From sequence record KU686213.1: DNA of 64,000 nucleotides; one strand, given 5' to 3'. A program made the translations under genes and the position numbers. The notes under the pieces are model-generated. The model was given only the letters and a program-made list of their open reading frames with translations. It was not told where the DNA came from and did no database searches. Of the stretch, positions 1-64,000 are shown in pieces; positions within the stretch are counted from its first letter, which is position 1, and every line of letters begins with the position of its first letter.

Positions 1-2
1 TT

Positions 3-260
3 TGGATTGGTTTGATATCATCCCCATATTATGTTAAAGTTAAAACTGGAGCATCTACCGACTTACAAACAAACACCTCAGCAACGGAGTTTATTGCATT
101 GATGGGAGATGCTAAAGGTGGTATGCGGATCGAATCAGCACTACAAACCTCATTCGATGAACTTCTCACCTTAGTTCCTGCTGATGCTGCGGATCAGTTG
201 TACTTGGATAATCTTCTAGTACAGACTCATTTAGATCAGACTTTCACCTTAAATTATTGA
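3..260 (+). CDS. 3' end of a hypothetical (probably structural) protein, 5'-truncated by the window edge
   Basis: Frame is open from position 3 (W-I-G-L-I-S...) to TGA at 258-260; the ORF-track TTG at 12 is probably not the real start. Confidence 0.6.
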   Translation, partial: WIGLISSPYYVKVKTGASTDLQTNTSATEFIALMGDAKGGMRIESALQTSFDELLTLVPADAADQLYLDNLLVQTHLDQTFTLNY

Positions 261-313
261 TAGTTTTATCATATGATAAATACTATTGATTATGTGTAAA
301 TGTTATAATTGTC

Positions 314-1345
314 ATGGGTCGCAAAAAAAATACTTACCAAATCTATAGAGAGGATGTTTTTGATATAGATCTTCCTGAAATAAATTATTCTTTCGATTCT
401 GTTTTTGCAGAACTTAAGGGTGAGTTGAAGGAAGGTAGTATCAGAAACTCCAAAAAAATTAAAAAGCGGGCACCACCCAAGCCAAAGAAAACTGTAGTAG
501 AGCAAAAACATACCTTACGTAGTGTAGAAGATATTGCATCTAAGTTGGATAGGCTTGAAAGAACGCATCCAACTATAACTGAAAACACAAATGATCCATT
601 AGCATTATCCAACACTCCCGAGTATATGACTCAAAGGGAGTTTCAGAAGCATTATAAGTTACTATTAGATCGCGTACAGATACAGTTAGGTTCATTAGGT
701 GGCGGTGGTGCTGTTGCTATCCGAGATATGGAGGATGTTGAAACAGCTTTCATAACGGATCCAGCAACATTAGATGGCGCAACGATGAAGATGCGCTATA
801 ACTCAACTCAAAAAGTATTGGAGTTTTATGGTGATAATACTACATTATTAGATCAAAGAACTATATCTGGTACGGCAGATATTAATGTTAATTTCCTCAA
901 TAATAATTTTGAAATTTCATTGAGTGAGAGTATAACACTTCCAGGTACACTTAATACCATTGGAATCACCTCATTAGCTTCAAGTGGTGCAGATACTAAT
1001 ATTGGTGGAGATATTCTAGTAACAGGAATGGCAAAAGCTACTAAATTTACTACAACTTCAGATGAAAGATTAAAAACTAATATTGCAAAGATTGAAGATC
1101 CACTTGAGGTTATTTCACATCTTGAGGGTGTTAAGTTTAACTGGATTGCTGATGGTAGCGATGATGTTGGACTAATCGCTCAGGATGTTGAGAGGTGTTT
1201 ACCTGAAGCTGTTACAGAACATAAAGATGTTAAGAGTGTTAATTACAATGGGGTAGTAGGATTGCTTGTGGAATCTGTTAAGGAGTTGTCGAAAGATAAT
1301 CAATTACTGAGGATGGAGATTGAATCATTAAAGAGAAGACTCTGA
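314..1345 (+). CDS. Fibre-associated protein with C-terminal peptidase S74 intramolecular chaperone domain
   Basis: C-terminal TSDERLKTNI...W...GLIAQDVE...VNYNGVVGLLVESVKEL is the S74 chaperone signature; carries the [11 protein letters not shown] motif shared with 47449..51648. Confidence 0.8.
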   Translation: MGRKKNTYQIYREDVFDIDLPEINYSFDSVFAELKGELKEGSIRNSKKIKKRAPPKPKKTVVEQKHTLRSVEDIASKLDRLERTHPTITENTNDPLALSNTPEYMTQREFQKHYKLLLDRVQIQLGSLGGGGAVAIRDMEDVETAFITDPATLDGATMKMRYNSTQKVLEFYGDNTTLLDQRTISGTADINVNFLNNNFEISLSESITLPGTLNTIGITSLASSGADTNIGGDILVTGMAKATKFTTTSDERLKTNIAKIEDPLEVISHLEGVKFNWIADGSDDVGLIAQDVERCLPEAVTEHKDVKSVNYNGVVGLLVESVKELSKDNQLLRMEIESLKRRL

Positions 1346-1357
1346 TATACATATTTT

Positions 1358-1365
1358 TATAAATA
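1358..1365 (+). promoter_or_regulatory. T4-type late promoter TATAAATA
   Basis: Exact consensus upstream of fibre gene 1448. Confidence 0.75.
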
Positions 1366-1447
1366 TTAACCGTATTCCCATGTTTAATTGGGGGGAATAT
1401 GCTACATCATGTGTACGTACTCGTGTAGTGTATAAAAGAAGGTAAAG

Positions 1448-3787
1448 ATGTCATACGAAATTAACGAAGTCGTCATTATTGACGGAAGTCGTAATATTGT
1501 AAACGCTGGTGTTGGTACTTTTACTAAAGTTCACCCAGCAGAATTAGAAGTTGGAACCTCAGGACTAGCTATCTCTGATGTTCTAAACGAGACAGATCTA
1601 AGTAGTGATAGTGCATCAGCACTACCTACCCAACACGCCGTTAAGGCATATGTTGATGCTGCAATCTCAACTGTTCAGTCAGATATAGATGCTAATGAAC
1701 TAGCTTCCGACAACGCAGAATCTGCTTTGTCTGGTCGTCTAGACACTCTAGAAGCTGATCCAACAACAGCAACTGCTCTAGCAGCAGTTCAGGCTGATGT
1801 GGATGCCAATGAACTAGCTTCCGATAATGCTGAATCAGCATTGTCTGGTCGCCTAGACACCCTTGAGGCTGATCCAACAACTCAGACTCTATTGACTGCC
1901 GAGGCAAGTGCCCGCACTAGTGCGGATTCAGCATTGTCTGGTCGCCTAGACACCCTTGAGGCTGATCCAACAACTCAGACTCTATTGACTGCCGAGGCAA
2001 CTACTAGAGCTTCTGCAGATGCGTCCGAGACTTCAGCTCGTCAAGTTGCAGATAATGCACTTTCTGGTCGCCTAGACACACTTGAGGCAGATCCAACAAC
2101 CCAAACATTGTTGGATAGCGAAGCATCTACTCGCTCCGCTGCTGATGTTCTATTGAATGCGGCAGTTAGTAATGCTAATCTAGCTATTGCTGCTAACGAA
2201 GATCATATTGATAACCTAGCCACACTTTCTGGTGTTGCTAAAGATGCAGAAAATCTTGGTTCCTTCACTGGTTCCACGATTTCTGATAACATCACAATCA
2301 AAGCTGCTCTACAAGATCTAGAGACTGGTGTTGATAACGCTCTTGGTGGTGGCGCTGCTGCTTCTTCTGTAGAGACAGTCACACTATCTACTGATGCTAC
2401 TCACTATCTAACGTTTGTTAACGCAGACAACGGTACAGGCACTCAGGAGAATCTCTATACCGATGCTGGTATCCAGTACAACCCATCATCCGACATTCTA
2501 ACTGTTGGTGAAGTTGTTATCTCAGGTAACCTAACCGTTAATGGTACTCAAACCATTTTCGATACTACGGTTATTCAGGCACAGGATAAGAACATCACTC
2601 TTGGTGTTACTACTGCTCCTACTGATGCTGGTGCAGACGGTGGTGGTTTGACCCTTATGGGAACCACTAACAAGACCTTTAACTGGATCAATGCAACTGA
2701 TGCTTTCACAGCTTCAGAGCACATCAGCATTGCTGCTGGTAAGGAGTATCGTATCGATGGCGTTAAAGTTATCGAGTCCGGCGCTCTAGGTGCATCCATT
2801 GTTAGTTCATCACTACAGACTGTTGGAACTCTTGCTAGTCTAACTGTTTCTGGTGATATTACAGCTAATGGAAACATCACTGGTGATAACTTTACAGATA
2901 TCACTGGCATCAGAACGATGCACTCTCAGTTCATTACGATTGATAATGTCAATCTAACTGCTAGTGCTACTGAGCTTAACTATCTAGATGGCTCCACTCC
3001 AGGTGCTGCAACTGCTGGTAATGCAGTAGTACTAGACTCTAGTAAAGATGTAACTGGTATCAACCAGCTACAGGCTACTTCACTAGTTGGTGAGCTTACA
3101 GGTAATGCTGATTCTTCTGATCAGGTTAAGACAGTAAGAGTCACCACAAATAGTGCTCACTATCTAACTTTCGTTGATGGTGATAATAGTAGTCAGACTA
3201 ATGAGGAACTAAACACCTCACTACTAGCAACCTTCAATCCTTCTGACGGTAGCCTAGTAGCTAACAAGCTAACTGCATCTAGCAACTTCTACCTAGGTCT
3301 AACCGAGGTTACTGCTAGCGGAACCGAGCTAAACTACCTAGATGGCTCACTAACCGGAACCGCAGTTGCTTCCAAGGCAGTTGTTCTAGATGCTAGCAAG
3401 GACATCGCAGGTATCAATAACATTGATATCGCTGGTGACCTAGTTGGTGATGGCGCATCTAACATCAGTGGTATCAACACAGTTACTGCTGCTGGTAAGA
3501 TGTATGCTCTATCATACACCTCTACTTCTGACGCTTCCCTAAAGGAAAACGTTGAGAAGATTGAAGGTGCTGTTGAGAAAGTTGAAGCCATCCGTGGTGT
3601 AACTTTCGACTGGAAAGATGGTTCTGGCTCTACTGCTGGTATCATCGCTCAAGAAGTTGAAGCAGTAATGCCGATGCTAGTTGAGAGTGGCGAGATCAAG
3701 CGCGTTGATTACAACGGGTTAGTCGGTCTTCTTATTGAAGCCGTCAAGGAACTCTCTGCTGAAGTCAAAGAGCTAAAAGCTAACTGA
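1448..3787 (+). CDS. Long tail fibre protein with coiled-coil repeats and C-terminal S74 chaperone
   Basis: ALSGRLDTLEADPTT repeated four times; Gly/Thr beta-rich shaft; C-terminal TSDASLKEN...FDW...GIIAQEVE...DYNGLVGLLIEAVKEL. Confidence 0.85.
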   Translation: MSYEINEVVIIDGSRNIVNAGVGTFTKVHPAELEVGTSGLAISDVLNETDLSSDSASALPTQHAVKAYVDAAISTVQSDIDANELASDNAESALSGRLDTLEADPTTATALAAVQADVDANELASDNAESALSGRLDTLEADPTTQTLLTAEASARTSADSALSGRLDTLEADPTTQTLLTAEATTRASADASETSARQVADNALSGRLDTLEADPTTQTLLDSEASTRSAADVLLNAAVSNANLAIAANEDHIDNLATLSGVAKDAENLGSFTGSTISDNITIKAALQDLETGVDNALGGGAAASSVETVTLSTDATHYLTFVNADNGTGTQENLYTDAGIQYNPSSDILTVGEVVISGNLTVNGTQTIFDTTVIQAQDKNITLGVTTAPTDAGADGGGLTLMGTTNKTFNWINATDAFTASEHISIAAGKEYRIDGVKVIESGALGASIVSSSLQTVGTLASLTVSGDITANGNITGDNFTDITGIRTMHSQFITIDNVNLTASATELNYLDGSTPGAATAGNAVVLDSSKDVTGINQLQATSLVGELTGNADSSDQVKTVRVTTNSAHYLTFVDGDNSSQTNEELNTSLLATFNPSDGSLVANKLTASSNFYLGLTEVTASGTELNYLDGSLTGTAVASKAVVLDASKDIAGINNIDIAGDLVGDGASNISGINTVTAAGKMYALSYTSTSDASLKENVEKIEGAVEKVEAIRGVTFDWKDGSGSTAGIIAQEVEAVMPMLVESGEIKRVDYNGLVGLLIEAVKELSAEVKELKAN

Positions 3788-3808
3788 TATTAGTTCAGTT
3801 TAATTCTA

Positions 3809-3833
3809 GACTCCCTTCGGGGGGTCTTTTTTT
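3809..3833 (+). terminator. Rho-independent terminator
   Basis: GACTCCC-TTCG-GGGGGTC followed by T7. Confidence 0.9.
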
Positions 3834-3873
3834 ATGCTAAATAATACTGTGAAGAAAATATAATTCTCTAAAA

Positions 3874-4926
3874 ATGACGATTGTAAATACAACTTTTCGA
3901 GCTTTTGTAGAAAAGCTTGGTGATACAGAAGCAGCTACTTTTATTGGTAATGAAGGTGACTTATTTTATGACCCTAATACAGCATCACTAAGAGTTTCTG
4001 ATGGTACCACTCCTGGTGGAGTTGCTGTTACTGGAGTAACCACAGTTTCTGGTCCAATTCAATCCAGCCTTATTCCAGATTCTGACGGCACACTTGACCT
4101 TGGATCACCCACCAATCAGTGGAGAGATATCTACGCAACTGGAAATACACTATATCTTGGCGGTACTGCGGTTTCTGCTAATGCTAGTACTCTAGCTGTT
4201 GATGGTGAAGATCTAGCAAAGACCAGCGAAGTCCAGGAGATTGCTTCTTCGGACGCTAGTGCTTCTAGACTAATCGTCAATACTGACCGTCGCGTATATA
4301 CCGACGCAACTCCTGGAGCCATCAACCCCAACGCAAACTCTGGTGGTTGGTATCATAGAACTACTGCTGGTAGCTACATCCGTTGGAACTTCTGGACACC
4401 CAAGCCCAATGCTGAAGGTGAAGCAGTTGGTTTGCTAGGTAATCTACAGAGTGGTTGGTGTCTATTTACTCCTTGGTCTGCTAATACAACATATCCATAC
4501 TTCCAGTTCTACACTGCACCTAAAGCAGCTTTGGGTAATGAAGAGACCTGGTACCGTTCTAAAGTCACATACTCTAGGGCACCTGAGGCACATACACCAG
4601 GCACACCCGTACTATTGTACTTTGGTGTAGATCCTACTGATGTATTCCCTGGTGTTCCTCGTAGAGAGATGACGCTTGATCCATTGAATACCGCAGGTCC
4701 ACAGGCTGCTGATGAGTTTATCTATTCTTCATATCTCAGCACCTCAACGGGATTACCTGATGATGACCTAGACTTCTCAACAGTTGGCGTTGGATTTAGA
4801 TATGATGGTAAGAACTTTGGTTACAGCTTGTATGCTGTTCCCGAAGATACTGGTCTTACAGCAACAGAGGTTATTGACGGCAGAACTTTAGAAATTGTTA
4901 ACGGTCAAATCATTTCAGTTACCTGA
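3874..4926 (+). CDS. Putative virion fibre/structural protein with Mtd-N-like N-terminus
   Basis: N-terminal GNEGDLFYDPNTASLRVSDGTTPGG resembles Mtd-N-type fibre attachment modules; LDLGSPTNQWRDIY is a typical fibre motif; TAAATA late-promoter core upstream. Confidence 0.55.
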   Translation: MTIVNTTFRAFVEKLGDTEAATFIGNEGDLFYDPNTASLRVSDGTTPGGVAVTGVTTVSGPIQSSLIPDSDGTLDLGSPTNQWRDIYATGNTLYLGGTAVSANASTLAVDGEDLAKTSEVQEIASSDASASRLIVNTDRRVYTDATPGAINPNANSGGWYHRTTAGSYIRWNFWTPKPNAEGEAVGLLGNLQSGWCLFTPWSANTTYPYFQFYTAPKAALGNEETWYRSKVTYSRAPEAHTPGTPVLLYFGVDPTDVFPGVPRREMTLDPLNTAGPQAADEFIYSSYLSTSTGLPDDDLDFSTVGVGFRYDGKNFGYSLYAVPEDTGLTATEVIDGRTLEIVNGQIISVT

Positions 4927-4962
4927 TACTGTGCTATTATATGGGAAGCGAAAGCAACCCAT

Positions 4963-5487
4963 ATGAATATCTTTTGTACCGAACAGGATCCTAGGGGAAG
5001 TGCCCTAGTACTTCCAGACAAGCATATCGTCAAGATGCCCCTTGAATGCTGTCAGATGGTATCTGTGATTTACTCACATTGGTATCGTGACTGCGGTCAA
5101 GTCTTCAAGGCTGATGGAACCCCATACAAAACAACGGGAGGTTTTCGTAACCACCCCTGTACTGTATGGGCTTCTTTATGCGATGAAAACCTAGCGTGGC
5201 TCATCGCACACGGTCACGCCTTGTGTGCCGAATATACCCACCGCTACGGTAAGCATCACGCCTGTGAGAAGTCCCTGATCGGCGCAGAAGAAGTTTTTGT
5301 TAGGACCACAGGTAAGCCAATTACGTGCTATAATGGGGCACGTGGGTTCGCCCGTGCTATGCCTGATGAGTTCAAGCTAGACCAATCAATTTCTACCTTT
5401 GAGGCATACAAGATGTATATCTCCTCAAAGCCCTGGGTCTCAGCCAACTATCTCCGCAAACCTGAACGCAAGCCCTCCTGGGTTTGA
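4963..5487 (+). CDS. Pyrimidine-dimer DNA glycosylase (DenV/Pyr_excise-like) family protein
   Basis: MNIF...DKHIVKMPLECCQM, HPCTVW, YTHRYGKHH motifs typical of this cyanophage family. Confidence 0.7.
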   Translation: MNIFCTEQDPRGSALVLPDKHIVKMPLECCQMVSVIYSHWYRDCGQVFKADGTPYKTTGGFRNHPCTVWASLCDENLAWLIAHGHALCAEYTHRYGKHHACEKSLIGAEEVFVRTTGKPITCYNGARGFARAMPDEFKLDQSISTFEAYKMYISSKPWVSANYLRKPERKPSWV

Positions 5488-5508
5488 TTACTTTATTATC
5501 TTTTTATT

Positions 5509-6459
5509 ATGAGAGAACGCACTGACTTCATTTGGACCGAAAAATATCGCCCACAGAAGATCGATGACTGCATCCTCCCCGACAACATCAAAGCAACATT
5601 CAAGCAGTTTGTAGAGAAGGGAGAGATCCCTAACCTATTACTTGCTGGTCCTCCTGGTGTTGGTAAAACAACCATCGCCAAGGCACTTTGTAATGAGATT
5701 GGTGCTGATTATTATGTGATCAACGGCTCTGATGAAGGTCGCTTCCTTGATACTGTCCGCAACCAAGCCAAGAACTTCGCTTCCACTATGTCTTTGACTA
5801 GTGAAGCCAAGCACAAGGTCATCATCATTGATGAGGCAGACAATACGGGCAACGATGTTCAGCTCCTTCTACGTGCAAATATTGAGGCATTCCAAAAAAA
5901 CTGTCGCTTTATCTTTACTTGTAACTACAAGAACAAGATTATTGAGCCCCTCCACAGTCGCTGTGCTGTCGTTGAGTTTAGCCTCAAGGGTAAAGACAAG
6001 CAGCAGGTTGCTGCTGCCTTCTTCAAGCGCCTCACAGGCATCTTAGAGCAGGAACGTATTGAGGCAGAGCCCAAGGTTCTAGCCGAGTTAGTCCAAAAGC
6101 ACTTCCCAGACTTCCGCCGTGTCCTCAATGAGGTTCAGCGTTATTCTTCTGGCGGTAAGATTGACTCTGGTATTCTCGCTTCATTCTCCGAGATCAAGGT
6201 TGAGGATCTTATGCGGGATCTTAAGTCAAGTAACTTTACCGAAGTCCGTAAGTGGGTTGTCTCTAATCTAGACAACGATACAAATGCTATTCTCCGTAAG
6301 GTATATGATGCCTTGTATTCCCACCTTCAAGGACCATCTATCGCTGCTGCTGTTCTCATTATTGCGAAATATCAATATCAAAGTAGCTTTGTTGCTGACC
6401 AGGAAATCAACCTCCTAGCAGCTCTAACTGAAATTATGATCGAGTGTGAATTCTCATGA
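5509..6459 (+). CDS. gp44: Sliding clamp loader, large subunit
   Basis: WTEKYRP, Walker A GPPGVGKT, IIIDEAD, SRC motif of RFC-type AAA+. Confidence 0.97.
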   Translation: MRERTDFIWTEKYRPQKIDDCILPDNIKATFKQFVEKGEIPNLLLAGPPGVGKTTIAKALCNEIGADYYVINGSDEGRFLDTVRNQAKNFASTMSLTSEAKHKVIIIDEADNTGNDVQLLLRANIEAFQKNCRFIFTCNYKNKIIEPLHSRCAVVEFSLKGKDKQQVAAAFFKRLTGILEQERIEAEPKVLAELVQKHFPDFRRVLNEVQRYSSGGKIDSGILASFSEIKVEDLMRDLKSSNFTEVRKWVVSNLDNDTNAILRKVYDALYSHLQGPSIAAAVLIIAKYQYQSSFVADQEINLLAALTEIMIECEFS

Positions 6460-6692
6460 ATACTATTGTTTTATATACTAACGGTGGGCAAGAGTCTGAC
6501 CGTTGCCGTGATCTACTCATCAGCCTTAATGGTGAGTTTCTAGAATACCAACTAGATGAAGACTTCAATGATCGCCAATTCCGATCCGAGTTTGGTGAGA
6601 GGGCTGAATACCCACAGGTTGCCGTTGGCTATGAGCACATCGGCGGACTAAAAGAAACATTACACTATCTAAAAGAAGAAGGACTTATTTAA
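6456..6692 (+). CDS. Glutaredoxin-like protein lacking CxxC
   Basis: Grx-fold motifs YPQV and HIGG-L; active-site region reads GQESDRC. Confidence 0.6.
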   Translation: MNTIVLYTNGGQESDRCRDLLISLNGEFLEYQLDEDFNDRQFRSEFGERAEYPQVAVGYEHIGGLKETLHYLKEEGLI

Positions 6693-6694
6693 TT

Positions 6695-6988
6695 ATGAAC
6701 GTAAAACTTATCCGTATGCATTCTGGTGAGGATGTTATTGCCGATCTAATCAAAGAGCAGGCTGATGAATTGATCCTATGCAATCCAATTGTGTTAGTTC
6801 CTGGTCGTGATGGTACTGTTGGATTCGCACCTTGGTCCCCAGTGATCTCCCCTGATGTAAAGGAACTCCGCATTAGGGCAAACTATGTCGTATATGTAAC
6901 AGATCCAAACGAAGATGTAGTTAGAAACTATAATGAGATCTTCTCTACTATTATCACCCCCCAAAACGCAGGTAAAATTATCACATGA
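6695..6988 (+). CDS. Conserved T4-like hypothetical (Sm-like fold)
   Basis: VKLIRMHSGEDVIA...NP...FAPW pattern; position between gp44 and gp62. Confidence 0.65.
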   Translation: MNVKLIRMHSGEDVIADLIKEQADELILCNPIVLVPGRDGTVGFAPWSPVISPDVKELRIRANYVVYVTDPNEDVVRNYNEIFSTIITPQNAGKIIT

Positions 6989-7395
6989 GCATTGATCTCA
7001 AAGATTGGCTAAACAGTATCAACCTCTCCAAGGAAAATCTTATTGATGAGGATCCTGCTGTTGAGAAAGAGTATCCCCCCTTCATTATCAACAAATGTCT
7101 CTCTGGTCAAATGGATTCTCTCATGCAATCTAATGAGATGAATAAGTTCCCTAACCTAGATAAACGTCTCCAATATGACTTTTTTATAAATAGTCTTAGG
7201 AAGAGGAAGAGATTCTCTCCCTGGTTGAGGAAAGATAAGATAAAAAACCTAGAAGCAGTGCGTAAGTACTACGGTTTCTCCACCGAAAAGGCAGAACAAG
7301 CTTTGAATATCTTATCTAATGAACAACTCGATTACATTTATGAAAAACTTAACACAGGGGGATTAAATCCATGCAAACCGACGAGAGGGGGCTAG
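6985..7395 (+). CDS. gp62: Sliding clamp loader, small subunit
   Basis: LKDWLNSIN, YPPFIINKCLS, NEMN, RKRFSPWL, YYGFSTEKA; synteny with gp44 and regA. Confidence 0.9.
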   Translation: MSIDLKDWLNSINLSKENLIDEDPAVEKEYPPFIINKCLSGQMDSLMQSNEMNKFPNLDKRLQYDFFINSLRKRKRFSPWLRKDKIKNLEAVRKYYGFSTEKAEQALNILSNEQLDYIYEKLNTGGLNPCKPTRGG

Positions 7396-7793
7396 TATTT
7401 TGGGAACCTTCCCAAATGGTAGAAATTTTTCTATCTGAGCCTGACGATTTCTTAAAAGTAAGAGAGACACTTACTCGTATTGGTGTTGCTTCTCGTAAAG
7501 AGAAGAAAATCTATCAATCATGCCACATTCTACACAAGCAAGGTCGCTACTTTATTGTACACTTTAAAGAGCTATTTGCTCTTGACGGTAAGCATACCAA
7601 TATCACTCAAAACGATATTCAAAGACGTAACCGCATCACTAAACTACTTTCCGACTGGAACTTAGTTGGGATTGCTAACGAAGATGAGATTCGGGATATT
7701 GCACCCCTTAATCAAATCAAAGTTCTCTCATATAAGGAGAAGGGTGAATGGATCTTGGAGCCAAAGTATAACATTGGCGGTCGTAGGTCTTGA
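7371..7793 (+). CDS. regA: Translational repressor RegA
   Basis: DDFLKVRETLTRIG, QSCHILHKQGRYFIVHFKELFALDG. Confidence 0.96.
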   Translation: MQTDERGLVFWEPSQMVEIFLSEPDDFLKVRETLTRIGVASRKEKKIYQSCHILHKQGRYFIVHFKELFALDGKHTNITQNDIQRRNRITKLLSDWNLVGIANEDEIRDIAPLNQIKVLSYKEKGEWILEPKYNIGGRRS

Positions 7794-7922
7794 TACACTA
7801 ACAAAATACACTAATATATGTAACAAAAAACAATTTCTCTTATAAATAATAGTGAGTTTAGGCTCGTGTGTTAAGATAAGTAGAAGTAGGATACCTATAT
7901 TATTGTTGTTTGTTATTGTGGG

Positions 7923-7951
7923 GGGGGTTCGGATTTCCGAGCCCCCTTTTT
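7923..7951 (+). terminator. Rho-independent terminator
   Basis: GGGGG-TTCGGATTTCCGAG-CCCCC followed by a T run. Confidence 0.75.
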
Positions 7952-7963
7952 GATGCTTTAAAT

Positions 7964-7971
7964 TATAAATA
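7964..7971 (+). promoter_or_regulatory. Late promoter TATAAATA upstream of hsp20
   Basis: Exact consensus. Confidence 0.75.
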
Positions 7972-8025
7972 GTGGTGGTTGCCTTCGGGGACCAAATACT
8001 ATATCTCGCTTTCGAGGAGAAACAA

Positions 8026-8451
8026 ATGAAAATGTACGGAGCAGGTGATCTCGACAAGTTCGTCAGAGACATCGAAAAATATACCATTGGTATGGATGAA
8101 TGGCTACATCGAATGGGTGCCGTTCACGAATCAACCCAAAACTATCCACCATACAACTTAATCAAAACAAGTAGCATTACTTTCAGATTAGAAGTTGCTT
8201 TGGCGGGATTCAAACAAGATGAAGTAAAGGTATTCACTGAAAACAATAAGCTATTCGTTGAGGGGCATAGTACCCGCGATGATGAAGCAATTGAATATGT
8301 TCATAAAGGTTTAGCTTCTAGGGACTTCACCCGAGTATGGACTATTTCTGATGATGTTATTATTGAAAATGTAGATTATACGGATGGTGTATTGGTTGTT
8401 GATTTGAGGAGAGTAATCCCAGATCATCAGAAGCGTAAAGATTGGTTATAA
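8026..8451 (+). CDS. hsp20: Small heat-shock protein (Hsp20/IbpA-like)
   Basis: NYPPYNLI, LEVALAGF, HKGLASRDFTR, DGVLVVDL; ATG at 8026 follows a GAGGAG SD. Confidence 0.93.
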   Translation: MKMYGAGDLDKFVRDIEKYTIGMDEWLHRMGAVHESTQNYPPYNLIKTSSITFRLEVALAGFKQDEVKVFTENNKLFVEGHSTRDDEAIEYVHKGLASRDFTRVWTISDDVIIENVDYTDGVLVVDLRRVIPDHQKRKDWL

Positions 8452-8476
8452 ATAAAGTATATCGTCGTCGCATAAC

Positions 8477-8514
8477 GGGGGGTCTTGGCAAAAACCAAGG
8501 TTGCCCCCTTTTTT
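8477..8514 (+). terminator. Rho-independent terminator followed by an extended -10 promoter
   Basis: GGGGG..CTTGG-CAAAAA-CCAAG..CCCCC plus T6; TGCTATAAT at 8518-8526. Confidence 0.7.
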
Positions 8515-8546
8515 ATGTGCTATAATGCTATGAGCTACAGAATTTT

Positions 8547-8906
8547 ATGAATAACGATTATGATAGAGGTGAGGAGCCTCGTTATACTATGACTAGCTTT
8601 AATAAGGAGATTTCCCCCATAGAAATTTCAGAACCCATCCCAACAGTAAGATTGTTACTATTGAAGAGTGGTGAGACTGTTATTAGTATAGTTGAGGAGA
8701 GTCTTTGTGGAACTAAACTTACTCTCGTAAATCCACGAATAGTCTTAATTGAGTCTGCTGGTGATAATAATACCACTGTGATGTTTGGTGATTGGATGCC
8801 TCTAGCACAAAATAGGACTTTTGATATTAGGACGGACTATGTGGTCACTTCTACATATCCCCTAGATAGTTTAATTGAAAGCTACTTGGAGAAAGATAAT
8901 GGATGA
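8547..8906 (+). CDS. Conserved hypothetical (Sm-like)
   Basis: VRLLLLKSGETVIS...NP...WMP pattern, same type as 6695. Confidence 0.55.
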   Translation: MNNDYDRGEEPRYTMTSFNKEISPIEISEPIPTVRLLLLKSGETVISIVEESLCGTKLTLVNPRIVLIESAGDNNTTVMFGDWMPLAQNRTFDIRTDYVVTSTYPLDSLIESYLEKDNG

Positions 8907-9180
8907 GATGATTAGAGTCCTCCTCTTGAAGGATGGTCGCACCATTGTGACAAAATTAGAAGAGGTCACAGACCACGACATTGGTGAGCCCGACTGTGTT
9001 ATGATTGATCCAGTGATTTATGATACCTCTGTTGAGGAATATGTTGATGCCCTATCACGCTTTCCTGGAGCAAAGATAACATCAGAAACTAAGATGGCTA
9101 TCTTATCGGATAACATCCTTACTATGGTTACTCCCGCAACAGCACTCCTCGCAGAATACCTCGTTACTATTGGTGATTAA
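8899..9180 (+). CDS. Conserved hypothetical upstream of the DNA polymerase
   Basis: EEVTDHDIGEPDCVMIDP motif; stop overlaps the gp43 start. Confidence 0.55.
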   Translation: MDEMIRVLLLKDGRTIVTKLEEVTDHDIGEPDCVMIDPVIYDTSVEEYVDALSRFPGAKITSETKMAILSDNILTMVTPATALLAEYLVTIGD

Positions 9181-11783
9181 TGTCTAAGAACAAATTCTAC
9201 ACGAATGTCCAGATGTATGGAAACTCTATCCTTCTCCGAGGATATGAGGACGGTAAGCGTTTCAATGTTAGGCAGAATAACTTCCAGCCCACATTGTTTG
9301 CTACCAGTAAAAAAGCTAGTGATTGGAAGACATTAGATGGAGAATATGTTAAGGAGATTCAGCCAGGTAGTATTAAGGAGTGTCGTGAGTTCATTAAAAC
9401 CCACGAGAATATAGATAACTTCAATGTGTATGGTAACGAGAGATTTATCTTTCAGTTTATTGCCGACACATATCCTGGTGAGATTAAGTTTGATACATCT
9501 TTGATGAAGATGATTACTGTTGATATTGAGGTTGAATCAGAGCATGGATTCCCAGACCCAGAATCGGCAGCAGAAGAAGTCCTACTCATCACTGTACAGG
9601 ACTACAACACCAAGAAAATCATCACTTGGGGTCAAACCAAGCACGGTGACTTTGAGAACAAGCAGGATAATGTAGACTTCCGCCCTTGTTATGATGAGCA
9701 CCACCTTCTAAACTCATTTATTGATTGGTGGTCACGGGACACCCCAGATGTTGTTACTGGTTGGAACTTGGAATATTATGATATTCCATACCTATGTAAC
9801 CGTATTGAGCGCCTACTAGGCTCCAAGACAATGAAAACATTGTCCCCCTGGAAGCTAGTATCCGAAGAGAAGCACTTTATCAAGGGGCAGGAGAAGCTTT
9901 ACTTTGATATTGCTGGTGTTACTCAACTTGATTACCTGAACCTCTATAAGAAGTTCACATATACTAACCAAGAAAGCTATCGCCTAGATCACATTGCTGA
10001 TGTGGAGCTAGGGCAGAAGAAGCTGGATCACAGTGAGTTTGAGACGTTCAAAGACTTCTATACAGATGGCTGGCAGAAGTTTGTTGAATACAACATCATT
10101 GACGTGGAACTAGTTGACCGTTTGGAAGATAAGATGAAACTTATCGACCTCGCTCTAACTATGGCGTTTGACGCCAAGGTAAACTTCCGTGACGTATTCT
10201 ATCAAGTACGTATGTGGGATACTATTATCTACAACTATCTCCGTGAGAAGAATATTGTTATTCCTCCCAAGGTAAAGATTGATAAGGACGCCAAGTATGC
10301 GGGTGCTTATGTTAAGGAGCCCAAGCCAGGTAAGTATGATTATGTTGTGAGTTTTGACCTTAACTCACTATATCCCCACTTGATTATGCAATATGCGATC
10401 TCGCCCGAGACGCTTATTACTATGGATGATCTAAACATTATGATCCATAATGCACAGAATGATCCATCATATGACCAAGAGAAGCTAGAAGCTATGCTCC
10501 AAGTCAGGCAGCTATCAGGCAAGATTAATGTCTATAAGGTCCTGGATATGGAGCTAGACTTATCTCCATTGAAGGTTCTTGACTGGACTATGACTGCTAA
10601 CGGTGCTATTTACCGTCGTGTTAAGGGAATGTTGCCCGAACTAATGGAGAAGATGTATGCAGAACGAGTTATCTTTAAGAAGCGAATGCTCGCAGCCAAA
10701 CAGCTCAATGAGACGAAGCCTTCTAAAGCACTTGAAAAGGAGATCTCCCGCTGTAACAACATTCAAATGGCGAAGAAGATTTCTCTTAACAGTGCTTATG
10801 GTGCTATTGGTAATCAATACTTCAGGTATTTCAAACTAGCAAATGCTGAAGCCATCACACTATCAGGTCAGACTTCTATTCGCTGGATTGAGAACAAACT
10901 CAATGAGTATATGAATAAGACGCTAGGTACCGATAAGGTTGATTATGTTATTGCGTCAGACACTGACTCAATTTATCTACATATGGGACCAATTGTTGAT
11001 AAGGTGTTTGGTGATAAGGATGTATCTAAAGAGAAGATTGTTGATGCACTAGATGGCTTCTGTCAAGCTAAGATTGAGCCTTTTATTGATAATTCATATC
11101 AAGAGCTTGCTCACTATGTGAATGCATATGACCAGAAGATGCAGATGAAGCGAGAGAATATCGCAGACCGTGGTATTTGGACCGCTAAGAAGCGTTACAT
11201 TCTGAATGTATGGGATAGTGAGGGTGTGCGCTATGCTCAACCTAAGCTCAAAATGATGGGCATTGAGGCAGTCAAATCATCCACTCCTGCCCCGTGTAGG
11301 TCAATGATTAAAGAGGCACTCAAGCTTGTTATGGTGGGCACTGAGGATCAAGTTATTGACTATATTGATAGCTGTAGGCTTCAGTTTAAGATGCTTCCAC
11401 CAGAGCAAATATCATTCCCAAGATCTGTTAGTGATGTTGTTAAATACAAGTCACCCGTAAGCATTTACGCTAAGGGAACTCCCATCCATTGTCGCGGAGC
11501 ACTTCTATTCAATCATCACATCAAAAAGAATGGGCTAGATAAGAAGTACTCATTGATTAATAATGGGGAGAAGATCAAGTTCTGCTACTTAAAAGTTCCT
11601 AATAAGATTGGAGAGAATGTTATTTCATTCATTTCAGACTTCCCTAAGGAGCTAAATCTAGAGCGGTACATTGATTATGACTTACAGTTCAGCAAAAGTT
11701 TCTTGGAACCTCTAAAAATCATTCTTGATTCTATTGGCTGGCATTCTGAGAAAACAGTTACATTAGAATCGTTTTTTGGATAA
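9180..11783 (+). CDS. gp43: DNA polymerase, family B
   Basis: Exo motifs DIEVES, TGWN...YDIPY, YNIIDVELV; pol motifs SFDLNSLYP, KISLNSAYG, ASDTDS, KKRY. Confidence 0.98.
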   Translation: MSKNKFYTNVQMYGNSILLRGYEDGKRFNVRQNNFQPTLFATSKKASDWKTLDGEYVKEIQPGSIKECREFIKTHENIDNFNVYGNERFIFQFIADTYPGEIKFDTSLMKMITVDIEVESEHGFPDPESAAEEVLLITVQDYNTKKIITWGQTKHGDFENKQDNVDFRPCYDEHHLLNSFIDWWSRDTPDVVTGWNLEYYDIPYLCNRIERLLGSKTMKTLSPWKLVSEEKHFIKGQEKLYFDIAGVTQLDYLNLYKKFTYTNQESYRLDHIADVELGQKKLDHSEFETFKDFYTDGWQKFVEYNIIDVELVDRLEDKMKLIDLALTMAFDAKVNFRDVFYQVRMWDTIIYNYLREKNIVIPPKVKIDKDAKYAGAYVKEPKPGKYDYVVSFDLNSLYPHLIMQYAISPETLITMDDLNIMIHNAQNDPSYDQEKLEAMLQVRQLSGKINVYKVLDMELDLSPLKVLDWTMTANGAIYRRVKGMLPELMEKMYAERVIFKKRMLAAKQLNETKPSKALEKEISRCNNIQMAKKISLNSAYGAIGNQYFRYFKLANAEAITLSGQTSIRWIENKLNEYMNKTLGTDKVDYVIASDTDSIYLHMGPIVDKVFGDKDVSKEKIVDALDGFCQAKIEPFIDNSYQELAHYVNAYDQKMQMKRENIADRGIWTAKKRYILNVWDSEGVRYAQPKLKMMGIEAVKSSTPAPCRSMIKEALKLVMVGTEDQVIDYIDSCRLQFKMLPPEQISFPRSVSDVVKYKSPVSIYAKGTPIHCRGALLFNHHIKKNGLDKKYSLINNGEKIKFCYLKVPNKIGENVISFISDFPKELNLERYIDYDLQFSKSFLEPLKIILDSIGWHSEKTVTLESFFG

Positions 11784-11964
11784 TAATATGAATGATACAG
11801 AATTACTAGCTTTGGACCTCTTTATAGAATCCGTCATAAAGGTGGACGAAGATCTGAGGTCCCAAGCTAGGGATCAAAAATGTTTGGATGAGTTGATCAA
11901 TATCCGTGTAGATGTGCTAGAATACCTCTATGAACTTAGGAGAAAATCTAATGGCACTGTCTAA
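11776..11964 (+). CDS. Hypothetical protein
   Basis: Short ORF packed between gp43 and the next gene. Confidence 0.55.
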   Translation: MDNNMNDTELLALDLFIESVIKVDEDLRSQARDQKCLDELINIRVDVLEYLYELRRKSNGTV

Positions 11965-12181
11965 GAGTGTGTTGGAGTCCTTAGAAGAGGCTCAAGGCGC
12001 ACTCAGAAATGCCCTAGCATATGCTGCTAGGAATGAGCGTCCTATGATATGCGAAAGCATTGCTAAGATTCTCAGTTCTATTGATACTATTGAGTCTAGT
12101 GAATCTATTATGGATACACTAGACAAATATAAGAACACGGGTGGAGATGGTGAAAGCCCATTTGGTAAATTTGACTTTTAA
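11951..12181 (+). CDS. Conserved cyanophage hypothetical
   Basis: LEEAQGALRNALAYAARNERP motif; directly upstream of uvsX. Confidence 0.6.
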   Translation: MALSKSVLESLEEAQGALRNALAYAARNERPMICESIAKILSSIDTIESSESIMDTLDKYKNTGGDGESPFGKFDF

Positions 12182-12189
12182 AACTAACT

Positions 12190-13197
12190 ATGGATTTTCT
12201 AAAGGATATTGTAAATGAAATTGGTGGCGACTACTCTAAGATTGCGTCAGACATTGACGAAACAGAAACATTCGTTGATACTGGTTCGTTCATCTTTAAT
12301 GCTCTTGTATCTGGGTCTTTGTACGGTGGTGTTTCTGGCGATAAAATTACTGCAATTGCTGGGGAAAGCTCTACTGGTAAGACTTTTTTCTCACTCGCCG
12401 TCGTCAAGAACTTTCTGGATTCTAATCCCGATGCATCTTGCATTTATTTTGATACTGAAGCAGCAGTCAATAAGTCACTTCTATCATCACGTGGTATCGA
12501 CCTCAACCGTTTGGCTGTCGTCAATGTCGTAACAATCGAAGAGTTCCGCACCAAGGCACTTAAGATTGTAGATATGTATCTAAAGACACCAGAGGCAGAC
12601 CGCAAGCCTTGTATGTTTGTGCTAGACTCCCTCGGTATGCTCTCCACTAATAAGGAGATCAACGATGCTCTAGATGATAAGCAGGTCCGCGATATGACCA
12701 AATCACAGCTAATCAAAGGAGCATTCCGTATGCTAACATTGAAGCTGGGTCAAGCTAAAATCCCAATGCTCGTTACTAATCACACATATGACGTTATCGG
12801 TGCTTATGTTCCTACAAAGGAAATGGGTGGTGGCTCTGGTCTTAAGTATGCCGCTTCTACTATCATTCATCTCTCGAAGAAGAAAGAGAAGGATGGAACA
12901 GAGATTGTTGGAAACATTATCAAGGCAAAGACTGCTAAGTCGCGTTTAAGTAAAGAGAATATGGACGTAGGCGTCCGTTTGTATTATGATGAGCGAGGAC
13001 TTGATAAGTACTTCGGTCTTCTAGAGCTAGGTGAAAAGGGTGGTATGTGGAAAAACGTTGCTGGTCGTTACGATCTAGGCGATGGTAAGAAGATCTACGC
13101 TAAAGCCATTCTCAAAGACCCCGAGCAATACTTCACACCAGAAGTTATGGAAAAGCTAGAGGTAATTGCTAAAGGAACATTCTCATACGGAAACTAA
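12190..13197 (+). CDS. uvsX: RecA-like recombinase UvsX
   Basis: Walker A AGESSTGKT, FVLDSLGML, VTNHTY, MGGGSGLKYAAS. Confidence 0.96.
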   Translation: MDFLKDIVNEIGGDYSKIASDIDETETFVDTGSFIFNALVSGSLYGGVSGDKITAIAGESSTGKTFFSLAVVKNFLDSNPDASCIYFDTEAAVNKSLLSSRGIDLNRLAVVNVVTIEEFRTKALKIVDMYLKTPEADRKPCMFVLDSLGMLSTNKEINDALDDKQVRDMTKSQLIKGAFRMLTLKLGQAKIPMLVTNHTYDVIGAYVPTKEMGGGSGLKYAASTIIHLSKKKEKDGTEIVGNIIKAKTAKSRLSKENMDVGVRLYYDERGLDKYFGLLELGEKGGMWKNVAGRYDLGDGKKIYAKAILKDPEQYFTPEVMEKLEVIAKGTFSYGN

Positions 13198-13209
13198 TTA
13201 GGACATTTA

Positions 13210-14592
13210 ATGGAAAGAATTGAAAACCTTATTCTACGATCATTAGTATATAATGAAAACTACTCACGCAAAGTCATTCCATTTATTGAACCTGACTATT
13301 TCCACGATTCATCAGAGCGAGTCCTCTTTGAGGAGATTGCCCAATACATGGTCAAGTACAACGCTCGCCCATCTAAAGAAGCACTTGGAATCGAGGTAGA
13401 GGCACGTAATAACCTCTCTGAAACTGATGTTCAAAACATCCGTACCATCCTTACAACATTTGATGATGTAACAGGTACTGATGAGTGGATGCAAGATACC
13501 ACCGAGAAGTGGTGTAAGAAGCAAGCCATCTACAATGCCCTTATGGAGTCCGTAGGTATTGCTAATGGAGACAGTAAGCAGAAGACCGAGGACGCTATTC
13601 CAAGCATCCTCTCAAGTGCTCTGGCTGTCTCATTTGATAGTAATGTAGGACACGACTACATTGAAGATGCCTCCGAACGTTTTGACTTCTATACACGTAA
13701 GGAAGACAAGATTCCATTTGATATTGAGCTACTCAATAAGATCACCAAGGGTGGTCTAACTAACAAGTCACTCAACATTGCCCTAGCTGGTACTGGTGTT
13801 GGTAAGTCACTCTTTATGTGTCACGTGGCTGCCGCGTCTCTAATGCAAGGCAAGAATGTTCTATACATTACTGCCGAGATGGCTGAGGAGAAGATTGCGG
13901 AACGTATTGACGCCAACCTACTCAATGTAAATATCCAAGATATTTCAAGCCTATCCAAGAAAATGTTTGAGGATAAGGTGACCAAGGTAGCCAAGAAGGT
14001 TCAAGGTTCCCTTATTATTAAGGAGTATCCAACAGCACAGGCACACTCAGGTCACTTCAAGGCACTTCTAAATGAGCTACAACTCAAGAAGAACTTCCGC
14101 CCAGACATCATCTTCATTGACTACCTAAACATCTGTGCTTCCAGCCGTATCAAGTCTGGCTCTAACGCCAACTCATACACCCTTGTGAAGAGTATTGCAG
14201 AGGAGTTGCGTGGTCTAGCGGTAGAGTTCAATCTACCCATCGTCAGCGCCACCCAGACGACCCGTAGCGGCTATGGAAACAGTGATGTGGATATCACAGA
14301 TACTTCCGAGTCTTTCGGGCTTCCAGCCACTGCTGACCTTATGGTAGCGCTCATCTCAACAGAGGAGCTAGAAGGTCTAGGACAAATTATGGTAAAACAA
14401 CTCAAGAACAGATACAATGATCCCACCATCCACAAGCGTTTTGTTGTCGGTATTGACCGCGCCAAGATGCGCCTTTATGACTGCGAGCAATCAGCTCAAG
14501 ATGATATTATGGGAGGAGGGGAAGAAGAGTATGAGAACTCTGATGACTCATCCAAACCATTTAAGGAAAAGTTCGCCAAACTAAACTTCTAA
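13210..14592 (+). CDS. gp41: Replicative DNA helicase (DnaB family)
   Basis: Walker A AGTGVGKS, IIKEYPT, IFIDYLNI, SATQTTR, KQLKNRY. Confidence 0.97.
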   Translation: MERIENLILRSLVYNENYSRKVIPFIEPDYFHDSSERVLFEEIAQYMVKYNARPSKEALGIEVEARNNLSETDVQNIRTILTTFDDVTGTDEWMQDTTEKWCKKQAIYNALMESVGIANGDSKQKTEDAIPSILSSALAVSFDSNVGHDYIEDASERFDFYTRKEDKIPFDIELLNKITKGGLTNKSLNIALAGTGVGKSLFMCHVAAASLMQGKNVLYITAEMAEEKIAERIDANLLNVNIQDISSLSKKMFEDKVTKVAKKVQGSLIIKEYPTAQAHSGHFKALLNELQLKKNFRPDIIFIDYLNICASSRIKSGSNANSYTLVKSIAEELRGLAVEFNLPIVSATQTTRSGYGNSDVDITDTSESFGLPATADLMVALISTEELEGLGQIMVKQLKNRYNDPTIHKRFVVGIDRAKMRLYDCEQSAQDDIMGGGEEEYENSDDSSKPFKEKFAKLNF

Positions 14593-14598
14593 TATTAT

Positions 14599-14621
14599 GG
14601 GGGCTCAATGCCCCCTTTTTT
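14599..14621 (+). terminator. Rho-independent terminator
   Basis: GGGGGC-TCAAT-GCCCCC plus T6. Confidence 0.8.
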
Positions 14622-14654
14622 AATGATAAATATTATTAACTTGGTTATATATTT

Positions 14655-15785
14655 GTGGCTTCTTTATCCGGCAACTCTACTAATGGTATCCCAAACTGGG
14701 ACAAGTATGTAAAAAACCAGAATAGCTTGAGTAGTATTAAGTATGATATCGAAAAGCCAGCCTTTTTATATAAAGGAATTTCAAATACAAAGGAAAGTGA
14801 TATTTTAGGTCTTCTTCCTGTAGGGACGCTGGTTAATATAGTATCCCCTACCATATATAATATTAGTGTATCTAAAGGTGCGGGAAAGGCATTCAGTAGT
14901 AAGCCAGCAGCTAAAGTTAGATATGATGGAAAATCTGGTTATGTCTTAATTACATTAATTAGAAAGCCTACAAAGGCTCCTGATTCCGTAGAAAAGAGGA
15001 CGATTGATATAACACAAACAACTTTAAATTCATACAAGCAAGTTTCTGGTGTAGGTAGAGGTCCTAAAGCTGGTATTAATATTGAAGTTGAAGGTGTTGG
15101 TGTAATACAAAATGTATCTACAGTATCTAAAGTCCCCGAGAGAGTGAATAATAGAGAAGCAAAAGCTGATATTGTTTTGAAGGATACGAAAGGTACACCA
15201 TTATTCTACATATCACACAAGGCGGGTGGTGGTGCCAAGGCTTTCCAGCAGTATGGTGGTGTATCTAAAAAAGCAGGAAGTAGAAGCAATCCCGCATTGA
15301 TATATAATGATCCAGAGACACAGCAATATTTGAACGACCTTTGGAATTTTTACCAGGATGCCCTAGCAGGAGCACTACAATATGGAGAGGCTAATCCATT
15401 TAAGTCAGATGGTCTTCTAAAATACGGTAGGATATACAGGTTTGTAAAATCAGACGAACTTATTGGTAAGGCAGTATTTGGACCTGATTATGGTGGAGCA
15501 TTTGGTATTGACAATGTAAACCTAATCGGTCAAGGTAATTTCCTATTCAAGCCATATATGAATTCCGAGGAAGACATTGCTATTAGACTTAGATTTGAAA
15601 ACTTTGAAATTAACGGAGATATATCCGAGTTTAGAAAGGGTGACTATAGGGCAATCTTTGTATCCAGGTCTTCCTCAGATAGGAAAACTGAAACACCGTC
15701 TGGTAATATTCCAAAACTTAGGACTGGTATATTCAATATGTCTTACCTATCTGGTCAGTCCGAAAACATTGACGCCCTACTCTAA
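14655..15785 (+). CDS. Hypothetical protein with a PD-(D/E)xK-like nuclease motif
   Basis: KADIVL...YISHK motif (D...SxK); basic, AT-rich; GTG start. Confidence 0.5.
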   Translation: MASLSGNSTNGIPNWDKYVKNQNSLSSIKYDIEKPAFLYKGISNTKESDILGLLPVGTLVNIVSPTIYNISVSKGAGKAFSSKPAAKVRYDGKSGYVLITLIRKPTKAPDSVEKRTIDITQTTLNSYKQVSGVGRGPKAGINIEVEGVGVIQNVSTVSKVPERVNNREAKADIVLKDTKGTPLFYISHKAGGGAKAFQQYGGVSKKAGSRSNPALIYNDPETQQYLNDLWNFYQDALAGALQYGEANPFKSDGLLKYGRIYRFVKSDELIGKAVFGPDYGGAFGIDNVNLIGQGNFLFKPYMNSEEDIAIRLRFENFEINGDISEFRKGDYRAIFVSRSSSDRKTETPSGNIPKLRTGIFNMSYLSGQSENIDALL

Positions 15786-15797
15786 ACCTGCTACAAT
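15769..15797 (+). promoter_or_regulatory. Sigma70-like promoter for mazG
   Basis: TTGACG-17 nt-TACAAT with extended TG. Confidence 0.75.
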
Positions 15798-15827
15798 AAG
15801 CAGGTCTCAAGATAAAAAAAAAACATT

Positions 15828-16235
15828 ATGAGTCAAGTCGACTTCAACCGCTATCTAGAGTTTGTAGATGGCGTAACCAGTGAGCCTTCAAAGGACACCG
15901 AAGCATTTGTCTACCGTGTACAAGAGCTAGCAGGACAAGATTGTGATATCCAACGCCTCCTAACCGCTTCCGTAGGTGTCTGTGCCGAGGGTGGTGAGTT
16001 TATGGAGATTGTAAAGAAGATGGCTTTCCAAGGTAAGCCTTACAACGAAGATAATGTATATCATATGAAGCGTGAGCTTGGTGATATTATGTGGTATATG
16101 GCTCAAGCCTGTATTGCCCTTGATGTGACATTTGAAGAACTGGTCGAAATGAACGTAGCAAAGCTAGAAGCACGCTATCCTGGTGGAAGCTTCAACGTTC
16201 ATAGCAGTGAAGTACGTGTAGAGGGGGACATTTGA
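15828..16235 (+). CDS. mazG: MazG-family nucleotide pyrophosphohydrolase
   Basis: AEGGEFMEIVKK, KRELGDIMWY, NVAKLEARYPGG. Confidence 0.93.
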   Translation: MSQVDFNRYLEFVDGVTSEPSKDTEAFVYRVQELAGQDCDIQRLLTASVGVCAEGGEFMEIVKKMAFQGKPYNEDNVYHMKRELGDIMWYMAQACIALDVTFEELVEMNVAKLEARYPGGSFNVHSSEVRVEGDI

Positions 16236-16468
16236 ACTTCCTAGAAAAGTGGTATGATACGTGGTGGTGGGCTATTTCTGAAAGGATGAATCCACTACAC
16301 CCATTAGCAGATTGGGAACCAGACTTCTTTGAATACATCAATGAGGGCTGGTTAGATATGTACTACGAGCCACCAACAGACCAAGAGCGTAAGGATGCGT
16401 TCATCAAGTCTATCACCATCAACAGCAACCCGTACTACAACGAGAAGTACTACGACTATGAAGTTTGA
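16232..16468 (+). CDS. Hypothetical protein
   Basis: TTG start overlapping the mazG stop; tight packing. Confidence 0.5.
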   Translation: MNFLEKWYDTWWWAISERMNPLHPLADWEPDFFEYINEGWLDMYYEPPTDQERKDAFIKSITINSNPYYNEKYYDYEV

Positions 16469-16616
16469 CCTAGACCTAGAAGACTTCACAATCATCCAAA
16501 ATGCTCTACACTACTACAAACACGTAGAGAAACGAGGCAACTTCCAACAATACGACATCCCTAGATGCGAAGCTCTTAGAGACAAACTATCACAACAACT
16601 AATGGAGAATGAATGA
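16458..16616 (+). CDS. Hypothetical protein
   Basis: MKFDLDLEDFTIIQNALHYY...; overlaps its neighbours by a few bases. Confidence 0.5.
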   Translation: MKFDLDLEDFTIIQNALHYYKHVEKRGNFQQYDIPRCEALRDKLSQQLMENE

Positions 16617-16822
16617 GTAACCCAAAGCCAATCACACTTGAAGAGTACGCAGACGTAGGACCTGAGTTCTTTGCTAAATTTAACTATGTAAAGACACAAC
16701 TACCTGCCGAGTCAGACGTAGAAGAAGTCCTAACTATTATGGAAACTCTTGCTGGTCTTGTATTGATTAAGCGAGATGAAGATGAAGAAGACGACCGCCC
16801 CGCTATTGGATTTAACAAATGA
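16613..16822 (+). CDS. Conserved hypothetical protein
   Basis: ATGA overlaps at both ends; ends in the IGFNK-type motif common in cyanophage small ORFs. Confidence 0.55.
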   Translation: MSNPKPITLEEYADVGPEFFAKFNYVKTQLPAESDVEEVLTIMETLAGLVLIKRDEDEEDDRPAIGFNK

Positions 16823-17019
16823 CAAACGAACAAGAAGTATTACAACAGTTCATCACCAAGCGCATTCAATTGTTGCGCTCTTCTGAGGAGTTGCGTCAGC
16901 AACTACAACAGCAGGCAGAGCTTCTGCTACGTGTAGAAGGAGCCATTGAGGCATTTGGTCTCATCGGTATTGAAATTACCCCAGCAGAGGGACCAGAGCC
17001 AGCAGAAAACCCCGAATGA
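16819..17019 (+). CDS. Small coiled-coil hypothetical
   Basis: QQLQQQAELLLRVEGAIEA; translationally coupled. Confidence 0.5.
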   Translation: MTNEQEVLQQFITKRIQLLRSSEELRQQLQQQAELLLRVEGAIEAFGLIGIEITPAEGPEPAENPE

Positions 17020-17732
17020 TTATTGATATTAGAGACTTCCCTGTCTATTATATAAACCTAGATTCACAACCAGACCGTAGAGAGTCTACGGAAAATACAT
17101 TAAAGAGTCTTGGGTTTAGTAGGATTCATAGAGTCTCTGGTATCCAACATCAAAAGCCAGCGGTGGGATGTGCTCTATCTCATCTAAAAGTTATGGAGAA
17201 CAAATCAATACAAGCTCCATTCCTTTTAGTTGAGGATGATATCCAATACACTGGAAATGAAAAACTAGTTTATGAAGTCCCCGAAGATGCCGATGCGCTA
17301 TTTTTGGGGACTTCTATATGGGGTAGATTCCTAAACTTTAACGGGCAGTTTGTTCAGTATAGAAAAGTAAATGAAGATATTGTAAGAGTATACAATATGC
17401 TATCTGCCCACGCTATACTACATCTAAACAATGGGTATAAGGAGCATCTCAGTAGAGTTGCTTACCATAGTGCCTACGAGATACAAGACCATATGGATGT
17501 TGGCTACGCAGAGACTCAAAAATACTATAATGTATACTCTGTGAATAGACCAGTATTCACTCAAAATACTCACCAGGAAGCTTCTACCTCAACACCTATA
17601 ACTGAAATGGGTATGGACCCAGAAGAATCCAAGAGGTTCTTTGAGTCTAAAAAGTGGAATCTACAACTGTCTGGTATCAAAACTATCTCTGGTTGGGATA
17701 GTAACTATGACCCAAAGCATTGGTTTAAATAA
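17016..17732 (+). CDS. Glycosyltransferase family 25-like
   Basis: YYINLDSQPDRR, GCALSH, LLVEDD, LSAHA. Confidence 0.8.
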   Translation: MIIDIRDFPVYYINLDSQPDRRESTENTLKSLGFSRIHRVSGIQHQKPAVGCALSHLKVMENKSIQAPFLLVEDDIQYTGNEKLVYEVPEDADALFLGTSIWGRFLNFNGQFVQYRKVNEDIVRVYNMLSAHAILHLNNGYKEHLSRVAYHSAYEIQDHMDVGYAETQKYYNVYSVNRPVFTQNTHQEASTSTPITEMGMDPEESKRFFESKKWNLQLSGIKTISGWDSNYDPKHWFK

Positions 17733-17733
17733 T

Positions 17734-18651
17734 ATGAAAGTTCTATTCTATACAGATGTTACTTGGTCACTGGGTAATATCCACAACAACTTGGTAAAGG
17801 AGTTCTGTAAGAGGGGCATATACTCCAATATGCTTAACTGGGATTTTGATTACTCTGTTAGGGAGTTTGATTATCTCAATAAGATATATGATGTATTTGT
17901 AACTCTTCCAGGTCCTTGTGTGAATCTATTGATTAGTAAGGGTATTCCTGCTAATAAGATTATCTGTGTAGCTCATAGTCGCTTTGATGTGAAGCATGGT
18001 GTAGACTCCAATATTCCCTGGGCATCTCTACGCAGTGTTGTAGCAATCTCACCAGACCTAGTGAAGACCCATAAGATTCTTGGGGTTGATGTGAATGTTG
18101 AGTTGGTCCAAAATGGTATAGACTTTGAGCTATTCCATAGAGAGCCAGCAACTGAACTAACCAGGCTTGGATATTTTGGTTCAGACTTTGCTCCAGATGT
18201 TCTTGCTGGAACAGGAGACTGTAAGAGGAAGCACCTAGCAGAGTCAATCGCAAATATCACAGGACTCCCTCTAATAGGCACAGGAAGCAAGCTAGTGAAC
18301 CTGTGTATGCCTACGCTATATGAGACCATAGATAGTCTTATAATGCCTTCTAGCTCCCCAGAAGCCTGTGGGCTACCTTATATGGAAGCAGCAGCGGCAG
18401 GTAGGCTCCCTATCAGCAGTTCTGTTGGAATCATTGACCATCTAGGTAAGCCTGCTGGTCTAGTTCTACGAATGGATGAAGAGTCTTTTGTAGAGCAAGC
18501 TGTATTCCAAATCAATGAACTGGTTGCCTCTCCTAAGAGGTTCCGCTCATTATGTGTAGAAGCGCAAGACTTCGCACGCCACTACTATGATTGGTCTGCC
18601 GTTATTGGTAGATGGATTGATGTTCTAACTAAACTTGATAACAACCTTTGA
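17734..18651 (+). CDS. GT-B fold (GT4-like) glycosyltransferase
   Basis: LVQNGIDFELF; EACGLPYMEAAAAGR matches the E-x7-E motif. Confidence 0.75.
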   Translation: MKVLFYTDVTWSLGNIHNNLVKEFCKRGIYSNMLNWDFDYSVREFDYLNKIYDVFVTLPGPCVNLLISKGIPANKIICVAHSRFDVKHGVDSNIPWASLRSVVAISPDLVKTHKILGVDVNVELVQNGIDFELFHREPATELTRLGYFGSDFAPDVLAGTGDCKRKHLAESIANITGLPLIGTGSKLVNLCMPTLYETIDSLIMPSSSPEACGLPYMEAAAAGRLPISSSVGIIDHLGKPAGLVLRMDEESFVEQAVFQINELVASPKRFRSLCVEAQDFARHYYDWSAVIGRWIDVLTKLDNNL

Positions 18652-18652
18652 T

Positions 18653-19453
18653 ATGTCTTTTTCATTCAACCATTTAGGTAATCACGGGCATTTGGGGAAC
18701 CAGATGTTCCAATATGCTGCCCTAGTGGGCTTATCTATTAAGCACAATAGACCTTTTTGTATTCCCCACGAAGGTGTATTTGGGAAGCATTATTACACAG
18801 AACTCCGTAGTAATATCTACGATGCTTTTGATATCAATCCTATCAAGGGTATTAGTTCTTATCCAACAGTAAATGAGCCAAGCTTTGAGTTTAGTCAGGC
18901 TTTCTTTGAGAACCCACCTACCCAGAATATCAATCTATTAGGTTTTTATCAGAGTGAGAAGTGGTTTGCTCACGCATCAGATTTGGTCCGTAAGGAGTTT
19001 ACTTTCAAGCAACAATACAGAGAGATTGCCGAAGAGATTGCCGAGGAGATGCGTAAGCATTTGAGTGGTGAAGTAATCTCACTTCACATCCGAAGGACTG
19101 ACTATGTAAATAATGCTAACCACGATTGTGTTGGTTTGGATTATTATGGAGAAGCATTGAAGCTTGTCCCAGAAGAATGTAAAGTAATCATCTTCACTGA
19201 CGACCCAGAGTGGGCAAAGGCACAGGAACTATTCCCAGATGATAGGTTCTTTGTATCAGAAACCAATTGTCCATATATCGATATGTGCCTAATGACTTTA
19301 TGTGATTATCATATTGTCGCTAATAGTAGTTACAGCTGGTGGGGTGCCTGGTTGTCTAATAGTAAAAAGGTAATTACTCCAAAGACTTGGTTTGGTCCTG
19401 GACTAAATCATAATACAAAGGACATTTATTGTGATGGATGGGTTATAGTATGA
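18653..19453 (+). CDS. Alpha-1,2-fucosyl/colitosyl-transferase, GT11 (copy 1)
   Basis: GHLGNQMFQYA, SLHIRRTDY, IFTDD, ANSSYSWWGAWL. Confidence 0.88.
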   Translation: MSFSFNHLGNHGHLGNQMFQYAALVGLSIKHNRPFCIPHEGVFGKHYYTELRSNIYDAFDINPIKGISSYPTVNEPSFEFSQAFFENPPTQNINLLGFYQSEKWFAHASDLVRKEFTFKQQYREIAEEIAEEMRKHLSGEVISLHIRRTDYVNNANHDCVGLDYYGEALKLVPEECKVIIFTDDPEWAKAQELFPDDRFFVSETNCPYIDMCLMTLCDYHIVANSSYSWWGAWLSNSKKVITPKTWFGPGLNHNTKDIYCDGWVIV

Positions 19454-19623
19454 TTGTTGCCGTTGATTATGCCCTCCTCCTAGGTGAGATGGAGGGTGTT
19501 TATGCTAAACTAAAACAGCTAGGGACCACCGAGGAACTAGCATATGTTGAGGCTATGAAGAAGAAGTATTATAAAGAATACTTCGCACTACTCCGAGAAG
19601 AAAGGGCAGCCGAACAGGCTTGA
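19450..19623 (+). CDS. Conserved small hypothetical
   Basis: LLGEMEGV...EAMKKKYYKEYF pattern; ATGA overlap. Confidence 0.5.
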   Translation: MIVAVDYALLLGEMEGVYAKLKQLGTTEELAYVEAMKKKYYKEYFALLREERAAEQA

Positions 19624-19648
19624 CCTAACCACCAAGACCTGCTATACT
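19620..19648 (+). promoter_or_regulatory. Sigma70-like promoter for tRNA-Arg
   Basis: TTGACC-17 nt-TATACT with extended TG. Confidence 0.75.
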
Positions 19649-19662
19649 AAACAGGTCACCAA

Positions 19663-19737
19663 GCCTCAGTAGCTCAGTGGAATTAGAGCACGGAGTTTCT
19701 ACCTCTGCGGTCGGGGGTTCGAGTCCCTCCTGAGGCG
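19663..19737 (+). tRNA. tRNA-Arg(TCT)
   Basis: Cloverleaf GCCTCAG/CTGAGGC, anticodon loop TT-TCT-AC, GGTTCGAGT T-loop, A20 after G18G19; no encoded CCA. Confidence 0.93.
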
Positions 19738-19763
19738 TCGTCCAATTACTAACATATATAACA

Positions 19764-19919
19764 ATGGGATTACTTTCAGAAAGCGATTACACTCACGCAA
19801 TTCAAGCACTTGAATACTACCTTGAAGTTTGGGGTAGTCAGTTGAGTGATGTTGAGTATATGGAAAAGGAAGCTCTTCTCCGTTGGCTCTACATCAGCAA
19901 ATCAAAACTAAGTAGCTGA
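19764..19919 (+). CDS. Small hypothetical (51 aa)
   Basis: ORF read by eye: MGLLSESDYTHAIQALEYYL... Confidence 0.5.
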   Translation: MGLLSESDYTHAIQALEYYLEVWGSQLSDVEYMEKEALLRWLYISKSKLSS

Positions 19920-19977
19920 TTACACAAGACGATCATCCATATTTACGCTATACTATCCACATACACAACAAAGACAG

Positions 19978-20169
19978 ATGGCTAAGCAACTCCGTATGGA
20001 TCTCATTGATGAGTATTACAAGCTATACCGTGAGCGGACTCTATGCCGTCACACCAAAGATTTTAGAGACAACTACGAAAAGATTAGTGAGCTGTGGGTA
20101 GATTTTTCAGAAGAAGAGCGTATCGCAATCAATATACGCTTCATCCAAGACAACTTGAATAAGTTCTAA
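19978..20169 (+). CDS. Hypothetical protein
   Basis: 63-aa ORF between tRNA genes. Confidence 0.5.
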   Translation: MAKQLRMDLIDEYYKLYRERTLCRHTKDFRDNYEKISELWVDFSEEERIAINIRFIQDNLNKF

Positions 20170-20198
20170 TCTTGTGATATAATACGGTCAACAGACCT

Positions 20199-20271
20199 GC
20201 TCCTTTAGCTCTCTGGTGAAAGCACTCCGCTCATAACGGAAGAAAGGTCAGTTCGATCCTGACAAGGAGCA
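20199..20271 (+). tRNA. tRNA with CAT anticodon (elongator Met or Ile2)
   Basis: GCTCCTT/AAGGAGC acceptor, loop CT-CAT-AA, GTTCGATC; lacks initiator GGG/CCC pairs; has C4:G69 and C5:G68. Confidence 0.85.
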
Positions 20272-20300
20272 TTGACAATCATCACCTTCTCTGGTATGAT
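20272..20300 (+). promoter_or_regulatory. Sigma70 promoter (copy 1 of a 33-bp direct repeat)
   Basis: TTGACA-17 nt-TATGAT. Confidence 0.85.
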
Positions 20301-20312
20301 TGTTTCATCTTC

Positions 20313-20385
20313 GGGGAATTAGCTCAGTTGGTAGAGCGCCTGCTTTGCAAGCAGGATGTCAACGGTTCGAGTCCGTTATTCTCCA
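20313..20385 (+). tRNA. tRNA-Ala(TGC)
   Basis: GGGGAAT/ATTCTCC with G3:U70, loop TT-TGC-AA, A73. Confidence 0.96.
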
Positions 20386-20414
20386 TTGACAATCATCACC
20401 TTCTCTGGTATGAT
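20386..20414 (+). promoter_or_regulatory. Sigma70 promoter (copy 2 of the 33-bp direct repeat)
   Basis: Identical to 20272-20300. Confidence 0.85.
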
Positions 20415-20421
20415 TGTCGCA

Positions 20422-20551
20422 TAAGAGAAGCACCTGTTAGGATGGTGGTCGCCTAGAATTCAAGGTGGCAGAGGCGGATTACCTCCCGTCCGAGACGAAG
20501 CGTTTAAGTTAGTCCTTTGGTAAATGGCAGTTCAAATCTGCCCTTCTCTTA
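20422..20551 (+). ncRNA. tRNA-like ~130-nt RNA of unknown function
   Basis: 9-bp terminal stem TAAGAGAAG/CTTCTCTTA adjoining a perfect T-arm GGCAG-TTCAAAT-CTGCC; begins at the predicted +1 of the adjacent promoter; no canonical anticodon arm. Confidence 0.7.
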
Positions 20552-20556
20552 AAAAT

Positions 20557-20641
20557 GGAGAGGTGGTCGAGTGGTTTATGGCTCTGGTCTTGAAAACCAG
20601 CGAGGTGAAAGCCTCCGTGAGTTCAAATCTCACCCTCTCCG
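20557..20641 (+). tRNA. tRNA-Ser(TGA)
   Basis: GGAGAGG/CCTCTCC, loop CT-TGA-AA, long variable arm, G73. Confidence 0.96.
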
Positions 20642-20645
20642 CTTT

Positions 20646-20718
20646 GCCTTTGTAGCTCAGTTGGTAGAGCGCGGCTTTTGTAAAGCCGATGTCGCAAGTT
20701 CAAATCTTGTCGAAGGCT
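20646..20718 (+). tRNA. tRNA-Thr(TGT)
   Basis: GCCTTTG/CGAAGGC, stem CGGCT/AGCCG, loop TT-TGT-AA. Confidence 0.93.
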
Positions 20719-20748
20719 TCTATGTATATCATATACATAGTTTTGAAT

Positions 20749-20822
20749 GGGGGATTAGTTCAGTGGCAAAACACCCGCCTCCGACGCGGGAGTCATCGGT
20801 TCGAGTCCGTTATTCTCCACCA
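20749..20822 (+). tRNA. Chimeric tRNA: Arg anticodon CCG on an Ala-identity acceptor stem
   Basis: Stem CCCGC/GCGGG with loop CT-CCG-AC; acceptor GGGGGAT/ATTCTCC with G3:U70, A73 and encoded CCA; last 23 nt before CCA identical to tRNA-Ala at 20313. Confidence 0.85.
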
Positions 20823-20827
20823 ACCAT

Positions 20828-20900
20828 TGCTCTGTAATTCAATCGGTAGAATGCCAAACTGTTAATTTGGAGGTTGCAGGTTCGAGTCCTGCCGGAGCAG
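20828..20900 (+). tRNA. tRNA-Asn(GTT)
   Basis: TGCTCTG/CGGAGCA, loop CT-GTT-AA, G73. Confidence 0.94.
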
Positions 20901-20915
20901 TTTAAACTTAATATT

Positions 20916-21440
20916 ATGGTAAATTCACACTACGAATCAATCCTATCTAATAGAGTCATATTAGACCTCCAAGGATATGCGTATGAAGCTGATTATCAGC
21001 CCATTCAGCAAGAGTATATGGGGGAAATTTATCAGAGTGTGAGTGCCCATAGATTACCCAAAGCTCATCCATTAGAGAAGCATATTGTTAAGTCTTTTCT
21101 TGCCTTCAATAAAGAATATTTTAATTATGATCTATGGGGTTCATTTGAGATTCAATTTTTAAAATATACCCCAGGTGGTCATTACAATTGGCATTGTGAC
21201 TATGGTATTTCAGAAGTAGGTGCTAGAAAGTTAAGTATGTCTATCCAGTTAAGTTGTGCCTGGGATTATACTGGCGGCGACCTTCTCGTTAGAGATTGGC
21301 ATAACAGAAAACAATATATCAGTAAAGAAATAGGTAATGTAGTTGTGTTCGATTCTCGCGTTCCACATAAGGTAGAACCCATTGTTGATGGGGAAAGATA
21401 TGCAATTGTTGCCTGGGCTCACGGTCCAGAACTACGCTAA
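20916..21440 (+). CDS. 2OG-Fe(II) oxygenase (prolyl-4-hydroxylase-like)
   Basis: YTPGGHYNWHCD (HxD), RKLSMSIQL, HKVEPI...GERYAIVAW. Confidence 0.88.
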   Translation: MVNSHYESILSNRVILDLQGYAYEADYQPIQQEYMGEIYQSVSAHRLPKAHPLEKHIVKSFLAFNKEYFNYDLWGSFEIQFLKYTPGGHYNWHCDYGISEVGARKLSMSIQLSCAWDYTGGDLLVRDWHNRKQYISKEIGNVVVFDSRVPHKVEPIVDGERYAIVAWAHGPELR

Positions 21441-21466
21441 ATATGGTGTATTGAAAAATATATATT

Positions 21467-21784
21467 ATGTTATCCACTAAGTTACGCCTCAGGTTAGAAT
21501 ATATTGCCTCTCGTATTGAAATGGGAGAGTCAGTTCAATTAGCGGATATGATTTGGGCTGATAAGCTAGCCAAAGCAAACCGTTCAGCTGGTGAGATTTT
21601 GAGGAAAGCTAGAAGAAAAGCTCTTACAGGGGAAACACCAGAGGGTGGGTTGGATGATTTTTTAAACCAGATGGACCTGGGTGATCCAGATCCAAGCAAC
21701 CATAGAACTAGCTTCGGATCTCCTGAGGAGATTGTTGAATGGTTCAGACAAGACAAAACTGACGATTGGAGACAACGAGACTAA
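21467..21784 (+). CDS. Conserved cyanophage hypothetical
   Basis: MLSTKLRLRLE...DMIWADKLAKAN...LDDFLNQMDLGDPDPSNH pattern. Confidence 0.65.
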   Translation: MLSTKLRLRLEYIASRIEMGESVQLADMIWADKLAKANRSAGEILRKARRKALTGETPEGGLDDFLNQMDLGDPDPSNHRTSFGSPEEIVEWFRQDKTDDWRQRD

Positions 21785-21832
21785 TAAAGGTTTTATTGAT
21801 AAACTCTGCTATAATACCCACACAACCTTCTA

Positions 21833-22285
21833 TTGATAATGCTTGATTTTGAGTATGCCCTCTTCACCAAAGAGGACCCAATTAAATTATTGAAAGACGC
21901 ATCATCCAAACTTCCAATCCATAAGAAGTTTAAGATTGCTCCACATATTCGCAGAGCTAGTGCTGCTGTTAATAAGTGTAAAAAATTTAGAGACATTGTT
22001 ACCAGTGAAGATAATGTAGTCTGTATTGATATTGGTACAACCTTCGCATCTTATTTCGGTCGGAAAGTTGATAAAGGCATCTACTTGTCTATTCCAAAAT
22101 CAGCAGCAAAGGAATATATTGAATTTTTAGAAGCTTCCTGTAAGGATACTATTAGAAGTGATAAATATATGGAGAGTATTACTAAACTACTTCTCTACCA
22201 CTCTGATTATATTGATGCATTTGTGAAAGCATTTTTAAGCATTCGATTAGCACAGGGCGAACTGGATAAATTAAAATCTAATTGA
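21833..22285 (+). CDS. Hypothetical protein
   Basis: 150-aa ORF downstream of a TGCTATAAT element. Confidence 0.55.
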   Translation: MIMLDFEYALFTKEDPIKLLKDASSKLPIHKKFKIAPHIRRASAAVNKCKKFRDIVTSEDNVVCIDIGTTFASYFGRKVDKGIYLSIPKSAAKEYIEFLEASCKDTIRSDKYMESITKLLLYHSDYIDAFVKAFLSIRLAQGELDKLKSN

Positions 22286-22286
22286 G

Positions 22287-23552
22287 ATGAAATCCTTTTT
22301 AAATTTTCTATTTGAAGCCAAGCAATCCAAAGCCGTTCAGCAAGCCACTAAAATGGGTTTGCGTAGTGACGGTCACGGTGGCTGGTATGATGAACGTGGT
22401 GAGTTTGTCGCCAAGACTGTTGGTGATGGTTTGGAGTTCTTCAACTCAAATCAAGCCACTGGCGAGAGAGACCCAAACCAGAGCGCAGCTGATAAAGCTA
22501 CTTCTGGTGAAGAAGCTGCTGGTGGTGCTGCCCTAGGGACCCGTGTAAAGGACACAGAAGGCGCTACACAAGCCCAAGCTAATAATGGAGCAGTAGCACC
22601 CGAAGCAACCGCACAGGATGCTGCCGCTGCCCCAGCGCAAGCTCAGCAAGCACCCGCAGCTGCTGCTCCCACAGAGCAACAGGCACCTGCTGATGTACCC
22701 AAAACGAAGGGCACACTCACTCTTGCTTTTGGGCGCTTCAACCCACCTACCGTGGGACACCAGAAGCTTATGGATAAGGTCGCTTCTAGCTCTGATGATA
22801 ATGACTATATGATTATCCCTTCTCGTTCCGAAGACAAGAAGAAAAATCCATTAGGAGTTGATCGTAAAGCGGCTCTAATGCGTCAGTTATATCCAGACCA
22901 CGCAGAAAAGATTGTAAATGATGCGGCAAACCGTACCATTTTTGATGTTATGCGTAAGGCACACAACGATGGCTATGCTAATGTTCGTGTTGTAGGTGGT
23001 GGAGATAGAGTAAAGGAATATGAAAAGCTAATCAATAAGTACAACGGATCTACATATCAGTTTGATAATATTGAAGTTGTAAATGCGGGTGACCGCGATG
23101 CCGATTCAGATGATACTGACGGTATGTCTGCTTCCAAGATGCGTAAAGCAGCCAAGGATAATGACTTCCGAGGCTTTATGAAGGGTATGCCTAAGGGTAT
23201 GGACCCCGATGTTCTTATGGGGATCTTCACGGAACTCCAAGACGCTATGGGCGTAAAGCCCAAAGAACCAGCAGTCGCTGAGAACTGGGAGGTTGCTCCT
23301 AGACTATATCTTAGAGACCTACGAGAGGAGTATGTAAGTGAGAGAGTCTTCAATATTGGAGATACTATCACCCACGACCCCACTGGAATGGTTGCTGAGA
23401 TTGTAAGAAAGGGTGCTAATCACCTTATCTGCGTCACAGAAGACGATAAAATGTTTAAGACTTGGACTCAAGATGTTAGTTATAACAATCCAATCATTGA
23501 GCCCCCTGCTAAAATTAATAGCTTTAAGCGATTTTTAAGGAATTTTTCCTAG
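22287..23552 (+). CDS. Cytidylyltransferase-like nucleotidyltransferase
   Basis: AFGRFNPPTVGHQKL (HxGH-type), VVGGGDR, GMSASKMR; N-terminal GLRSDGHGGWYD module. Confidence 0.85.
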   Translation: MKSFLNFLFEAKQSKAVQQATKMGLRSDGHGGWYDERGEFVAKTVGDGLEFFNSNQATGERDPNQSAADKATSGEEAAGGAALGTRVKDTEGATQAQANNGAVAPEATAQDAAAAPAQAQQAPAAAAPTEQQAPADVPKTKGTLTLAFGRFNPPTVGHQKLMDKVASSSDDNDYMIIPSRSEDKKKNPLGVDRKAALMRQLYPDHAEKIVNDAANRTIFDVMRKAHNDGYANVRVVGGGDRVKEYEKLINKYNGSTYQFDNIEVVNAGDRDADSDDTDGMSASKMRKAAKDNDFRGFMKGMPKGMDPDVLMGIFTELQDAMGVKPKEPAVAENWEVAPRLYLRDLREEYVSERVFNIGDTITHDPTGMVAEIVRKGANHLICVTEDDKMFKTWTQDVSYNNPIIEPPAKINSFKRFLRNFS

Positions 23553-23564
23553 ATCAATAACTAT

Positions 23565-23572
23565 TATAAATA
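23565..23572 (+). promoter_or_regulatory. Late promoter TATAAATA
   Basis: Exact consensus upstream of 23613. Confidence 0.75.
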
Positions 23573-23612
23573 AAACTACGAAGAAACACCACGCCCTGTT
23601 TATTTTAGATAC

Positions 23613-25532
23613 ATGGAATTCCAAATCACTGAGGCAATTGAGCTAGTAAAAACTCTTGCCGAGACTGAAAATCTAACTCATACTGAAGCATTGACTGCTT
23701 TCTTTTATGAAGCTGATATGAGCATTGAGGATGCTGCTATGCTAAAGGCAGCATTCTTTGAGAGCTATACTCTACAGGAAATGGCTGTGGATTCCCTAAC
23801 AAACGCACTACACAGTGTATTTGTTAGCGGTCTATCTGAGGAGTCAGAAGAACTATCAGAAGTTGATACTAAAGAAACTGGTGAAGGTACCAAGTATAAG
23901 GTTCGTGTAAAGGATCGCGTATCTAACTCAAGCTATGTTCGCTACGCTACTCGTGAGAAGATTGCCGAGCTTCGTGCTAATCCAAATATCTCTTCTGTTG
24001 AGTTGACCGACCACGGTACAACTGGCGAGGACGATAGAGGTGAGCGCACATCAGCTGCTAAACGTGGTGATCGCGATGGTGATGGTAAGGTTGAGTCTGG
24101 CTCCAAAGAGCACGCTGGTGTAGTACACAATGCTATCCAACGCAAGACGGGCGGCACACCTGACGGACAGGACACCCGTAAGGAAGAGTTTGAGTTAGAT
24201 GAGGCAGAAAAGCGCATCAAGAGTGGTAAGAGATATCACGATGGTAAAAGGAAGATGTCTGATGAAGGTGGACCAGCCAAAATTGTAGATCCAAAAAAAA
24301 TGCATAGTGAGGACTATGAGCTAGAGGAAGGCAAAAAAGAAGCTGACCTAGGTAAGATGAGGCGTCAGTCAAACAAGCATATGAAAGATGCTGTTGGTAA
24401 GCGCACCAAGAGCGACAGCGACAGCAAGAATAAGTCCTTTAAGATGGACGGTATCCGCAGATCTATTGAGCGTGGTGAAGATCCCCGCCGCGATACTTAT
24501 GGTGGTAAGAGAACTGGTAAGGACGGCACACATCCCCCAGAAGACCACAGATCCAATTTTTCATATAATATGAAGGACCGCCCCGCTAAGGAGCCTGGTG
24601 TTAAGAAGGAATCTGCTTGGGATGCTTACCTAGAACTCCGTGAGAACCGTCGTGCTGCTCGTGCTGCTGGTGGTTACAAGGATGACTCAAAGAAGCAAAC
24701 CGATCCTTCTAAAGAAGGTTTCACTGGAATCTCCAACAGCATTGCTGATATTATGAAGCAAAACAAGGAGATTGAGGCTAAGAAAAAAAAAAGAGTAGCT
24801 GAAGACTTCCTACCTGAAGCTGGTAAGAGTGACGCTGGTGTCCGTAGTAGAATGAAAATTTCTGGCTATGAGCCACCTACCAACTGGGATCCCGAAGCAA
24901 ACCAAGGTAAAGGTGCTACTGTAAGCGCCAAGCAATCTGAAAAGCGTCGTCGTAAGGCACTCCGTAAAGAAGACTTCCTACCTGAAGCTGATCTAGTTGA
25001 TGCTGGTCGCGAAAACCAAGGTCAGCGCGACAAGAAAAAGCTAACTGGTAAAGGTGTTAATAACAAGTCAAACATCAAGCTAATGCCTAGTATTAACGAG
25101 ACTGTAGTAACAGAACACCCTAGCAAATCACTAGACTCTGTTTCTGCTGACTCTGATGTAAACGAATCACTTCGCGCTAAGATCCAAGAAATGGGTCGTT
25201 TGGATGAAGAGTGTTGCCCTAAGTGTGGAACTCCTGAGTGTGTCTGTGAAGGCAAGAAAGAGGAGAAGCCTAAAAAGAAAAAGGCAAAGATTGATGAATC
25301 AGGTATGCCTATTCTAGAGTACAGTCGTAACAACGCACGTCCAGGTCCTAGCCCTGAGATGATTAACCCAGGCAAAGATCCCGAAGGTGACGTAGGGCAT
25401 ATGAATCCAAAGGGTAAGCCCAAGCGTTATAAGAACAAAGGTGAAGCTCCTGGAGACCGTAGACCTAATGACCCCAGTGGTCCTGACCTACCTCTAGAGA
25501 AAGGTGTGGTTCCTAACGGTTCTGGTGTATAA
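23613..25532 (+). CDS. Large charged late protein, probable internal head/core polyprotein
   Basis: Late promoter; basic modules separated by (L/I/F)xE motifs; conserved-looking KYKVRVKD...SYVRYATREKIAELRANPNISSVE block. Confidence 0.55.
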   Translation: MEFQITEAIELVKTLAETENLTHTEALTAFFYEADMSIEDAAMLKAAFFESYTLQEMAVDSLTNALHSVFVSGLSEESEELSEVDTKETGEGTKYKVRVKDRVSNSSYVRYATREKIAELRANPNISSVELTDHGTTGEDDRGERTSAAKRGDRDGDGKVESGSKEHAGVVHNAIQRKTGGTPDGQDTRKEEFELDEAEKRIKSGKRYHDGKRKMSDEGGPAKIVDPKKMHSEDYELEEGKKEADLGKMRRQSNKHMKDAVGKRTKSDSDSKNKSFKMDGIRRSIERGEDPRRDTYGGKRTGKDGTHPPEDHRSNFSYNMKDRPAKEPGVKKESAWDAYLELRENRRAARAAGGYKDDSKKQTDPSKEGFTGISNSIADIMKQNKEIEAKKKKRVAEDFLPEAGKSDAGVRSRMKISGYEPPTNWDPEANQGKGATVSAKQSEKRRRKALRKEDFLPEADLVDAGRENQGQRDKKKLTGKGVNNKSNIKLMPSINETVVTEHPSKSLDSVSADSDVNESLRAKIQEMGRLDEECCPKCGTPECVCEGKKEEKPKKKKAKIDESGMPILEYSRNNARPGPSPEMINPGKDPEGDVGHMNPKGKPKRYKNKGEAPGDRRPNDPSGPDLPLEKGVVPNGSGV

Positions 25533-25535
25533 ATA
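25528..25535 (+). promoter_or_regulatory. Late promoter TATAAATA
   Basis: Exact consensus overlapping the 23613 stop. Confidence 0.7.
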
Positions 25536-25560
25536 AAGGTGCAGTTTATAGGTAACCCCT

Positions 25561-25737
25561 ATGTCTAAGCTAGTAGAACTTTGTAAGCCCGTTCTAATGT
25601 GGTTGTATGAATCTGCTGAAGTTAAAAAGCTCGTAGTAGAATTACTTGAGCGTTATTCTGCCTCCACCGATAATACCGTTGATGACCTAATCGTCGCAAC
25701 TGTACGCAAGGCACTTCTTCCTGAAGAGGCTAAGTGA
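25561..25737 (+). CDS. Small conserved protein (58 aa)
   Basis: Read by eye: MSKLVELCKP...VKKLVVELLERYSASTDNTVDDLIV...; below the ORF-track cutoff. Confidence 0.6.
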   Translation: MSKLVELCKPVLMWLYESAEVKKLVVELLERYSASTDNTVDDLIVATVRKALLPEEAK

Positions 25738-25895
25738 TCGAATGTTTTGCCTCAACCCACGGGTTGTTCTGGATTCTCACCGGTCTTCTATTAATATCAG
25801 AAGCTCTTGGTGAGACTAAACTAGTAAAGGCAAATGGAGTACTATCCTTTCTATTCGAGATATTAGAGCAATTTTCTAAGATTATTAGAAAAATA
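25734..25895 (+). CDS. Small membrane protein, holin-like (53 aa)
   Basis: GTG start overlapping the previous stop; hydrophobic LFWILTGLLLISEALG...KANGVLSFL. Confidence 0.5.
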
Positions 25896-25915
25896 ATGTT
25901 CGGTAGATAACTTTA

Positions 25916-25944
25916 AAGGCTCAGCGAAAGCTGGGTCTTTTTTT
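25916..25944 (+). terminator. Rho-independent terminator
   Basis: AGGCTCAGC-GAAA-GCTGGGTCT plus T run; late promoter TATAAATA follows at 25947. Confidence 0.85.
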
Positions 25945-25989
25945 ATTATAAATAAAGCTACGGTAATTAAATTACAAAAGGAATTACAA

Positions 25990-26556
25990 ATGGCACTCTG
26001 GGGAAATCAAGACAATTTAGTAGGAGGTGATTTTTCTCCTGCCGCTCCAACATCCGTAGTGGTTGTCGGTACTGCTAGCTCTGACTTCTGGACAGCAGAA
26101 GGAACAACCTTCGCTGGTGTATCAACTGGAACTACAATCCTACTAGGAACAGAGCCTGGTGAAGATGGCTTCCTAGTAATCGAATCACTATTGAGTGATG
26201 ATCTAGCACGTTGTGGTAAGATGTCTGCTGTTTCTGCAGGCACATATGACGCAACATATTCCACTCAACCTATTAGTCTAAAGAACGATCCTGCATATGC
26301 TGAAAGTGCAGCAAATACTCTAACTGGTATTTCAACAATTAGAACTCAGGTTATTGCTGGCGTTTCTACAGCAGGTATTGATGCTATTGAGCCTACTGGT
26401 ACTGCTGGAACTAGCACAACAATTCCTGGTGGAATCCACGCTGGTTGGGTCGGCATTATGACCTACGTTGATATGCACGGTGAGCTTCGTACCAAGACTG
26501 AGACTTTTGTCGCAGCATCTGGTATTGAGACTGGTAATCGCCCATTCCCTGCCTGA
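25990..26556 (+). CDS. Putative virion structural protein
   Basis: MALWGN N-terminus; C-terminal HAGWVGIMTY...RTKTETFVA; late promoter. Confidence 0.6.
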   Translation: MALWGNQDNLVGGDFSPAAPTSVVVVGTASSDFWTAEGTTFAGVSTGTTILLGTEPGEDGFLVIESLLSDDLARCGKMSAVSAGTYDATYSTQPISLKNDPAYAESAANTLTGISTIRTQVIAGVSTAGIDAIEPTGTAGTSTTIPGGIHAGWVGIMTYVDMHGELRTKTETFVAASGIETGNRPFPA

Positions 26557-26586
26557 TAGGTAGCTTGGATATAATATAGGGGGATT

Positions 26587-26967
26587 ATGAGATTTAACGA
26601 ACTGAATGATGATAATTATCTCCTATTCGCAATCAAGTTTTACGATAATCCCCATGCGGTTACTCGTGAAGACTTTGATGACGATTTGAAAAAGATCAAA
26701 TATGTGAAGCGTCTACTAAGGCGCTACATTAATACTAATACACTGAAGACACACTTGATTCTTAATCATCTGACAGTGCTCTTCAATGTATTTGGGGATG
26801 CTGCGGTTCCACTACTCTTCTATAACTTAGAAAGAGACTTGTGGTCATCTATAAAAAGCTTTCTTGTCTTCTTAAATAAACTCCCGGAGTTCCCTAGAAG
26901 CATGATTGACGATATAGAGCTGGATCAAAACTGCCTAGATCAACTGGAGATTATCGATGGAGAATAA
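26587..26967 (+). CDS. Conserved T4-like hypothetical
   Basis: FNELNDDNYLLFAIKFYDNP...DDLKKIKYVKRLL...LILNH. Confidence 0.7.
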   Translation: MRFNELNDDNYLLFAIKFYDNPHAVTREDFDDDLKKIKYVKRLLRRYINTNTLKTHLILNHLTVLFNVFGDAAVPLLFYNLERDLWSSIKSFLVFLNKLPEFPRSMIDDIELDQNCLDQLEIIDGE

Positions 26968-27223
26968 AGTAGACAAAATCCTAGAGTGCTATAGGCGTCT
27001 TAAGGAAGAGATGGGTGCTGGTGCTGCCGTTGGTGGTATGACTACCCAATCTTCTCCTGGGAAACCTGGTTTTTCTGGTGCTGCTGACTCCAAAGGTCCA
27101 GTTGCTGGCTATGATGCTCCAGTAGACTTCCGCAAACGCAAATACAAGAAGCTCAATATGTTTTACCGTCAAGCTGTAAAACCTACCAAAGGAGCAAAAA
27201 ATGCTAGAAAGGGACCCCGATAA
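26957..27223 (+). CDS. Conserved hypothetical
   Basis: KEEMG...GFSGAADSKGPVAGYD motif. Confidence 0.6.
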   Translation: MENKVDKILECYRRLKEEMGAGAAVGGMTTQSSPGKPGFSGAADSKGPVAGYDAPVDFRKRKYKKLNMFYRQAVKPTKGAKNARKGPR

Positions 27224-27587
27224 CATTAAGTTAGCAGTCCTTGAAGAAAAGTTGGGTAACATGGTAGAGGTTATCTCTCGCTTGGATGCTACAATTGAAA
27301 AATTGAGTGATCTAAGTGTAAACGTAAGTAGAATGCTTGCTGTCCACGAGGAAAAACTAGACTTCGCTCGCGAAACTGCCGCCGAAACGGCTAAGGATAT
27401 CGATGAGTTAGAAGAACGGTTGGATGAGAAGATGGAAGCTTATTCCGTCAGACTCCGATCAGTAGAACGTCGAGTTTGGGTTGGGTTAGGTGTCGCTCTT
27501 GCTGTGACACTTATACTACAGTCCCCCATCGTGTTCAATATGCTTCATCATACGGATAAATCTGCTATAATGGTTCCAAGGAACTAA
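27201..27587 (+). CDS. Coiled-coil protein with C-terminal transmembrane helix
   Basis: LAVLEEK...IEKL...MLAVHEEKL; WVGLGVALAVTLIL. Confidence 0.65.
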   Translation: MLERDPDNIKLAVLEEKLGNMVEVISRLDATIEKLSDLSVNVSRMLAVHEEKLDFARETAAETAKDIDELEERLDEKMEAYSVRLRSVERRVWVGLGVALAVTLILQSPIVFNMLHHTDKSAIMVPRN

Positions 27588-27601
27588 GCTCTAACTTCAT
27601 A

Positions 27602-28579
27602 ATGGATTTTGTTGATTCAAAATATGTGAACTTGGTCTCCTCTCGTTTGGAAAAGTTCAAAAGAACAAAGGCGGATCTTTTTAATTTCCGCTGCCCCATC
27701 TGTGGGGACTCTTCTAAGAACAAAACCAAAGCGAGAGGCTACCTCTACACAGTAAAAAACAATACTAATTTTAAGTGTCATAACTGTCAATCCAGTATGT
27801 CACTAAACAATTTCATTAAGAAGATGGATCCAGTCCTTCATAAGCAATATGTTATGGAGAAGTTTAAGGAAGGTCACACAGGCAAAAACTTCTCTACACC
27901 AACTCCCAAACTTGACTTCAAGGCACCCACTTTCACTAGAAAGACAAAGATTAGATTACCTAAAGCATCCGAGAACGAGCAAGCTAAAGCCTATTTGGTA
28001 AATCGTAAGTTAGACCCAGACAAGTTTTACTATACCGCAGGATTTAAGAAGTGGGCAAACACACTTACCAAAGCATTTAGCAATACTCAATATGATGACG
28101 CACGTATTGTAATCCCTTTATATACAGCAGATGGAGACTTGTTTGGTTTCCAAGGAAGAGCCCTTGGTCCTAGTAAGGTTAAATACATTACTATCATGCT
28201 CAATGATGACCATCCCAAAGTGTATGGGATGGATACAGTAGACACGAACAAGACTGTCTACGTGGTAGAGGGACCATTTGACTCTACTTTTATCAATAAC
28301 GGTATCGCAATGTGTGGTGCTGATGTTGACCTAGATACTCTACAAATAAAAGATCTAGTATACGTTTACGATAACGAACCAAGAAACAAAGAAATCTGTG
28401 CCCGTATTGAGAAGGCAATTAAACAAGGTAAAAAGGTTGTTATTTTCCCGTCACGTATTATAGAAAAAGACTTAAACGATATGGTTCTACAAGGCATAGA
28501 CGCTAATTCTATGCTAGAATCAAATACATACCAATCACTCACAGCAACAATTAAGTATAACGAATGGAAACGATTATGA
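27602..28579 (+). CDS. gp61: DNA primase
   Basis: Zn finger CPICGDS...CHNC; TOPRIM VVEGPFDS, YDNEPRN, KDLND. Confidence 0.96.
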   Translation: MDFVDSKYVNLVSSRLEKFKRTKADLFNFRCPICGDSSKNKTKARGYLYTVKNNTNFKCHNCQSSMSLNNFIKKMDPVLHKQYVMEKFKEGHTGKNFSTPTPKLDFKAPTFTRKTKIRLPKASENEQAKAYLVNRKLDPDKFYYTAGFKKWANTLTKAFSNTQYDDARIVIPLYTADGDLFGFQGRALGPSKVKYITIMLNDDHPKVYGMDTVDTNKTVYVVEGPFDSTFINNGIAMCGADVDLDTLQIKDLVYVYDNEPRNKEICARIEKAIKQGKKVVIFPSRIIEKDLNDMVLQGIDANSMLESNTYQSLTATIKYNEWKRL

Positions 28580-30879
28580 ACAGCGACATCAAGGTAATCA
28601 AAAGATCTGGTGCTAGTGAGCCTCTTGATATCAATAAGCTACATGTAATGGTAGAAGCTGCCTGTGAAGGATTGGCTGGCGTATCTGTATCCCAAGTTGA
28701 AATGACTTCGGAGATTCAGTTCTTTGATGGTATTACTACTGATCAGATCCAACGTATTCTTGTTAGTTCTGCCTCCAATCTAATTGACTTGGAGCACCCA
28801 AACTATCAGTTCGTAGCTGCCCGTCTAATGCTGTTTGCTCTACGTAAGCAGGTTTATGGTAAGCTTCACGAATTGATTACTGTGAAGGAGCAGGTAGAGC
28901 GCTGTGTAGAGGCTGGTGTGTATGATGAGGAGATCCTATCTCTATATTCTGATGAAGAGTTCGCTGAGTTTGATCGCATCATCGACCATGATCGTGACTA
29001 TATCTTTACCTTTGCTGGTCTTCGTCAAGTAGTTGACAAGTACCTAGTCCAAGATCGTACATTTGATAAGATGTATGAGACTCCACAATTTATGTACCTT
29101 TTGGTTGCGGCGACTATGTTCTCCCGCTATCCTAAGGCAACCCGCATGTCCTATGTAAAACGATATTATGACGCAACATCAAAGCACCGTATCAATATTC
29201 CAACGCCTATTATGGCAGGTGTTAGAACGCCCCTTAGGCAGTACGCTAGCTGCGTTCTTATTGATTCCGACGACAGTCTCGATTCTATCTTTAGCTCTGA
29301 TATGGCTATTGGCAGATACGTTGCGCAAAGAGCTGGAATCGGGATCAACGCTGGCAGAATCCGTGGACTCAACAGTTCGATCCGTGGTGGCGAGGTCAGC
29401 CATACCGGGGTAATTCCATTCCTAAAGAAGTTTGAAGCTACTGTCCGCTGCTGTACCCAGAATGGTATTCGTGGTGGATCTGCTACAGTTCACTTCCCCA
29501 TCTGGCACCAAGAGATCCACGATATTATCGTTCTTAAGAACAATAAGGGTACTTCTGATAATAGAGTACGTAAGTTGGACTACTCTATTCAGTTCAGTAA
29601 GATCTTCTATGAGCGCTTTATTCAGAATGGAGATATCACATTGTTCTCTCCTCATGATGTTCCTGGTTTATATGAGGCATTTGGTACAGAGGATTTTGAT
29701 ACTCTATACAGAATGTATGAACTCAATGATATGACCCCTAAGAAGACTGTTAAAGCACAGGAGCTTATCCTAGAGCTACTCAAAGAGAGGGCAGAGACAG
29801 GTCGTATCTACATCATGAACATTGACCACTGTAATAGTCATAGTTCTTTCCTAGATAAGGTTGAGATGTCTAACCTCTGCCAAGAGATTACACTTCCCAC
29901 TCGCCCTTTAGACCATATTGATAGTACTGAAGGTGAGATTGCCCTCTGTATCCTCTCTGCCGTCAACGTAGGCAAGCTACGTAACTTGGAAGAGATGGAA
30001 GAGTTATGTGACCTAGCAGTCCGTGGACTCGATGAACTCATTGACTTTCAGGGATACCCAATCAAAGCAGCGGAGATTGCCACCAAGAACCGCCGTAGCC
30101 TCGGTATTGGTTACATTGGACTAGCACACTACCTAGCCAAGCATCACGCCAACTACGCCGACCCAGAAGCCTTACAGCTAGTCCACGATCTTACAGAGCA
30201 CTTCCAGTACTACCTCATCAAAGCTACAACTAATCTCGCTAAAGAGAAAGGAGCTTGTGGTTGGTCTCATCGCACCAAGTACCATCACGGTATTCTCCCC
30301 ATCGACACATACAAGAGTGATGTTGATGGTCTAGTTCCTAACAATCTCTCACTGGACTGGGAAGCCCTACGAGCCGACTGTATCAAGTATGGGGTACGCA
30401 ACTCCACATTAAGCGCACAGATGCCCTCTGAAAGCTCTTCAGTGGTCTGTAACGCAACTAACGGTATCGAACCACCCCGTGGATATCTATCCGTTAAGAA
30501 GAGCAAGAAAGGACCTCTCACGCAGATCGTTCCTTCTTATCAAACTCTTAAGCAGTATTACACATTGTTGTGGGATATGAAGAGCAATGAAGGTTACATC
30601 AACATTGTAGCTGTTATGCAGAAGTTCTTCGATCAAGCTATCAGTGGGAACTGGAGCTATAACCCCAAGAACTATCCTGATGGTGAAGTTCCAGTATCCG
30701 TTATGGTAAATGACTGGCTGAATACATATAAGTATGGTTGGAAGACTTCTTATTACCAAAATACATACGATACATCTAACGACGGCACAGAAGAAGCTCC
30801 CAAAGAGGAGACTATGGAAGACATCCTAGCCGAAGCAGAGTATTCTGATGATGACGATTGCGACTCTTGCAAGATTTAG
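28576..30879 (+). CDS. nrdA: Ribonucleotide reductase class Ia, alpha subunit
   Basis: N-terminal ATP cone (VIKRSG), PTPIMAG, SNLCQEI, MPSESSS, C-terminal CDSC; no intron or intein. Confidence 0.97.
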   Translation: MNSDIKVIKRSGASEPLDINKLHVMVEAACEGLAGVSVSQVEMTSEIQFFDGITTDQIQRILVSSASNLIDLEHPNYQFVAARLMLFALRKQVYGKLHELITVKEQVERCVEAGVYDEEILSLYSDEEFAEFDRIIDHDRDYIFTFAGLRQVVDKYLVQDRTFDKMYETPQFMYLLVAATMFSRYPKATRMSYVKRYYDATSKHRINIPTPIMAGVRTPLRQYASCVLIDSDDSLDSIFSSDMAIGRYVAQRAGIGINAGRIRGLNSSIRGGEVSHTGVIPFLKKFEATVRCCTQNGIRGGSATVHFPIWHQEIHDIIVLKNNKGTSDNRVRKLDYSIQFSKIFYERFIQNGDITLFSPHDVPGLYEAFGTEDFDTLYRMYELNDMTPKKTVKAQELILELLKERAETGRIYIMNIDHCNSHSSFLDKVEMSNLCQEITLPTRPLDHIDSTEGEIALCILSAVNVGKLRNLEEMEELCDLAVRGLDELIDFQGYPIKAAEIATKNRRSLGIGYIGLAHYLAKHHANYADPEALQLVHDLTEHFQYYLIKATTNLAKEKGACGWSHRTKYHHGILPIDTYKSDVDGLVPNNLSLDWEALRADCIKYGVRNSTLSAQMPSESSSVVCNATNGIEPPRGYLSVKKSKKGPLTQIVPSYQTLKQYYTLLWDMKSNEGYINIVAVMQKFFDQAISGNWSYNPKNYPDGEVPVSVMVNDWLNTYKYGWKTSYYQNTYDTSNDGTEEAPKEETMEDILAEAEYSDDDDCDSCKI

Positions 30880-30932
30880 ATCTTGCGGGGTCTCCCCTTT
30901 CCTGCTATAATTAACACCTCTTGTAGAATCCT

Positions 30933-32087
30933 ATGACTGCCCATAACATCGATGGAATGACTGTATTTAATTCCAACGAAGTTGATACTAAAAAACAACC
31001 TATGTTCTTTGGACAACCTTTGGGTGTCCAAAGATATGATTCATATAAGTATCCTATTTTTGAGAAGCTAACACAGCAACAACTAGGATTCTTTTGGAAA
31101 CCCGAAGAGGTTTCTCTCCAAAAAGATCGTTCTGATTACCAGAAGCTTCGTCCAGAACAGAAGCATATCTTTACATCTAATCTAAAATATCAAATCCTCC
31201 TTGATTCTGTTCAGGGTCGTGGTCCTAGTATGGCTTTTGCTCCATATTGTTCCCTACCTGAACTAGAAGGTTGTATGAAAGCGTGGGAGTTTATGGAGAT
31301 GATCCATTCACGTTCCTACACATATATTATTAAGAACATCTATTCAGATCCTTCTGAAGTATTTGATACTATCCTTAAGGATGATCGTATCCTAGAACGT
31401 GCTACTGCCGTTACTGCTGCTTATAATGAGTTTATCAACGCAGCGCACGACTACGACTCCCGTAAAGTGTATGAGCAGGCACAGGAAGATGTGTCTGTTG
31501 CCCAGGAAGAGCGCCGTGAGCTTAAGCGTAAGCTCTATCGTGCTGTAGCAAATGTTAATATCCTAGAAGGTATTCGTTTTTACGTATCATTTGCTTGTAG
31601 TTTTGCCTTTGGTGAGCTAAAGCAGATGGAAGGTTCAGCTAAAATCATTAGTTTAATTGCTCGTGATGAGTCACAACACCTAGTAATCACCCAGAATATT
31701 CTAAAAAACTGGGAGAAAGGTGACGATCCCGAGATGGTTGATATTGCTCGGGAAGAGAAGGAGTGGGTCATCAACACATTCCGTGCTGCTGTTCAGCAAG
31801 AGAAAGAATGGGCAGAGTACCTATTCAAAGATGGTTCTATGATTGGTCTCAATGAGAAGCTTCTAGCCAACTATGTTGAGTGGGTTGCTAATCGACGTAT
31901 GAAGGCAATTGGTTTAGAGCCAATCTTTGATGTACCAGCCAAGAACAATCCACTTCCTTGGACAGAGCACTGGCTCAACTCCAAGAGTGTACAGGTTGCT
32001 CCACAGGAAACAGAGATTACCTCATACATTGTTGGTGGTCTTAAACAGGATATGAAAGAAGATCAGTTCTCTGGATTCTCCTTATAA
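30933..32087 (+). CDS. nrdB: Ribonucleotide reductase class Ia, beta subunit
   Basis: FFWKPEEV, EMIHSRSY, NILEGIRFY, RDESQH, VAPQETEITSY. Confidence 0.97.
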   Translation: MTAHNIDGMTVFNSNEVDTKKQPMFFGQPLGVQRYDSYKYPIFEKLTQQQLGFFWKPEEVSLQKDRSDYQKLRPEQKHIFTSNLKYQILLDSVQGRGPSMAFAPYCSLPELEGCMKAWEFMEMIHSRSYTYIIKNIYSDPSEVFDTILKDDRILERATAVTAAYNEFINAAHDYDSRKVYEQAQEDVSVAQEERRELKRKLYRAVANVNILEGIRFYVSFACSFAFGELKQMEGSAKIISLIARDESQHLVITQNILKNWEKGDDPEMVDIAREEKEWVINTFRAAVQQEKEWAEYLFKDGSMIGLNEKLLANYVEWVANRRMKAIGLEPIFDVPAKNNPLPWTEHWLNSKSVQVAPQETEITSYIVGGLKQDMKEDQFSGFSL

Positions 32088-32091
32088 ATAC

Positions 32092-32117
32092 AGGCTCCCT
32101 TAGGGGAGCTTTTTTTA
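32092..32117 (+). terminator. Rho-independent terminator
   Basis: AGGCTCCC-TTAG-GGGAGCTT plus T run. Confidence 0.85.
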
Positions 32118-32152
32118 TGTCTAAATAGTTTTATAAAGTATTCATTAAAATA

Positions 32153-32596
32153 ATGTCTAGGGAAGAACTTATTGAATTGGCACTACAAGGTTCTGTAATT
32201 GCAGAGCAAATCGAAGAATCTGCAGACATTTACATCGATATTGCAGAGCATCTACTAGCATCTGGTCACGCATCTACAATCGGAGAGATTGACGTAATCC
32301 TTAGGGGAATGACTGTTGAGTCTGCTTCTGGTATTTTGGATGCCGTAGAGGGCACTCGGACGCTCTCTGAGGGGCACAAAAAGATTGCTGCTGGATTGGA
32401 AGCTGACCCAGAGGGATATATGGTCCTGCGCCAGATAGCCACCGCAGAGAACGCTTGCCTACGCATCAAGACTTACATTGGTGGAGACAAGATGCTCCAA
32501 CTACCAGCGTGGGTTCAGGCTAAAATGTCTATCGCAGCTGCTGACCTAGATACTATTGCTGATTACTTACTATCAGATACAGAAGCTACTGAGTGA
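32153..32596 (+). CDS. Late hypothetical (core/scaffold-like)
   Basis: TAAATA upstream; QLPAWVQAKMSIAAADLDTIADYL motif. Confidence 0.55.
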   Translation: MSREELIELALQGSVIAEQIEESADIYIDIAEHLLASGHASTIGEIDVILRGMTVESASGILDAVEGTRTLSEGHKKIAAGLEADPEGYMVLRQIATAENACLRIKTYIGGDKMLQLPAWVQAKMSIAAADLDTIADYLLSDTEATE

Positions 32597-32602
32597 TTTA
32601 TT

Positions 32603-33046
32603 ATGAGCACTGTTATTGCTGAAAACTTTATAACACCTAATGGAACAGGACTAGTCCCTATAGGTACTGTTATTATGTACTATGGTGCTACTGCTCCCAC
32701 TGGGTACTTGGAATGTGATGGACAGTCTACAGCTGCCTATGAGGATTTATTAGCACTAATTGGTCCCAACACCCCAGACCTTCGCGGTGAATTCGTAAGA
32801 GGTTGGGATAACGGTAGAGGTGTTGATACTGGTCGTGCTTTAGGTAGTACTCAAGATGATGAGTTTAAAGAACATCAACATACGATTGATGGATATCTTC
32901 TCCAAGATGGAGCGAACTATTCTCAAGCAAAAATCATAGCTGATGACGATAGAACTGATAGTGCTATAAGCAAAACCACTAATAATGAAGGTGGGACCGA
33001 GACTCGCCCACGTAACGTAGCTCTGATGTACTGTATTAAGCATTGA
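32603..33046 (+). CDS. Phage tail collar domain protein
   Basis: PIGTVIMY...PTGYLECDGQ...PDLRGEFVRGWD...ETRPRNVALMYCIK. Confidence 0.9.
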   Translation: MSTVIAENFITPNGTGLVPIGTVIMYYGATAPTGYLECDGQSTAAYEDLLALIGPNTPDLRGEFVRGWDNGRGVDTGRALGSTQDDEFKEHQHTIDGYLLQDGANYSQAKIIADDDRTDSAISKTTNNEGGTETRPRNVALMYCIKH

Positions 33047-33052
33047 TATAGG

Positions 33053-33091
33053 GACCTCTTACTTGACAAGAGGTCTTTTTTTGTGTATAAT
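33053..33091 (+). terminator. Terminator hairpin overlapping a sigma70 promoter
   Basis: GACCTCTT/AAGAGGTC plus T7; TTGACA (33063) in the loop, TATAAT (33086) 17 nt later. Confidence 0.8.
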
Positions 33092-33154
33092 CAGCCTTGT
33101 CGAGGGTGATAAGTGACTTTAAGTACTAAATAAATGATAATAGCTCTCAATAAT

Positions 33155-33310
33155 ATGGCTTTTAGAATATGGCATTCACCTGTAAAGAGTACTGTAGTTG
33201 AGACTTGGGAAGAAGTTTTTGTTTATTATCAGGTTCAACTAGCTACTGTAGGACATCAGCCAGATTATTGGGAAGAGATTTCAGAAGAAGAATATATAAA
33301 GAAGCGGTAA
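33155..33310 (+). CDS. Small hypothetical (51 aa)
   Basis: Read by eye: MAFRIWHSPVKSTVVETWEE... Confidence 0.45.
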   Translation: MAFRIWHSPVKSTVVETWEEVFVYYQVQLATVGHQPDYWEEISEEEYIKKR

Positions 33311-33319
33311 ACCACTTCA

Positions 33320-33748
33320 ATGGTAGATTACGAGAATCCCTGGATGTATAAAGGGAGACCTTTTACTACCGAAAAGATAAAAGATTATTATGGGTTCTTA
33401 TACCTTATTGAGAATAAGCTCACTGGTAGAAAATACATTGGACGCAAGTACTTTGTGCAGAAGAGAAAACCGAAAGGTGGTAAGAGAAGAGTAACTTCTG
33501 AAAGTGATTGGAAAAAATATTATGGTTCTAACGACCAGTTAAAAGCTGATGCGAAGGAGTTTGGTAAAGAGAATTTTAGTAGAAAGATATTATCTCTACA
33601 CGAAACTGTAGGCAAAACTAACTACGCAGAGACAGAAGCACTCTTTAAATACAATGTTTTAAGAGCAAAGTTAAAGGATGGTACTGCTGCATACTATAAC
33701 GACAACATCCTCGGTAGGTATTACAGAAGGAACTATTGGGTGGACTAA
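33320..33748 (+). CDS. GIY-YIG family endonuclease-like protein
   Basis: YGFLYLIENKLTGRKYIGRK...WKKYYGS...YNDNI. Confidence 0.75.
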   Translation: MVDYENPWMYKGRPFTTEKIKDYYGFLYLIENKLTGRKYIGRKYFVQKRKPKGGKRRVTSESDWKKYYGSNDQLKADAKEFGKENFSRKILSLHETVGKTNYAETEALFKYNVLRAKLKDGTAAYYNDNILGRYYRRNYWVD

Positions 33749-33771
33749 ATAAACCACCTGGTCTTTTTATT

Positions 33772-34479
33772 ATGAAGATTGAACTTAAAAACTTTTTTAA
33801 GTATTACAATGATGGCTTACCCCACCACAAAAATTCTGTTGATAAACTAGCTGAAAAAATTGCTAAATTAGCACCAGAACTTTTGGAAGACGATGCCGAG
33901 TGGGTTTCTATCTACAGAAATCAATCTGTTGATAACGATGGCGACCAAGAATTAGTATTACCTGTTCTCTACTACCCGCAGACAGACAACTACACACAGC
34001 CCGAGAGGACGTGTAATTCATCCGCTTGTGCTATGGCTTTGGAATACTTCAAGCCAGGTACTCTACACGGTCCTAAAGGCGATGATGAGTATATTAGGGA
34101 GGTCTTCCAAGTAGGAGATACTACCGACCATTGGGTACAGACAGAGATTTTAAGAAATCACGGCATTGAATCTACATTCAAATATGATTTAGATTTTGAT
34201 GACCTTGATAAAGAATTAGAAAACCGTAGACCTGTTGTTATTGGTATCCTCCACAGGGGACCTCTATATGCCCCTTCAGGCGGTCATATGATTGTTGTGA
34301 TTGGTAGAACCGAGAAAGGTGACTACATCGTTCACGACCCATATGGAGACCTCTACGATGGATATACAAGCACCGTATATAATGGTAGCTCTGCTGTATA
34401 CGAAAGAAGAGTATTAGAAAAGAGATGGACGTGCGACGGTAGTCGTTCAGGATGGGGTAGAGTTTTTTTTCCACAGTAG
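33772..34479 (+). CDS. Peptidase C39-like (papain-fold) protein; 0-frame product of the frameshift locus
   Basis: YYPQTDN...CNSSACAM (Cys), GGHMIVVIG (His), IVHDPYG (Asp); TAAATA late core at 33746. Confidence 0.8.
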   Translation: MKIELKNFFKYYNDGLPHHKNSVDKLAEKIAKLAPELLEDDAEWVSIYRNQSVDNDGDQELVLPVLYYPQTDNYTQPERTCNSSACAMALEYFKPGTLHGPKGDDEYIREVFQVGDTTDHWVQTEILRNHGIESTFKYDLDFDDLDKELENRRPVVIGILHRGPLYAPSGGHMIVVIGRTEKGDYIVHDPYGDLYDGYTSTVYNGSSAVYERRVLEKRWTCDGSRSGWGRVFFPQ

Positions 34480-34988
34480 AACCACCTAACTCTATCTTAG
34501 GGGTTCTACCAAATTCAGGCATACAACTAATCAAAGAATTTGAGGGGCTTCACGTCCTAAGAAACGATGGGTATATTCATGCCTATCCAGACCCACTCTC
34601 AGGAAATCTACCAATCACTATTGGCTGGGGTTCCACTAGAAAGTTGAATGGTTATCCGTTCAAGCTTGGAGATAAAATAACCAGGTCTGATGCTGATGAA
34701 TTACTAATACATCAGTTGAAGGATGAATACTTATCTACTCTAGAAAGAGAAGTACCTTACTGGAGAGAAATGAACGACAACCAGAGAGGAGCTTTGTTGA
34801 GCTTCGCATATAATTTGGGAGCACATTTCTATGGTAGTGCTGGTTTCAGCACAATAAGCCGTGTTCTTCGGGAAAAGGAGTGGAATAAAGTCCCTGATGC
34901 GCTATACTTATACCGAAACCCAGGCACAAGCGTAGAGGTAGGCTTGACCCGCAGACGCATTGCCGAAGGTGATCTTTGGAAATCTTAA
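34461..34988 (+). CDS. GH24 (T4/lambda R-type) lysozyme domain in the -1 frame, no canonical start before the catalytic residues
   Basis: Frame open from 34461: ...GIQLIKEFEG...AYPDP...TIGWGST...LLSFAYNLG...GLTRRRIAEGDLW; first ATG/GTG/TTG is TTG 34644, after the E/D/T residues. Confidence 0.85.
   Translation, partial: SFFSTVEPPNSILGVLPNSGIQLIKEFEGLHVLRNDGYIHAYPDPLSGNLPITIGWGSTRKLNGYPFKLGDKITRSDADELLIHQLKDEYLSTLEREVPYWREMNDNQRGALLSFAYNLGAHFYGSAGFSTISRVLREKEWNKVPDALYLYRNPGTSVEVGLTRRRIAEGDLWKS
34464..34509 (+). promoter_or_regulatory. Predicted -1 programmed ribosomal frameshift signal
   Basis: Heptamer T TTT TTT (34464-34470) in the correct phase, spacer CCACA, stem-loop GTAGAACC-A-CCTAA-CTCTATC-TTAGG-GGTTCTAC. 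Confidence 0.75.
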
Positions 34989-34989
34989 T

Positions 34990-35409
34990 ATGTTATTACC
35001 ACTGTTTAAAGAAAGGTTCCAGGGCTTCTGGAACAACCAACGCCAAGCATACAATGACCCTCGGGGGCAGGCATTAGTTCATGTTATCCATGAGTTTGAT
35101 GTTGATAGGTATCTATGTTCTTATAGGTATCGTCGTCAAAAAAATCCATACAGATATTTTGAAGCAACATTACACGATAACGATGGTCAGGTTATTTTAA
35201 AAAACCCCGTCCACGATATTATGTTTTATGTTCAGAATGGATGTTTTGTAACCAAGTCTAATTTCATTAGCCGTGGTGTGCGTTATATCAATGAAGCCTA
35301 TCTAGGTGAAAACTATTACCACGTCAAAGACCAAGGTTTTGATTTAAAAACTGGGAAGCAAATTTGGGGTCTTGAAGGTGATAACTTCTATGAGTTTGAT
35401 AGGACTTAA
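34990..35409 (+). CDS. cpeT: CpeT/CpcT-like phycobilin lyase
   Basis: FQGFWNNQRQAYNDP, SYRYRRQKNPYRY, DQGFDLKTGKQIWG...YEF, typical of cyanophage CpeT. Confidence 0.75.
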   Translation: MLLPLFKERFQGFWNNQRQAYNDPRGQALVHVIHEFDVDRYLCSYRYRRQKNPYRYFEATLHDNDGQVILKNPVHDIMFYVQNGCFVTKSNFISRGVRYINEAYLGENYYHVKDQGFDLKTGKQIWGLEGDNFYEFDRT

Positions 35410-35604
35410 TCCTCTCTTCTAAATATTTGATGCAGTCGTCTAAGTTGTTAATTCTTTTGTAATCCATAAGTAGACGCTTATAGTACTGTCACACATCGCA
35501 TATGATATGCGAGTTCATATGCTATTATTTATATGTTCTTTAATTGAACCGTGGTGTGTTGAGGGGGTTGTTCCCCCATCAAATGTCGAATTCTATTACT
35601 TAAC

Positions 35605-36228
35605 TTGAAATTATTTACTCAATTTGCAGCAGTTGCAACTTCACTAACTCTGTCTAGCCTAGCTACATCAACTGTCCCTCAGCTACCCGCTATGGCAGTT
35701 GAGACCGAAGAAAAGGCTACTGTTGTTGAAGCTGAACCTGTTGTAGAAACTGAAACCCGGTGGGTTCTCCCTACAGCTAATCATGCAGAGACTAAAGTTC
35801 TCAATGCATTACAAGATCGTGGTATTGAAGACCGAAATGCTCTTGCTACTGTTATGGGAAACATCAAGCAAGAGTCAAAGTTTAACTCTAACATCTGTGA
35901 AGGTGGTGCTCGGGTGTCTTATCATGGTTGCCGTAGTGGTGGTTATGGTCTAATTCAATGGACCAGCATTGGACGCTATCGTGGTTTAGGTAGTCATGCT
36001 TATCGTATTGGGATGGATCCGTCCACGGTAGATGCTCAAATTTCGTTTCTCTTTACCGAAAGGCAATGGAGAGGAATCGAGCCATCACTCAAAACCAATG
36101 GTCAAAGCATTGGTTTCTATATGGGAAAAACATATTACTGGCTTGGCTGGGGTATACATGGTAATCGTACTACTTACGCTTATCAATATGCTTCAAGACT
36201 TACTAGCATTGAGGTTCCCGTCACATAA
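35605..36228 (+). CDS. Exported phage tail lysozyme-like (lysozyme_2) muralytic protein
   Basis: Signal-peptide-like N-terminus; ALATVMGNIKQESKF, GGYGLIQWT, W-G-R-Y C-terminus; TTG start. Confidence 0.75.
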   Translation: MKLFTQFAAVATSLTLSSLATSTVPQLPAMAVETEEKATVVEAEPVVETETRWVLPTANHAETKVLNALQDRGIEDRNALATVMGNIKQESKFNSNICEGGARVSYHGCRSGGYGLIQWTSIGRYRGLGSHAYRIGMDPSTVDAQISFLFTERQWRGIEPSLKTNGQSIGFYMGKTYYWLGWGIHGNRTTYAYQYASRLTSIEVPVT

Positions 36229-36250
36229 ATAATGCAGCTTATGCTTTTCT

Positions 36251-36637
36251 ATGGGACCTAAGTATGATGTCGAATTCTATTTTGGAGTTCGACCTGTAAG
36301 AACAATTCATTTATACATAACTGCCATCTTTTTGAGCTTGGCAGTTAGTTTAATATCTCATTACACAAAAGCAGATAAAAAAAATCTATGGCTTATTATT
36401 GATGAAATAGGAAAAAAGTATAACATTAGAGTTATTAACAAACTAATCCTTTCTGTTCCTGAACTTTTATCAGGACGTATTGACAATGAGATTGATAATG
36501 CCATTGATGAATACAATAGTGTGCTAGAATTAGAAGAACCTCATAACACACCAATCTTTACAGAAGAAAGTGAAGGTGAAACTTCTCTTGGTGGTGAAAT
36601 GAGACTTCGTTCTCCCTGGAATACAACTGACGATTAA
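36251..36637 (+). CDS. Hypothetical membrane-anchored protein
   Basis: N-terminal hydrophobic helix; C-terminal GGEMRLRSPW motif. Confidence 0.55.
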   Translation: MGPKYDVEFYFGVRPVRTIHLYITAIFLSLAVSLISHYTKADKKNLWLIIDEIGKKYNIRVINKLILSVPELLSGRIDNEIDNAIDEYNSVLELEEPHNTPIFTEESEGETSLGGEMRLRSPWNTTDD

Positions 36638-36642
36638 TTATT

Positions 36643-36804
36643 ATGTCACGCTACGATCAAATTTTAAAAAATCTAAAAGAAGCAATCTCCAATCCCCATC
36701 TATACAATGAGGAAGAGATTCGTTTTATGAAGACACAGCTTCGCGAACTAACAGAATCAAAGCAACAATTTCTAAGAGAAGATAAGAATGGATTTGGCTC
36801 TTAA
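36643..36804 (+). CDS. Small hypothetical (53 aa)
   Basis: Read by eye: MSRYDQILKNLKEAISNPHLYNEEEIRFMK...KNGFGS. Confidence 0.55.
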   Translation: MSRYDQILKNLKEAISNPHLYNEEEIRFMKTQLRELTESKQQFLREDKNGFGS

Positions 36805-37225
36805 AATTGTAGGTGAAACTTGCCTTACTGAACCATCAATAGTAATTGATGAAATTACTGACGATATTATCAATCTCTCCAACAAAATGAAAGAGAAGAT
36901 GGTTCAGTGGGATGGTATAGGATTAGCTGCACCTCAAGTTGGACACAACATCCGCCTTATTGTTATTCGTTTCAGCAGCGGTAAAATACAGGAAATGATT
37001 AATCCTAGGATTAGTTGGACTTCTGAAGTGCGAAAGAAAAGCCAAGAGGGATGCCTAAGCATTCCAGGAGAAACTATTTGGGTTGAAAGACCATCTAAGG
37101 TCCGTGTGAAATTTCAGACTGCCGAAGGTGAGTTTAGATACTGGTGTCTCCATAAGATGGATGCCCGAGTATTCTTACACGAGTATGATCACCTTGAAGG
37201 TATTTTAATGACTGACCGACTATGA
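36788..37225 (+). CDS. def: Peptide deformylase
   Basis: All three PDF motifs: GIGLAAPQVG, EGCLS, HEYDH. Confidence 0.95.
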   Translation: MDLALKIVGETCLTEPSIVIDEITDDIINLSNKMKEKMVQWDGIGLAAPQVGHNIRLIVIRFSSGKIQEMINPRISWTSEVRKKSQEGCLSIPGETIWVERPSKVRVKFQTAEGEFRYWCLHKMDARVFLHEYDHLEGILMTDRL

Positions 37226-37420
37226 GTTACTGGGAATTAGAAACAGAAGAATGGGAAACTGTCCCTGATAATTATGATGGTGCCGAGAGTATCACAGTTC
37301 GTGGTAGGCTTGAGCACCTAGAAAGATCATATTGTATTGAGTTTCGTTACGAAGAGTATGAGTAGATACAACATTATCTATACTATACTATATAATACAT
37401 ACACCATTATTATTAATTAA

Positions 37421-37744
37421 ATGGAAGAACGTGAATTTAGCGACCTGAAGATGGAACGTAAGGAGTGCGGCAAGTGCGGCGCTACTTGGATCAACGGTCA
37501 GCATATGTGGCATACCGGAAACAAAGGAAGTGAAGCAGACCTTGCCGGTCTTGTCTGTAATAAACTAGGTGACTCCCAGTGTATCAACCCACTACGTGGC
37601 GATGAGAGTGGTGATACTTGGGAAGTCCGCGAAGGAGATCTTAGAGTTGGTTTCGATGCGAAGCGCGACCGTATGGAAGACCAGAGAGCACGTTTCAAGG
37701 AAGAGTATGGTGAAGACCCACACTTTGACGATCCACTTAAGTAA
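37421..37744 (+). CDS. Conserved cyanophage hypothetical (Cys-rich)
   Basis: CGKCGATWINGQHMW...DLAGLVCN...CINP. Confidence 0.65.
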   Translation: MEEREFSDLKMERKECGKCGATWINGQHMWHTGNKGSEADLAGLVCNKLGDSQCINPLRGDESGDTWEVREGDLRVGFDAKRDRMEDQRARFKEEYGEDPHFDDPLK

Positions 37745-37855
37745 GTCTTAATTATGTGAAGCGATTAGCAAACGGTAACCGCTTCATAAACTGGCACACC
37801 ACTCTTTGCATGGGGTGGTTTTTTATTGTATGATGACTACAGTTCAAACAAACTA

Positions 37856-38077
37856 ATGACTAATTTTATCTTGGATAAAGTTGCACCACCTGTCTTTTTT
37901 TTGGTGGTTGGTTTTGCCGCTATTTCTTCTTTATTGCACTGGATTATGGATCCTATTCAAGCTACTGATGAGTTACAAACCATTCTCAAGAATGAATGTG
38001 GTATGGAATACTCTACACAAGAGGTTAGGAGAAACGGTAAAAATCTTTCACGCATTTGTGGACTGAAAAAGAACTGA
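37856..38077 (+). CDS. Hypothetical membrane protein
   Basis: Hydrophobic N-terminus; follows a terminator/promoter at 37797-37834. Confidence 0.5.
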   Translation: MTNFILDKVAPPVFFLVVGFAAISSLLHWIMDPIQATDELQTILKNECGMEYSTQEVRRNGKNLSRICGLKKN

Positions 38078-38132
38078 CCCCTTCACAAACCCCCATTAAC
38101 CTGCTATAATAACTAGGTAATCAATCAAGGAT

Positions 38133-38348
38133 ATGAGCCAACTCAGAACCAAGTTTCGTAAGTCTATCGGAATCTTCCAAGATGCCGTTAACCGAACCAT
38201 CGAGTTAGACTACTCTCAACCCAAGCTATATAAGAAGGTAAAGCGATTTTATGAAGAAGAAGGAGTTCGCTTCACAGGCGACTCCGTTGAAGACTACCAA
38301 ATCATTTTAGATTGCATTCAAGAAGACCTTACCGTAGGTGCTGTTTAA
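38133..38348 (+). CDS. Conserved cyanophage hypothetical
   Basis: TKFRKSI...LDYSQPKLYKKVKRFY...DDY-type motif; TGCTATAAT upstream. Confidence 0.6.
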   Translation: MSQLRTKFRKSIGIFQDAVNRTIELDYSQPKLYKKVKRFYEEEGVRFTGDSVEDYQIILDCIQEDLTVGAV

Positions 38349-38587
38349 TGAAAACATTACTAGAACGCGAAGGTTACAGGTTTGTCGAAGCTGGTATTAT
38401 CGAACTAAATGGTAAGCCAGATTATCGTCTCCAAAAACAAGACTTCTATACGAAGCGTTGGAATGACGAGTATCTATTCGATAATCAAATGCAATGTAGT
38501 ATTGCTATGGAAGACATTGAATATGCTAAATGGCTCTGTGGTGATCCAGCATACGTGAGAGATGTGATAGTTAGTCCATATAACTAG
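38348..38587 (+). CDS. Conserved cyanophage hypothetical
   Basis: LLEREGYRFVEAGII...PDYRLQK...RWND.YLFDNQMQC..AMED. Confidence 0.65.
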   Translation: MKTLLEREGYRFVEAGIIELNGKPDYRLQKQDFYTKRWNDEYLFDNQMQCSIAMEDIEYAKWLCGDPAYVRDVIVSPYN

Positions 38588-38620
38588 TCTCGGTAAGACT
38601 TTAAAAGAGACCTAACCGAG
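38586..38620 (+). ncRNA. Pseudoknot module 1 of the structured RNA array
   Basis: AGTCT/AGACT hairpin, TTAAAAG linker, CTCGGT/ACCGAG second helix. Confidence 0.45.
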
Positions 38621-38639
38621 TCCTCTTACTTTTACTCCA

Positions 38640-38864
38640 ATGAAAGCCACATCTTTTTTACGCTACATAGGAAATACACTACTCGTAATAGGACATTTCA
38701 CACTACTCTGGGGAAGCACAGAGCCTGCATTAATTATCAAAATCATTGGCGGTGCTCTTATTCTTCCCTTTGCCGTAGGTTTAGCCTTATGGGATGTAGT
38801 TGCCTTAGAGTTAGTCTTTGGTTCTATGGACGTTACTAAATTGTATCAAGTCCTAGTTTCTTAG
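38640..38864 (+). CDS. Small membrane protein embedded in the RNA array
   Basis: Hydrophobic 74-aa ORF; its stop codon lies inside the next pseudoknot module. Confidence 0.55.
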   Translation: MKATSFLRYIGNTLLVIGHFTLLWGSTEPALIIKIIGGALILPFAVGLALWDVVALELVFGSMDVTKLYQVLVS

Positions 38865-39046
38865 TTCTACAAAAACTAAGTGGTGGAGCCAACTTATAGT
38901 TGACCCTTATGCCCTTGTCGGATGGGCTTTATAAATGCCGACTGGCGCGTCGTAGCAAAGGTTTCTCACTCTTCCTTAAAGAGTGAGTGGTGCGGATGAT
39001 TTCATCGCATGGTTTTGCGATTCCATTTAAAGATCGTATGGCGAGC
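38854..39046 (+). ncRNA. wcaG-RNA-like structured RNA: four tandem pseudoknot-UGGYG modules
   Basis: Repeated S1-loop-S1'-AAA linker-S2'-TGGYG architecture; directly upstream of a gmd/fcl(wcaG) cluster, the context described for the cyanophage wcaG RNA motif. Confidence 0.65.
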
Positions 39047-39076
39047 ATGTTAATATACCCAATCATTTTTTGATGC

Positions 39077-39098
39077 CCCCTTCGGAAAGGGGTTTTTT
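39077..39098 (+). terminator. Rho-independent terminator closing the RNA array
   Basis: CCCCTT-CGGA-AAGGGG plus T6; TGCTATAAT follows. Confidence 0.85.
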
Positions 39099-39130
39099 TA
39101 TGCTATAATATATAATGTATTATTTGTGTA

Positions 39131-40006
39131 ATGGTAATGTATCATGAACGTATGAAGTTACGAAAAGATGCTTATTCTAAAAAGTTAGACAATGTAACAT
39201 CGAGGTGCTATTTTGCAAATGGATTTGCAACTAGGATTAAAAATATTGTAAGTTGCCACAGAATTGCAAATAACGTTCAAGTTTATTGGGATGCAAATTG
39301 TAAACCATTTTACTATAAAAAATTAAATGAATACTTCCCTGATCTAGTGGAAACCGATGAGTATGTCTCAAAGACATGGAGACAAGGATGGAGATTAGCC
39401 ACTTTTCCTGGAGAAATTGGGGAAGGTTTTTCAAATAAAGACGCAATTTTTGAAGAGTTTGATAGTCCAATTGTTATCCCATCTCATGGAAAGGGTCGTT
39501 GTATTGATTATGAATATCATAGAATTCCCCAACCAATTATCGATGACTATCTTAAAATATTCTCTGAGTTGAGAATTAAAGATTCTTTTCTTGAGACTGC
39601 GGATAAGTTTGCTAAGGAAAATTTTAATTCTGAAACTGTTTCTGTGCATATTAGAAATTGGGTTGACTTTGCACCTAGAGGAAAAATGCACACACTATCT
39701 CCCTTCATTGACTTGATGGCAGAGCATCCAACATCAAAGTTTTTTGTTTCTACGGATAGTCCCAATAATATCAAAATCCTAAAAGAAACGTTTGGTGATG
39801 ATCGCATTATTAGCTATTGTGGAACAGATCCATCATTTGATGTCTTTATTGATTTACTTCTCTTATCGAAGAATCGTAATTTAATTGGTTCTGTAATGAG
39901 CACTTTTAGTGAAGTTGCTTGGTGGTTAGGTGGAGCTACGGCAAAGGTCAAAATTGCTTATGGTCCCAAGACAATGAAGTATATGTACCCAAAACATCAC
40001 ATTTAA
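39131..40006 (+). CDS. Putative fucosyltransferase (NodZ/GT23- or O-FucT-like)
   Basis: VSVHIRNW, FFVSTDS, DLLLLSK...IGSVMSTFSEVAWWLG. Confidence 0.6.
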   Translation: MVMYHERMKLRKDAYSKKLDNVTSRCYFANGFATRIKNIVSCHRIANNVQVYWDANCKPFYYKKLNEYFPDLVETDEYVSKTWRQGWRLATFPGEIGEGFSNKDAIFEEFDSPIVIPSHGKGRCIDYEYHRIPQPIIDDYLKIFSELRIKDSFLETADKFAKENFNSETVSVHIRNWVDFAPRGKMHTLSPFIDLMAEHPTSKFFVSTDSPNNIKILKETFGDDRIISYCGTDPSFDVFIDLLLLSKNRNLIGSVMSTFSEVAWWLGGATAKVKIAYGPKTMKYMYPKHHI

Positions 40007-40046
40007 ACCATTTGTGCTATAATGTATTTGTAGCAATCCATTTGTA

Positions 40047-41048
40047 ATGAAAGTAGCACTTATTACTGGGATCACAGGGCAAGATGGATCTTACCTAGCT
40101 GAACTTCTCCTTCAGAAAGGATATACAGTTCACGGTATTATCCGTCGTGCTTCTATGATTAACACCCACAGAATTGACCATATCTTTGACCGCATCACTC
40201 TCCATTATGGAGACCTTACCGATGCTTTGAGTATCGTATCTATTATTAAAACAGTTCAACCAGATGAAATCTATAACCTAGGGGCTCAGAGTCACGTTAA
40301 GGTTTCATTTGATCAACCCGAATACACCGCACAGACCGACGCATTAGGCACTCTAAGGGTGCTGGAAGCCGTCCGTCTTCTTGGTATGGAATCATACGTA
40401 AGAATCTACCAAGCGAGCACCAGTGAGCTTTATGGGCTAGTTCAGGAGACACCCCAGAAAGAAACCACTCCAATGTATCCACGATCCCCTTATGGAGTTG
40501 CTAAACTATATGGGTTCTGGATCATCAAAAACTACAGGGAAAGCTATGACATACATGCCTCTAGCGGTATTCTATTCAATCACGAAAGCTCACGCAGAGG
40601 AGAGACGTTCGTCACACGCAAGATCGTCCGAGCCTTGTCCCGAATTAGTGTGGGACTCCAAAGTGATCTACAGCTTGGAAACCTCAATGCCCGACGTGAC
40701 TGGGGACACGCCAAAGACTACGTAGAGGCTATGTGGTTGATGCTTCAGCAAGAGAAGCCAGATGATTATGTGATCGCAACTGGTGAGCAGTATTCTGTAA
40801 AGGACTTTGTTAATGCTGCAGCACCATACTTTGGGTTCAATATTGAATGGAGAGGTGAAGGTCTTGATGAGTTTGGATTCTGTCTCAATACTGGTAGAAC
40901 AGTTGTAAAAGTCAATCCTAAATATTTCAGACCCGCAGAAGTAGAAACTCTTCTCGGTGATCCCACTAAAGCAAAGGAAGTTCTTGGATGGACTCCTACT
41001 TATACATTTAATGAACTAGTTGAAGAGATGGTACTTAATGGACAATAA
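40047..41048 (+). CDS. gmd: GDP-mannose 4,6-dehydratase
   Basis: [50 protein letters not shown]. Confidence 0.97.
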
Positions 41049-41961
41049 TTCCACAGTTGCAATTTTTGGGTCTGGTGGTCTAGCTGGAGGAGCAATCACC
41101 AGACAGTTTATAAACAAAAGACATAAACTACTCTTACCTCGCAGTAAAGATTTAGATTTACGAGAACAAGCTGATGTTCGTGCTTGGTTCAAAGCCAATA
41201 AAGTTGATTATGTAATCCTAGCTGCTGCCCTAGTCGGCGGCATTATGGCTAACAAGACTCGCAAAGCGGAGTTCTTACACGACAATCTAATGATGCAGTG
41301 TAATGTAATTGACTCTGCTTACTATTCAGGTGTTAAGAAGCTCCTATTCCTAGGAACATCTTGCATCTATCCAGCCGGACGCCAACACCCACTAAAAGAA
41401 AATGAACTCCTTACGGGGGCTCTTGAGCCTACTAACGACGCTTACGCCATCGCAAAGATCGCAGGAATCAAACAATGTGACTTCTACAGGGAGCAATATG
41501 GATTTGATGCTATCTCTATTATGCCTCCTAATCTATATGGTCCTGGAGACAATTTCCACGAGGGATCAGGTCACGTCCTCGCATCGTTGATGAACCGCTT
41601 CCACAACGCCAAGGTGGCTGGTGAAGCCACTGTAGCTTGCTGGGGTGACGGAACACCTATGAGAGAGTTTCTCTTCTCTGAAGACCTAGCAGAAGCCTGT
41701 GCGTTCTTTATGGATAACTACAGTGACTACGGTCACGTCAATGTTGGAACTGGTGAAGACATCACCATCAAACACCTAGCAGAGAGTATTGCAAAGGTTG
41801 TTGGTTTTGAAGGAGAGATCCTATGGGACACTTCAAAACCAAATGGAAATCCTCGCAAATTACTTGACAGCACTGTGGCTAATGAGTTAGGATGGAAGCC
41901 CAAGACCAGTTTTGAAGATGGTCTACAGAAAACTTACAACTGGTATTTAAACAATGTATGA
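41038..41961 (+). CDS. fcl: GDP-L-fucose synthase / ColC-like epimerase-reductase
   Basis: [44 protein letters not shown]. Confidence 0.9.
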
Positions 41962-43105
41962 TTGGAAATTAATGGATGATACGGTCACACTTCGTGATCG
42001 TATGAAGATGGCTAAGTTTGTTCTAACTACTAGCCGACTAACACAAGGACCACAAGTTCGTAAATTTGAGGAGCATTGGAGTGACTGGCTTGGAGTTAAA
42101 CATTCTCTTTTTGTTAGTAGTGGTAGTACTGCCAACAGTCTTTTGGTATCTGCTTGGAAAGATCTAAATGATATTCCAGATGGTGCAAAGGTTATTGTTC
42201 CTGCCTGCACTTGGGTGACTAACATTGCACCAATCATTCAAAACAATCTAACCCCAGTATTTTGTGATATCAATCTAAAAGACTTTAGCTTTGATATTAG
42301 TTCTCTACAGACTATTGCTTGTGATCATAAAGATATTCGGGCAATCTTCGTCACACACCTACTAGGTTTCCCTGCACGGGTAGAGGAGTTTCATAAGATC
42401 TTCCCTAACGCAGACATCCTAGAAGACGTTTGTGAGAGCCACGGTGCCGTTATTGAAGGTGGGACTATGGCTGGTACATATGATGTAGGAGGGACATTCA
42501 GCTTCTACTTTGGTCATCATATGACTACTGTTGAGGGTGGTATGGTATCCACTAACAATAGTGATATGTATGACTTGATGCGTATGAAGCGCTCTCACGG
42601 TTTATCTCGTGAGTCGGTTCATTCTAAAGAGTATGCGAAGATGTATCCCGAGATCAATCCACAGTTCCTCTTTATGACTGATGGTTATAACTTCCGTAAT
42701 AATGAGATTGGTGCTGTATTGGGTCAGTCTCAACTAAAGCGTTTGGATAATATGATCGTCAAGCGTAATGATAATTATAAGACATACTTCGAGATTGTAT
42801 CTCTATACTCCCATCTATTCCATGTTCCTGCTTACATTCCAAATCGTATTAGTAGCTTCTGCTTCCCTCTAATCTCTAGGGACAAAGCAACTCATCTAAG
42901 ACTACAGGAGTTGTTGACTGAGTATCGTGTAGAGTATCGCCCAGTTGTAGGTGGAAACTTACTCAAGCAGCCTTTCTTATCTGCTTATCACGCAGACTGC
43001 CCTAACGCAGACATCCTCCACGACCGTGGATTGTATGTTGGAAACAGTCACTTTGTTGGTATAAGCCACTTACTAATGCTTGAAGAAATTTTGGAGCAAC
43101 TTTGA
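41954..43105 (+). CDS. PLP-dependent GDP-4-keto-6-deoxymannose 3-dehydratase (ColD-like, DegT/DnrJ superfamily)
   Basis: SSGSTAN, EDVCESHGA, FSFYFGHHMTTVEGG with His in place of the Schiff-base Lys. Confidence 0.75.
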   Translation: MYDWKLMDDTVTLRDRMKMAKFVLTTSRLTQGPQVRKFEEHWSDWLGVKHSLFVSSGSTANSLLVSAWKDLNDIPDGAKVIVPACTWVTNIAPIIQNNLTPVFCDINLKDFSFDISSLQTIACDHKDIRAIFVTHLLGFPARVEEFHKIFPNADILEDVCESHGAVIEGGTMAGTYDVGGTFSFYFGHHMTTVEGGMVSTNNSDMYDLMRMKRSHGLSRESVHSKEYAKMYPEINPQFLFMTDGYNFRNNEIGAVLGQSQLKRLDNMIVKRNDNYKTYFEIVSLYSHLFHVPAYIPNRISSFCFPLISRDKATHLRLQELLTEYRVEYRPVVGGNLLKQPFLSAYHADCPNADILHDRGLYVGNSHFVGISHLLMLEEILEQL

Positions 43106-43106
43106 T

Positions 43107-43901
43107 ATGACTATTTCTTTTAATTATTTGGGTAACCTGGGACACTTGGGAAACCAAATGTTTCAGTATGCCGCATTGATGGGTCTTAGCTCCAAGTATA
43201 ATAGAACCTTTTGTATTCCACATCCCGATACATTTTCAACTGCGAGTTATCAAGAAAATAGAAGCAGTATCTATAGCGCCTTTGATATCAAACCTCCACA
43301 TGTTGGGATGAGTAAATTCAACCCAGTTTCAGAGGCACACTTTCATTTTGATAACAACTTATTTGAGAACCTTCCACCCCAAGATATTGATCTTCGTGGA
43401 TACTTTCAATGTGAAAAGTGGTTTAAGCATATTGAAGATGATGTGAGAAAGGCATTCACATTCAAGCCCGAGTATATGGAAGTAGCTCAGTTGATGCGAG
43501 ATCAGTTAGATGGTGAAGTAATTTCTCTTCATATTAGAAGAACTGATTATATTACCAACCCAAATCATTATTGTATGCATATGGGTTACTATTTGAAAGC
43601 ATTAAAAGTTATGCCTTCTGAGCCAAAGGTAATCATTTTTAGTGATGATACTGAATGGGCAATGGATCAGAAAGAGTTTCCTGATGATAGGTTCCTTGTA
43701 TCCGAGACAAATTGTCCATACACAGATATGGCTCTGATGACTTTATGCGACTACCACATCAATGCAAACAGCTCCTTCTCCTGGTGGGGATCTTGGCTAT
43801 CTAACAGCAAGAAAGTAACAGCTCCAAGTGATTGGTTTTCTGGTCCACTAACTAGTAATAACTTATCTGATATTTATTGTGATGGATGGGAAGTAATCTA
43901 A
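43107..43901 (+). CDS. GT11 alpha-1,2-fucosyl/colitosyl-transferase (copy 2)
   Basis: GHLGNQMFQYA, SLHIRRTDY, ANSSFSWWGSWL; paralog of 18653. Confidence 0.88.
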   Translation: MTISFNYLGNLGHLGNQMFQYAALMGLSSKYNRTFCIPHPDTFSTASYQENRSSIYSAFDIKPPHVGMSKFNPVSEAHFHFDNNLFENLPPQDIDLRGYFQCEKWFKHIEDDVRKAFTFKPEYMEVAQLMRDQLDGEVISLHIRRTDYITNPNHYCMHMGYYLKALKVMPSEPKVIIFSDDTEWAMDQKEFPDDRFLVSETNCPYTDMALMTLCDYHINANSSFSWWGSWLSNSKKVTAPSDWFSGPLTSNNLSDIYCDGWEVI

Positions 43902-44671
43902 TGGGAAAAAATTTAGTATGTCAGATCTTTTTTGATAAAAAATTGATTACTGATTATAAAGTTCATGAAAAAGATCAGACAAGAGGTGAGGTTGTAACAT
44001 CTAAACATTTAGATAATGAGTTGTTTCAACATTCTCAAATACTTGCTAAAAGATACGCAGAGCGTGTAGGTGCGGATTACATCCTATTTGATAAACCACA
44101 TATCAATTTTTATAATCCATCTCAAGAAAGATTTAGATTGATGGAAGAAGACCATTGGGCAGAGACATATGATAATATATTATATGTTGACTGTGATGCG
44201 TTTATCTACAACGAATGCCCCAATATCTTTGAGGAGTATCCACAAGAAAATTTAAGGATTGCTAGGGATATGAACCCAGCTATTCCTAATCAGGAGAATG
44301 TAATTGTTAGTGAGGTTGGTCTTGATAAAGTGCGCCAATCATATTTCAATGCTGGAATTCTATTGATGCACTCATCCACACTTAGGGAATTAAAAAAGGT
44401 CATCAAATATAAGGAAAGATTTTCTCTCTTACCTTATGGTGATCAGTCCGAGTTAAATTACTGCACATTGAAGTATGACATCCCCCATACAGTAATGGAC
44501 CAAAGATTCAACTCATATGACAGAGATGCATTTATCGGTCATCTATACGGTACGCAAAAGTTTGATGGACTATTCCATAGTGCATATCACCTGAAGAAAG
44601 CTAAAGAGCAAGCACTAGGTATCAAACCGAAGAAAAAGAAGCTACCATTCACAGTAAAAACTAATTATTAA
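43901..44671 (+). CDS. GT8-like glycosyltransferase
   Basis: ILYVDCD (DxD), YFNAGILL, GDQSELN. Confidence 0.75.
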   Translation: MGKNLVCQIFFDKKLITDYKVHEKDQTRGEVVTSKHLDNELFQHSQILAKRYAERVGADYILFDKPHINFYNPSQERFRLMEEDHWAETYDNILYVDCDAFIYNECPNIFEEYPQENLRIARDMNPAIPNQENVIVSEVGLDKVRQSYFNAGILLMHSSTLRELKKVIKYKERFSLLPYGDQSELNYCTLKYDIPHTVMDQRFNSYDRDAFIGHLYGTQKFDGLFHSAYHLKKAKEQALGIKPKKKKLPFTVKTNY

Positions 44672-44675
44672 ACTA

Positions 44676-45245
44676 ATGACTGTTGATGTAAACTATTGGA
44701 GTACTTTCTACTCATCAAATCACACTCTAGATTCCTCCAACTTCTGTAGGTTTGTATTAGAGTACTTTAAAAATCAGTCTTCACTACGCATCCTAGATGC
44801 TGGCTGTGGTAATGGTAGAGATAGCTATGCCCTATCCAAATTACACATAGTAACTGGTATAGATACTGCCGACTATGTTCCTGAGTCAACAGAGACTTGC
44901 TCATTTGAGACTGGAGATTTCTGCACACATGATAAAGATTCTTACGATATTGTGTATTCTAGATTTACTCTACACTCAATTACAGATGAGCAACAGGTAG
45001 AATTCATCAAGTCTATTGTAAATGCTGGGACTTTCTTATGCATTGAGTGTAGAAGTGATGGAGACATTGATACTGTAAGGGAGCATGGTGATGACCACTA
45101 TAGAAACTTTGTAAGCTTTGTTCGCCTTCAGAGTATATTGTTGGAGAATGGATTTATAGTGCATGTTGCTGAAGAAAGTAGGGGATTTGCACCATACAAA
45201 GCAGAAGATCCAGTTTGTGTACGATTCATTGCGGAGAAAAATTGA
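44676..45245 (+). CDS. Class I SAM-dependent methyltransferase
   Basis: ILDAGCGNGRD, VYSRFTLHSI. Confidence 0.88.
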   Translation: MTVDVNYWSTFYSSNHTLDSSNFCRFVLEYFKNQSSLRILDAGCGNGRDSYALSKLHIVTGIDTADYVPESTETCSFETGDFCTHDKDSYDIVYSRFTLHSITDEQQVEFIKSIVNAGTFLCIECRSDGDIDTVREHGDDHYRNFVSFVRLQSILLENGFIVHVAEESRGFAPYKAEDPVCVRFIAEKN

Positions 45246-45775
45246 TGGCAGGTTATCCTGAAAAAGCAGAAAAGCTAAACACCACACTACTCTGGACTCT
45301 CGATCTTCTTGAGACTAGAGGTATTGATAAGTGGTTTGTATCTTATGGTACTTTATTGGGTTTGATTCGTGATGGATCATGTATTGATGGTGATGATGAT
45401 GTAGACATCTGCATTGACAAAGATTGTTGGGATGATGTATATGATCCAATCAAAAAATTGAATAGACTCAATGAGCAGTATGTAAAAGAGAACATTATCA
45501 TCACCAAAAGAACTGCGACATACTCACAAGTAGATTTTTATTGCTGTGATGTAAATGAGCAAGGTGACTTCAATGATACATGGGAAGATGTTATTTGGAG
45601 TAGATGCTATAATGAGTCTGACAAAATTCCAACCATTGAGTTTCAGGGAAGACATTTGAATGTTCCTCATAATGCAATTGAAAAACTTTCTAAGCGTTAT
45701 GGTTCTACTTGGAATCAGAGAATCAAAAGAGGAACTGAAGCCGGAGATGGTTATCGTAAAATAAAAGTATTATGA
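45245..45775 (+). CDS. LicD-family nucleotidyl/phosphotransferase
   Basis: SYGTLLGLIRDG..I.GDDDVDI. Confidence 0.8.
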   Translation: MAGYPEKAEKLNTTLLWTLDLLETRGIDKWFVSYGTLLGLIRDGSCIDGDDDVDICIDKDCWDDVYDPIKKLNRLNEQYVKENIIITKRTATYSQVDFYCCDVNEQGDFNDTWEDVIWSRCYNESDKIPTIEFQGRHLNVPHNAIEKLSKRYGSTWNQRIKRGTEAGDGYRKIKVL

Positions 45776-46590
45776 AAAATGAAGTTATGAGACACGATCT
45801 AAAAGATACTACATTTATTATACCTCTACGCATTGAGAGTGGAGACAGAATGCGTAATGTAATTACTTCATTATGTTATATACTATCAAACTTTGATACT
45901 CATATCATTGTAAAGGAGGGTGATACATCTTCTATATTTCTTGAGGATGTTCTTCCGCAGGTAAAAGATTTCCTGGAAGTAGATGAGATTCCTAATCTAT
46001 TACATGTCTTTGAGGACACGAGTGCTTCTGAGTTCCATAGAACTAGGTATCTTAATGAGATGACTCATATGGCTACAACAAAGGTTGTGGTTAATTATGA
46101 TTGTGATATCATCCTTCCCGTGGAGTCCTACATAAAAGCACAGGCAATGATTATTGATGGACCTTCTGATGTGGTCTATCCATATGGATTCGGTAACTAT
46201 GCTAAAATGGTAACCGTAGATGATTCAATTGTCTCTGAATTCCTAACTGAAGGATTCAGTATTAATCTCCTAGAAAAAACTACAAAGCTAAACAATGCTC
46301 GTTTTGGTTTCTGTCAGTTCTTTGATAGAGAGGTTTACATCAGTGGTGGCGGGGAAAACGAAAAGTTCATTGCATATGCTCCTGAAGATGAAGAGAGGGC
46401 ATTTAGATTTATTACTTTGGGATATAAAGTAGATCGTATTGATCAATTTGTATATCACCTAGAGCATTCAAGGACACCCAATTCGTGGTATAATAATCCT
46501 CATATGCAGAACAATTTTGCCTTATGGGAAGTTTTACAGAAAATGGACAAGCATCAACTAATTGAGCACTACAACTTATACAATGGATAA
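45772..46590 (+). CDS. GT-A glycosyltransferase (GT2/GT7-like)
   Basis: FIIPLRI, NYDCD (DxD), GGENEKFIAYAPEDEER, YHLEH. Confidence 0.75.
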   Translation: MKNEVMRHDLKDTTFIIPLRIESGDRMRNVITSLCYILSNFDTHIIVKEGDTSSIFLEDVLPQVKDFLEVDEIPNLLHVFEDTSASEFHRTRYLNEMTHMATTKVVVNYDCDIILPVESYIKAQAMIIDGPSDVVYPYGFGNYAKMVTVDDSIVSEFLTEGFSINLLEKTTKLNNARFGFCQFFDREVYISGGGENEKFIAYAPEDEERAFRFITLGYKVDRIDQFVYHLEHSRTPNSWYNNPHMQNNFALWEVLQKMDKHQLIEHYNLYNG

Positions 46591-47410
46591 AAACAAAGCA
46601 ATCGGAAAACTACGAGGAATCCCTAGGATCTTCTACATAAATCTGGACGACCATACAGAACGTCGTCAGTATATGGAAGACCAGTTTGAATACTGGGGTA
46701 TTCCTGAGGACAACTATACGAGAGTTCCTGCCCACGATGGTAGGGGTGATAATGATTTGGGTGATGTCCTAAAAGGTAAGTATCCAGAGCTAATGACTTC
46801 CAGTGAAGTTGGATGTACCGTATCACACTTAAAGGCACTTAAGTACTGGGTTGATAACTATCCAGAGGAAGAGTATCTTGTGGTTATGGAAGATGATTGT
46901 GACATTTCAACAGCTGGCTACTGGGGCTTTACATGGAATGATTTTGCGCGTAAAGTACCTTATCACTTTGATGTAATTCAACTTGCCGTCATCAATCCCA
47001 TTGAGATTAATGTTAAGCTTCATCTGAGATTCGTCAATGACTTCTCAACTGCCTGCTATATTATCCGTAAGCATCACGCAGAGAAGTTAGTCAAACTTCA
47101 TTGTCGTGGTGATAAGTATAAGCTTGACCAGAACGTTAAGCCTCGTGCTGTTGCTGATGACTTAATCTACAACTCTGGTTTATCCTTTGCTATCCCCCTG
47201 TTCTTATATAAGATTGCTTTGGGTTCTAGCATCCATGATATTCACGTGAATACATTCCACAAAAGTAGTCATGATGGTCTATGGCAGTTCTGGAAAGAAC
47301 AAGCACCAACCATCCCAGATTGGTCACAGTTCTTTGAGTATGATCCATACTATGGGACACTTCCACCCAGCCTAGTTGCTAAACAAGCTATCGAAGACCA
47401 TAATAAATAA
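46583..47410 (+). CDS. Glycosyltransferase family 25
   Basis: YINLDDHTERR, EVGCTVSH, VMEDD, STACY. Confidence 0.8.
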   Translation: MDKNKAIGKLRGIPRIFYINLDDHTERRQYMEDQFEYWGIPEDNYTRVPAHDGRGDNDLGDVLKGKYPELMTSSEVGCTVSHLKALKYWVDNYPEEEYLVVMEDDCDISTAGYWGFTWNDFARKVPYHFDVIQLAVINPIEINVKLHLRFVNDFSTACYIIRKHHAEKLVKLHCRGDKYKLDQNVKPRAVADDLIYNSGLSFAIPLFLYKIALGSSIHDIHVNTFHKSSHDGLWQFWKEQAPTIPDWSQFFEYDPYYGTLPPSLVAKQAIEDHNK

Positions 47411-47448
47411 GGTAGCAGGAACTAAAAAAATACACTCTTCTTTATATT

Positions 47449-51648
<4,200 letters not shown>

Positions 51649-51682
51649 ATAAGATATATCAAAGTACTGATACCATTACATC

Positions 51683-53866
51683 ATGGCAGCCTTTAATTTT
51701 CCAGCAAACCCAAGTGTAGGGGACCAAGTAACCAATGGAGGAGTTACTTATACTTGGGATGGTTACAAATGGAACACCACAACCGCACCATTTAGTGTAG
51801 GTGCTACTGGTGCTACGGGTCCATTGGGGTTTGGTATCTATGCCTTTTGTAGGACTACATCTACTGGTGTCTTACTTCCAAATTATGGTAGTGGTATTTT
51901 AGGTGTAAACAGAGTATCAACGGGTGTTTATAGATATACACTTTCTCAACCATATAATAGCGCGGATTATATGGCTCAGGTTTCATTAGTATCCTCGGGT
52001 AATATTAATCCATCCGATTGGAATGTTATTGTTGAAAATATTACACCAACAACATTTGATGTATTCACATATAGAGCAAACAATACTCCAATCAACCTAG
52101 AACACGCCGTTACTGTATATGGTGTAGATGGTCCTACAGGTACTGGTAGTGCCTATCAGTCTTGGTTGGAAGTTGGTAACTTTGGAACAGAACAGGATTT
52201 CATCAATTCACTACAAGGTCCTACAGGAGGATCTGGTGGGCAAGGCAGCACTGGTGCTACTGGTCCCATTGGTCCCAATGGAGCCACTGGTCCCCAAGGT
52301 TTGGATGGAACATCCGTTGCTCTAAAAGGTACGGTTGATGATGCTAGTGACCTACCATCAATCCCAGGTACTGTTGAGGGTGATTTGTATGTTGTTCTTA
52401 ATACTGGTGGTGGTTTTAATGCTGGTGATGGTGCTGTAAAAAATGACCTAACCACAGGCACTCTGGCTGATTGGAGTAATGTAGGTCCTCTACAAGGTCC
52501 TCAAGGAAATATCGGTCCAATAGGCGCAACTGGTCCCATAGGTTCTACTGGTCCCCAAGGTATTCCTTCTACTGATGGTGGCTTCTTTGTTCTTTCAGGT
52601 GAGAGAAGCGGACCTCCCGCTCTTAATCAATTCTTTGCGTGGGGTAATGGAGACAGTGCTGATAATGGAGTTCAAATCCAGGAAGGATGTTTCCTTGATT
52701 ATGTTTCTATAACAGCAGAAAGACCATTTGGAACTATTCCAGTTGAAGTTACTGCCTATGTAAATGGATCTGCTACTATAGTTAAAGCTATTGGTACCAC
52801 TGGATCAAAAACATCAACATCATCTGGTAGCCCTGTTGAGATTTTCCCAGGAGATTATGTAAATATTAGATGTTCTCAAACTGGTAACAACTCAACTGCT
52901 GGCGGAACTGTTGGTGGTTGTGTGGGTTCACTACTATTCTCTACCGCAGGTGCGCGTGGTGCTACTGGAGAGCAAGGTCCTCCTGGTCCCCCTGATGGCG
53001 CTACTGGTGATACTGGTCCTGTAGGTCCTCTTGGTCCTGTTGGTCCTACTGGTCCTCTTGGTGCTACTGGTCCCGTTGGTCCTACTGGTATTGGTGCTCC
53101 TGGTCCTGATGGTCCCACTGGAGCTACTGGTCCTAATGGTCCTGCTGGTCCCGTTGGTACTGTTGTGTTGGGTACTGTTGCTGATATTGCTAGCCTGCCC
53201 CCATCTGCTAATGTTGGTGAAGGTTTTGTAGTAACTGCCGAAGCTAATGATGTATATGTTTGGAATGGTTCTTCCTGGAATAGTATTGGACCAGTTCAAG
53301 GTCCCGAAGGTCCTGCTGGTCCTGCTGGTCCTCAAGGTGCTACTGGTATTAAAGAGCAGTCTTATATCAAGTCAACATTCCTAACCGAGTCAACTGTAAA
53401 CTCATCAACAACATTCCAGTCATTCAACATACTCAATGATTCTGCTATCCTTGAAGCAGGTGGATATAGATATGCCGCAGAGATACCTGGAAGACAAGGT
53501 ATTGGTGCTGGTGGTATTATTGTCCCAGAAACTGGGATCTATATGATTACTGCCTCACTATACTTCACAACACCTAGTGTGCAGAGAGCTAGTATTGGAT
53601 TGAGATTTGCTATCGCAGAACTAGCAGATCCAGAAAATACAAATGCCGAGGGAGTTGCTTTACCAGAAACAGGAGCTATGGGATACATTAGATCTGGTTC
53701 AGGTCATAATGAAGCATCAGTCACCCTTACAACTATCGCTAGCTTGGAAGTAATTCCTGGTGTTAGGGAAGATCAGGTTCAAATACAGTTGGCTAGATTG
53801 GCTTCGAGTGGTACTGTTAGTGTAGAAGCTAATCGTAGTATTATTACCATTACAAAAATTGCCTAA
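51683..53866 (+). CDS. Collagen-like fibre protein, paralogous to the C-terminal half of 47449
   Basis: FPANPSVGD...YTWDG N-cap; GPXGAT triplets; [12 protein letters not shown]1q-like end. Confidence 0.8.
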
Positions 53867-53892
53867 ATATTTTATGAAGAATAAAGTATGAT

Positions 53893-54483
53893 ATGGCTAT
53901 ACAAATACACCGAGGGATATTGGGGTCACATTCTCCTTTGATTTTATTCACGGGAAGAGCATCAGATGGAACCACTTCCGCTAATGGGACAAATAGAATA
54001 AATGGGATAAGCGTACAGTATAATACTGATGATGCAGACTATGTTGATGTTATTGATGATAGTTTGACCACTTCAAACAATCATACAACATTTGATGTGT
54101 ATAAAGTTCATTATAGTGAATGGTTGGATGTTGATGGTAATTCTTTTGGCTCTGCCGAGAATGTTGTTCAGTATATTGAGCAACAAATAACAGCATCCCA
54201 GGATCGGATTGCGTTTACTCAAGCAACAGCACACACACTTACTGGTATTCCAGAGACCGTCAGTGCTTCTGTTGGTGTTGCATTCACATATAATGCAAAC
54301 TACTACAATGGCGTTTCATACTTCTGGGATGAGGCATCTTTCCCATCTGGTGTGGAAGTTTCTCGTTATGATCGGAGGAGGATTAGTGGTATCGTCACAC
54401 AGACTGGTTCATATACAATCAACTTCCAAGTAGCAAATCACAATGGGACTGTCCCAACTAGCGTGATTGTTGATGTAACCTAA
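53893..54483 (+). CDS. Hypothetical structural protein with Ig-like C-terminus
   Basis: FPSGVEVS...ISGIVTQTGSYTINF resembles putative Ig (He_PIG) repeats. Confidence 0.5.
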   Translation: MAIQIHRGILGSHSPLILFTGRASDGTTSANGTNRINGISVQYNTDDADYVDVIDDSLTTSNNHTTFDVYKVHYSEWLDVDGNSFGSAENVVQYIEQQITASQDRIAFTQATAHTLTGIPETVSASVGVAFTYNANYYNGVSYFWDEASFPSGVEVSRYDRRRISGIVTQTGSYTINFQVANHNGTVPTSVIVDVT

Positions 54484-54526
54484 AAGATATGCTATAATAT
54501 CCAGGTACTTAACAAAAGATCATATT

Positions 54527-54643
54527 ATGTTCGGTTTTACTCCTGAAGCAGAAATCCTTAATGCTCGTCTAGCAATGCTAGGTTTCGTCATCGCAGTCGG
54601 AACCTACGCAGTGACCGGTCAAATTATCCCCGGCGTATTTTAA
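54527..54643 (+). CDS. hli: High-light-inducible protein (38 aa)
   Basis: MFGFTPEAEILNARLAMLGFVIAVGTYAVTGQIIPGVF; AExxNxRxAMLG motif; TGCTATAAT upstream. Confidence 0.95.
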   Translation: MFGFTPEAEILNARLAMLGFVIAVGTYAVTGQIIPGVF

Positions 54644-54683
54644 AGACTAAATAACAACAGGATATTCAACCTGTTGTTTTTTT

Positions 54684-55043
54684 ATGGCTAATTATATTGG
54701 AAAACCAGACGGAACTGTTTGGAGAGAGTTGAAAGACGGATCACTAAAAGAGATCAAAGGATACTTAAACAAAGGTTATAGACATTTTGATAAGTGCCTT
54801 GGTAAAAACAAAGTGAGAAAGTGTGAGTCATTCCACCGCCTAATTGCGGAACAACTCTTACCAAACCCAGACAATCTACCTGTTGTAGATCATATCAATA
54901 GGGATAAGACAGACAACAGATTAGAAAATCTCCGTTGGGCTACTAGAAGCGACAACTGGTACAACTTTGAACTGTCTATTGAAAAGTGTATTGAAACCTT
55001 GGAGAGGGCAGGTTATACCGTTGTAGCACCCAATACAGTCTAA
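54684..55043 (+). CDS. HNH endonuclease (HNH_3-type, free-standing)
   Basis: HRLIAEQLLPNP...VVDHINRDKTDNRLENLRW. Confidence 0.9.
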   Translation: MANYIGKPDGTVWRELKDGSLKEIKGYLNKGYRHFDKCLGKNKVRKCESFHRLIAEQLLPNPDNLPVVDHINRDKTDNRLENLRWATRSDNWYNFELSIEKCIETLERAGYTVVAPNTV

Positions 55044-55103
55044 AAAAAACTAAATAGATATAATAAGAGGGATGTATACCCTCTTTTTTTGTAGGGAAAA
55101 ATA

Positions 55104-55280
55104 ATGGTCTTATTGCTTTGCTTCTTACCCCTTATAATAATCTTTATATTAATGAAGTTTATTTTATTGGTAGAAGAGTCCCATAAAGAAATTACCTATG
55201 TACGACAAGAACCAACCAGAGAACGAACATTTTTGGAAAACGTCTATGAAGACCTTGATGGCGAGGAAGATTGTGATTGA
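55104..55280 (+). CDS. Small membrane protein
   Basis: Read by eye: MVLLLCFLPLIIIFILMKF...ENVYEDLDGEEDCD. Confidence 0.5.
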   Translation: MVLLLCFLPLIIIFILMKFILLVEESHKEITYVRQEPTRERTFLENVYEDLDGEEDCD

Positions 55281-55404
55281 TATTGAGGAGAAACTCCCAG
55301 GTCTCCTTGATGAGTGGTACCGTGAGCACGGACTAGATACTCCACCGTGGAGACAAAATAAGCCATACTTTGATGATGATGGAAACATCATCAGACCTGA
55401 TTAG
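55258..55404 (+). CDS. Small hypothetical (start uncertain: 55198, 55258 or GTG 55273)
   Basis: LDEWYREHGLDTPPWR motif. Confidence 0.45.
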   Translation: MARKIVIDIEEKLPGLLDEWYREHGLDTPPWRQNKPYFDDDGNIIRPD

Positions 55405-55440
55405 ATATAAATATCTCTGAAGAGAAGATTATATCTTACA

Positions 55441-56994
55441 ATGTCTCAAATTATATTCCCGAGTAACCCATCAGTTGGTGAATTTTATAATGTGGGTGAT
55501 GTTACATATAAGTGGGATGGATCTAAATGGATCTCTACCAGCGTAGCCCCAGTAAATATTGGAGCAACTGGACCATCTGGTCCTGCTGGACCTACTGGAG
55601 CTACAGGATCAACTGTTGTTGATGGTAGTGATATCTCTGCTGGTGTAGTGACCGCAACAGAATTTGACGGTAATCTCAGTGGAAATGTCGCTGGCGATAC
55701 TACTGGTATCCATAATGGGGATGTATATGCTAGAGATGGATCTAAAATTATATTAGAAACTGCTATTAATAATGGTGATACAGCACACTATACAGGCACA
55801 GTAACTGGCGACGTAACTGGAGATACAACAGGAACACATTACGGAACCAATACCGGTCAGCAGCACGGAGATGTGTACACCAATGACGGTGGTCAGCAAG
55901 TCATAGATACTGCTGCTATTCCATCTCCCCTATTCAAAGGTGATGCGGAAGGTTTAGATGGTGACCCAAATATACAAGTAACTAACCTAACAGTAGTTGG
56001 CTTAACTAATGTTGGCGTTGTAACTGCTGCCGAAATAACTACAGATGATCTTAATGCTGATAGTGTAATTGCTGGGTTTGTTACATCAGTAAACTCATAT
56101 ACTAGTGGAATCGCTACTGCTGGAAAGTTTTATGGTGATGGTTCAAACCTAACTGGAATAGCAACACAGTCTGGTGCTACTGGAGCCACTGGTCCCCAAG
56201 GTTCTCAAGGTGCTACTGGTATTCCTGGTCCTTTTGGTCCATATGGAATCACAGGAGCTACTGGTGCAACTGGTGTTGATGGTCCTGTTGGTTCTACTGG
56301 AGCCACAGGTGATCCTGGTTTAGCTGCTATGTGCTTCACATATAGGTATGATAGTGATACTGATACTAACGATGAGCCATTGAGTGGTCGCATCAGCTTC
56401 AACAATTCAAACCCAGAAAATGCAACTGTTATTGCGATCAATGATACTAATGGAGATGCTGTTGATATCTCAAACTTCTTTGGTCTATTTGGTGCTGGAT
56501 CTAAAGTTTATATTCAAGAGGAGAGAGATGCTAGTAGCTTTATTCTTCTCACACTAAACGCAGGAGCTTCTGATCAAGGTGGTTGGTATAAGTTCACCAA
56601 CTTTACAGTCAACATATCTGGTAATGTTACCTTTACTAACCTCAATAAGTTGATGGTTTGTGTTCAGCCACAAGGTCCAGCTGGTCCAACGGGCGCAACG
56701 GGTCTTACTGGAGCTGGAACTTCGGCAACATCATTCCAGTGGAACGATCATATCATCCCAGATTCAACGGAGTCTTATGATATAGGTTCAGCAGAATATA
56801 AAGTTCGCCACCTATTTTTAAGTGATAACTCTGTTTATACTGATAGTGGGGAGGTTAGAGTTGGCTTCTCAACCCAAGTTGGAACATCAACCAAGATGCT
56901 AAAAGGAACAAAACTACAAGAGATTGTGGCTAATTCTGTTGACTTCGCAGACTTTAAAGTTAAGATGGCTTCGGAGGATTTTGGTTCCTTATGA
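55441..56994 (+). CDS. Fibre protein with short collagen segments
   Basis: FPSNPSVGE...YKWDG N-cap; GATG triplets; [25 protein letters not shown]; late promoter at 55406. Confidence 0.75.
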
Positions 56995-57038
56995 ATGGAG
57001 TATAAATAACCTTAGGGAATCCATAGTATTATTACAAG

Positions 57039-60000
57039 ATGGCTTACAAGATTAATGGCGTCATTCGCTTAGCAGATAACGGAGACGCAAATTTAGGTTT
57101 AGTAACCGCAACCAATATTAACTCCACTGGTGTAGCCACGGCTACGGAGTTTGATGGTAAGGTATCAAAGAAGGCTATAACCGAGCAGACCGAAGGTGAT
57201 GATTCTAATGTTACTGGTGCCGATGAACTTCTAATTTATGATCAACAGACCGATTCCCTATTAAGAGTGTCTGTTGATGATTTTATTAGTGCGTCTGGTA
57301 TTGGTACTTTAGTTAATGATTTTAATCATATTGATAGTGACTCACTAGTCGTAACTGGACTATCAACTATTGGTGGAGTTGAGATTGGTGCTGGTATTAT
57401 TACAGCATCTGCAGGGGTTGGAGTTGTAACATTCTATGGTGATGGTAGTAATTTAGAAGGAGTTATTACTACACCTTCCATTGTTTCTACCACAGAGCCA
57501 ACCACTAGACCCAATGGTGATGACCTAGAACAGGGTGACCTATGGTTCTCTAGTGCTGCTGGCGAAGGGCAATTAAGACAATATACTTATTATAATGGTG
57601 CTTGGATTGATTCCAACCCAATGAATGGTGGTACTTCTGTATATGCTGCAGTAGCTGGTGTATCTACTAATGTAAATGGAACTGGAATTGTAACTGCTAG
57701 CCAAGGTAATTTTAGTGGTATTGTAACTGCAGGTTCTTTTATTGGCGATGGGTCAGGTCTAACTGGTTTAGGTGATTTGACTGGAGCCACTGGTGCAACT
57801 GGTGCAGATTCAATTGTTCCAGGTCCCCAAGGTTCTACTGGTGCTACTGGTCCTAAAGGTGATCAAGGTGATGCAGTAATTGGAGCCACTGGATCCACTG
57901 GTCCCCAAGGAGATATTGGTGCTTCTGGTGCTACTGGTCCTAAAGGAGACCAAGGTGATGCCGTAATTGGTGCTACTGGCGCTACTGGAGAAGTAGGTCC
58001 TGATGGTGCTTCTGGTGCTACTGGTCCTAAAGGTGACCAAGGTGATGCAATTATTGGTGCTACTGGCGCTACTGGTGACCAAGGTGATGAGGGTCCTGTA
58101 GGAGCTTCTGGTGCTACTGGTCCCAAAGGTGACCAAGGTGATGCAATTATTGGTGCTACTGGCGCTACTGGTGACCAAGGTGATGAGGGTCCTGTAGGAG
58201 CTTCTGGTGCTACTGGTCCCAAAGGTGACCAAGGTGATGCAGTAATCGGTGCTACCGGTCCTCAAGGTGATATTGGTGCCTCTGGTGCAACTGGTCCTCA
58301 AGGTGATATTGGTGCCTCTGGTGCTACTGGTCCTAAAGGAGACCCAGGTTCTGCTGGGGTTTCTGCTACATTAACAGCAGGTACATATCTATCCGGTGAT
58401 TCATATAACGGCAGCACTAGTAGAACTTGGACAGTAGATGCTACTTCATCAAATACTGCGTCTAAAGTTGTTGCTAGAGATGCTAGTGGTAATTCTAGTT
58501 TTAAGAAAATAACAGTAGATACTGATTCCGATACTGATGGACAGGTAGCTGCACATTTCTATGGTGCGAATGGGTCTACGAATCGCGGTCTTGAAGTACG
58601 CCTTTCTTCGGCGGGTTCTATAGATAATGCTAAGGTTATTTTAGATGCCAAACAAGCTGCAGATGGTGAACTTTGGATTGCTACTAGGGGTGTAGAAAGA
58701 GCTGCATTTGATAGTGGATCTTTTAAAATGGGTGCGAATGTTGGCACTTCGCCAGAAGTTCTGATTAATAGCTCTGGTGATGCCACCTTCGCTGGCGATA
58801 TCACCGCAGCTAGTTTTAGTGGTGATGGTTCTGGTCTAACCAACCTACCTGGTGGTGGTAGTCCCGGAGATCCTTCTGCTGCTTCTGCTGATAAACTAAC
58901 AACATCTAGAACCTTATGGGGTCAAAGCTTTGATGGTACTGCTAATGTATCAGGTAATCTTACTGGTGTGACCAATATTACCTTATCAGGTACTGTTGAT
59001 GGTCGTAATGTATTGGATGATGGTCAAGCTGGTGATAACCTAATAACATTAAGTGGTGTTGCTCGCGATGCTACTAATCTAGGAACCTTCACAGGCGCTA
59101 CTATTTCTGATAATGACACCATTAAAGGAGCTTTACAAGACCTAGAGACCGCATTGGAATCAACTCCAGGCTCTCCCAGCGGTCCTACTGGTGGTGAGGC
59201 AGATAGTCTATTGCTAGCAGCACGTAATAGTACCAATGCAACTCACTATCTAACATTCGCAACCGCACGGACTGGACAGCAGTCTCAATATACTGATACT
59301 GGATTAACATATAACCCAAGCACAAATACTCTTAGTGCAACATTTAGTGGTAATGGTTCTAGTCTAACTTCACTCAATGCATCTAATCTTGGTTCTGGAA
59401 CCATTCCCAACGATAGATTCCCTGCTGTATTACCAACAGTTAGTGGAGAAAATCTAACTAACTTACCTGGTAGTGGATCCCCAGGCGCTCCTGGTGCCGC
59501 TACGATTGCAGTAACTGACGAATCATCTGACACAGAAAACTTCCTAGTATTCACTAATGATGCTGTAGGTAATGAGCTTCCAAAGACTGGAAGTAATTTA
59601 ACATTTAATGCATCTACAGGACGGCTAACAGCCACTAGCTTTAGTGGTAATGGTTCTAGTCTAACTTCACTCAATGCATCTAATCTTAGTTCTGGAACCA
59701 TTCCCAACGATAGATTCCCTGCTATATTACCAGTAGCTGATGGTTCTAACTTAACTAACATTAGTCGTTCTGACGTATCAACTAGTGTACAAGTAATTAC
59801 AAATAATACTGCTAACGAAACTGTATTTATTACCTTTTCTGACGGTCAATCAGGAACCCAAAGAATAGAAACTGATGTCGATCTTACTTACAATCCTTCG
59901 ACAAATACTCTCAGTGCAACATTCTCTGGTAATGGTTCTAATCTAACTAACCTAACTTCAGGTAACCTAGTGGGTGCTTTGCCTGCTATTGATGGTTCTT

Positions 60001-60173
60001 CTCTTACTGGAATTAATGCAGCAAAGGATGGTATATTCTACGAAAACGGCACAAATGTTACGCAGAATTATACAATCACTTCAGGCAAAAATGCTATGAG
60101 TGCTGGTCCAATCACTATTAATACCGGAGTAACCGTAACAGTTCCTACTGGATCTGAGTGGACAGTTGTGTAA
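57039..60173 (+). CDS. Long fibre protein with collagen repeats
   Basis: Late promoter at 57001; [12 protein letters not shown] repeats; C-terminal FYEN...[17 protein letters not shown]...GSEWTVV. Confidence 0.8.
57841..58340 (+). repeat. Collagen-like tandem repeats including near-exact 81-nt duplications
   Basis: [32 protein letters not shown] repeated. Confidence 0.85.
59343..59730 (+). repeat. About 90-bp direct repeat (59343-59433 and 59640-59730)
   Basis: [16 protein letters not shown](G/S)[11 protein letters not shown] duplicated almost exactly. Confidence 0.9.
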
Positions 60174-60218
60174 TTTATGATATACTATATACTTTATAAT
60201 TGAAGTATAATCATTACA

Positions 60219-60392
60219 ATGAACAAGGACAGACGATTTTTCGTCGAAATACAAGAAGACGTTGCCTCTGGTGACCTTATTGTTAGTATTCCCCCAGAAA
60301 TCCTCAACGAGTATTGCTGGTATGAGGGTGCTGAGTTAGAATGGGCACTGGAGGGTGACGAAGTGATCCTCCGCGAATCAACTAATGACTGA
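60219..60392 (+). CDS. AbrB/SpoVT-like small DNA-binding protein
   Basis: Read by eye: FVEIQED...GDLIVSIPPEILNEYCWYEGAELEW...VILR swapped-hairpin pattern. Confidence 0.55.
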   Translation: MNKDRRFFVEIQEDVASGDLIVSIPPEILNEYCWYEGAELEWALEGDEVILRESTND

Positions 60393-60570
60393 TACAATCT
60401 ATCACATTTACATGAACAACACTTGTATTCGGGCTTGCCTAAGTGAGTCTGAATTCAAAAAGGAAATGGTCGGCATCAAAACATATTTGGAGTTGACCAA
60501 TCACAGTAAAGATGCTACACTTGAATACGTAGAGTGCGAAGCGCCTACTTATACAGATGCTTCGTACTAA
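60385..60570 (+). CDS. Conserved small hypothetical
   Basis: IYHIYMNNTCI..CLSESEF...ASY pattern. Confidence 0.55.
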   Translation: MTDTIYHIYMNNTCIRACLSESEFKKEMVGIKTYLELTNHSKDATLEYVECEAPTYTDASY

Positions 60571-60616
60571 CTACAGTACTAGTATTAATTGAAACGTTTC
60601 ATTATTATCGAATATT

Positions 60617-61384
60617 ATGGCTAAAGGATTTACCGTCAAAGCAAAAGAACCACCCAAGGGTAAGGTTGCTGATCAAGTTGAAGAGTGGGATTATGCAAAG
60701 GCAAAGGAGATGCTCAGAGGTAAGAGCATTGTTTTCTGCCTCCCTGGTCGTGGCGTAAGCTATACCTACCTAAAGAACTTTGTTCAAATGTGTTTTGACC
60801 TAGTTCAAATGGGAGCATCTATTCAGATCTCTCAAGACTACAGTTCAATGGTCAACTTTGCACGTTGTAAGTGTCTTGGTGCTAACGTTCTACGTGGACC
60901 CGACCAGATTCCCTGGGACGGTAAGCTTAAGTATGACTACCAGCTCTGGATTGATAGCGACATCGTATTCAACACCCAGAAGCTACTCCAACTCGTTCTT
61001 ATGGACAAGGACATTGCTACTGGTTGGTACTCTACTGAAGATGGTCGCACCACTTCCGTAGCTCACTGGCTAGAAGAAGATGACTTCGCCAAGAACGGTG
61101 GTGTTATGAACCACGAAATGGTTGAAGGAATCTCCAAGCGTAAGAAGCCTTTCACTGTTGACTATGCTGGCTTCGGTTGGATCCTACTTAAGAACGGTGT
61201 GTTTGAGCACCCCGAGATGAAGTACCCCTGGTTCGCTCCCAAGATGCAAGTCTTTGATTCAGGCGCTGTACAAGATATGTGTGGTGAAGATGTTAGCTTC
61301 TGCCTAGATGCTATCGCTGCTGGCTTTGAGATCTGGTGTGATCCTCGCATCCGCGTAGGACACGAAAAGACCCGAGTCATCTGA
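60617..61384 (+). CDS. Conserved cyanomyovirus GT-A-like protein
   Basis: IVFCLPGR, NFARCKCLG, LWIDSDIVF (DxD), GEDVSFC, VGHEK. Confidence 0.7.
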   Translation: MAKGFTVKAKEPPKGKVADQVEEWDYAKAKEMLRGKSIVFCLPGRGVSYTYLKNFVQMCFDLVQMGASIQISQDYSSMVNFARCKCLGANVLRGPDQIPWDGKLKYDYQLWIDSDIVFNTQKLLQLVLMDKDIATGWYSTEDGRTTSVAHWLEEDDFAKNGGVMNHEMVEGISKRKKPFTVDYAGFGWILLKNGVFEHPEMKYPWFAPKMQVFDSGAVQDMCGEDVSFCLDAIAAGFEIWCDPRIRVGHEKTRVI

Positions 61385-61402
61385 TCACTTTATAAACTGT
61401 CC

Positions 61403-61430
61403 ACCACCTCCTACGGGGGGTGGTTTTTTA
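61403..61430 (+). terminator. Rho-independent terminator
   Basis: ACCACCTCC-TACG-GGGGGTGGT plus T run. Confidence 0.85.
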
Positions 61431-61461
61431 ATGTATAATAACTCTGTTCGAGTAAATTCCT

Positions 61462-61671
61462 ATGTCTAAAGGCATCACAAATCTATTAGTTCAAGTAGAT
61501 CATTCCGATGGTCATAAATATACCTTCACAAAAGATTTTCATGGCATCAAAATTAAATATACGTCTGATCTAATTTCTGAAGATTTGCCCCGAGAGGTAT
61601 TCATCCCAGATAATTCTGTATCAGCTATTATTCATGCTTTGAGCCTCATCTCTCAAAATCCAGAATACTGA
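61462..61671 (+). CDS. Hypothetical protein
   Basis: 69-aa ORF after a TATAAT element. Confidence 0.45.
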   Translation: MSKGITNLLVQVDHSDGHKYTFTKDFHGIKIKYTSDLISEDLPREVFIPDNSVSAIIHALSLISQNPEY

Positions 61672-61679
61672 AAAATATT

Positions 61680-62174
61680 ATGTATACACACAACGAACAT
61701 CCTGGGTTCTACGATAAGTGGTTTAAGATTTGGTCTGACTGCACCCCAGAAGTACTAGACGCCACTGCTATTATCCGTGTAATGGAATGCACTAATGGTT
61801 GCGTTCAGTATGGTTTTCGTGGAGAAAGCCCCAACGCACTATCGGTAGAACAGACCCGTGAGTGTATGAAGGTCTCTATGGGGGCTATAAAGAGCAAGAA
61901 GCTGCCTCTACCAACAGGGGAGGTAATCTATATGCCCGAAGAAGCAATCCCCCTTATGAACGAAGCTAGGGACCTCTACCAGAAAATGAAGGCAAGAGAC
62001 ATTGATGCTTATGATGAGTTCTTTGCTCTATCCACAGCACACTTCCATGTCCTAGGCAAGAAGATTATTGACGAGAAGTTTGCATTCTTAACAGAACATT
62101 TTGGTGATGTCTTCACTGAGTATTGGATTGATAGGGGTAGGGAGTATATCTATGATGCTCTAAGTCCAGCCTAA
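61680..62174 (+). CDS. Conserved hypothetical
   Basis: VMECTNGCVQY...LSVEQTRECMK pattern. Confidence 0.55.
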   Translation: MYTHNEHPGFYDKWFKIWSDCTPEVLDATAIIRVMECTNGCVQYGFRGESPNALSVEQTRECMKVSMGAIKSKKLPLPTGEVIYMPEEAIPLMNEARDLYQKMKARDIDAYDEFFALSTAHFHVLGKKIIDEKFAFLTEHFGDVFTEYWIDRGREYIYDALSPA

Positions 62175-62198
62175 ATAACTATAACAGCCTGTATCATC

Positions 62199-62378
62199 AT
62201 GTCTGAATCTGCCTCACGTGTTTATGATGCCGTTACTCAGGCTGGTATGAGTATCACTCCCGAAGCCATTGCTGCTGCTATTAGGTGTGCCGCAATGGAA
62301 TGTCGGGATGATCAAGGCAACATTAGCCTAGCTAAGATGTACGAATTAACCTGTGAATTAGAAACTATTTTATTATGA
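62199..62378 (+). CDS. Small hypothetical (59 aa)
   Basis: Read by eye: MSESASRVYDAV...; TAAATA upstream; ATGA overlap. Confidence 0.5.
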   Translation: MSESASRVYDAVTQAGMSITPEAIAAAIRCAAMECRDDQGNISLAKMYELTCELETILL

Positions 62379-62635
62379 ATCCAATTTATTATCTCGATGC
62401 CGTACTTGTTATCATTGTAGTTATTGCTATTATGGATGCTAATGTGGCTCCTTGGTTAGGGCTACAGTTTAAGGTATTGACTGTGGAATTACGTAGGCAG
62501 TGGCTTCTTCTTAAGATGAAGCCCGATCTATGGCTAATGAAGTGGAGAATGAAAAGAGTTCTTAAGAAACTACAGCAGGATGCAGAGCTTCAGGCTATAA
62601 TCAAAGAACATTATGAACAAGAGAAAAAAGAATGA
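62375..62635 (+). CDS. Hypothetical membrane protein
   Basis: N-terminal TM helix; basic amphipathic tail. Confidence 0.55.
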   Translation: MNPIYYLDAVLVIIVVIAIMDANVAPWLGLQFKVLTVELRRQWLLLKMKPDLWLMKWRMKRVLKKLQQDAELQAIIKEHYEQEKKE

Positions 62636-62811
62636 TACTTTTAGCGGCAGCAGCCACAACAATGCTCACTTGTGCCCAAGTGCAGCACGTTGAGAAGGGT
62701 GTTTTAGTACACCCTCTCCTCACATACACCCAAAGAGCAGAGATTATATTAGAGCTTGATATCGCAACAAACGAAGAATGTGATTTGGGTTATAACAATG
62801 GGGATGTTTGA
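62632..62811 (+). CDS. Small hypothetical (59 aa)
   Basis: Read by eye: MILLAAAATTMLTCAQVQ...; ATGA overlap. Confidence 0.45.
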   Translation: MILLAAAATTMLTCAQVQHVEKGVLVHPLLTYTQRAEIILELDIATNEECDLGYNNGDV

Positions 62812-63154
62812 TGAGGTAAAATGCTCTGCCCCCATTGGAGAGCTTACTAATGTCTTAACACAGACAAAGGATATATCAGATGATTACTGGGAGGGGGGCA
62901 CAATGTCCTTCTACTGGATTGACCCATCTGGTCATATGTGGGCAACCGATTACTCTGGTACATATGATTTTGTCTTTGATGGGACAAGATATACTACAGT
63001 AAGAACTAAAAATAGGGGTAAATTATTTCCAATGAGCATCACTCGAAGTATAGAAATATACAATTGTAAGATGCAAGCCGATGGGTATGTTGATACTACG
63101 CTGTGTGAGCTTAGGATATGCGAAGGGAAGCTAATAAATTACAAGTATAAATAA
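62798..63154 (+). CDS. Conserved hypothetical (MGMFD family)
   Basis: MGMFDEVKC...QTKD...YWIDPSGHMW. Confidence 0.55.
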   Translation: MGMFDEVKCSAPIGELTNVLTQTKDISDDYWEGGTMSFYWIDPSGHMWATDYSGTYDFVFDGTRYTTVRTKNRGKLFPMSITRSIEIYNCKMQADGYVDTTLCELRICEGKLINYKYK

Positions 63155-63178
63155 ACCATACGGATTTATTTTGTTACG

Positions 63179-64000
63179 ATGGACCTCAATTCTTATATTC
63201 AGCTCAAAGAGGCATACTCTCAGGTAGGTAAGCCACAACAACTAACCGAGAATGTTGACTCTATCTGGGAAGAAGTTGAAGCATTTGCTCACGCCCTAGT
63301 AGAAGAGGAGGGGCTTGACCTAAGTGATATGACTTGGGATGAGGTCCGTGATGCATATTTACAAGAGCAGGGTAGTGGTCAAAGAGGCAGCGCAAGAAGA
63401 AATGCTGCGGCACGCGCAAACAGAGATCCAGAAGCTGGTAGGACGAGAAGCCAGCAGCAGATGGACGCCAAGATTGATAAAGAATTTGGTAGTAAGAATC
63501 CAAAAACAGGTCTAGCCAACTTAGGATCAAATTACGCTGCTCAAGAGAAAGCCGCAGCAAAAGCAGCAGAAGCATCTAGAGGATCAGGTGGATCAAGTCT
63601 TTCTTCTGCTGTTGCTGAAAAACAGGCTAAAGCTAAAGCTAAACTAGAAGCACAAAGGAATAGTGGCGGAACTGGTGCTACTAGTAATAGTAAGACAACA
63701 GCCAAGACAACAACCAAGCCAGAAACCAAGACAACAACTCAGACAACAACCAAGACATCTACTCCAGCAGCTAAGACCCAGCCTGCTGCTCCTGCTAAAG
63801 ATCGTATGGCTGGTGCTTCCAAGGCTGACCGTATGGGTGCTTGGGCGAAAGCTAATCCAAAACTAGCTGCTGCTCAAAAGCAAAGAGCTGCTACAAGAGG
63901 AACTAGTGCGACAACTAACCCAATGATGAAGGACTTGGCTAAGCGTATGCCCAAGCCTGCTGCTCCTAATAAGCCTTCTGGTGGTGGATTGTCTGCAGTA
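63179..64000 (+). CDS. Late Ala/Lys/Thr-rich protein, 3'-truncated by the window edge (internal-head-protein type)
   Basis: Late promoter TATAAATA at 63146; MDLNSYIQLKEAYSQV...EEEGLDLSDMTWDE...; frame open to the end, so absent from the ORF track. Confidence 0.7.
   Translation, partial: MDLNSYIQLKEAYSQVGKPQQLTENVDSIWEEVEAFAHALVEEEGLDLSDMTWDEVRDAYLQEQGSGQRGSARRNAAARANRDPEAGRTRSQQQMDAKIDKEFGSKNPKTGLANLGSNYAAQEKAAAKAAEASRGSGGSSLSSAVAEKQAKAKAKLEAQRNSGGTGATSNSKTTAKTTTKPETKTTTQTTTKTSTPAAKTQPAAPAKDRMAGASKADRMGAWAKANPKLAAAQKQRAATRGTSATTNPMMKDLAKRMPKPAAPNKPSGGGLSAV

Follow-up and report, generated by a model that had tools for sequence, protein, structure and literature searches.

An unannotated element in the tRNA array of phage S-CAM7

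The DNA analyzed here is a stretch of 64,000 nucleotides, referred to as the window, and the region of interest is 100% identical by BLAST to Synechococcus phage S-CAM7 isolate 0910SB42 (KU686213), a phage classified in Kyanoviridae, Mazuvirus. The host in all isolate listings is a Synechococcus, and is WH7803 wherever a strain is given. Seven tRNAs are identified by ARAGORN and Rfam at 19663 to 20901 of the window, and between tRNA-Ala (20313 to 20385) and tRNA-Ser (20557 to 20642) there is an unannotated gap of 171 nt, within which lies a 130-nt element at 20422 to 20551. The original prediction placed here an unannotated gene for a tRNA-like RNA, located in the tRNA cluster and equipped with its own promoter, and this is supported. 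The element is annotated in none of the three GenBank records containing its sequence, and belongs to no known family by the standard scans: ARAGORN makes no tRNA or tmRNA call over 20422 to 20551, and Rfam 15 gives no match to the element, either at the gathering threshold or at E ≤ 10.

There is no ORF within the element and no reading frame conserved among its copies, and a small-protein interpretation was dropped for these reasons. Scanning of nine neighboring genes revealed no RNA ligase, no Ro/TROVE-like gene, and no partner protein for the element. A neighboring gene product labeled as a cytidylyltransferase corresponds to Pfam CTP_transf_like (PF01467) rather than to the tRNA nucleotidyltransferase family, and is thus unlikely to be a CCA-adding enzyme. 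CCA is encoded by none of the phage tRNAs in the window, so its lack in the element is uninformative either way.

Predicted structure of the 130-nt element

The 130-nt form, which we refer to as type A to distinguish it from a divergent paralogue (type B, see below), is closed by a 9-bp terminal stem, P1, formed by the 5' strand TAAGAGAAG (20422 to 20430, from the sequence and RNAalifold) and the 3' strand CTTCTCTTA (20543 to 20551), with conservation in the alignment of copies ending exactly at 20551. P1 adjoins the T arm GGCAG-UUCRAAU-CUGCC (20526 to 20542, from the sequence and RNAalifold), which has the 5-bp stem and UUCRANY loop of a tRNA T arm, with a purine at position 57 in all copies and one G-C to G.U change within type A. 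Three further features are predicted by RNAalifold. H1 (20431 to 20447) is a D-arm-like hairpin with a CACC/GGUG stem (20431 to 20434 and 20444 to 20447) and a 9-nt loop, UGUUAGGAU, that contains GG; H2 (20448 to 20469) pairs GUCGCCU with AGGUGGC over 7 bp around an 8-nt loop, AGAAUUCA, and has one G.U to A-U change within type A; and H3 (20473 to 20490) pairs GRCGG with CCGUC over 5 bp around an 8-nt loop, AUUACCUC, the pairing being kept through G.U/A-U variation. H3 is specific to type A, as is the H4 region (20491 to 20521), which in the alignment is either one irregular hairpin or two small ones, the two alternative folds each being 100% compatible with the alignment. A junction, UGGYAAAU (20518 to 20525), lies ahead of the T arm and is common to types A and B in the alignment. 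We note that GGAUUACCUCC in the H3 loop resembles the 3' end of 16S rRNA. An anti-Shine-Dalgarno role for this loop was set aside since H3 is absent from type B, and a search of the window for targets of GGAUUACCUCC gave no convincing candidate, the only near-perfect complement being located inside an ORF.

Several parts of this structure were anticipated. The 9-bp closing stem next to a perfect T arm (GGCAG-TTCAAAT-CTGCC) is in the sequence as originally described, as is the CACC/GGTG arm, the stem of which is identical in type B; we also agree that there is no 7-nt anticodon loop. Two other proposed arms fared less well. CGCCT/AGGCG and TTACC/GGTAA can both pair in the window, but the former is broken in five and the latter in seven of the eight distinct homologues, and RNAalifold and the observed substitutions favor GUCGCCU/AGGUGGC and GRCGG/CCGUC in their place.

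The fold is more stable than that of shuffled sequence (z = -2.9 to -3.1). Type A copies vary at eight sites, all by transitions; four of these are in stems, and pairing is kept at all four, with no double (compensatory) changes among the 130-nt copies. The G.U pairs together with the T-loop consensus indicate that the RNA is read from the + strand. The order of the arms is that of a class II tRNA, with a D-like arm, a second arm, one or two extra hairpins, and a T arm, but the element departs from the canonical tRNA plan in its continuous 9-bp terminal stem, in having zero nucleotides between P1, H1, and H2 (and therefore no linker corresponding to positions 8 and 9), and in stacking 9 + 5 = 14 bp of acceptor and T helix compared with 12 bp in tRNA. 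H2 occupies the place of an anticodon arm, yet carries no decoding loop.

Distribution and conservation of type A

A BLAST search of 50,697 phage records gave matches only in two of three distinct S-CAM7 isolates and in S-SKS1 (Llyrvirus), a siphovirus. Scans of sequence collections added three contigs from IMG/VR and 14 from metagenomes, giving a total of 20 near-identical copies (13 distinct sequences when flanks are counted), although these scans used exact patterns and more divergent members were probably missed. A loop-anchored pattern in which the stems were free to covary recovered only the known copies from IMG/VR, and an nhmmer search of 57 tRNA arrays from marine phages gave no homologue; the other gaps of ∼170 nt that we examined in these arrays contain unrelated sequence or small ORFs. 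No counterpart was seen in two scans of 185,579 bacterial species genomes (one genome per species), the second giving just two chance matches that lack the stems and the T arm.

All 20 copies lie in tRNA arrays, on the tRNA strand, the 5' neighbor being a tRNA for Ala, Pro, or Asn and the 3' neighbor one for Ser(TGA), Gln, or Leu. The edges of conservation are sharp and coincide with 20422 and 20551, beginning just ahead of the stem and stopping at its last base, and the 3 to 5 nt separating the element from the next tRNA differ in sequence among copies. The mean pairwise difference is 0.019 for the element, compared to 0.021 for tRNA-Ala and 0.044 for tRNA-Ser, showing that the element is held as tightly as real tRNAs; the promoter plus leader has a value of 0.088 and the 3' spacer one of 0.206, such that the element is 4 to 10 times more conserved than the adjacent spacers. 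Some of the uniformity of type A could result from recent spread. Isolate 0910CC49 of S-CAM7 is without a block containing the element and the Ser, Thr, and Arg(CCG) tRNAs.

A divergent paralogue supports the predicted fold

We searched ∼1.1 Mb of marine phage loci with R1, a covariance model built from the 130-nt type, and then derived a rebuilt model (R2). R1 identified one clear new member, the 98-nt type B (L152:1680-1777), located between tRNA-Lys and tRNA-Gly of a contig resembling S-SKS1. Its scores are 34 bits for R1 and 57 bits for R2, with ordinary tRNAs scoring 19 bits or less, and by itself it folds as a five-helix cloverleaf (z = -3.7). Its P1 is a perfect 9-bp stem with a sequence differing from that of type A, its H1 has the type A stem and a GAAGG loop that likewise contains GG, and its 7- to 8-bp H2 shares the loop motif AAYUCA with type A. 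A single extra arm replaces H3 and H4, and there is a T arm as well as the UGGUAAAU junction shared with type A.

When the two types are aligned, 13 pairs are changed on both sides (seven in P1, four in H2, and two in the T arm) with 100% of cells paired, a result reached by none of 500 shuffles and compared with 0 to 3 such changes in slid controls; these changes all come from one type B sequence in a model-fitted alignment, and constitute a single evolutionary comparison. Covariation of the terminal and T stems, to which the original prediction looked for confirmation, is thus seen by way of the type B paralogue, and extends to the two outer pairs of P1. In a comparison with 391 distinct tRNAs, types A and B each resembled the other more than any tRNA, and no tRNA of the set has a CACC/GGUG stem at that position. 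Taken together, the covarying outer P1 pairs, the mutual affinity of the two types, and the absence of this stem among tRNAs argue for a common, non-canonical ancestor and for selection acting on the fold. A weaker match, L163:571-670 (24 bits), is possibly a third type. Other matches are not homologues: that in L018 is to the T arm of a genuine permuted tmRNA, and those in L160 and L162 are ordinary tRNAs that have GGUAAAU plus a T arm in common with the element.

Phage S-SKS1 retains the type B promoter and leader, with the RNA itself reduced to a hairpin remnant. This, together with the absence of type A from isolate 0910CC49, shows that the element is not essential, and raises the question as to whether it is simply what is left of a decaying class II tRNA gene, without function and carried passively beside working tRNAs. 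The tRNA-like order of the arms, the weak scores that the covariance model gives to class II tRNAs, and both instances of loss are all in keeping with such an origin. Decay does not readily account for helices kept by 13 double changes between types, or for non-tRNA peculiarities that the two types share, including the 9-bp stem, the zero-nucleotide linkers, the AAYUCA loop, and the UGGUAAAU junction. Moreover, the diversity of the element equals that of functional tRNAs and is well below that of spacers, and no parent can be identified among the 391 distinct tRNAs. We therefore think it quite unlikely that the element is a relic.

Promoter organization and the predicted 5' end

Upstream of the element there is a predicted sigma-70-type promoter (20386 to 20414, + strand), with a -35 hexamer TTGACA (20386 to 20391), a 17-nt spacer, and a -10 hexamer TATGAT (20409 to 20414). 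It is present as originally claimed: it matches 11 of 12 consensus positions, has the TG of an extended -10 at 20406 to 20407 within the spacer, and ends 7 nt before the 9-bp stem. The promoter accompanies the element in all 20 copies, with an invariant -10 and a variable spacer. An 8-bp inverted repeat overlies it in the sequence, formed by GACAATCA (20388 to 20395) and TGATTGTC (20411 to 20418); this repeat is broken in one copy (L067) and is thus not strictly required. Type B has a consensus promoter, TTGACA-17-TATAAT, with its own inverted repeat (GACAAGA/TCTTGTC) over the -35 box, followed by a short leader hairpin; its leader is about 15 nt long.

The promoter is part of a 33-nt cassette that is present twice in the window, at 20386 and, with one mismatch, at 20272 to 20304 (+ strand) ahead of tRNA-Ala, where zero matches are expected by chance. 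Isolate 0809CC03 has a third copy of the cassette, and the copies there bracket an extra tRNA-Pro. Altogether, promoter-like sites of equal geometry are located ahead of four units: tRNA-Arg, tRNA-Met, tRNA-Ala, and the element. The tRNAs begin 13 to 15 nt past the -10 hexamer and the stem of the element just 7 nt past it, and because of this short distance the type A transcript should start at about 20421, at the foot of P1. The start predicted from promoter geometry is the A at 20421, 7 nt past the -10 hexamer; the CA immediately ahead of the stem is invariant, and the base preceding that CA may be G, C, or T. Type A RNA may consequently need no 5' cleavage.

This arrangement suggests an alternative in which the element is a cis-acting leader, a 5' module of the tRNA precursor with no role once it has been cut off, that serves to protect the 5' end, to guide folding or processing of the downstream tRNA, or to isolate the promoter. 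A 5'-terminal helix stabilizes bacterial transcripts, the type A stem begins at the predicted +2 position, and both types come immediately after a promoter and lie directly ahead of tRNAs. Nonetheless, tRNA-Ala is served by the same promoter cassette through a leader of just ∼6 nt, and the arrangement at tRNA-Met and tRNA-Arg is similar, so a leader of 130 nt is evidently not needed. The conserved T loop, the GG of the D-like loop, and the conserved loop motifs also exceed what 5' protection requires, and we consider a cis-acting leader unlikely.

Exchange of the element among phage tRNA arrays

The block composed of tRNA-Ala, the element, and tRNA-Ser is 96 to 99% identical between S-CAM7, a myovirus, and S-SKS1, a siphovirus, whereas the other tRNA types that they share are 65 to 71% identical. 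This disparity suggests that unrelated phages of one host have recently exchanged the block. In four contigs an HNH-like endonuclease gene follows immediately after the element, beside a duplicated 22-nt piece of tRNA-Ser; the tRNA cluster of T4 similarly carries segB. Repeated promoter plus stem-loop cassettes (PeSL) mediate module shuffling in T4-like phages (PMC4122927, PMC2839356). The cassettes described here may be of a similar kind, with a repeated, predicted early-type promoter and an inverted repeat at the boundaries of small modules inserted or deleted between close relatives, albeit with the repeat broken in one copy. PeSL cassettes differ in combining a terminator stem-loop with a promoter and in flanking protein genes; in the element cassettes the repeat overlaps the promoter boxes and the flanked genes are of tRNA type. 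The promoter cassettes and the HNH-like gene account for the presence of the element in a siphovirus as well as a myovirus. Judged from these sequence comparisons, the element is a dispensable promoter-plus-gene cassette that moves among tRNA arrays.

An extreme version of this is that the element acts only as DNA, as a mobile substrate for recombination or homing that includes a repeated promoter, and that its uniformity reflects recent spread. The near-identity of the Ala-element-Ser block in phages whose other tRNAs are so different, the repeated promoter cassette that flanks insertions and deletions, and the HNH-like gene with its duplicated tRNA-Ser piece are all compatible with this. Such a substrate explains the spread of the element, but not its canonical T loop, its strand-specific G.U pairs, or compensatory changes in three helices, and the HNH-like gene lies beside only a minority of copies (4/20). 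A purely DNA-level role therefore seems very doubtful to us.

The element is neither a decoding tRNA nor a tmRNA

Neither type is recognized as a tRNA: no match to RF00005 is obtained at E ≤ 10 on 20422 to 20551 or on type B, and ARAGORN is silent for both. An anticodon arm has a 5-bp stem and a 7-nt loop with U33 and a purine at position 37, whereas the second arm of type A has a 7-bp stem and the loop AGAAUUCA, and that of type B has a loop of either 7 nt (UAACUCA, in the model alignment) or 5 nt (AACUC, in the minimum-energy fold). U33 and R37 are missing from the loops of both types, and one type A loop base at the would-be anticodon position varies among copies. The lengths and sequences of these loops and the 14-bp stack rule out a decoding tRNA.

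The original prediction also drew attention to a short reading frame in the third arm as a loose counterpart of a tmRNA tag. This does not hold up, as its TAA stop is present only in the two S-CAM7 isolates that bear the element and is CAA in 17 of the 20 copies. The accompanying remark that G3:U70 is absent is correct, the pair being A-U in either register of the stem. Without G3:U70, with a stop codon that is not kept, and with no ARAGORN call, the element is not a tmRNA; ARAGORN does call the true permuted tmRNA in the array of another phage (L018).

The broader possibility that the element is an aminoacylated adaptor that works in translation, whether as an unusual tRNA, a suppressor, or a mini-tmRNA, is consistent with the canonical T arm, the D-like loop, the location in a tRNA array, and the presence of that tmRNA in the array of a related phage. 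We nevertheless regard it as extremely improbable. In addition to the features of the loops and the tag described above, tRNA-binding proteins measure the acceptor/T helix, and a stack of 14 bp is poorly suited to EF-Tu or the ribosome.

A proposed role as a tRNA mimic

With these alternatives in mind, we think on balance, and with some reservation, that 20422 to 20551 encodes a small, stable, non-decoding RNA of tRNA shape, the founding example of a new family in marine Synechococcus phages. The element would head a tRNA operon and be transcribed early, with the type A transcript starting at the foot of P1 and the leader of type B presumably having to be removed. RNase P cleavage at the next tRNA, 3 to 5 nt downstream, and subsequent trimming could define the 3' end. 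A tRNA-like corner, in which the GG of the D-like loop is placed against the T loop, would give the RNA stability and allow it to bind a protein that normally recognizes tRNA shape, and the RNA would then act in trans, as a tRNA mimic, and not in translation. Our leading guesses for the partner are a host tRNA-directed nuclease or an enzyme of tRNA processing or modification. The suggested roles as a decoy or as a binder of EF-Tu or of a synthetase are speculation. The RNase P/Z processing put forward in the original prediction is in part doubtful, given the 14-bp acceptor/T stack and, for type A, a predicted transcription start at the base of the stem. The stack makes both CCA addition and EF-Tu binding doubtful, and, combined with the absence of a linker between P1 and the D-like arm, means that recognition by tRNA-binding proteins is not assured.

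An extended form of this proposal is that the family is a mobile and promoter-equipped counter-defense or takeover factor that, as a copy of the tRNA corner lacking a decoding loop, occupies or misleads a host protein recognizing tRNA shape (for example a defense nuclease that cleaves tRNA, or an enzyme of processing or modification), and that it has spread among unrelated cyanophages by recombination between promoter repeats and by gene conversion assisted by a homing endonuclease. This is a conjecture to which we attach little confidence.

Phage tRNA clusters are usually read only as supplies of ordinary tRNAs that meet codon usage or counter host defenses. An element family with clear boundaries, two divergent types, and its own promoter makes the question of mimics a comparative one that is also approachable by experiment, and with natural isolates that contain the element (0910SB42 and 0809CC03) and one that does not (0910CC49), the use of non-decoding mimics by phages is directly testable. 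The element also shows that modules of tRNA arrays are exchanged between a myovirus and a siphovirus, and marks an annotation gap, as it is missed by Rfam, by ARAGORN, and in the GenBank records.

Comparison with known tRNA-like RNAs

The element shares features with several classes of RNA. Class II tRNAs (Ser, Leu, and Tyr) have the same order of arms, a canonical T loop, and a D loop containing GG, and the type B five-helix cloverleaf with its long extra arm is especially similar to them. Extended acceptor/T stacks are found in tRNA-Sec (8/5 or 9/4) and in allo-tRNAs (8/4 or 9/3), but these amount to 12 or 13 bp rather than 14; these RNAs also have a decoding loop, whereas the element has a 7-bp second arm without U33 or R37 and lacks positions 8 and 9. 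Neither the element nor type B matches RF01852 (tRNA-Sec). The ends of the element pair beside a T arm and an anticodon is missing, as in the tRNA-like domain of tmRNA, genes for which are also present in the tRNA arrays of cyanophages; however, tmRNAs are longer than 250 nt compared with ∼130 nt, and the element has no conserved tag frame.

Non-decoding copies of the tRNA corner that are made or bound by tRNA-recognizing proteins include the bacterial Y RNA YrlA and, among eukaryotic and viral mimics, mascRNA and the tRNA-like RNAs of MHV68, and the element resembles these in being non-decoding and in having features of the corner. The element does not match RF02553 (YrlA), and the two are organized differently: YrlA uses its termini for the Ro-binding stem and has a capped acceptor-like stem, whereas in the element the termini themselves form the acceptor-like stem.

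The original suggestion of T4 species 1 RNA (rnaC) as an analogue is a fair one. This is a non-coding RNA of 139 nt (compared to 130 nt) encoded on the tRNA strand of a phage tRNA array, in which a terminal stem adjoins a canonical GGUUCGAAUCC T arm and large hairpins replace the decoding arm; it too has no Rfam family, and there is a homing endonuclease in its cluster (segB), as there is an HNH-like gene in relatives of S-CAM7. The two differ in that rnaC has a short terminal stem with mismatches and lacks a D-like arm, whereas the element has a perfect 9-bp stem, a D-like arm, and its own promoter. Neither R1 nor R2 gives a match in the T4 region (L061), and there is no homology to rnaC that these models can detect. 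By its sequence and predicted fold, the element most likely represents a second, independent family of phage tRNA-like stable RNAs, alongside those of T4. To our knowledge, the function of the T4 RNAs has been unknown for about fifty years and there are no comparative data for them; if the counter-defense interpretation were true, the element would be a tractable model for the long-unexplained species 1 RNA.

Type B and possible further relatives

The divergent 98-nt paralogue of the element (type B) has a remnant in the siphovirus S-SKS1 (L003:2106-2180), likewise located between tRNA-Lys and tRNA-Gly, where the promoter and leader hairpin are retained and the RNA itself has shrunk to a single hairpin. 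A 100-nt tRNA-like sequence is also present on a 188-kb viral contig (L163:571-670), 3 nt upstream of tRNA-Glu; it has a D-like hairpin, the sequence GUGGUAAAU and a T arm, and a bulge interrupts its 7-bp terminal stem. It scores 24 bits with R2, the covariance model rebuilt to include type B, and is called by neither ARAGORN nor Rfam. This sequence may represent a third type of the element, or else an independent analogue.

We note that the H3 loop region of the type A element (GGAUUACCUCC, window 20478-20488) matches the 3' end of 16S rRNA (GGAUCACCUCC) at 10 of 11 positions. This loop sequence is invariant across the type A copies and absent from type B.

Other RNAs in the window and in related arrays

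Another marine phage tRNA array carries a circularly permuted tmRNA gene of the two-piece type (L018:2457-2757, minus strand), with the tag ANNIVSFRRTAVAV*. Elsewhere in the window, a wcaG RNA motif (RF01761, 77 bits) lies on the plus strand at 38957-39052, upstream of GDP-mannose dehydratase/fucose synthetase genes. It is directly overlapped by a 45-aa hypothetical protein annotated in GenBank on the minus strand (window 38929-39066), which is probably spurious.

A tRNA-Pyl(cta) is annotated in MT586120, and ARAGORN makes the same call in locus L071. In a comparison of the genes at window 19663-19737, L002:785-858 and L071:266-341, the anticodon loop, CTTCTAA, is identical in tRNA-Pyl(cta) and in tRNA-Arg(TCT) of S-CAM7 isolate 0910CC49; the anticodon stem of the window tRNA-Arg(TCT) differs. 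The tRNA-Pyl(cta) seems to have been called in the wrong register and does not look like an amber suppressor.

Gain, loss, and promoters in the tRNA array

Isolate 0910CC49 (NC_031927, 141250-144283) lacks a block comprising the element, tRNA-Ser, tRNA-Thr, and tRNA-Arg(CCG), and its array consists of Arg, Met, Ala, and Asn. At four other loci (L066:1666-1983; also L005, L063, and L069), a 105-aa HNH-like endonuclease open reading frame is inserted directly after the element, with a duplicate of the first 22 nt of tRNA-Ser at the insertion site; its match to Pfam HNH_3 (E=5e-5) falls under the curated cut-off.

tRNA-Arg(TCT) and tRNA-Met are each preceded, at a distance of 13-15 nt, by an extended -10 promoter-like site (window 19620-19648 and 20155-20183), and thus, as judged from sequence, several tRNAs of the window array seem to have individual promoters. 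The window also contains two copies of a 33-nt promoter cassette differing at one position (20272-20304 and 20386-20418), in each of which an 8-bp inverted repeat spans the -35 and -10 boxes. Isolate 0809CC03 has a third copy, bracketing an extra tRNA-Pro. Shuffling cassettes similar to this repeat, the PeSLs, are known from T4-like phages.

Follow-up and report, generated by a model that had tools for sequence, protein, structure and literature searches.

What amino acid is carried by a tRNA that combines the acceptor stem of an alanine tRNA with an anticodon for the arginine codon CGG, and what would a virus do with it? The question is raised by the tRNA gene, hereafter X, at positions 20749-20822 (+ strand) of a 64,000-nucleotide stretch of DNA (the window), which was found with 100% identity in the genome of Synechococcus phage S-CAM7 isolate 0910SB42 (KU686213.1; window base 1 is record base 124001), a T4-like cyanomyovirus (Kyanoviridae, Mazuvirus) with a genome of 214 kb and 41% G+C. 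X is a member of the array Arg(TCT)-Met-Ala(TGC)-odd RNA-Ser(TGA)-Thr(TGT)-X-Asn(GTT) on the + strand (19663..20901; ARAGORN and record annotation), and the seven tRNAs of this array are the only tRNAs in the 214-kb genome. Apart from X, the tRNAs of the array that serve a synonymous choice read A-ending codons that are frequent in the phage. The GenBank label of X is plain tRNA-Arg-CCG, in agreement with the call of tRNA-Arg(CCG) by ARAGORN. In a preliminary description of this DNA, X was proposed to be a deliberate mistranslator that inserts alanine at CGG codons.

Cloverleaf and synthetase identity elements

X consists of 71 nt plus an encoded CCA and belongs to the Rfam tRNA family, the RF00005 model giving a score of 57.2 bits (gathering score 29; E=2.5e-11). 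Its cloverleaf, element by element, is GGGGGAU UA GUUC AGUGGCA AAAC A CCCGC CUCCGAC GCGGG AGUC AUCGG UUCGAGU CCGUU AUUCUCC A CCA. By direct reading, the acceptor stem is formed by the pairs G1:C72, G2:C71, G3:U70, G4:C69, G5:U68, A6:U67 and U7:A66, between the 5′ strand GGGGGAU (20749..20755, + strand, with G3 at 20751) and the 3′ strand AUUCUCC (U70 at 20816), which is followed by the discriminator A73 (20819) and together with it occupies 20812..20819 on the + strand. The D loop AGUGGCA (20762..20768, + strand) has C20, at 20767, where bacterial tRNA-Arg has A20. The anticodon arm CCCGC-CUCCGAC-GCGGG (20774..20790, + strand; ARAGORN and sequence) has a stem of five G:C pairs and the anticodon CCG at 20781-20783. 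The CCA is encoded at 20820-20822 and follows no other tRNA in the array.

Two exact copies of the 23-mer CGGTTCGAGTCCGTTATTCTCCA, and no more, are present in the window, one at 20363..20385, where it forms the 3′ end of tRNA-Ala(TGC), and one at 20797..20819 within X, both on the + strand. The preliminary description had read these features correctly, namely the acceptor end with G1:C72, G2:C71, G3:U70 and A73, the 23 nt shared with tRNA-Ala(TGC), the five-G:C anticodon stem with the loop CU-CCG-AC, the C after G18G19 as against A in the tRNA-Arg(TCT) at 19663, and the encoded CCA as the only one in the array, and it made no mention of two non-standard pairs, C13:A22 and U50:U64, that became apparent with the Rfam model. 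The S-CAM7 cloverleaf is thermodynamically weak (MFE z=+0.78) and is missed by MFE folding, which says little because tRNAs rely on tertiary contacts and modifications.

The set of identity elements for bacterial tRNA-Ala has been given as A73, G2:C71, G3:U70 and G4:C69, with G20 as a minor element and the anticodon not being a determinant for AlaRS, while the set for bacterial tRNA-Arg includes A20 as the main determinant, C35, G or U at 36 and A or G at 73 (PMC9976931; the alanine set in its Table 1). X carries G3:U70 (G20751:U20816), A73, G2:C71 and G4:C69, and so do all 9 variants of the family described below. The minor element G20 is replaced by C20 in X, and the phage's own genuine tRNA-Ala(TGC) (20313..20385, + strand; ARAGORN and Rfam), which has in common with X the acceptor set G1-G4/C69-C72, G3:U70 and A73, likewise departs from it with U20. 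The anticodon CCG differs from the NGC of tRNA-Ala reading GCN codons. From the arginine set, C35, G36 and A73 are present in X, and the main determinant A20 is missing, with C20 in 9 of 9 variants. The genuine tRNA-Arg(TCT) of the array (19663..19737, + strand; ARAGORN) has A20, and A20 follows directly after G18G19 in all 14 cyanophage tRNA-Arg(TCT) sequences extracted, so that the rule of A20 seems to hold in these systems. The need of cyanobacterial ArgRS for A20 is an assumption carried over from other bacteria. The glycine set (U73, C2:G71, G3:C70, C35 and C36) agrees with X at C35 alone, X having A73, G2:C71, G3:U70 and G36.

The sequence relationship of X to other tRNAs was also examined. 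After BLAST against 50,697 phage genomes, the full-length matches of X outside the S-CAM7 copies were all annotated as tRNA-Ala or unannotated, and for the 5′ 51 nt alone the best match was a cyanophage tRNA-Gly(TCC). Among 118 distinct tRNAs of the fetched loci, the nearest to the body of X were tRNA-Ala (0.78) and tRNA-Gly (0.76-0.79, including tRNA-Gly(TCC)), while the best of 30 arginine tRNAs reached an identity of only 0.68-0.70. Judging from established identity rules, charging of X by AlaRS is the expectation, and partial charging by ArgRS is possible, given C35, G36 and A73.

Homologs of X and a natural deletion

Homologs of X were collected in three ways: a metagenome pattern scan gave a diverged relative, L022; the neighbouring gene gave further relatives and contigs; and IMG/VR, scanned with a pattern derived from the family, gave 6 contigs with X. 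The IMG/VR scans with exact patterns of the S-CAM7 anticodon arm, D arm or T side gave chance matches or nothing, and the matches to a generic pattern of an alanine acceptor plus CCG were discarded, all being ordinary tRNA-Ala(CGC) in a register shifted by one base. The family comprises 9 sequence variants, carried by about 18 phage genomes and metagenome contigs that come from many marine samples, and thus the same combination of acceptor and anticodon that the preliminary description suggested looking for does exist in related phages. All 9 variants keep G1:C72, G2:C71, G3:U70, G4:C69, A73, the anticodon CCG and C20. The conservation of G3:U70 removes one of the objections raised beforehand against alanine identity, and the conservation of CCG refutes another, that the anticodon might be a sequencing error for TGC or CGC.

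Sequence variation within the family is distributed unevenly. The acceptor stem is frozen apart from the pair 5:68 (G:U or A:U), the 5′ strand differing only at position 5 (G or A) and the 3′ strand with A73 being invariant in 9 of 9 variants. The anticodon stem changes freely and yet is paired in 45 of 45 cells (five pairs in 9 variants), with compensatory double changes at three of the five pairs, 27:43 (C:G, U:A, G:U), 29:41 (C:G, U:A, A:U) and 31:39 (C:G, U:A, G:C); the pairs were counted in a manual register, the variable-loop gap having been put in a wrong place by MAFFT. Positions 32, 37 and 38 of the anticodon loop vary while the anticodon itself is strictly conserved. The mismatches of the S-CAM7 copy are mended in some variants, by G22 in six and by A64 in three. 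Between L022 and the window, X is 94.6% identical, as against just 85%, 69% and 66% for the flanking Thr, Asn and Arg(TCT) genes, respectively.

The origin of X by a recent recombination, in which the 3′ 23 nt of a foreign tRNA(CCG) were swapped for those of the neighbouring tRNA-Ala, was also considered. This had first been suspected from U50:U64, G5:U68 and G3:U70 in the shared part and from a deletion in isolate 0910CC49 located exactly between the repeats. Most homologs reside in arrays of the type Arg(TCT)...Met-X-Asn without tRNA-Ala(TGC), and thus the alanine-type 3′ strand is intrinsic to X; since these homologs keep the same 3′ acceptor strand with no tRNA-Ala(TGC) nearby, the recent chimera was rejected. 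The conserved family and the covariation in the anticodon stem also refute a related proposal of the preliminary description, in which X is a recent recombinant that is decaying.

The fate of X was then compared among three S-CAM7 isolates. Isolate 0809CC03 carries a copy identical to that of 0910SB42, and the natural isolate 0910CC49 lacks the segment that comprises the odd RNA, Ser, Thr and X, its tRNA-Ala(TGC) being joined straight to CCA and the downstream sequence found after X elsewhere. In the three-isolate alignment the endpoints of this deletion coincide with the left-hand (20363..20385) and right-hand (20797..20819) copies of the 23-nt repeat, and the junction looks like the expected product of a deletion between the two. 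Since tRNA-Asn adjoins X in all lineages, 0910CC49 is a deletion derivative, and the loss of the gene from a natural isolate indicates that X is dispensable and accessory at least in WH7803 culture. A preprint reports coevolved laboratory isolates of S-CAM7 that lost '3 to 4 adjacent tRNA genes' (bioRxiv 10.64898/2026.10.08.757702), a number that fits with a deletion between the repeats, by which the 0910SB42 type would lose Ser, Thr and X and the 0809CC03 type Pro in addition. X is absent at this locus also from three relatives (L127, L132 and L133). A 'tRNA-Pyl(CTA)' recorded in 0809CC03 was considered as an amber suppressor and discarded, being a mis-called tRNA-Arg(TCT) with an altered variable loop.

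For expression of X, a putative sigma-70-like promoter with TG extension, TTGACA-17-TATGAT (20386..20414, + strand; 11 of 12 matches in a consensus scan), was identified as the nearest promoter-like site upstream of the run odd RNA-Ser-Thr-X-Asn. By the same scan, a duplicate near-consensus sigma-70-type promoter, also putative, was found upstream of tRNA-Ala (20272-20300). From the promoter at 20386-20414 to tRNA-Asn, the + strand has a single terminator-like site, located at 20526-20542, which is the odd RNA's T arm. The promoter and the near-absence of terminators thus suggest that X is co-transcribed with the array.

CGG codons in phage and host genes

In the 70 annotated CDS of the window, CGG is the rarest arginine codon, accounting for 18 of 700 arginine codons or 1.16 per 1000 codons (about 0.12%). 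In published data on two Synechococcus strains, CGG makes up 2.48% of codons in WH5701 and 2.31% in WH8102, as against 0.25% in phage Syn9 (PMC11726456), and thus the target codon of X is about 20 times commoner in host genes (2.3-2.5%) than in the phage. A Cyanobium MAG, used as a crude host proxy with rough ORF calling, gave about 25 CGG per 1000 codons; a search for host DNA with the phage Gmd protein as bait returned mostly unrelated bacteria. The scarcity of in-frame CGG noticed beforehand in phage core genes (at 6214 and 11664, both real) and the guess that CGG is commoner in the host are both in good agreement with these numbers. The hosts normally have a tRNA-Arg(CCG), WH8102 and WH5701 each possessing a copy (PMC11726456), and the arginine anticodons TCG and GCG are absent from marine cyanobacteria (PMC3152331), indicating that tRNA-Arg(CCG) is the sole CGG reader of the host.

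The usage of CGG was analyzed at the level of single sites, by tallying, at each S-CAM7 codon, the residues found in the homologous proteins of other cyanophages (tblastn, E<1e-15). For the other five arginine codons of S-CAM7, a majority of arginine is found at 56-67% of sites, as against 4 of 25 sites for CGG (p=9e-6). With six references, the arginine-conserved sites of S-CAM7 were 5 of 26 for CGG and 775 of 1211 for the other arginine codons (p=5e-6), and after stratification by ORF, using arginine codons of the same ORF, 5 such sites were observed against 17.1 expected, a count as low as that observed occurring in 0 of 200,000 simulations (P<5e-6). CGG is the most deviant among 59 codons of S-CAM7, and other rare NCG codons are not depleted. 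No such depletion of CGG was detected in four phages lacking X, ACG-2014f (p=1.0), S-CAM9 (p=0.24), S-RIM8 (p=0.34) and P-SSM7 (p=0.13). For S-RIM8 the recorded host of isolation is WH7803, to which the isolate name Syn7803C11 of ACG-2014f points as well.

The same analysis was carried out for other loci bearing X. A first replicate with five short loci was underpowered and gave no significant result, CGG being arginine-conserved at 4 of 8 sites. After this result, L127 was dropped from the references and more loci were added, a post hoc choice; for 12 other X-bearing loci, with each homologous site counted once, CGG was arginine-conserved at 2 of 18 sites against 373 of 664 for the other arginine codons (p=1.4e-4), sites from related contigs not being fully independent. 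L127 itself, a contig within the clade without X at this locus, shows a CGG pattern like that of S-CAM7 (1 of 6); the gene may have been lost recently, or a copy may lie outside this locus.

The residues aligned to the CGG sites of S-CAM7 were K15, R9, T9, E5, Q5 and A4 of 59, alanine being at background level, while alanine codons themselves align with alanine at 55-64%. CGG is thus not used as an alanine codon by S-CAM7: its columns lack the conservation for alanine (4 of 59) that marks a reassignment. Its depletion at arginine-conserved columns, relative both to the synonymous codons and to relatives, is the mark of an avoided or ambiguous codon. CGG is kept off the arginines that matter in S-CAM7 genes, and phages bearing X have purged CGG from conserved arginine positions while the four phages without X have not. 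This avoidance is tied to residue conservation and therefore points to an error at the amino-acid level, since slow decoding would penalise CGG everywhere.

Probable ambiguous decoding and its alternatives

Taken together, the best reading is that X is probably charged with alanine, so that CGG is decoded ambiguously and host proteins are mainly affected. X would be transcribed as part of the phage array, and its processing would yield a tRNA ending in the encoded CCA; host AlaRS, which is blind to the anticodon, would alanylate X, with ArgRS charging it poorly or not at all; and Ala-tRNA(CCG) would compete with the single CGG reader of the host, tRNA-Arg(CCG), so that CGG is read as arginine or alanine. 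The substitutions would fall overwhelmingly on host-encoded proteins made during infection, because CGG accounts for 2.3-2.5% of host codons as against about 0.12% in the phage, and because the remaining phage CGG codons lie off the arginine-conserved positions. A possible benefit for the phage would be the crippling of newly made host or defence proteins. The preliminary proposal of a deliberate CGG-to-Ala mistranslator is partly supported. Its core, an alanine-identity tRNA with a CGG-reading anticodon kept on purpose, is strengthened by the conserved family with its covariation, by the roughly 20-fold scarcity of CGG relative to hosts and by the avoidance of CGG at conserved arginine positions, while charging with alanine instead of arginine, mistranslation during infection and a purpose of damaging host or defence proteins are at the level of prediction. 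That this marine cyanophage clade employs a dedicated mistranslator tRNA as a tool of infection, placing alanine at the host-biased codon CGG, is a tentative idea, which we regard as possible and still rather doubtful.

One alternative is that X plays a role independent of the amino acid, either as decoy or replacement against an anticodon nuclease for tRNA-Arg(CCG), or in the rescue of ribosomes stalled at CGG through charging by AlaRS. In the latter variant, the host tRNA-Arg(CCG) would be depleted and AlaRS used merely for its ignoring of the anticodon. Phage tRNAs that counter tRNA-directed defences are known in general. Cyanophage infection has been found to be controlled by host tRNA levels (PMC11726456), and the strict conservation of the anticodon within a variable loop also fits with such a role. 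However, the frozen alanine acceptor set and the encoded CCA would be superfluous for a pure decoy, slow or absent decoding of CGG would be selected against everywhere and not just at conserved arginine positions, and neither the nuclease nor a depletion of the tRNA is documented for S-CAM7 and its host; we consider this alternative unlikely.

It is also improbable, in our estimate, that X is an ordinary tRNA-Arg(CCG), as annotated in the record, which is charged by ArgRS via C35, G36 and A73, all determinants of bacterial tRNA-Arg, and supplies extra decoding of CGG, with G3:U70 tolerated or causing minor mischarging. A20 is missing also in some metagenomic tRNA-Arg(CCG) (L020, L024 and L027). 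Against this stand the absence of A20 from 9 of 9 variants of X as opposed to its presence in 14 of 14 cyanophage tRNA-Arg(TCT), the invariant alanine acceptor set, and a tRNA body that is not arginine-like. Moreover, CGG is the rarest arginine codon of the phage and the host already supplies tRNA-Arg(CCG), and a faithful donor of arginine would leave unexplained the removal of CGG from conserved arginine positions.

A clean reassignment of CGG to alanine for phage genes, that is, a virus-specific genetic code, is very unlikely: X resembles in its features the mitochondrial tRNA of the AGG-to-Ala reassignment (PMC6551751), and two CGG sites of L138 fall in alanine-majority columns, but alanine stays at background at S-CAM7 CGG sites as opposed to genuine alanine codons, and the host tRNA-Arg(CCG) is still present. 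Finally, a non-functional chimera, formed by recombination of the neighbouring tRNA-Ala with a tRNA of foreign origin, is scarcely credible, and so is an error of sequencing or assembly. In favour of these readings, 23 nt of X recur in tRNA-Ala(TGC), a deletion is known between the repeats, the two mismatches and G5:U68 involve or adjoin the shared part, and mosaic tRNAs occur in S-CAM7. Against them, all key features are retained in nine variants of independent origin, mostly in arrays without tRNA-Ala(TGC), with compensatory changes and a better conservation than that of the flanking tRNAs.

Mobile or accessory tRNAs that alter codon reading are known from stop-codon-recoded phages, where suppressor tRNAs act at stop codons, X being directed at a sense codon. 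The tRNA-ProA of Streptomyces also alters codon reading but needs a dedicated synthetase, ProRSx, while X would use the ordinary AlaRS of the host. The nearest precedent for X is the mitochondrial tRNA(CCU) of Sphaeropleales, which carries an AlaRS signature and decodes AGG as alanine (PMC6551751). The two have in common an anticodon for an arginine codon, the AlaRS signature and a codon that is rare or avoided in the genome concerned. In Sphaeropleales, however, the change of code is organelle-wide and the competing tRNA-Arg was lost, whereas X is virus-borne, the cell keeps its tRNA-Arg(CCG) and uses CGG heavily, and the CGG sites of the phage are not alanine-like.

Anticodon variants of tRNA-Ala are known to mistranslate, arginine-to-alanine substitution being the class with the steepest growth cost in yeast (PMC10543346). 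X would be similar to the human or yeast variants, engineered or natural (PMC10543346, PMC12084884), in its predicted charging by AlaRS, dependent on G3:U70 and blind to the anticodon, a mode of charging by which alanine is misinserted whatever the altered anticodon, but these are single-step mutants of genuine tRNA-Ala and deleterious or rare alleles, while X has a distinct body resembling tRNA-Gly and tRNA-Ala, forms a conserved family and is virus-encoded. Using Codetta, reassignments of CGG, CGA and AGG to Gln, Trp or Met have been identified in bacteria (PMC8629427), in which, as here, arginine codons rare in AT-rich genomes shift in meaning and the change is detected through the conserved columns that the codon occupies. 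Those cases are cellular and genome-wide reassignments, whereas S-CAM7 avoids conserved arginine and has no new consensus residue at CGG. X also shares its setting with the codon-compensating tRNAs of T4-like cyanophages (PMC3152331; PMC11726456), lying in a cyanomyovirus array beside Arg(TCT), Thr(TGT), Asn(GTT) and Ala(TGC). The compensating tRNAs serve A/T-rich codons, which the phage uses often and the host seldom, while X reads a G/C-rich codon of the opposite bias and, unlike them, has an acceptor identity at odds with its anticodon.

Our literature searches found no description of X or of any phage-encoded mistranslator of a sense codon. X is set apart from the known systems in being virus-encoded, in the retention of the cognate tRNA and heavy use of the codon in the cell, and in the avoidance rather than reassignment of the codon, and there is a real chance that it represents a new kind of phage strategy. 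The usual roles of phage tRNAs are those of helpers in codon usage or substitutes for tRNAs cut by host defences; if the preferred reading holds, a third role would be added, in which the genetic code serves to corrupt the proteome of one partner selectively. Host proteins made after infection, including induced defences, would be riddled with arginine-to-alanine substitutions while the phage proteome is shielded by the purge of CGG, and this would be the first virus-encoded attack on the host proteome that targets a sense codon. X would further provide a natural example of a sense codon kept ambiguous by selection, a stage postulated by theories of codon reassignment and rarely caught. Annotation of tRNAs by the anticodon alone can conceal identity-mismatched tRNAs such as X. 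The proposed function is directly testable, since isolates with X (0910SB42 and 0809CC03) and without it (0910CC49) exist on Synechococcus WH7803.

Putative promoter cassettes and a tRNA-like RNA in the array

The mobile unit of the tRNA genes seems to be a cassette composed of a promoter plus a tRNA. The promoter cassette TTGACAATCATCACCTTCTCTGGTATGATTGT is present twice in the window, at 20272-20304 before tRNA-Ala and at 20386-20418, and a third copy was identified in the S-CAM7 isolate 0809CC03, ahead of an additional tRNA-Pro(TGG). A near variant is located upstream of tRNA-Gly in phage S-SCSM2R (L018, around 1462-1495).

The second copy in the window precedes an RNA of roughly 138 nt (20419-20556) that is structured and resembles a tRNA, and that is flanked by tRNA-Ala on one side and tRNA-Ser on the other. 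In this RNA, AGAGAAG and CUUCUCU make up an acceptor-like stem, and GGCAG-UUCAAAU-CUGCC forms a T arm; the RNA also has another arm, of 7 bp and with a loop of 8 nt, as well as a lengthy extra region. Its predicted minimum free energy was -44.3 kcal/mol (z=-2.86), and the phage S-SKS1, which belongs to another genus, has a counterpart with 96% identity. Neither ARAGORN nor Rfam gave a call for 20419-20556.

Immediately 5′ of the tRNA with the CCG anticodon (20749-20822), a perfect 10-bp palindrome, CTATGTATAT-C-ATATACATAG, is located at 20720-20740. In relatives, (T)TTGAAT likewise stands between the tRNA and a comparable AT-rich palindrome, TATATATCTCGTATATATA; the palindrome may represent a processing or transcription signal.

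A CGG codon within the array and variation of tRNA-Arg(TCT)

The array also includes a small ORF (19978-20169), of which codon 20 (20035-20037) is CGG. This rare codon, kept at 60-90% protein identity, was found in all three S-CAM7 isolates and in the related loci L135, L129, L137 and L128; it is likewise retained in L132, a relative lacking the CCG-anticodon tRNA, and is replaced by CAG (Gln) in L134.

The tRNA-Arg(TCT) of the window (19663-19737) was compared with those of the other two S-CAM7 isolates (L002:1564-1637 and L003:2564-2637). The acceptor stems and flanks were the same among all three, and the anticodon arm and T arm of the window isolate differed from those of the other two, a pattern resembling an internal mosaic swap. 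The 'tRNA-Pyl(CTA)' called in 0809CC03, L135 and L139 is actually Arg(TCT), read out of register by ARAGORN because the variable loop is altered.

Sugar gene island and unusual tRNAs of other contigs

Outside the array, a sugar and glycan gene island at 39131-47410 encodes GDP-mannose 4,6-dehydratase (Gmd), fucose synthetase, a dehydrase, glycosyltransferases and adenylylsulfate kinase. The top matches of the Gmd protein (62-69% identity) came from many bacterial phyla, with no cyanobacteria-specific affinity.

L128 bears the CCG-anticodon tRNA, but the tRNA-Asn that comes after it elsewhere looks scrambled or interrupted in this contig (5508-5650), where ARAGORN made no tRNA-Asn call; this disruption may reflect either rearrangement or faulty assembly. 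In an unrelated tRNA array on the metagenome contig Ga0065165_1001168 (L027), two tRNAs, at 2502-2577 and 2750-2824, were read by ARAGORN as having four-base anticodons, cttc and ctgg, and are neighboured by Lys(CTT) and Arg(CCG).
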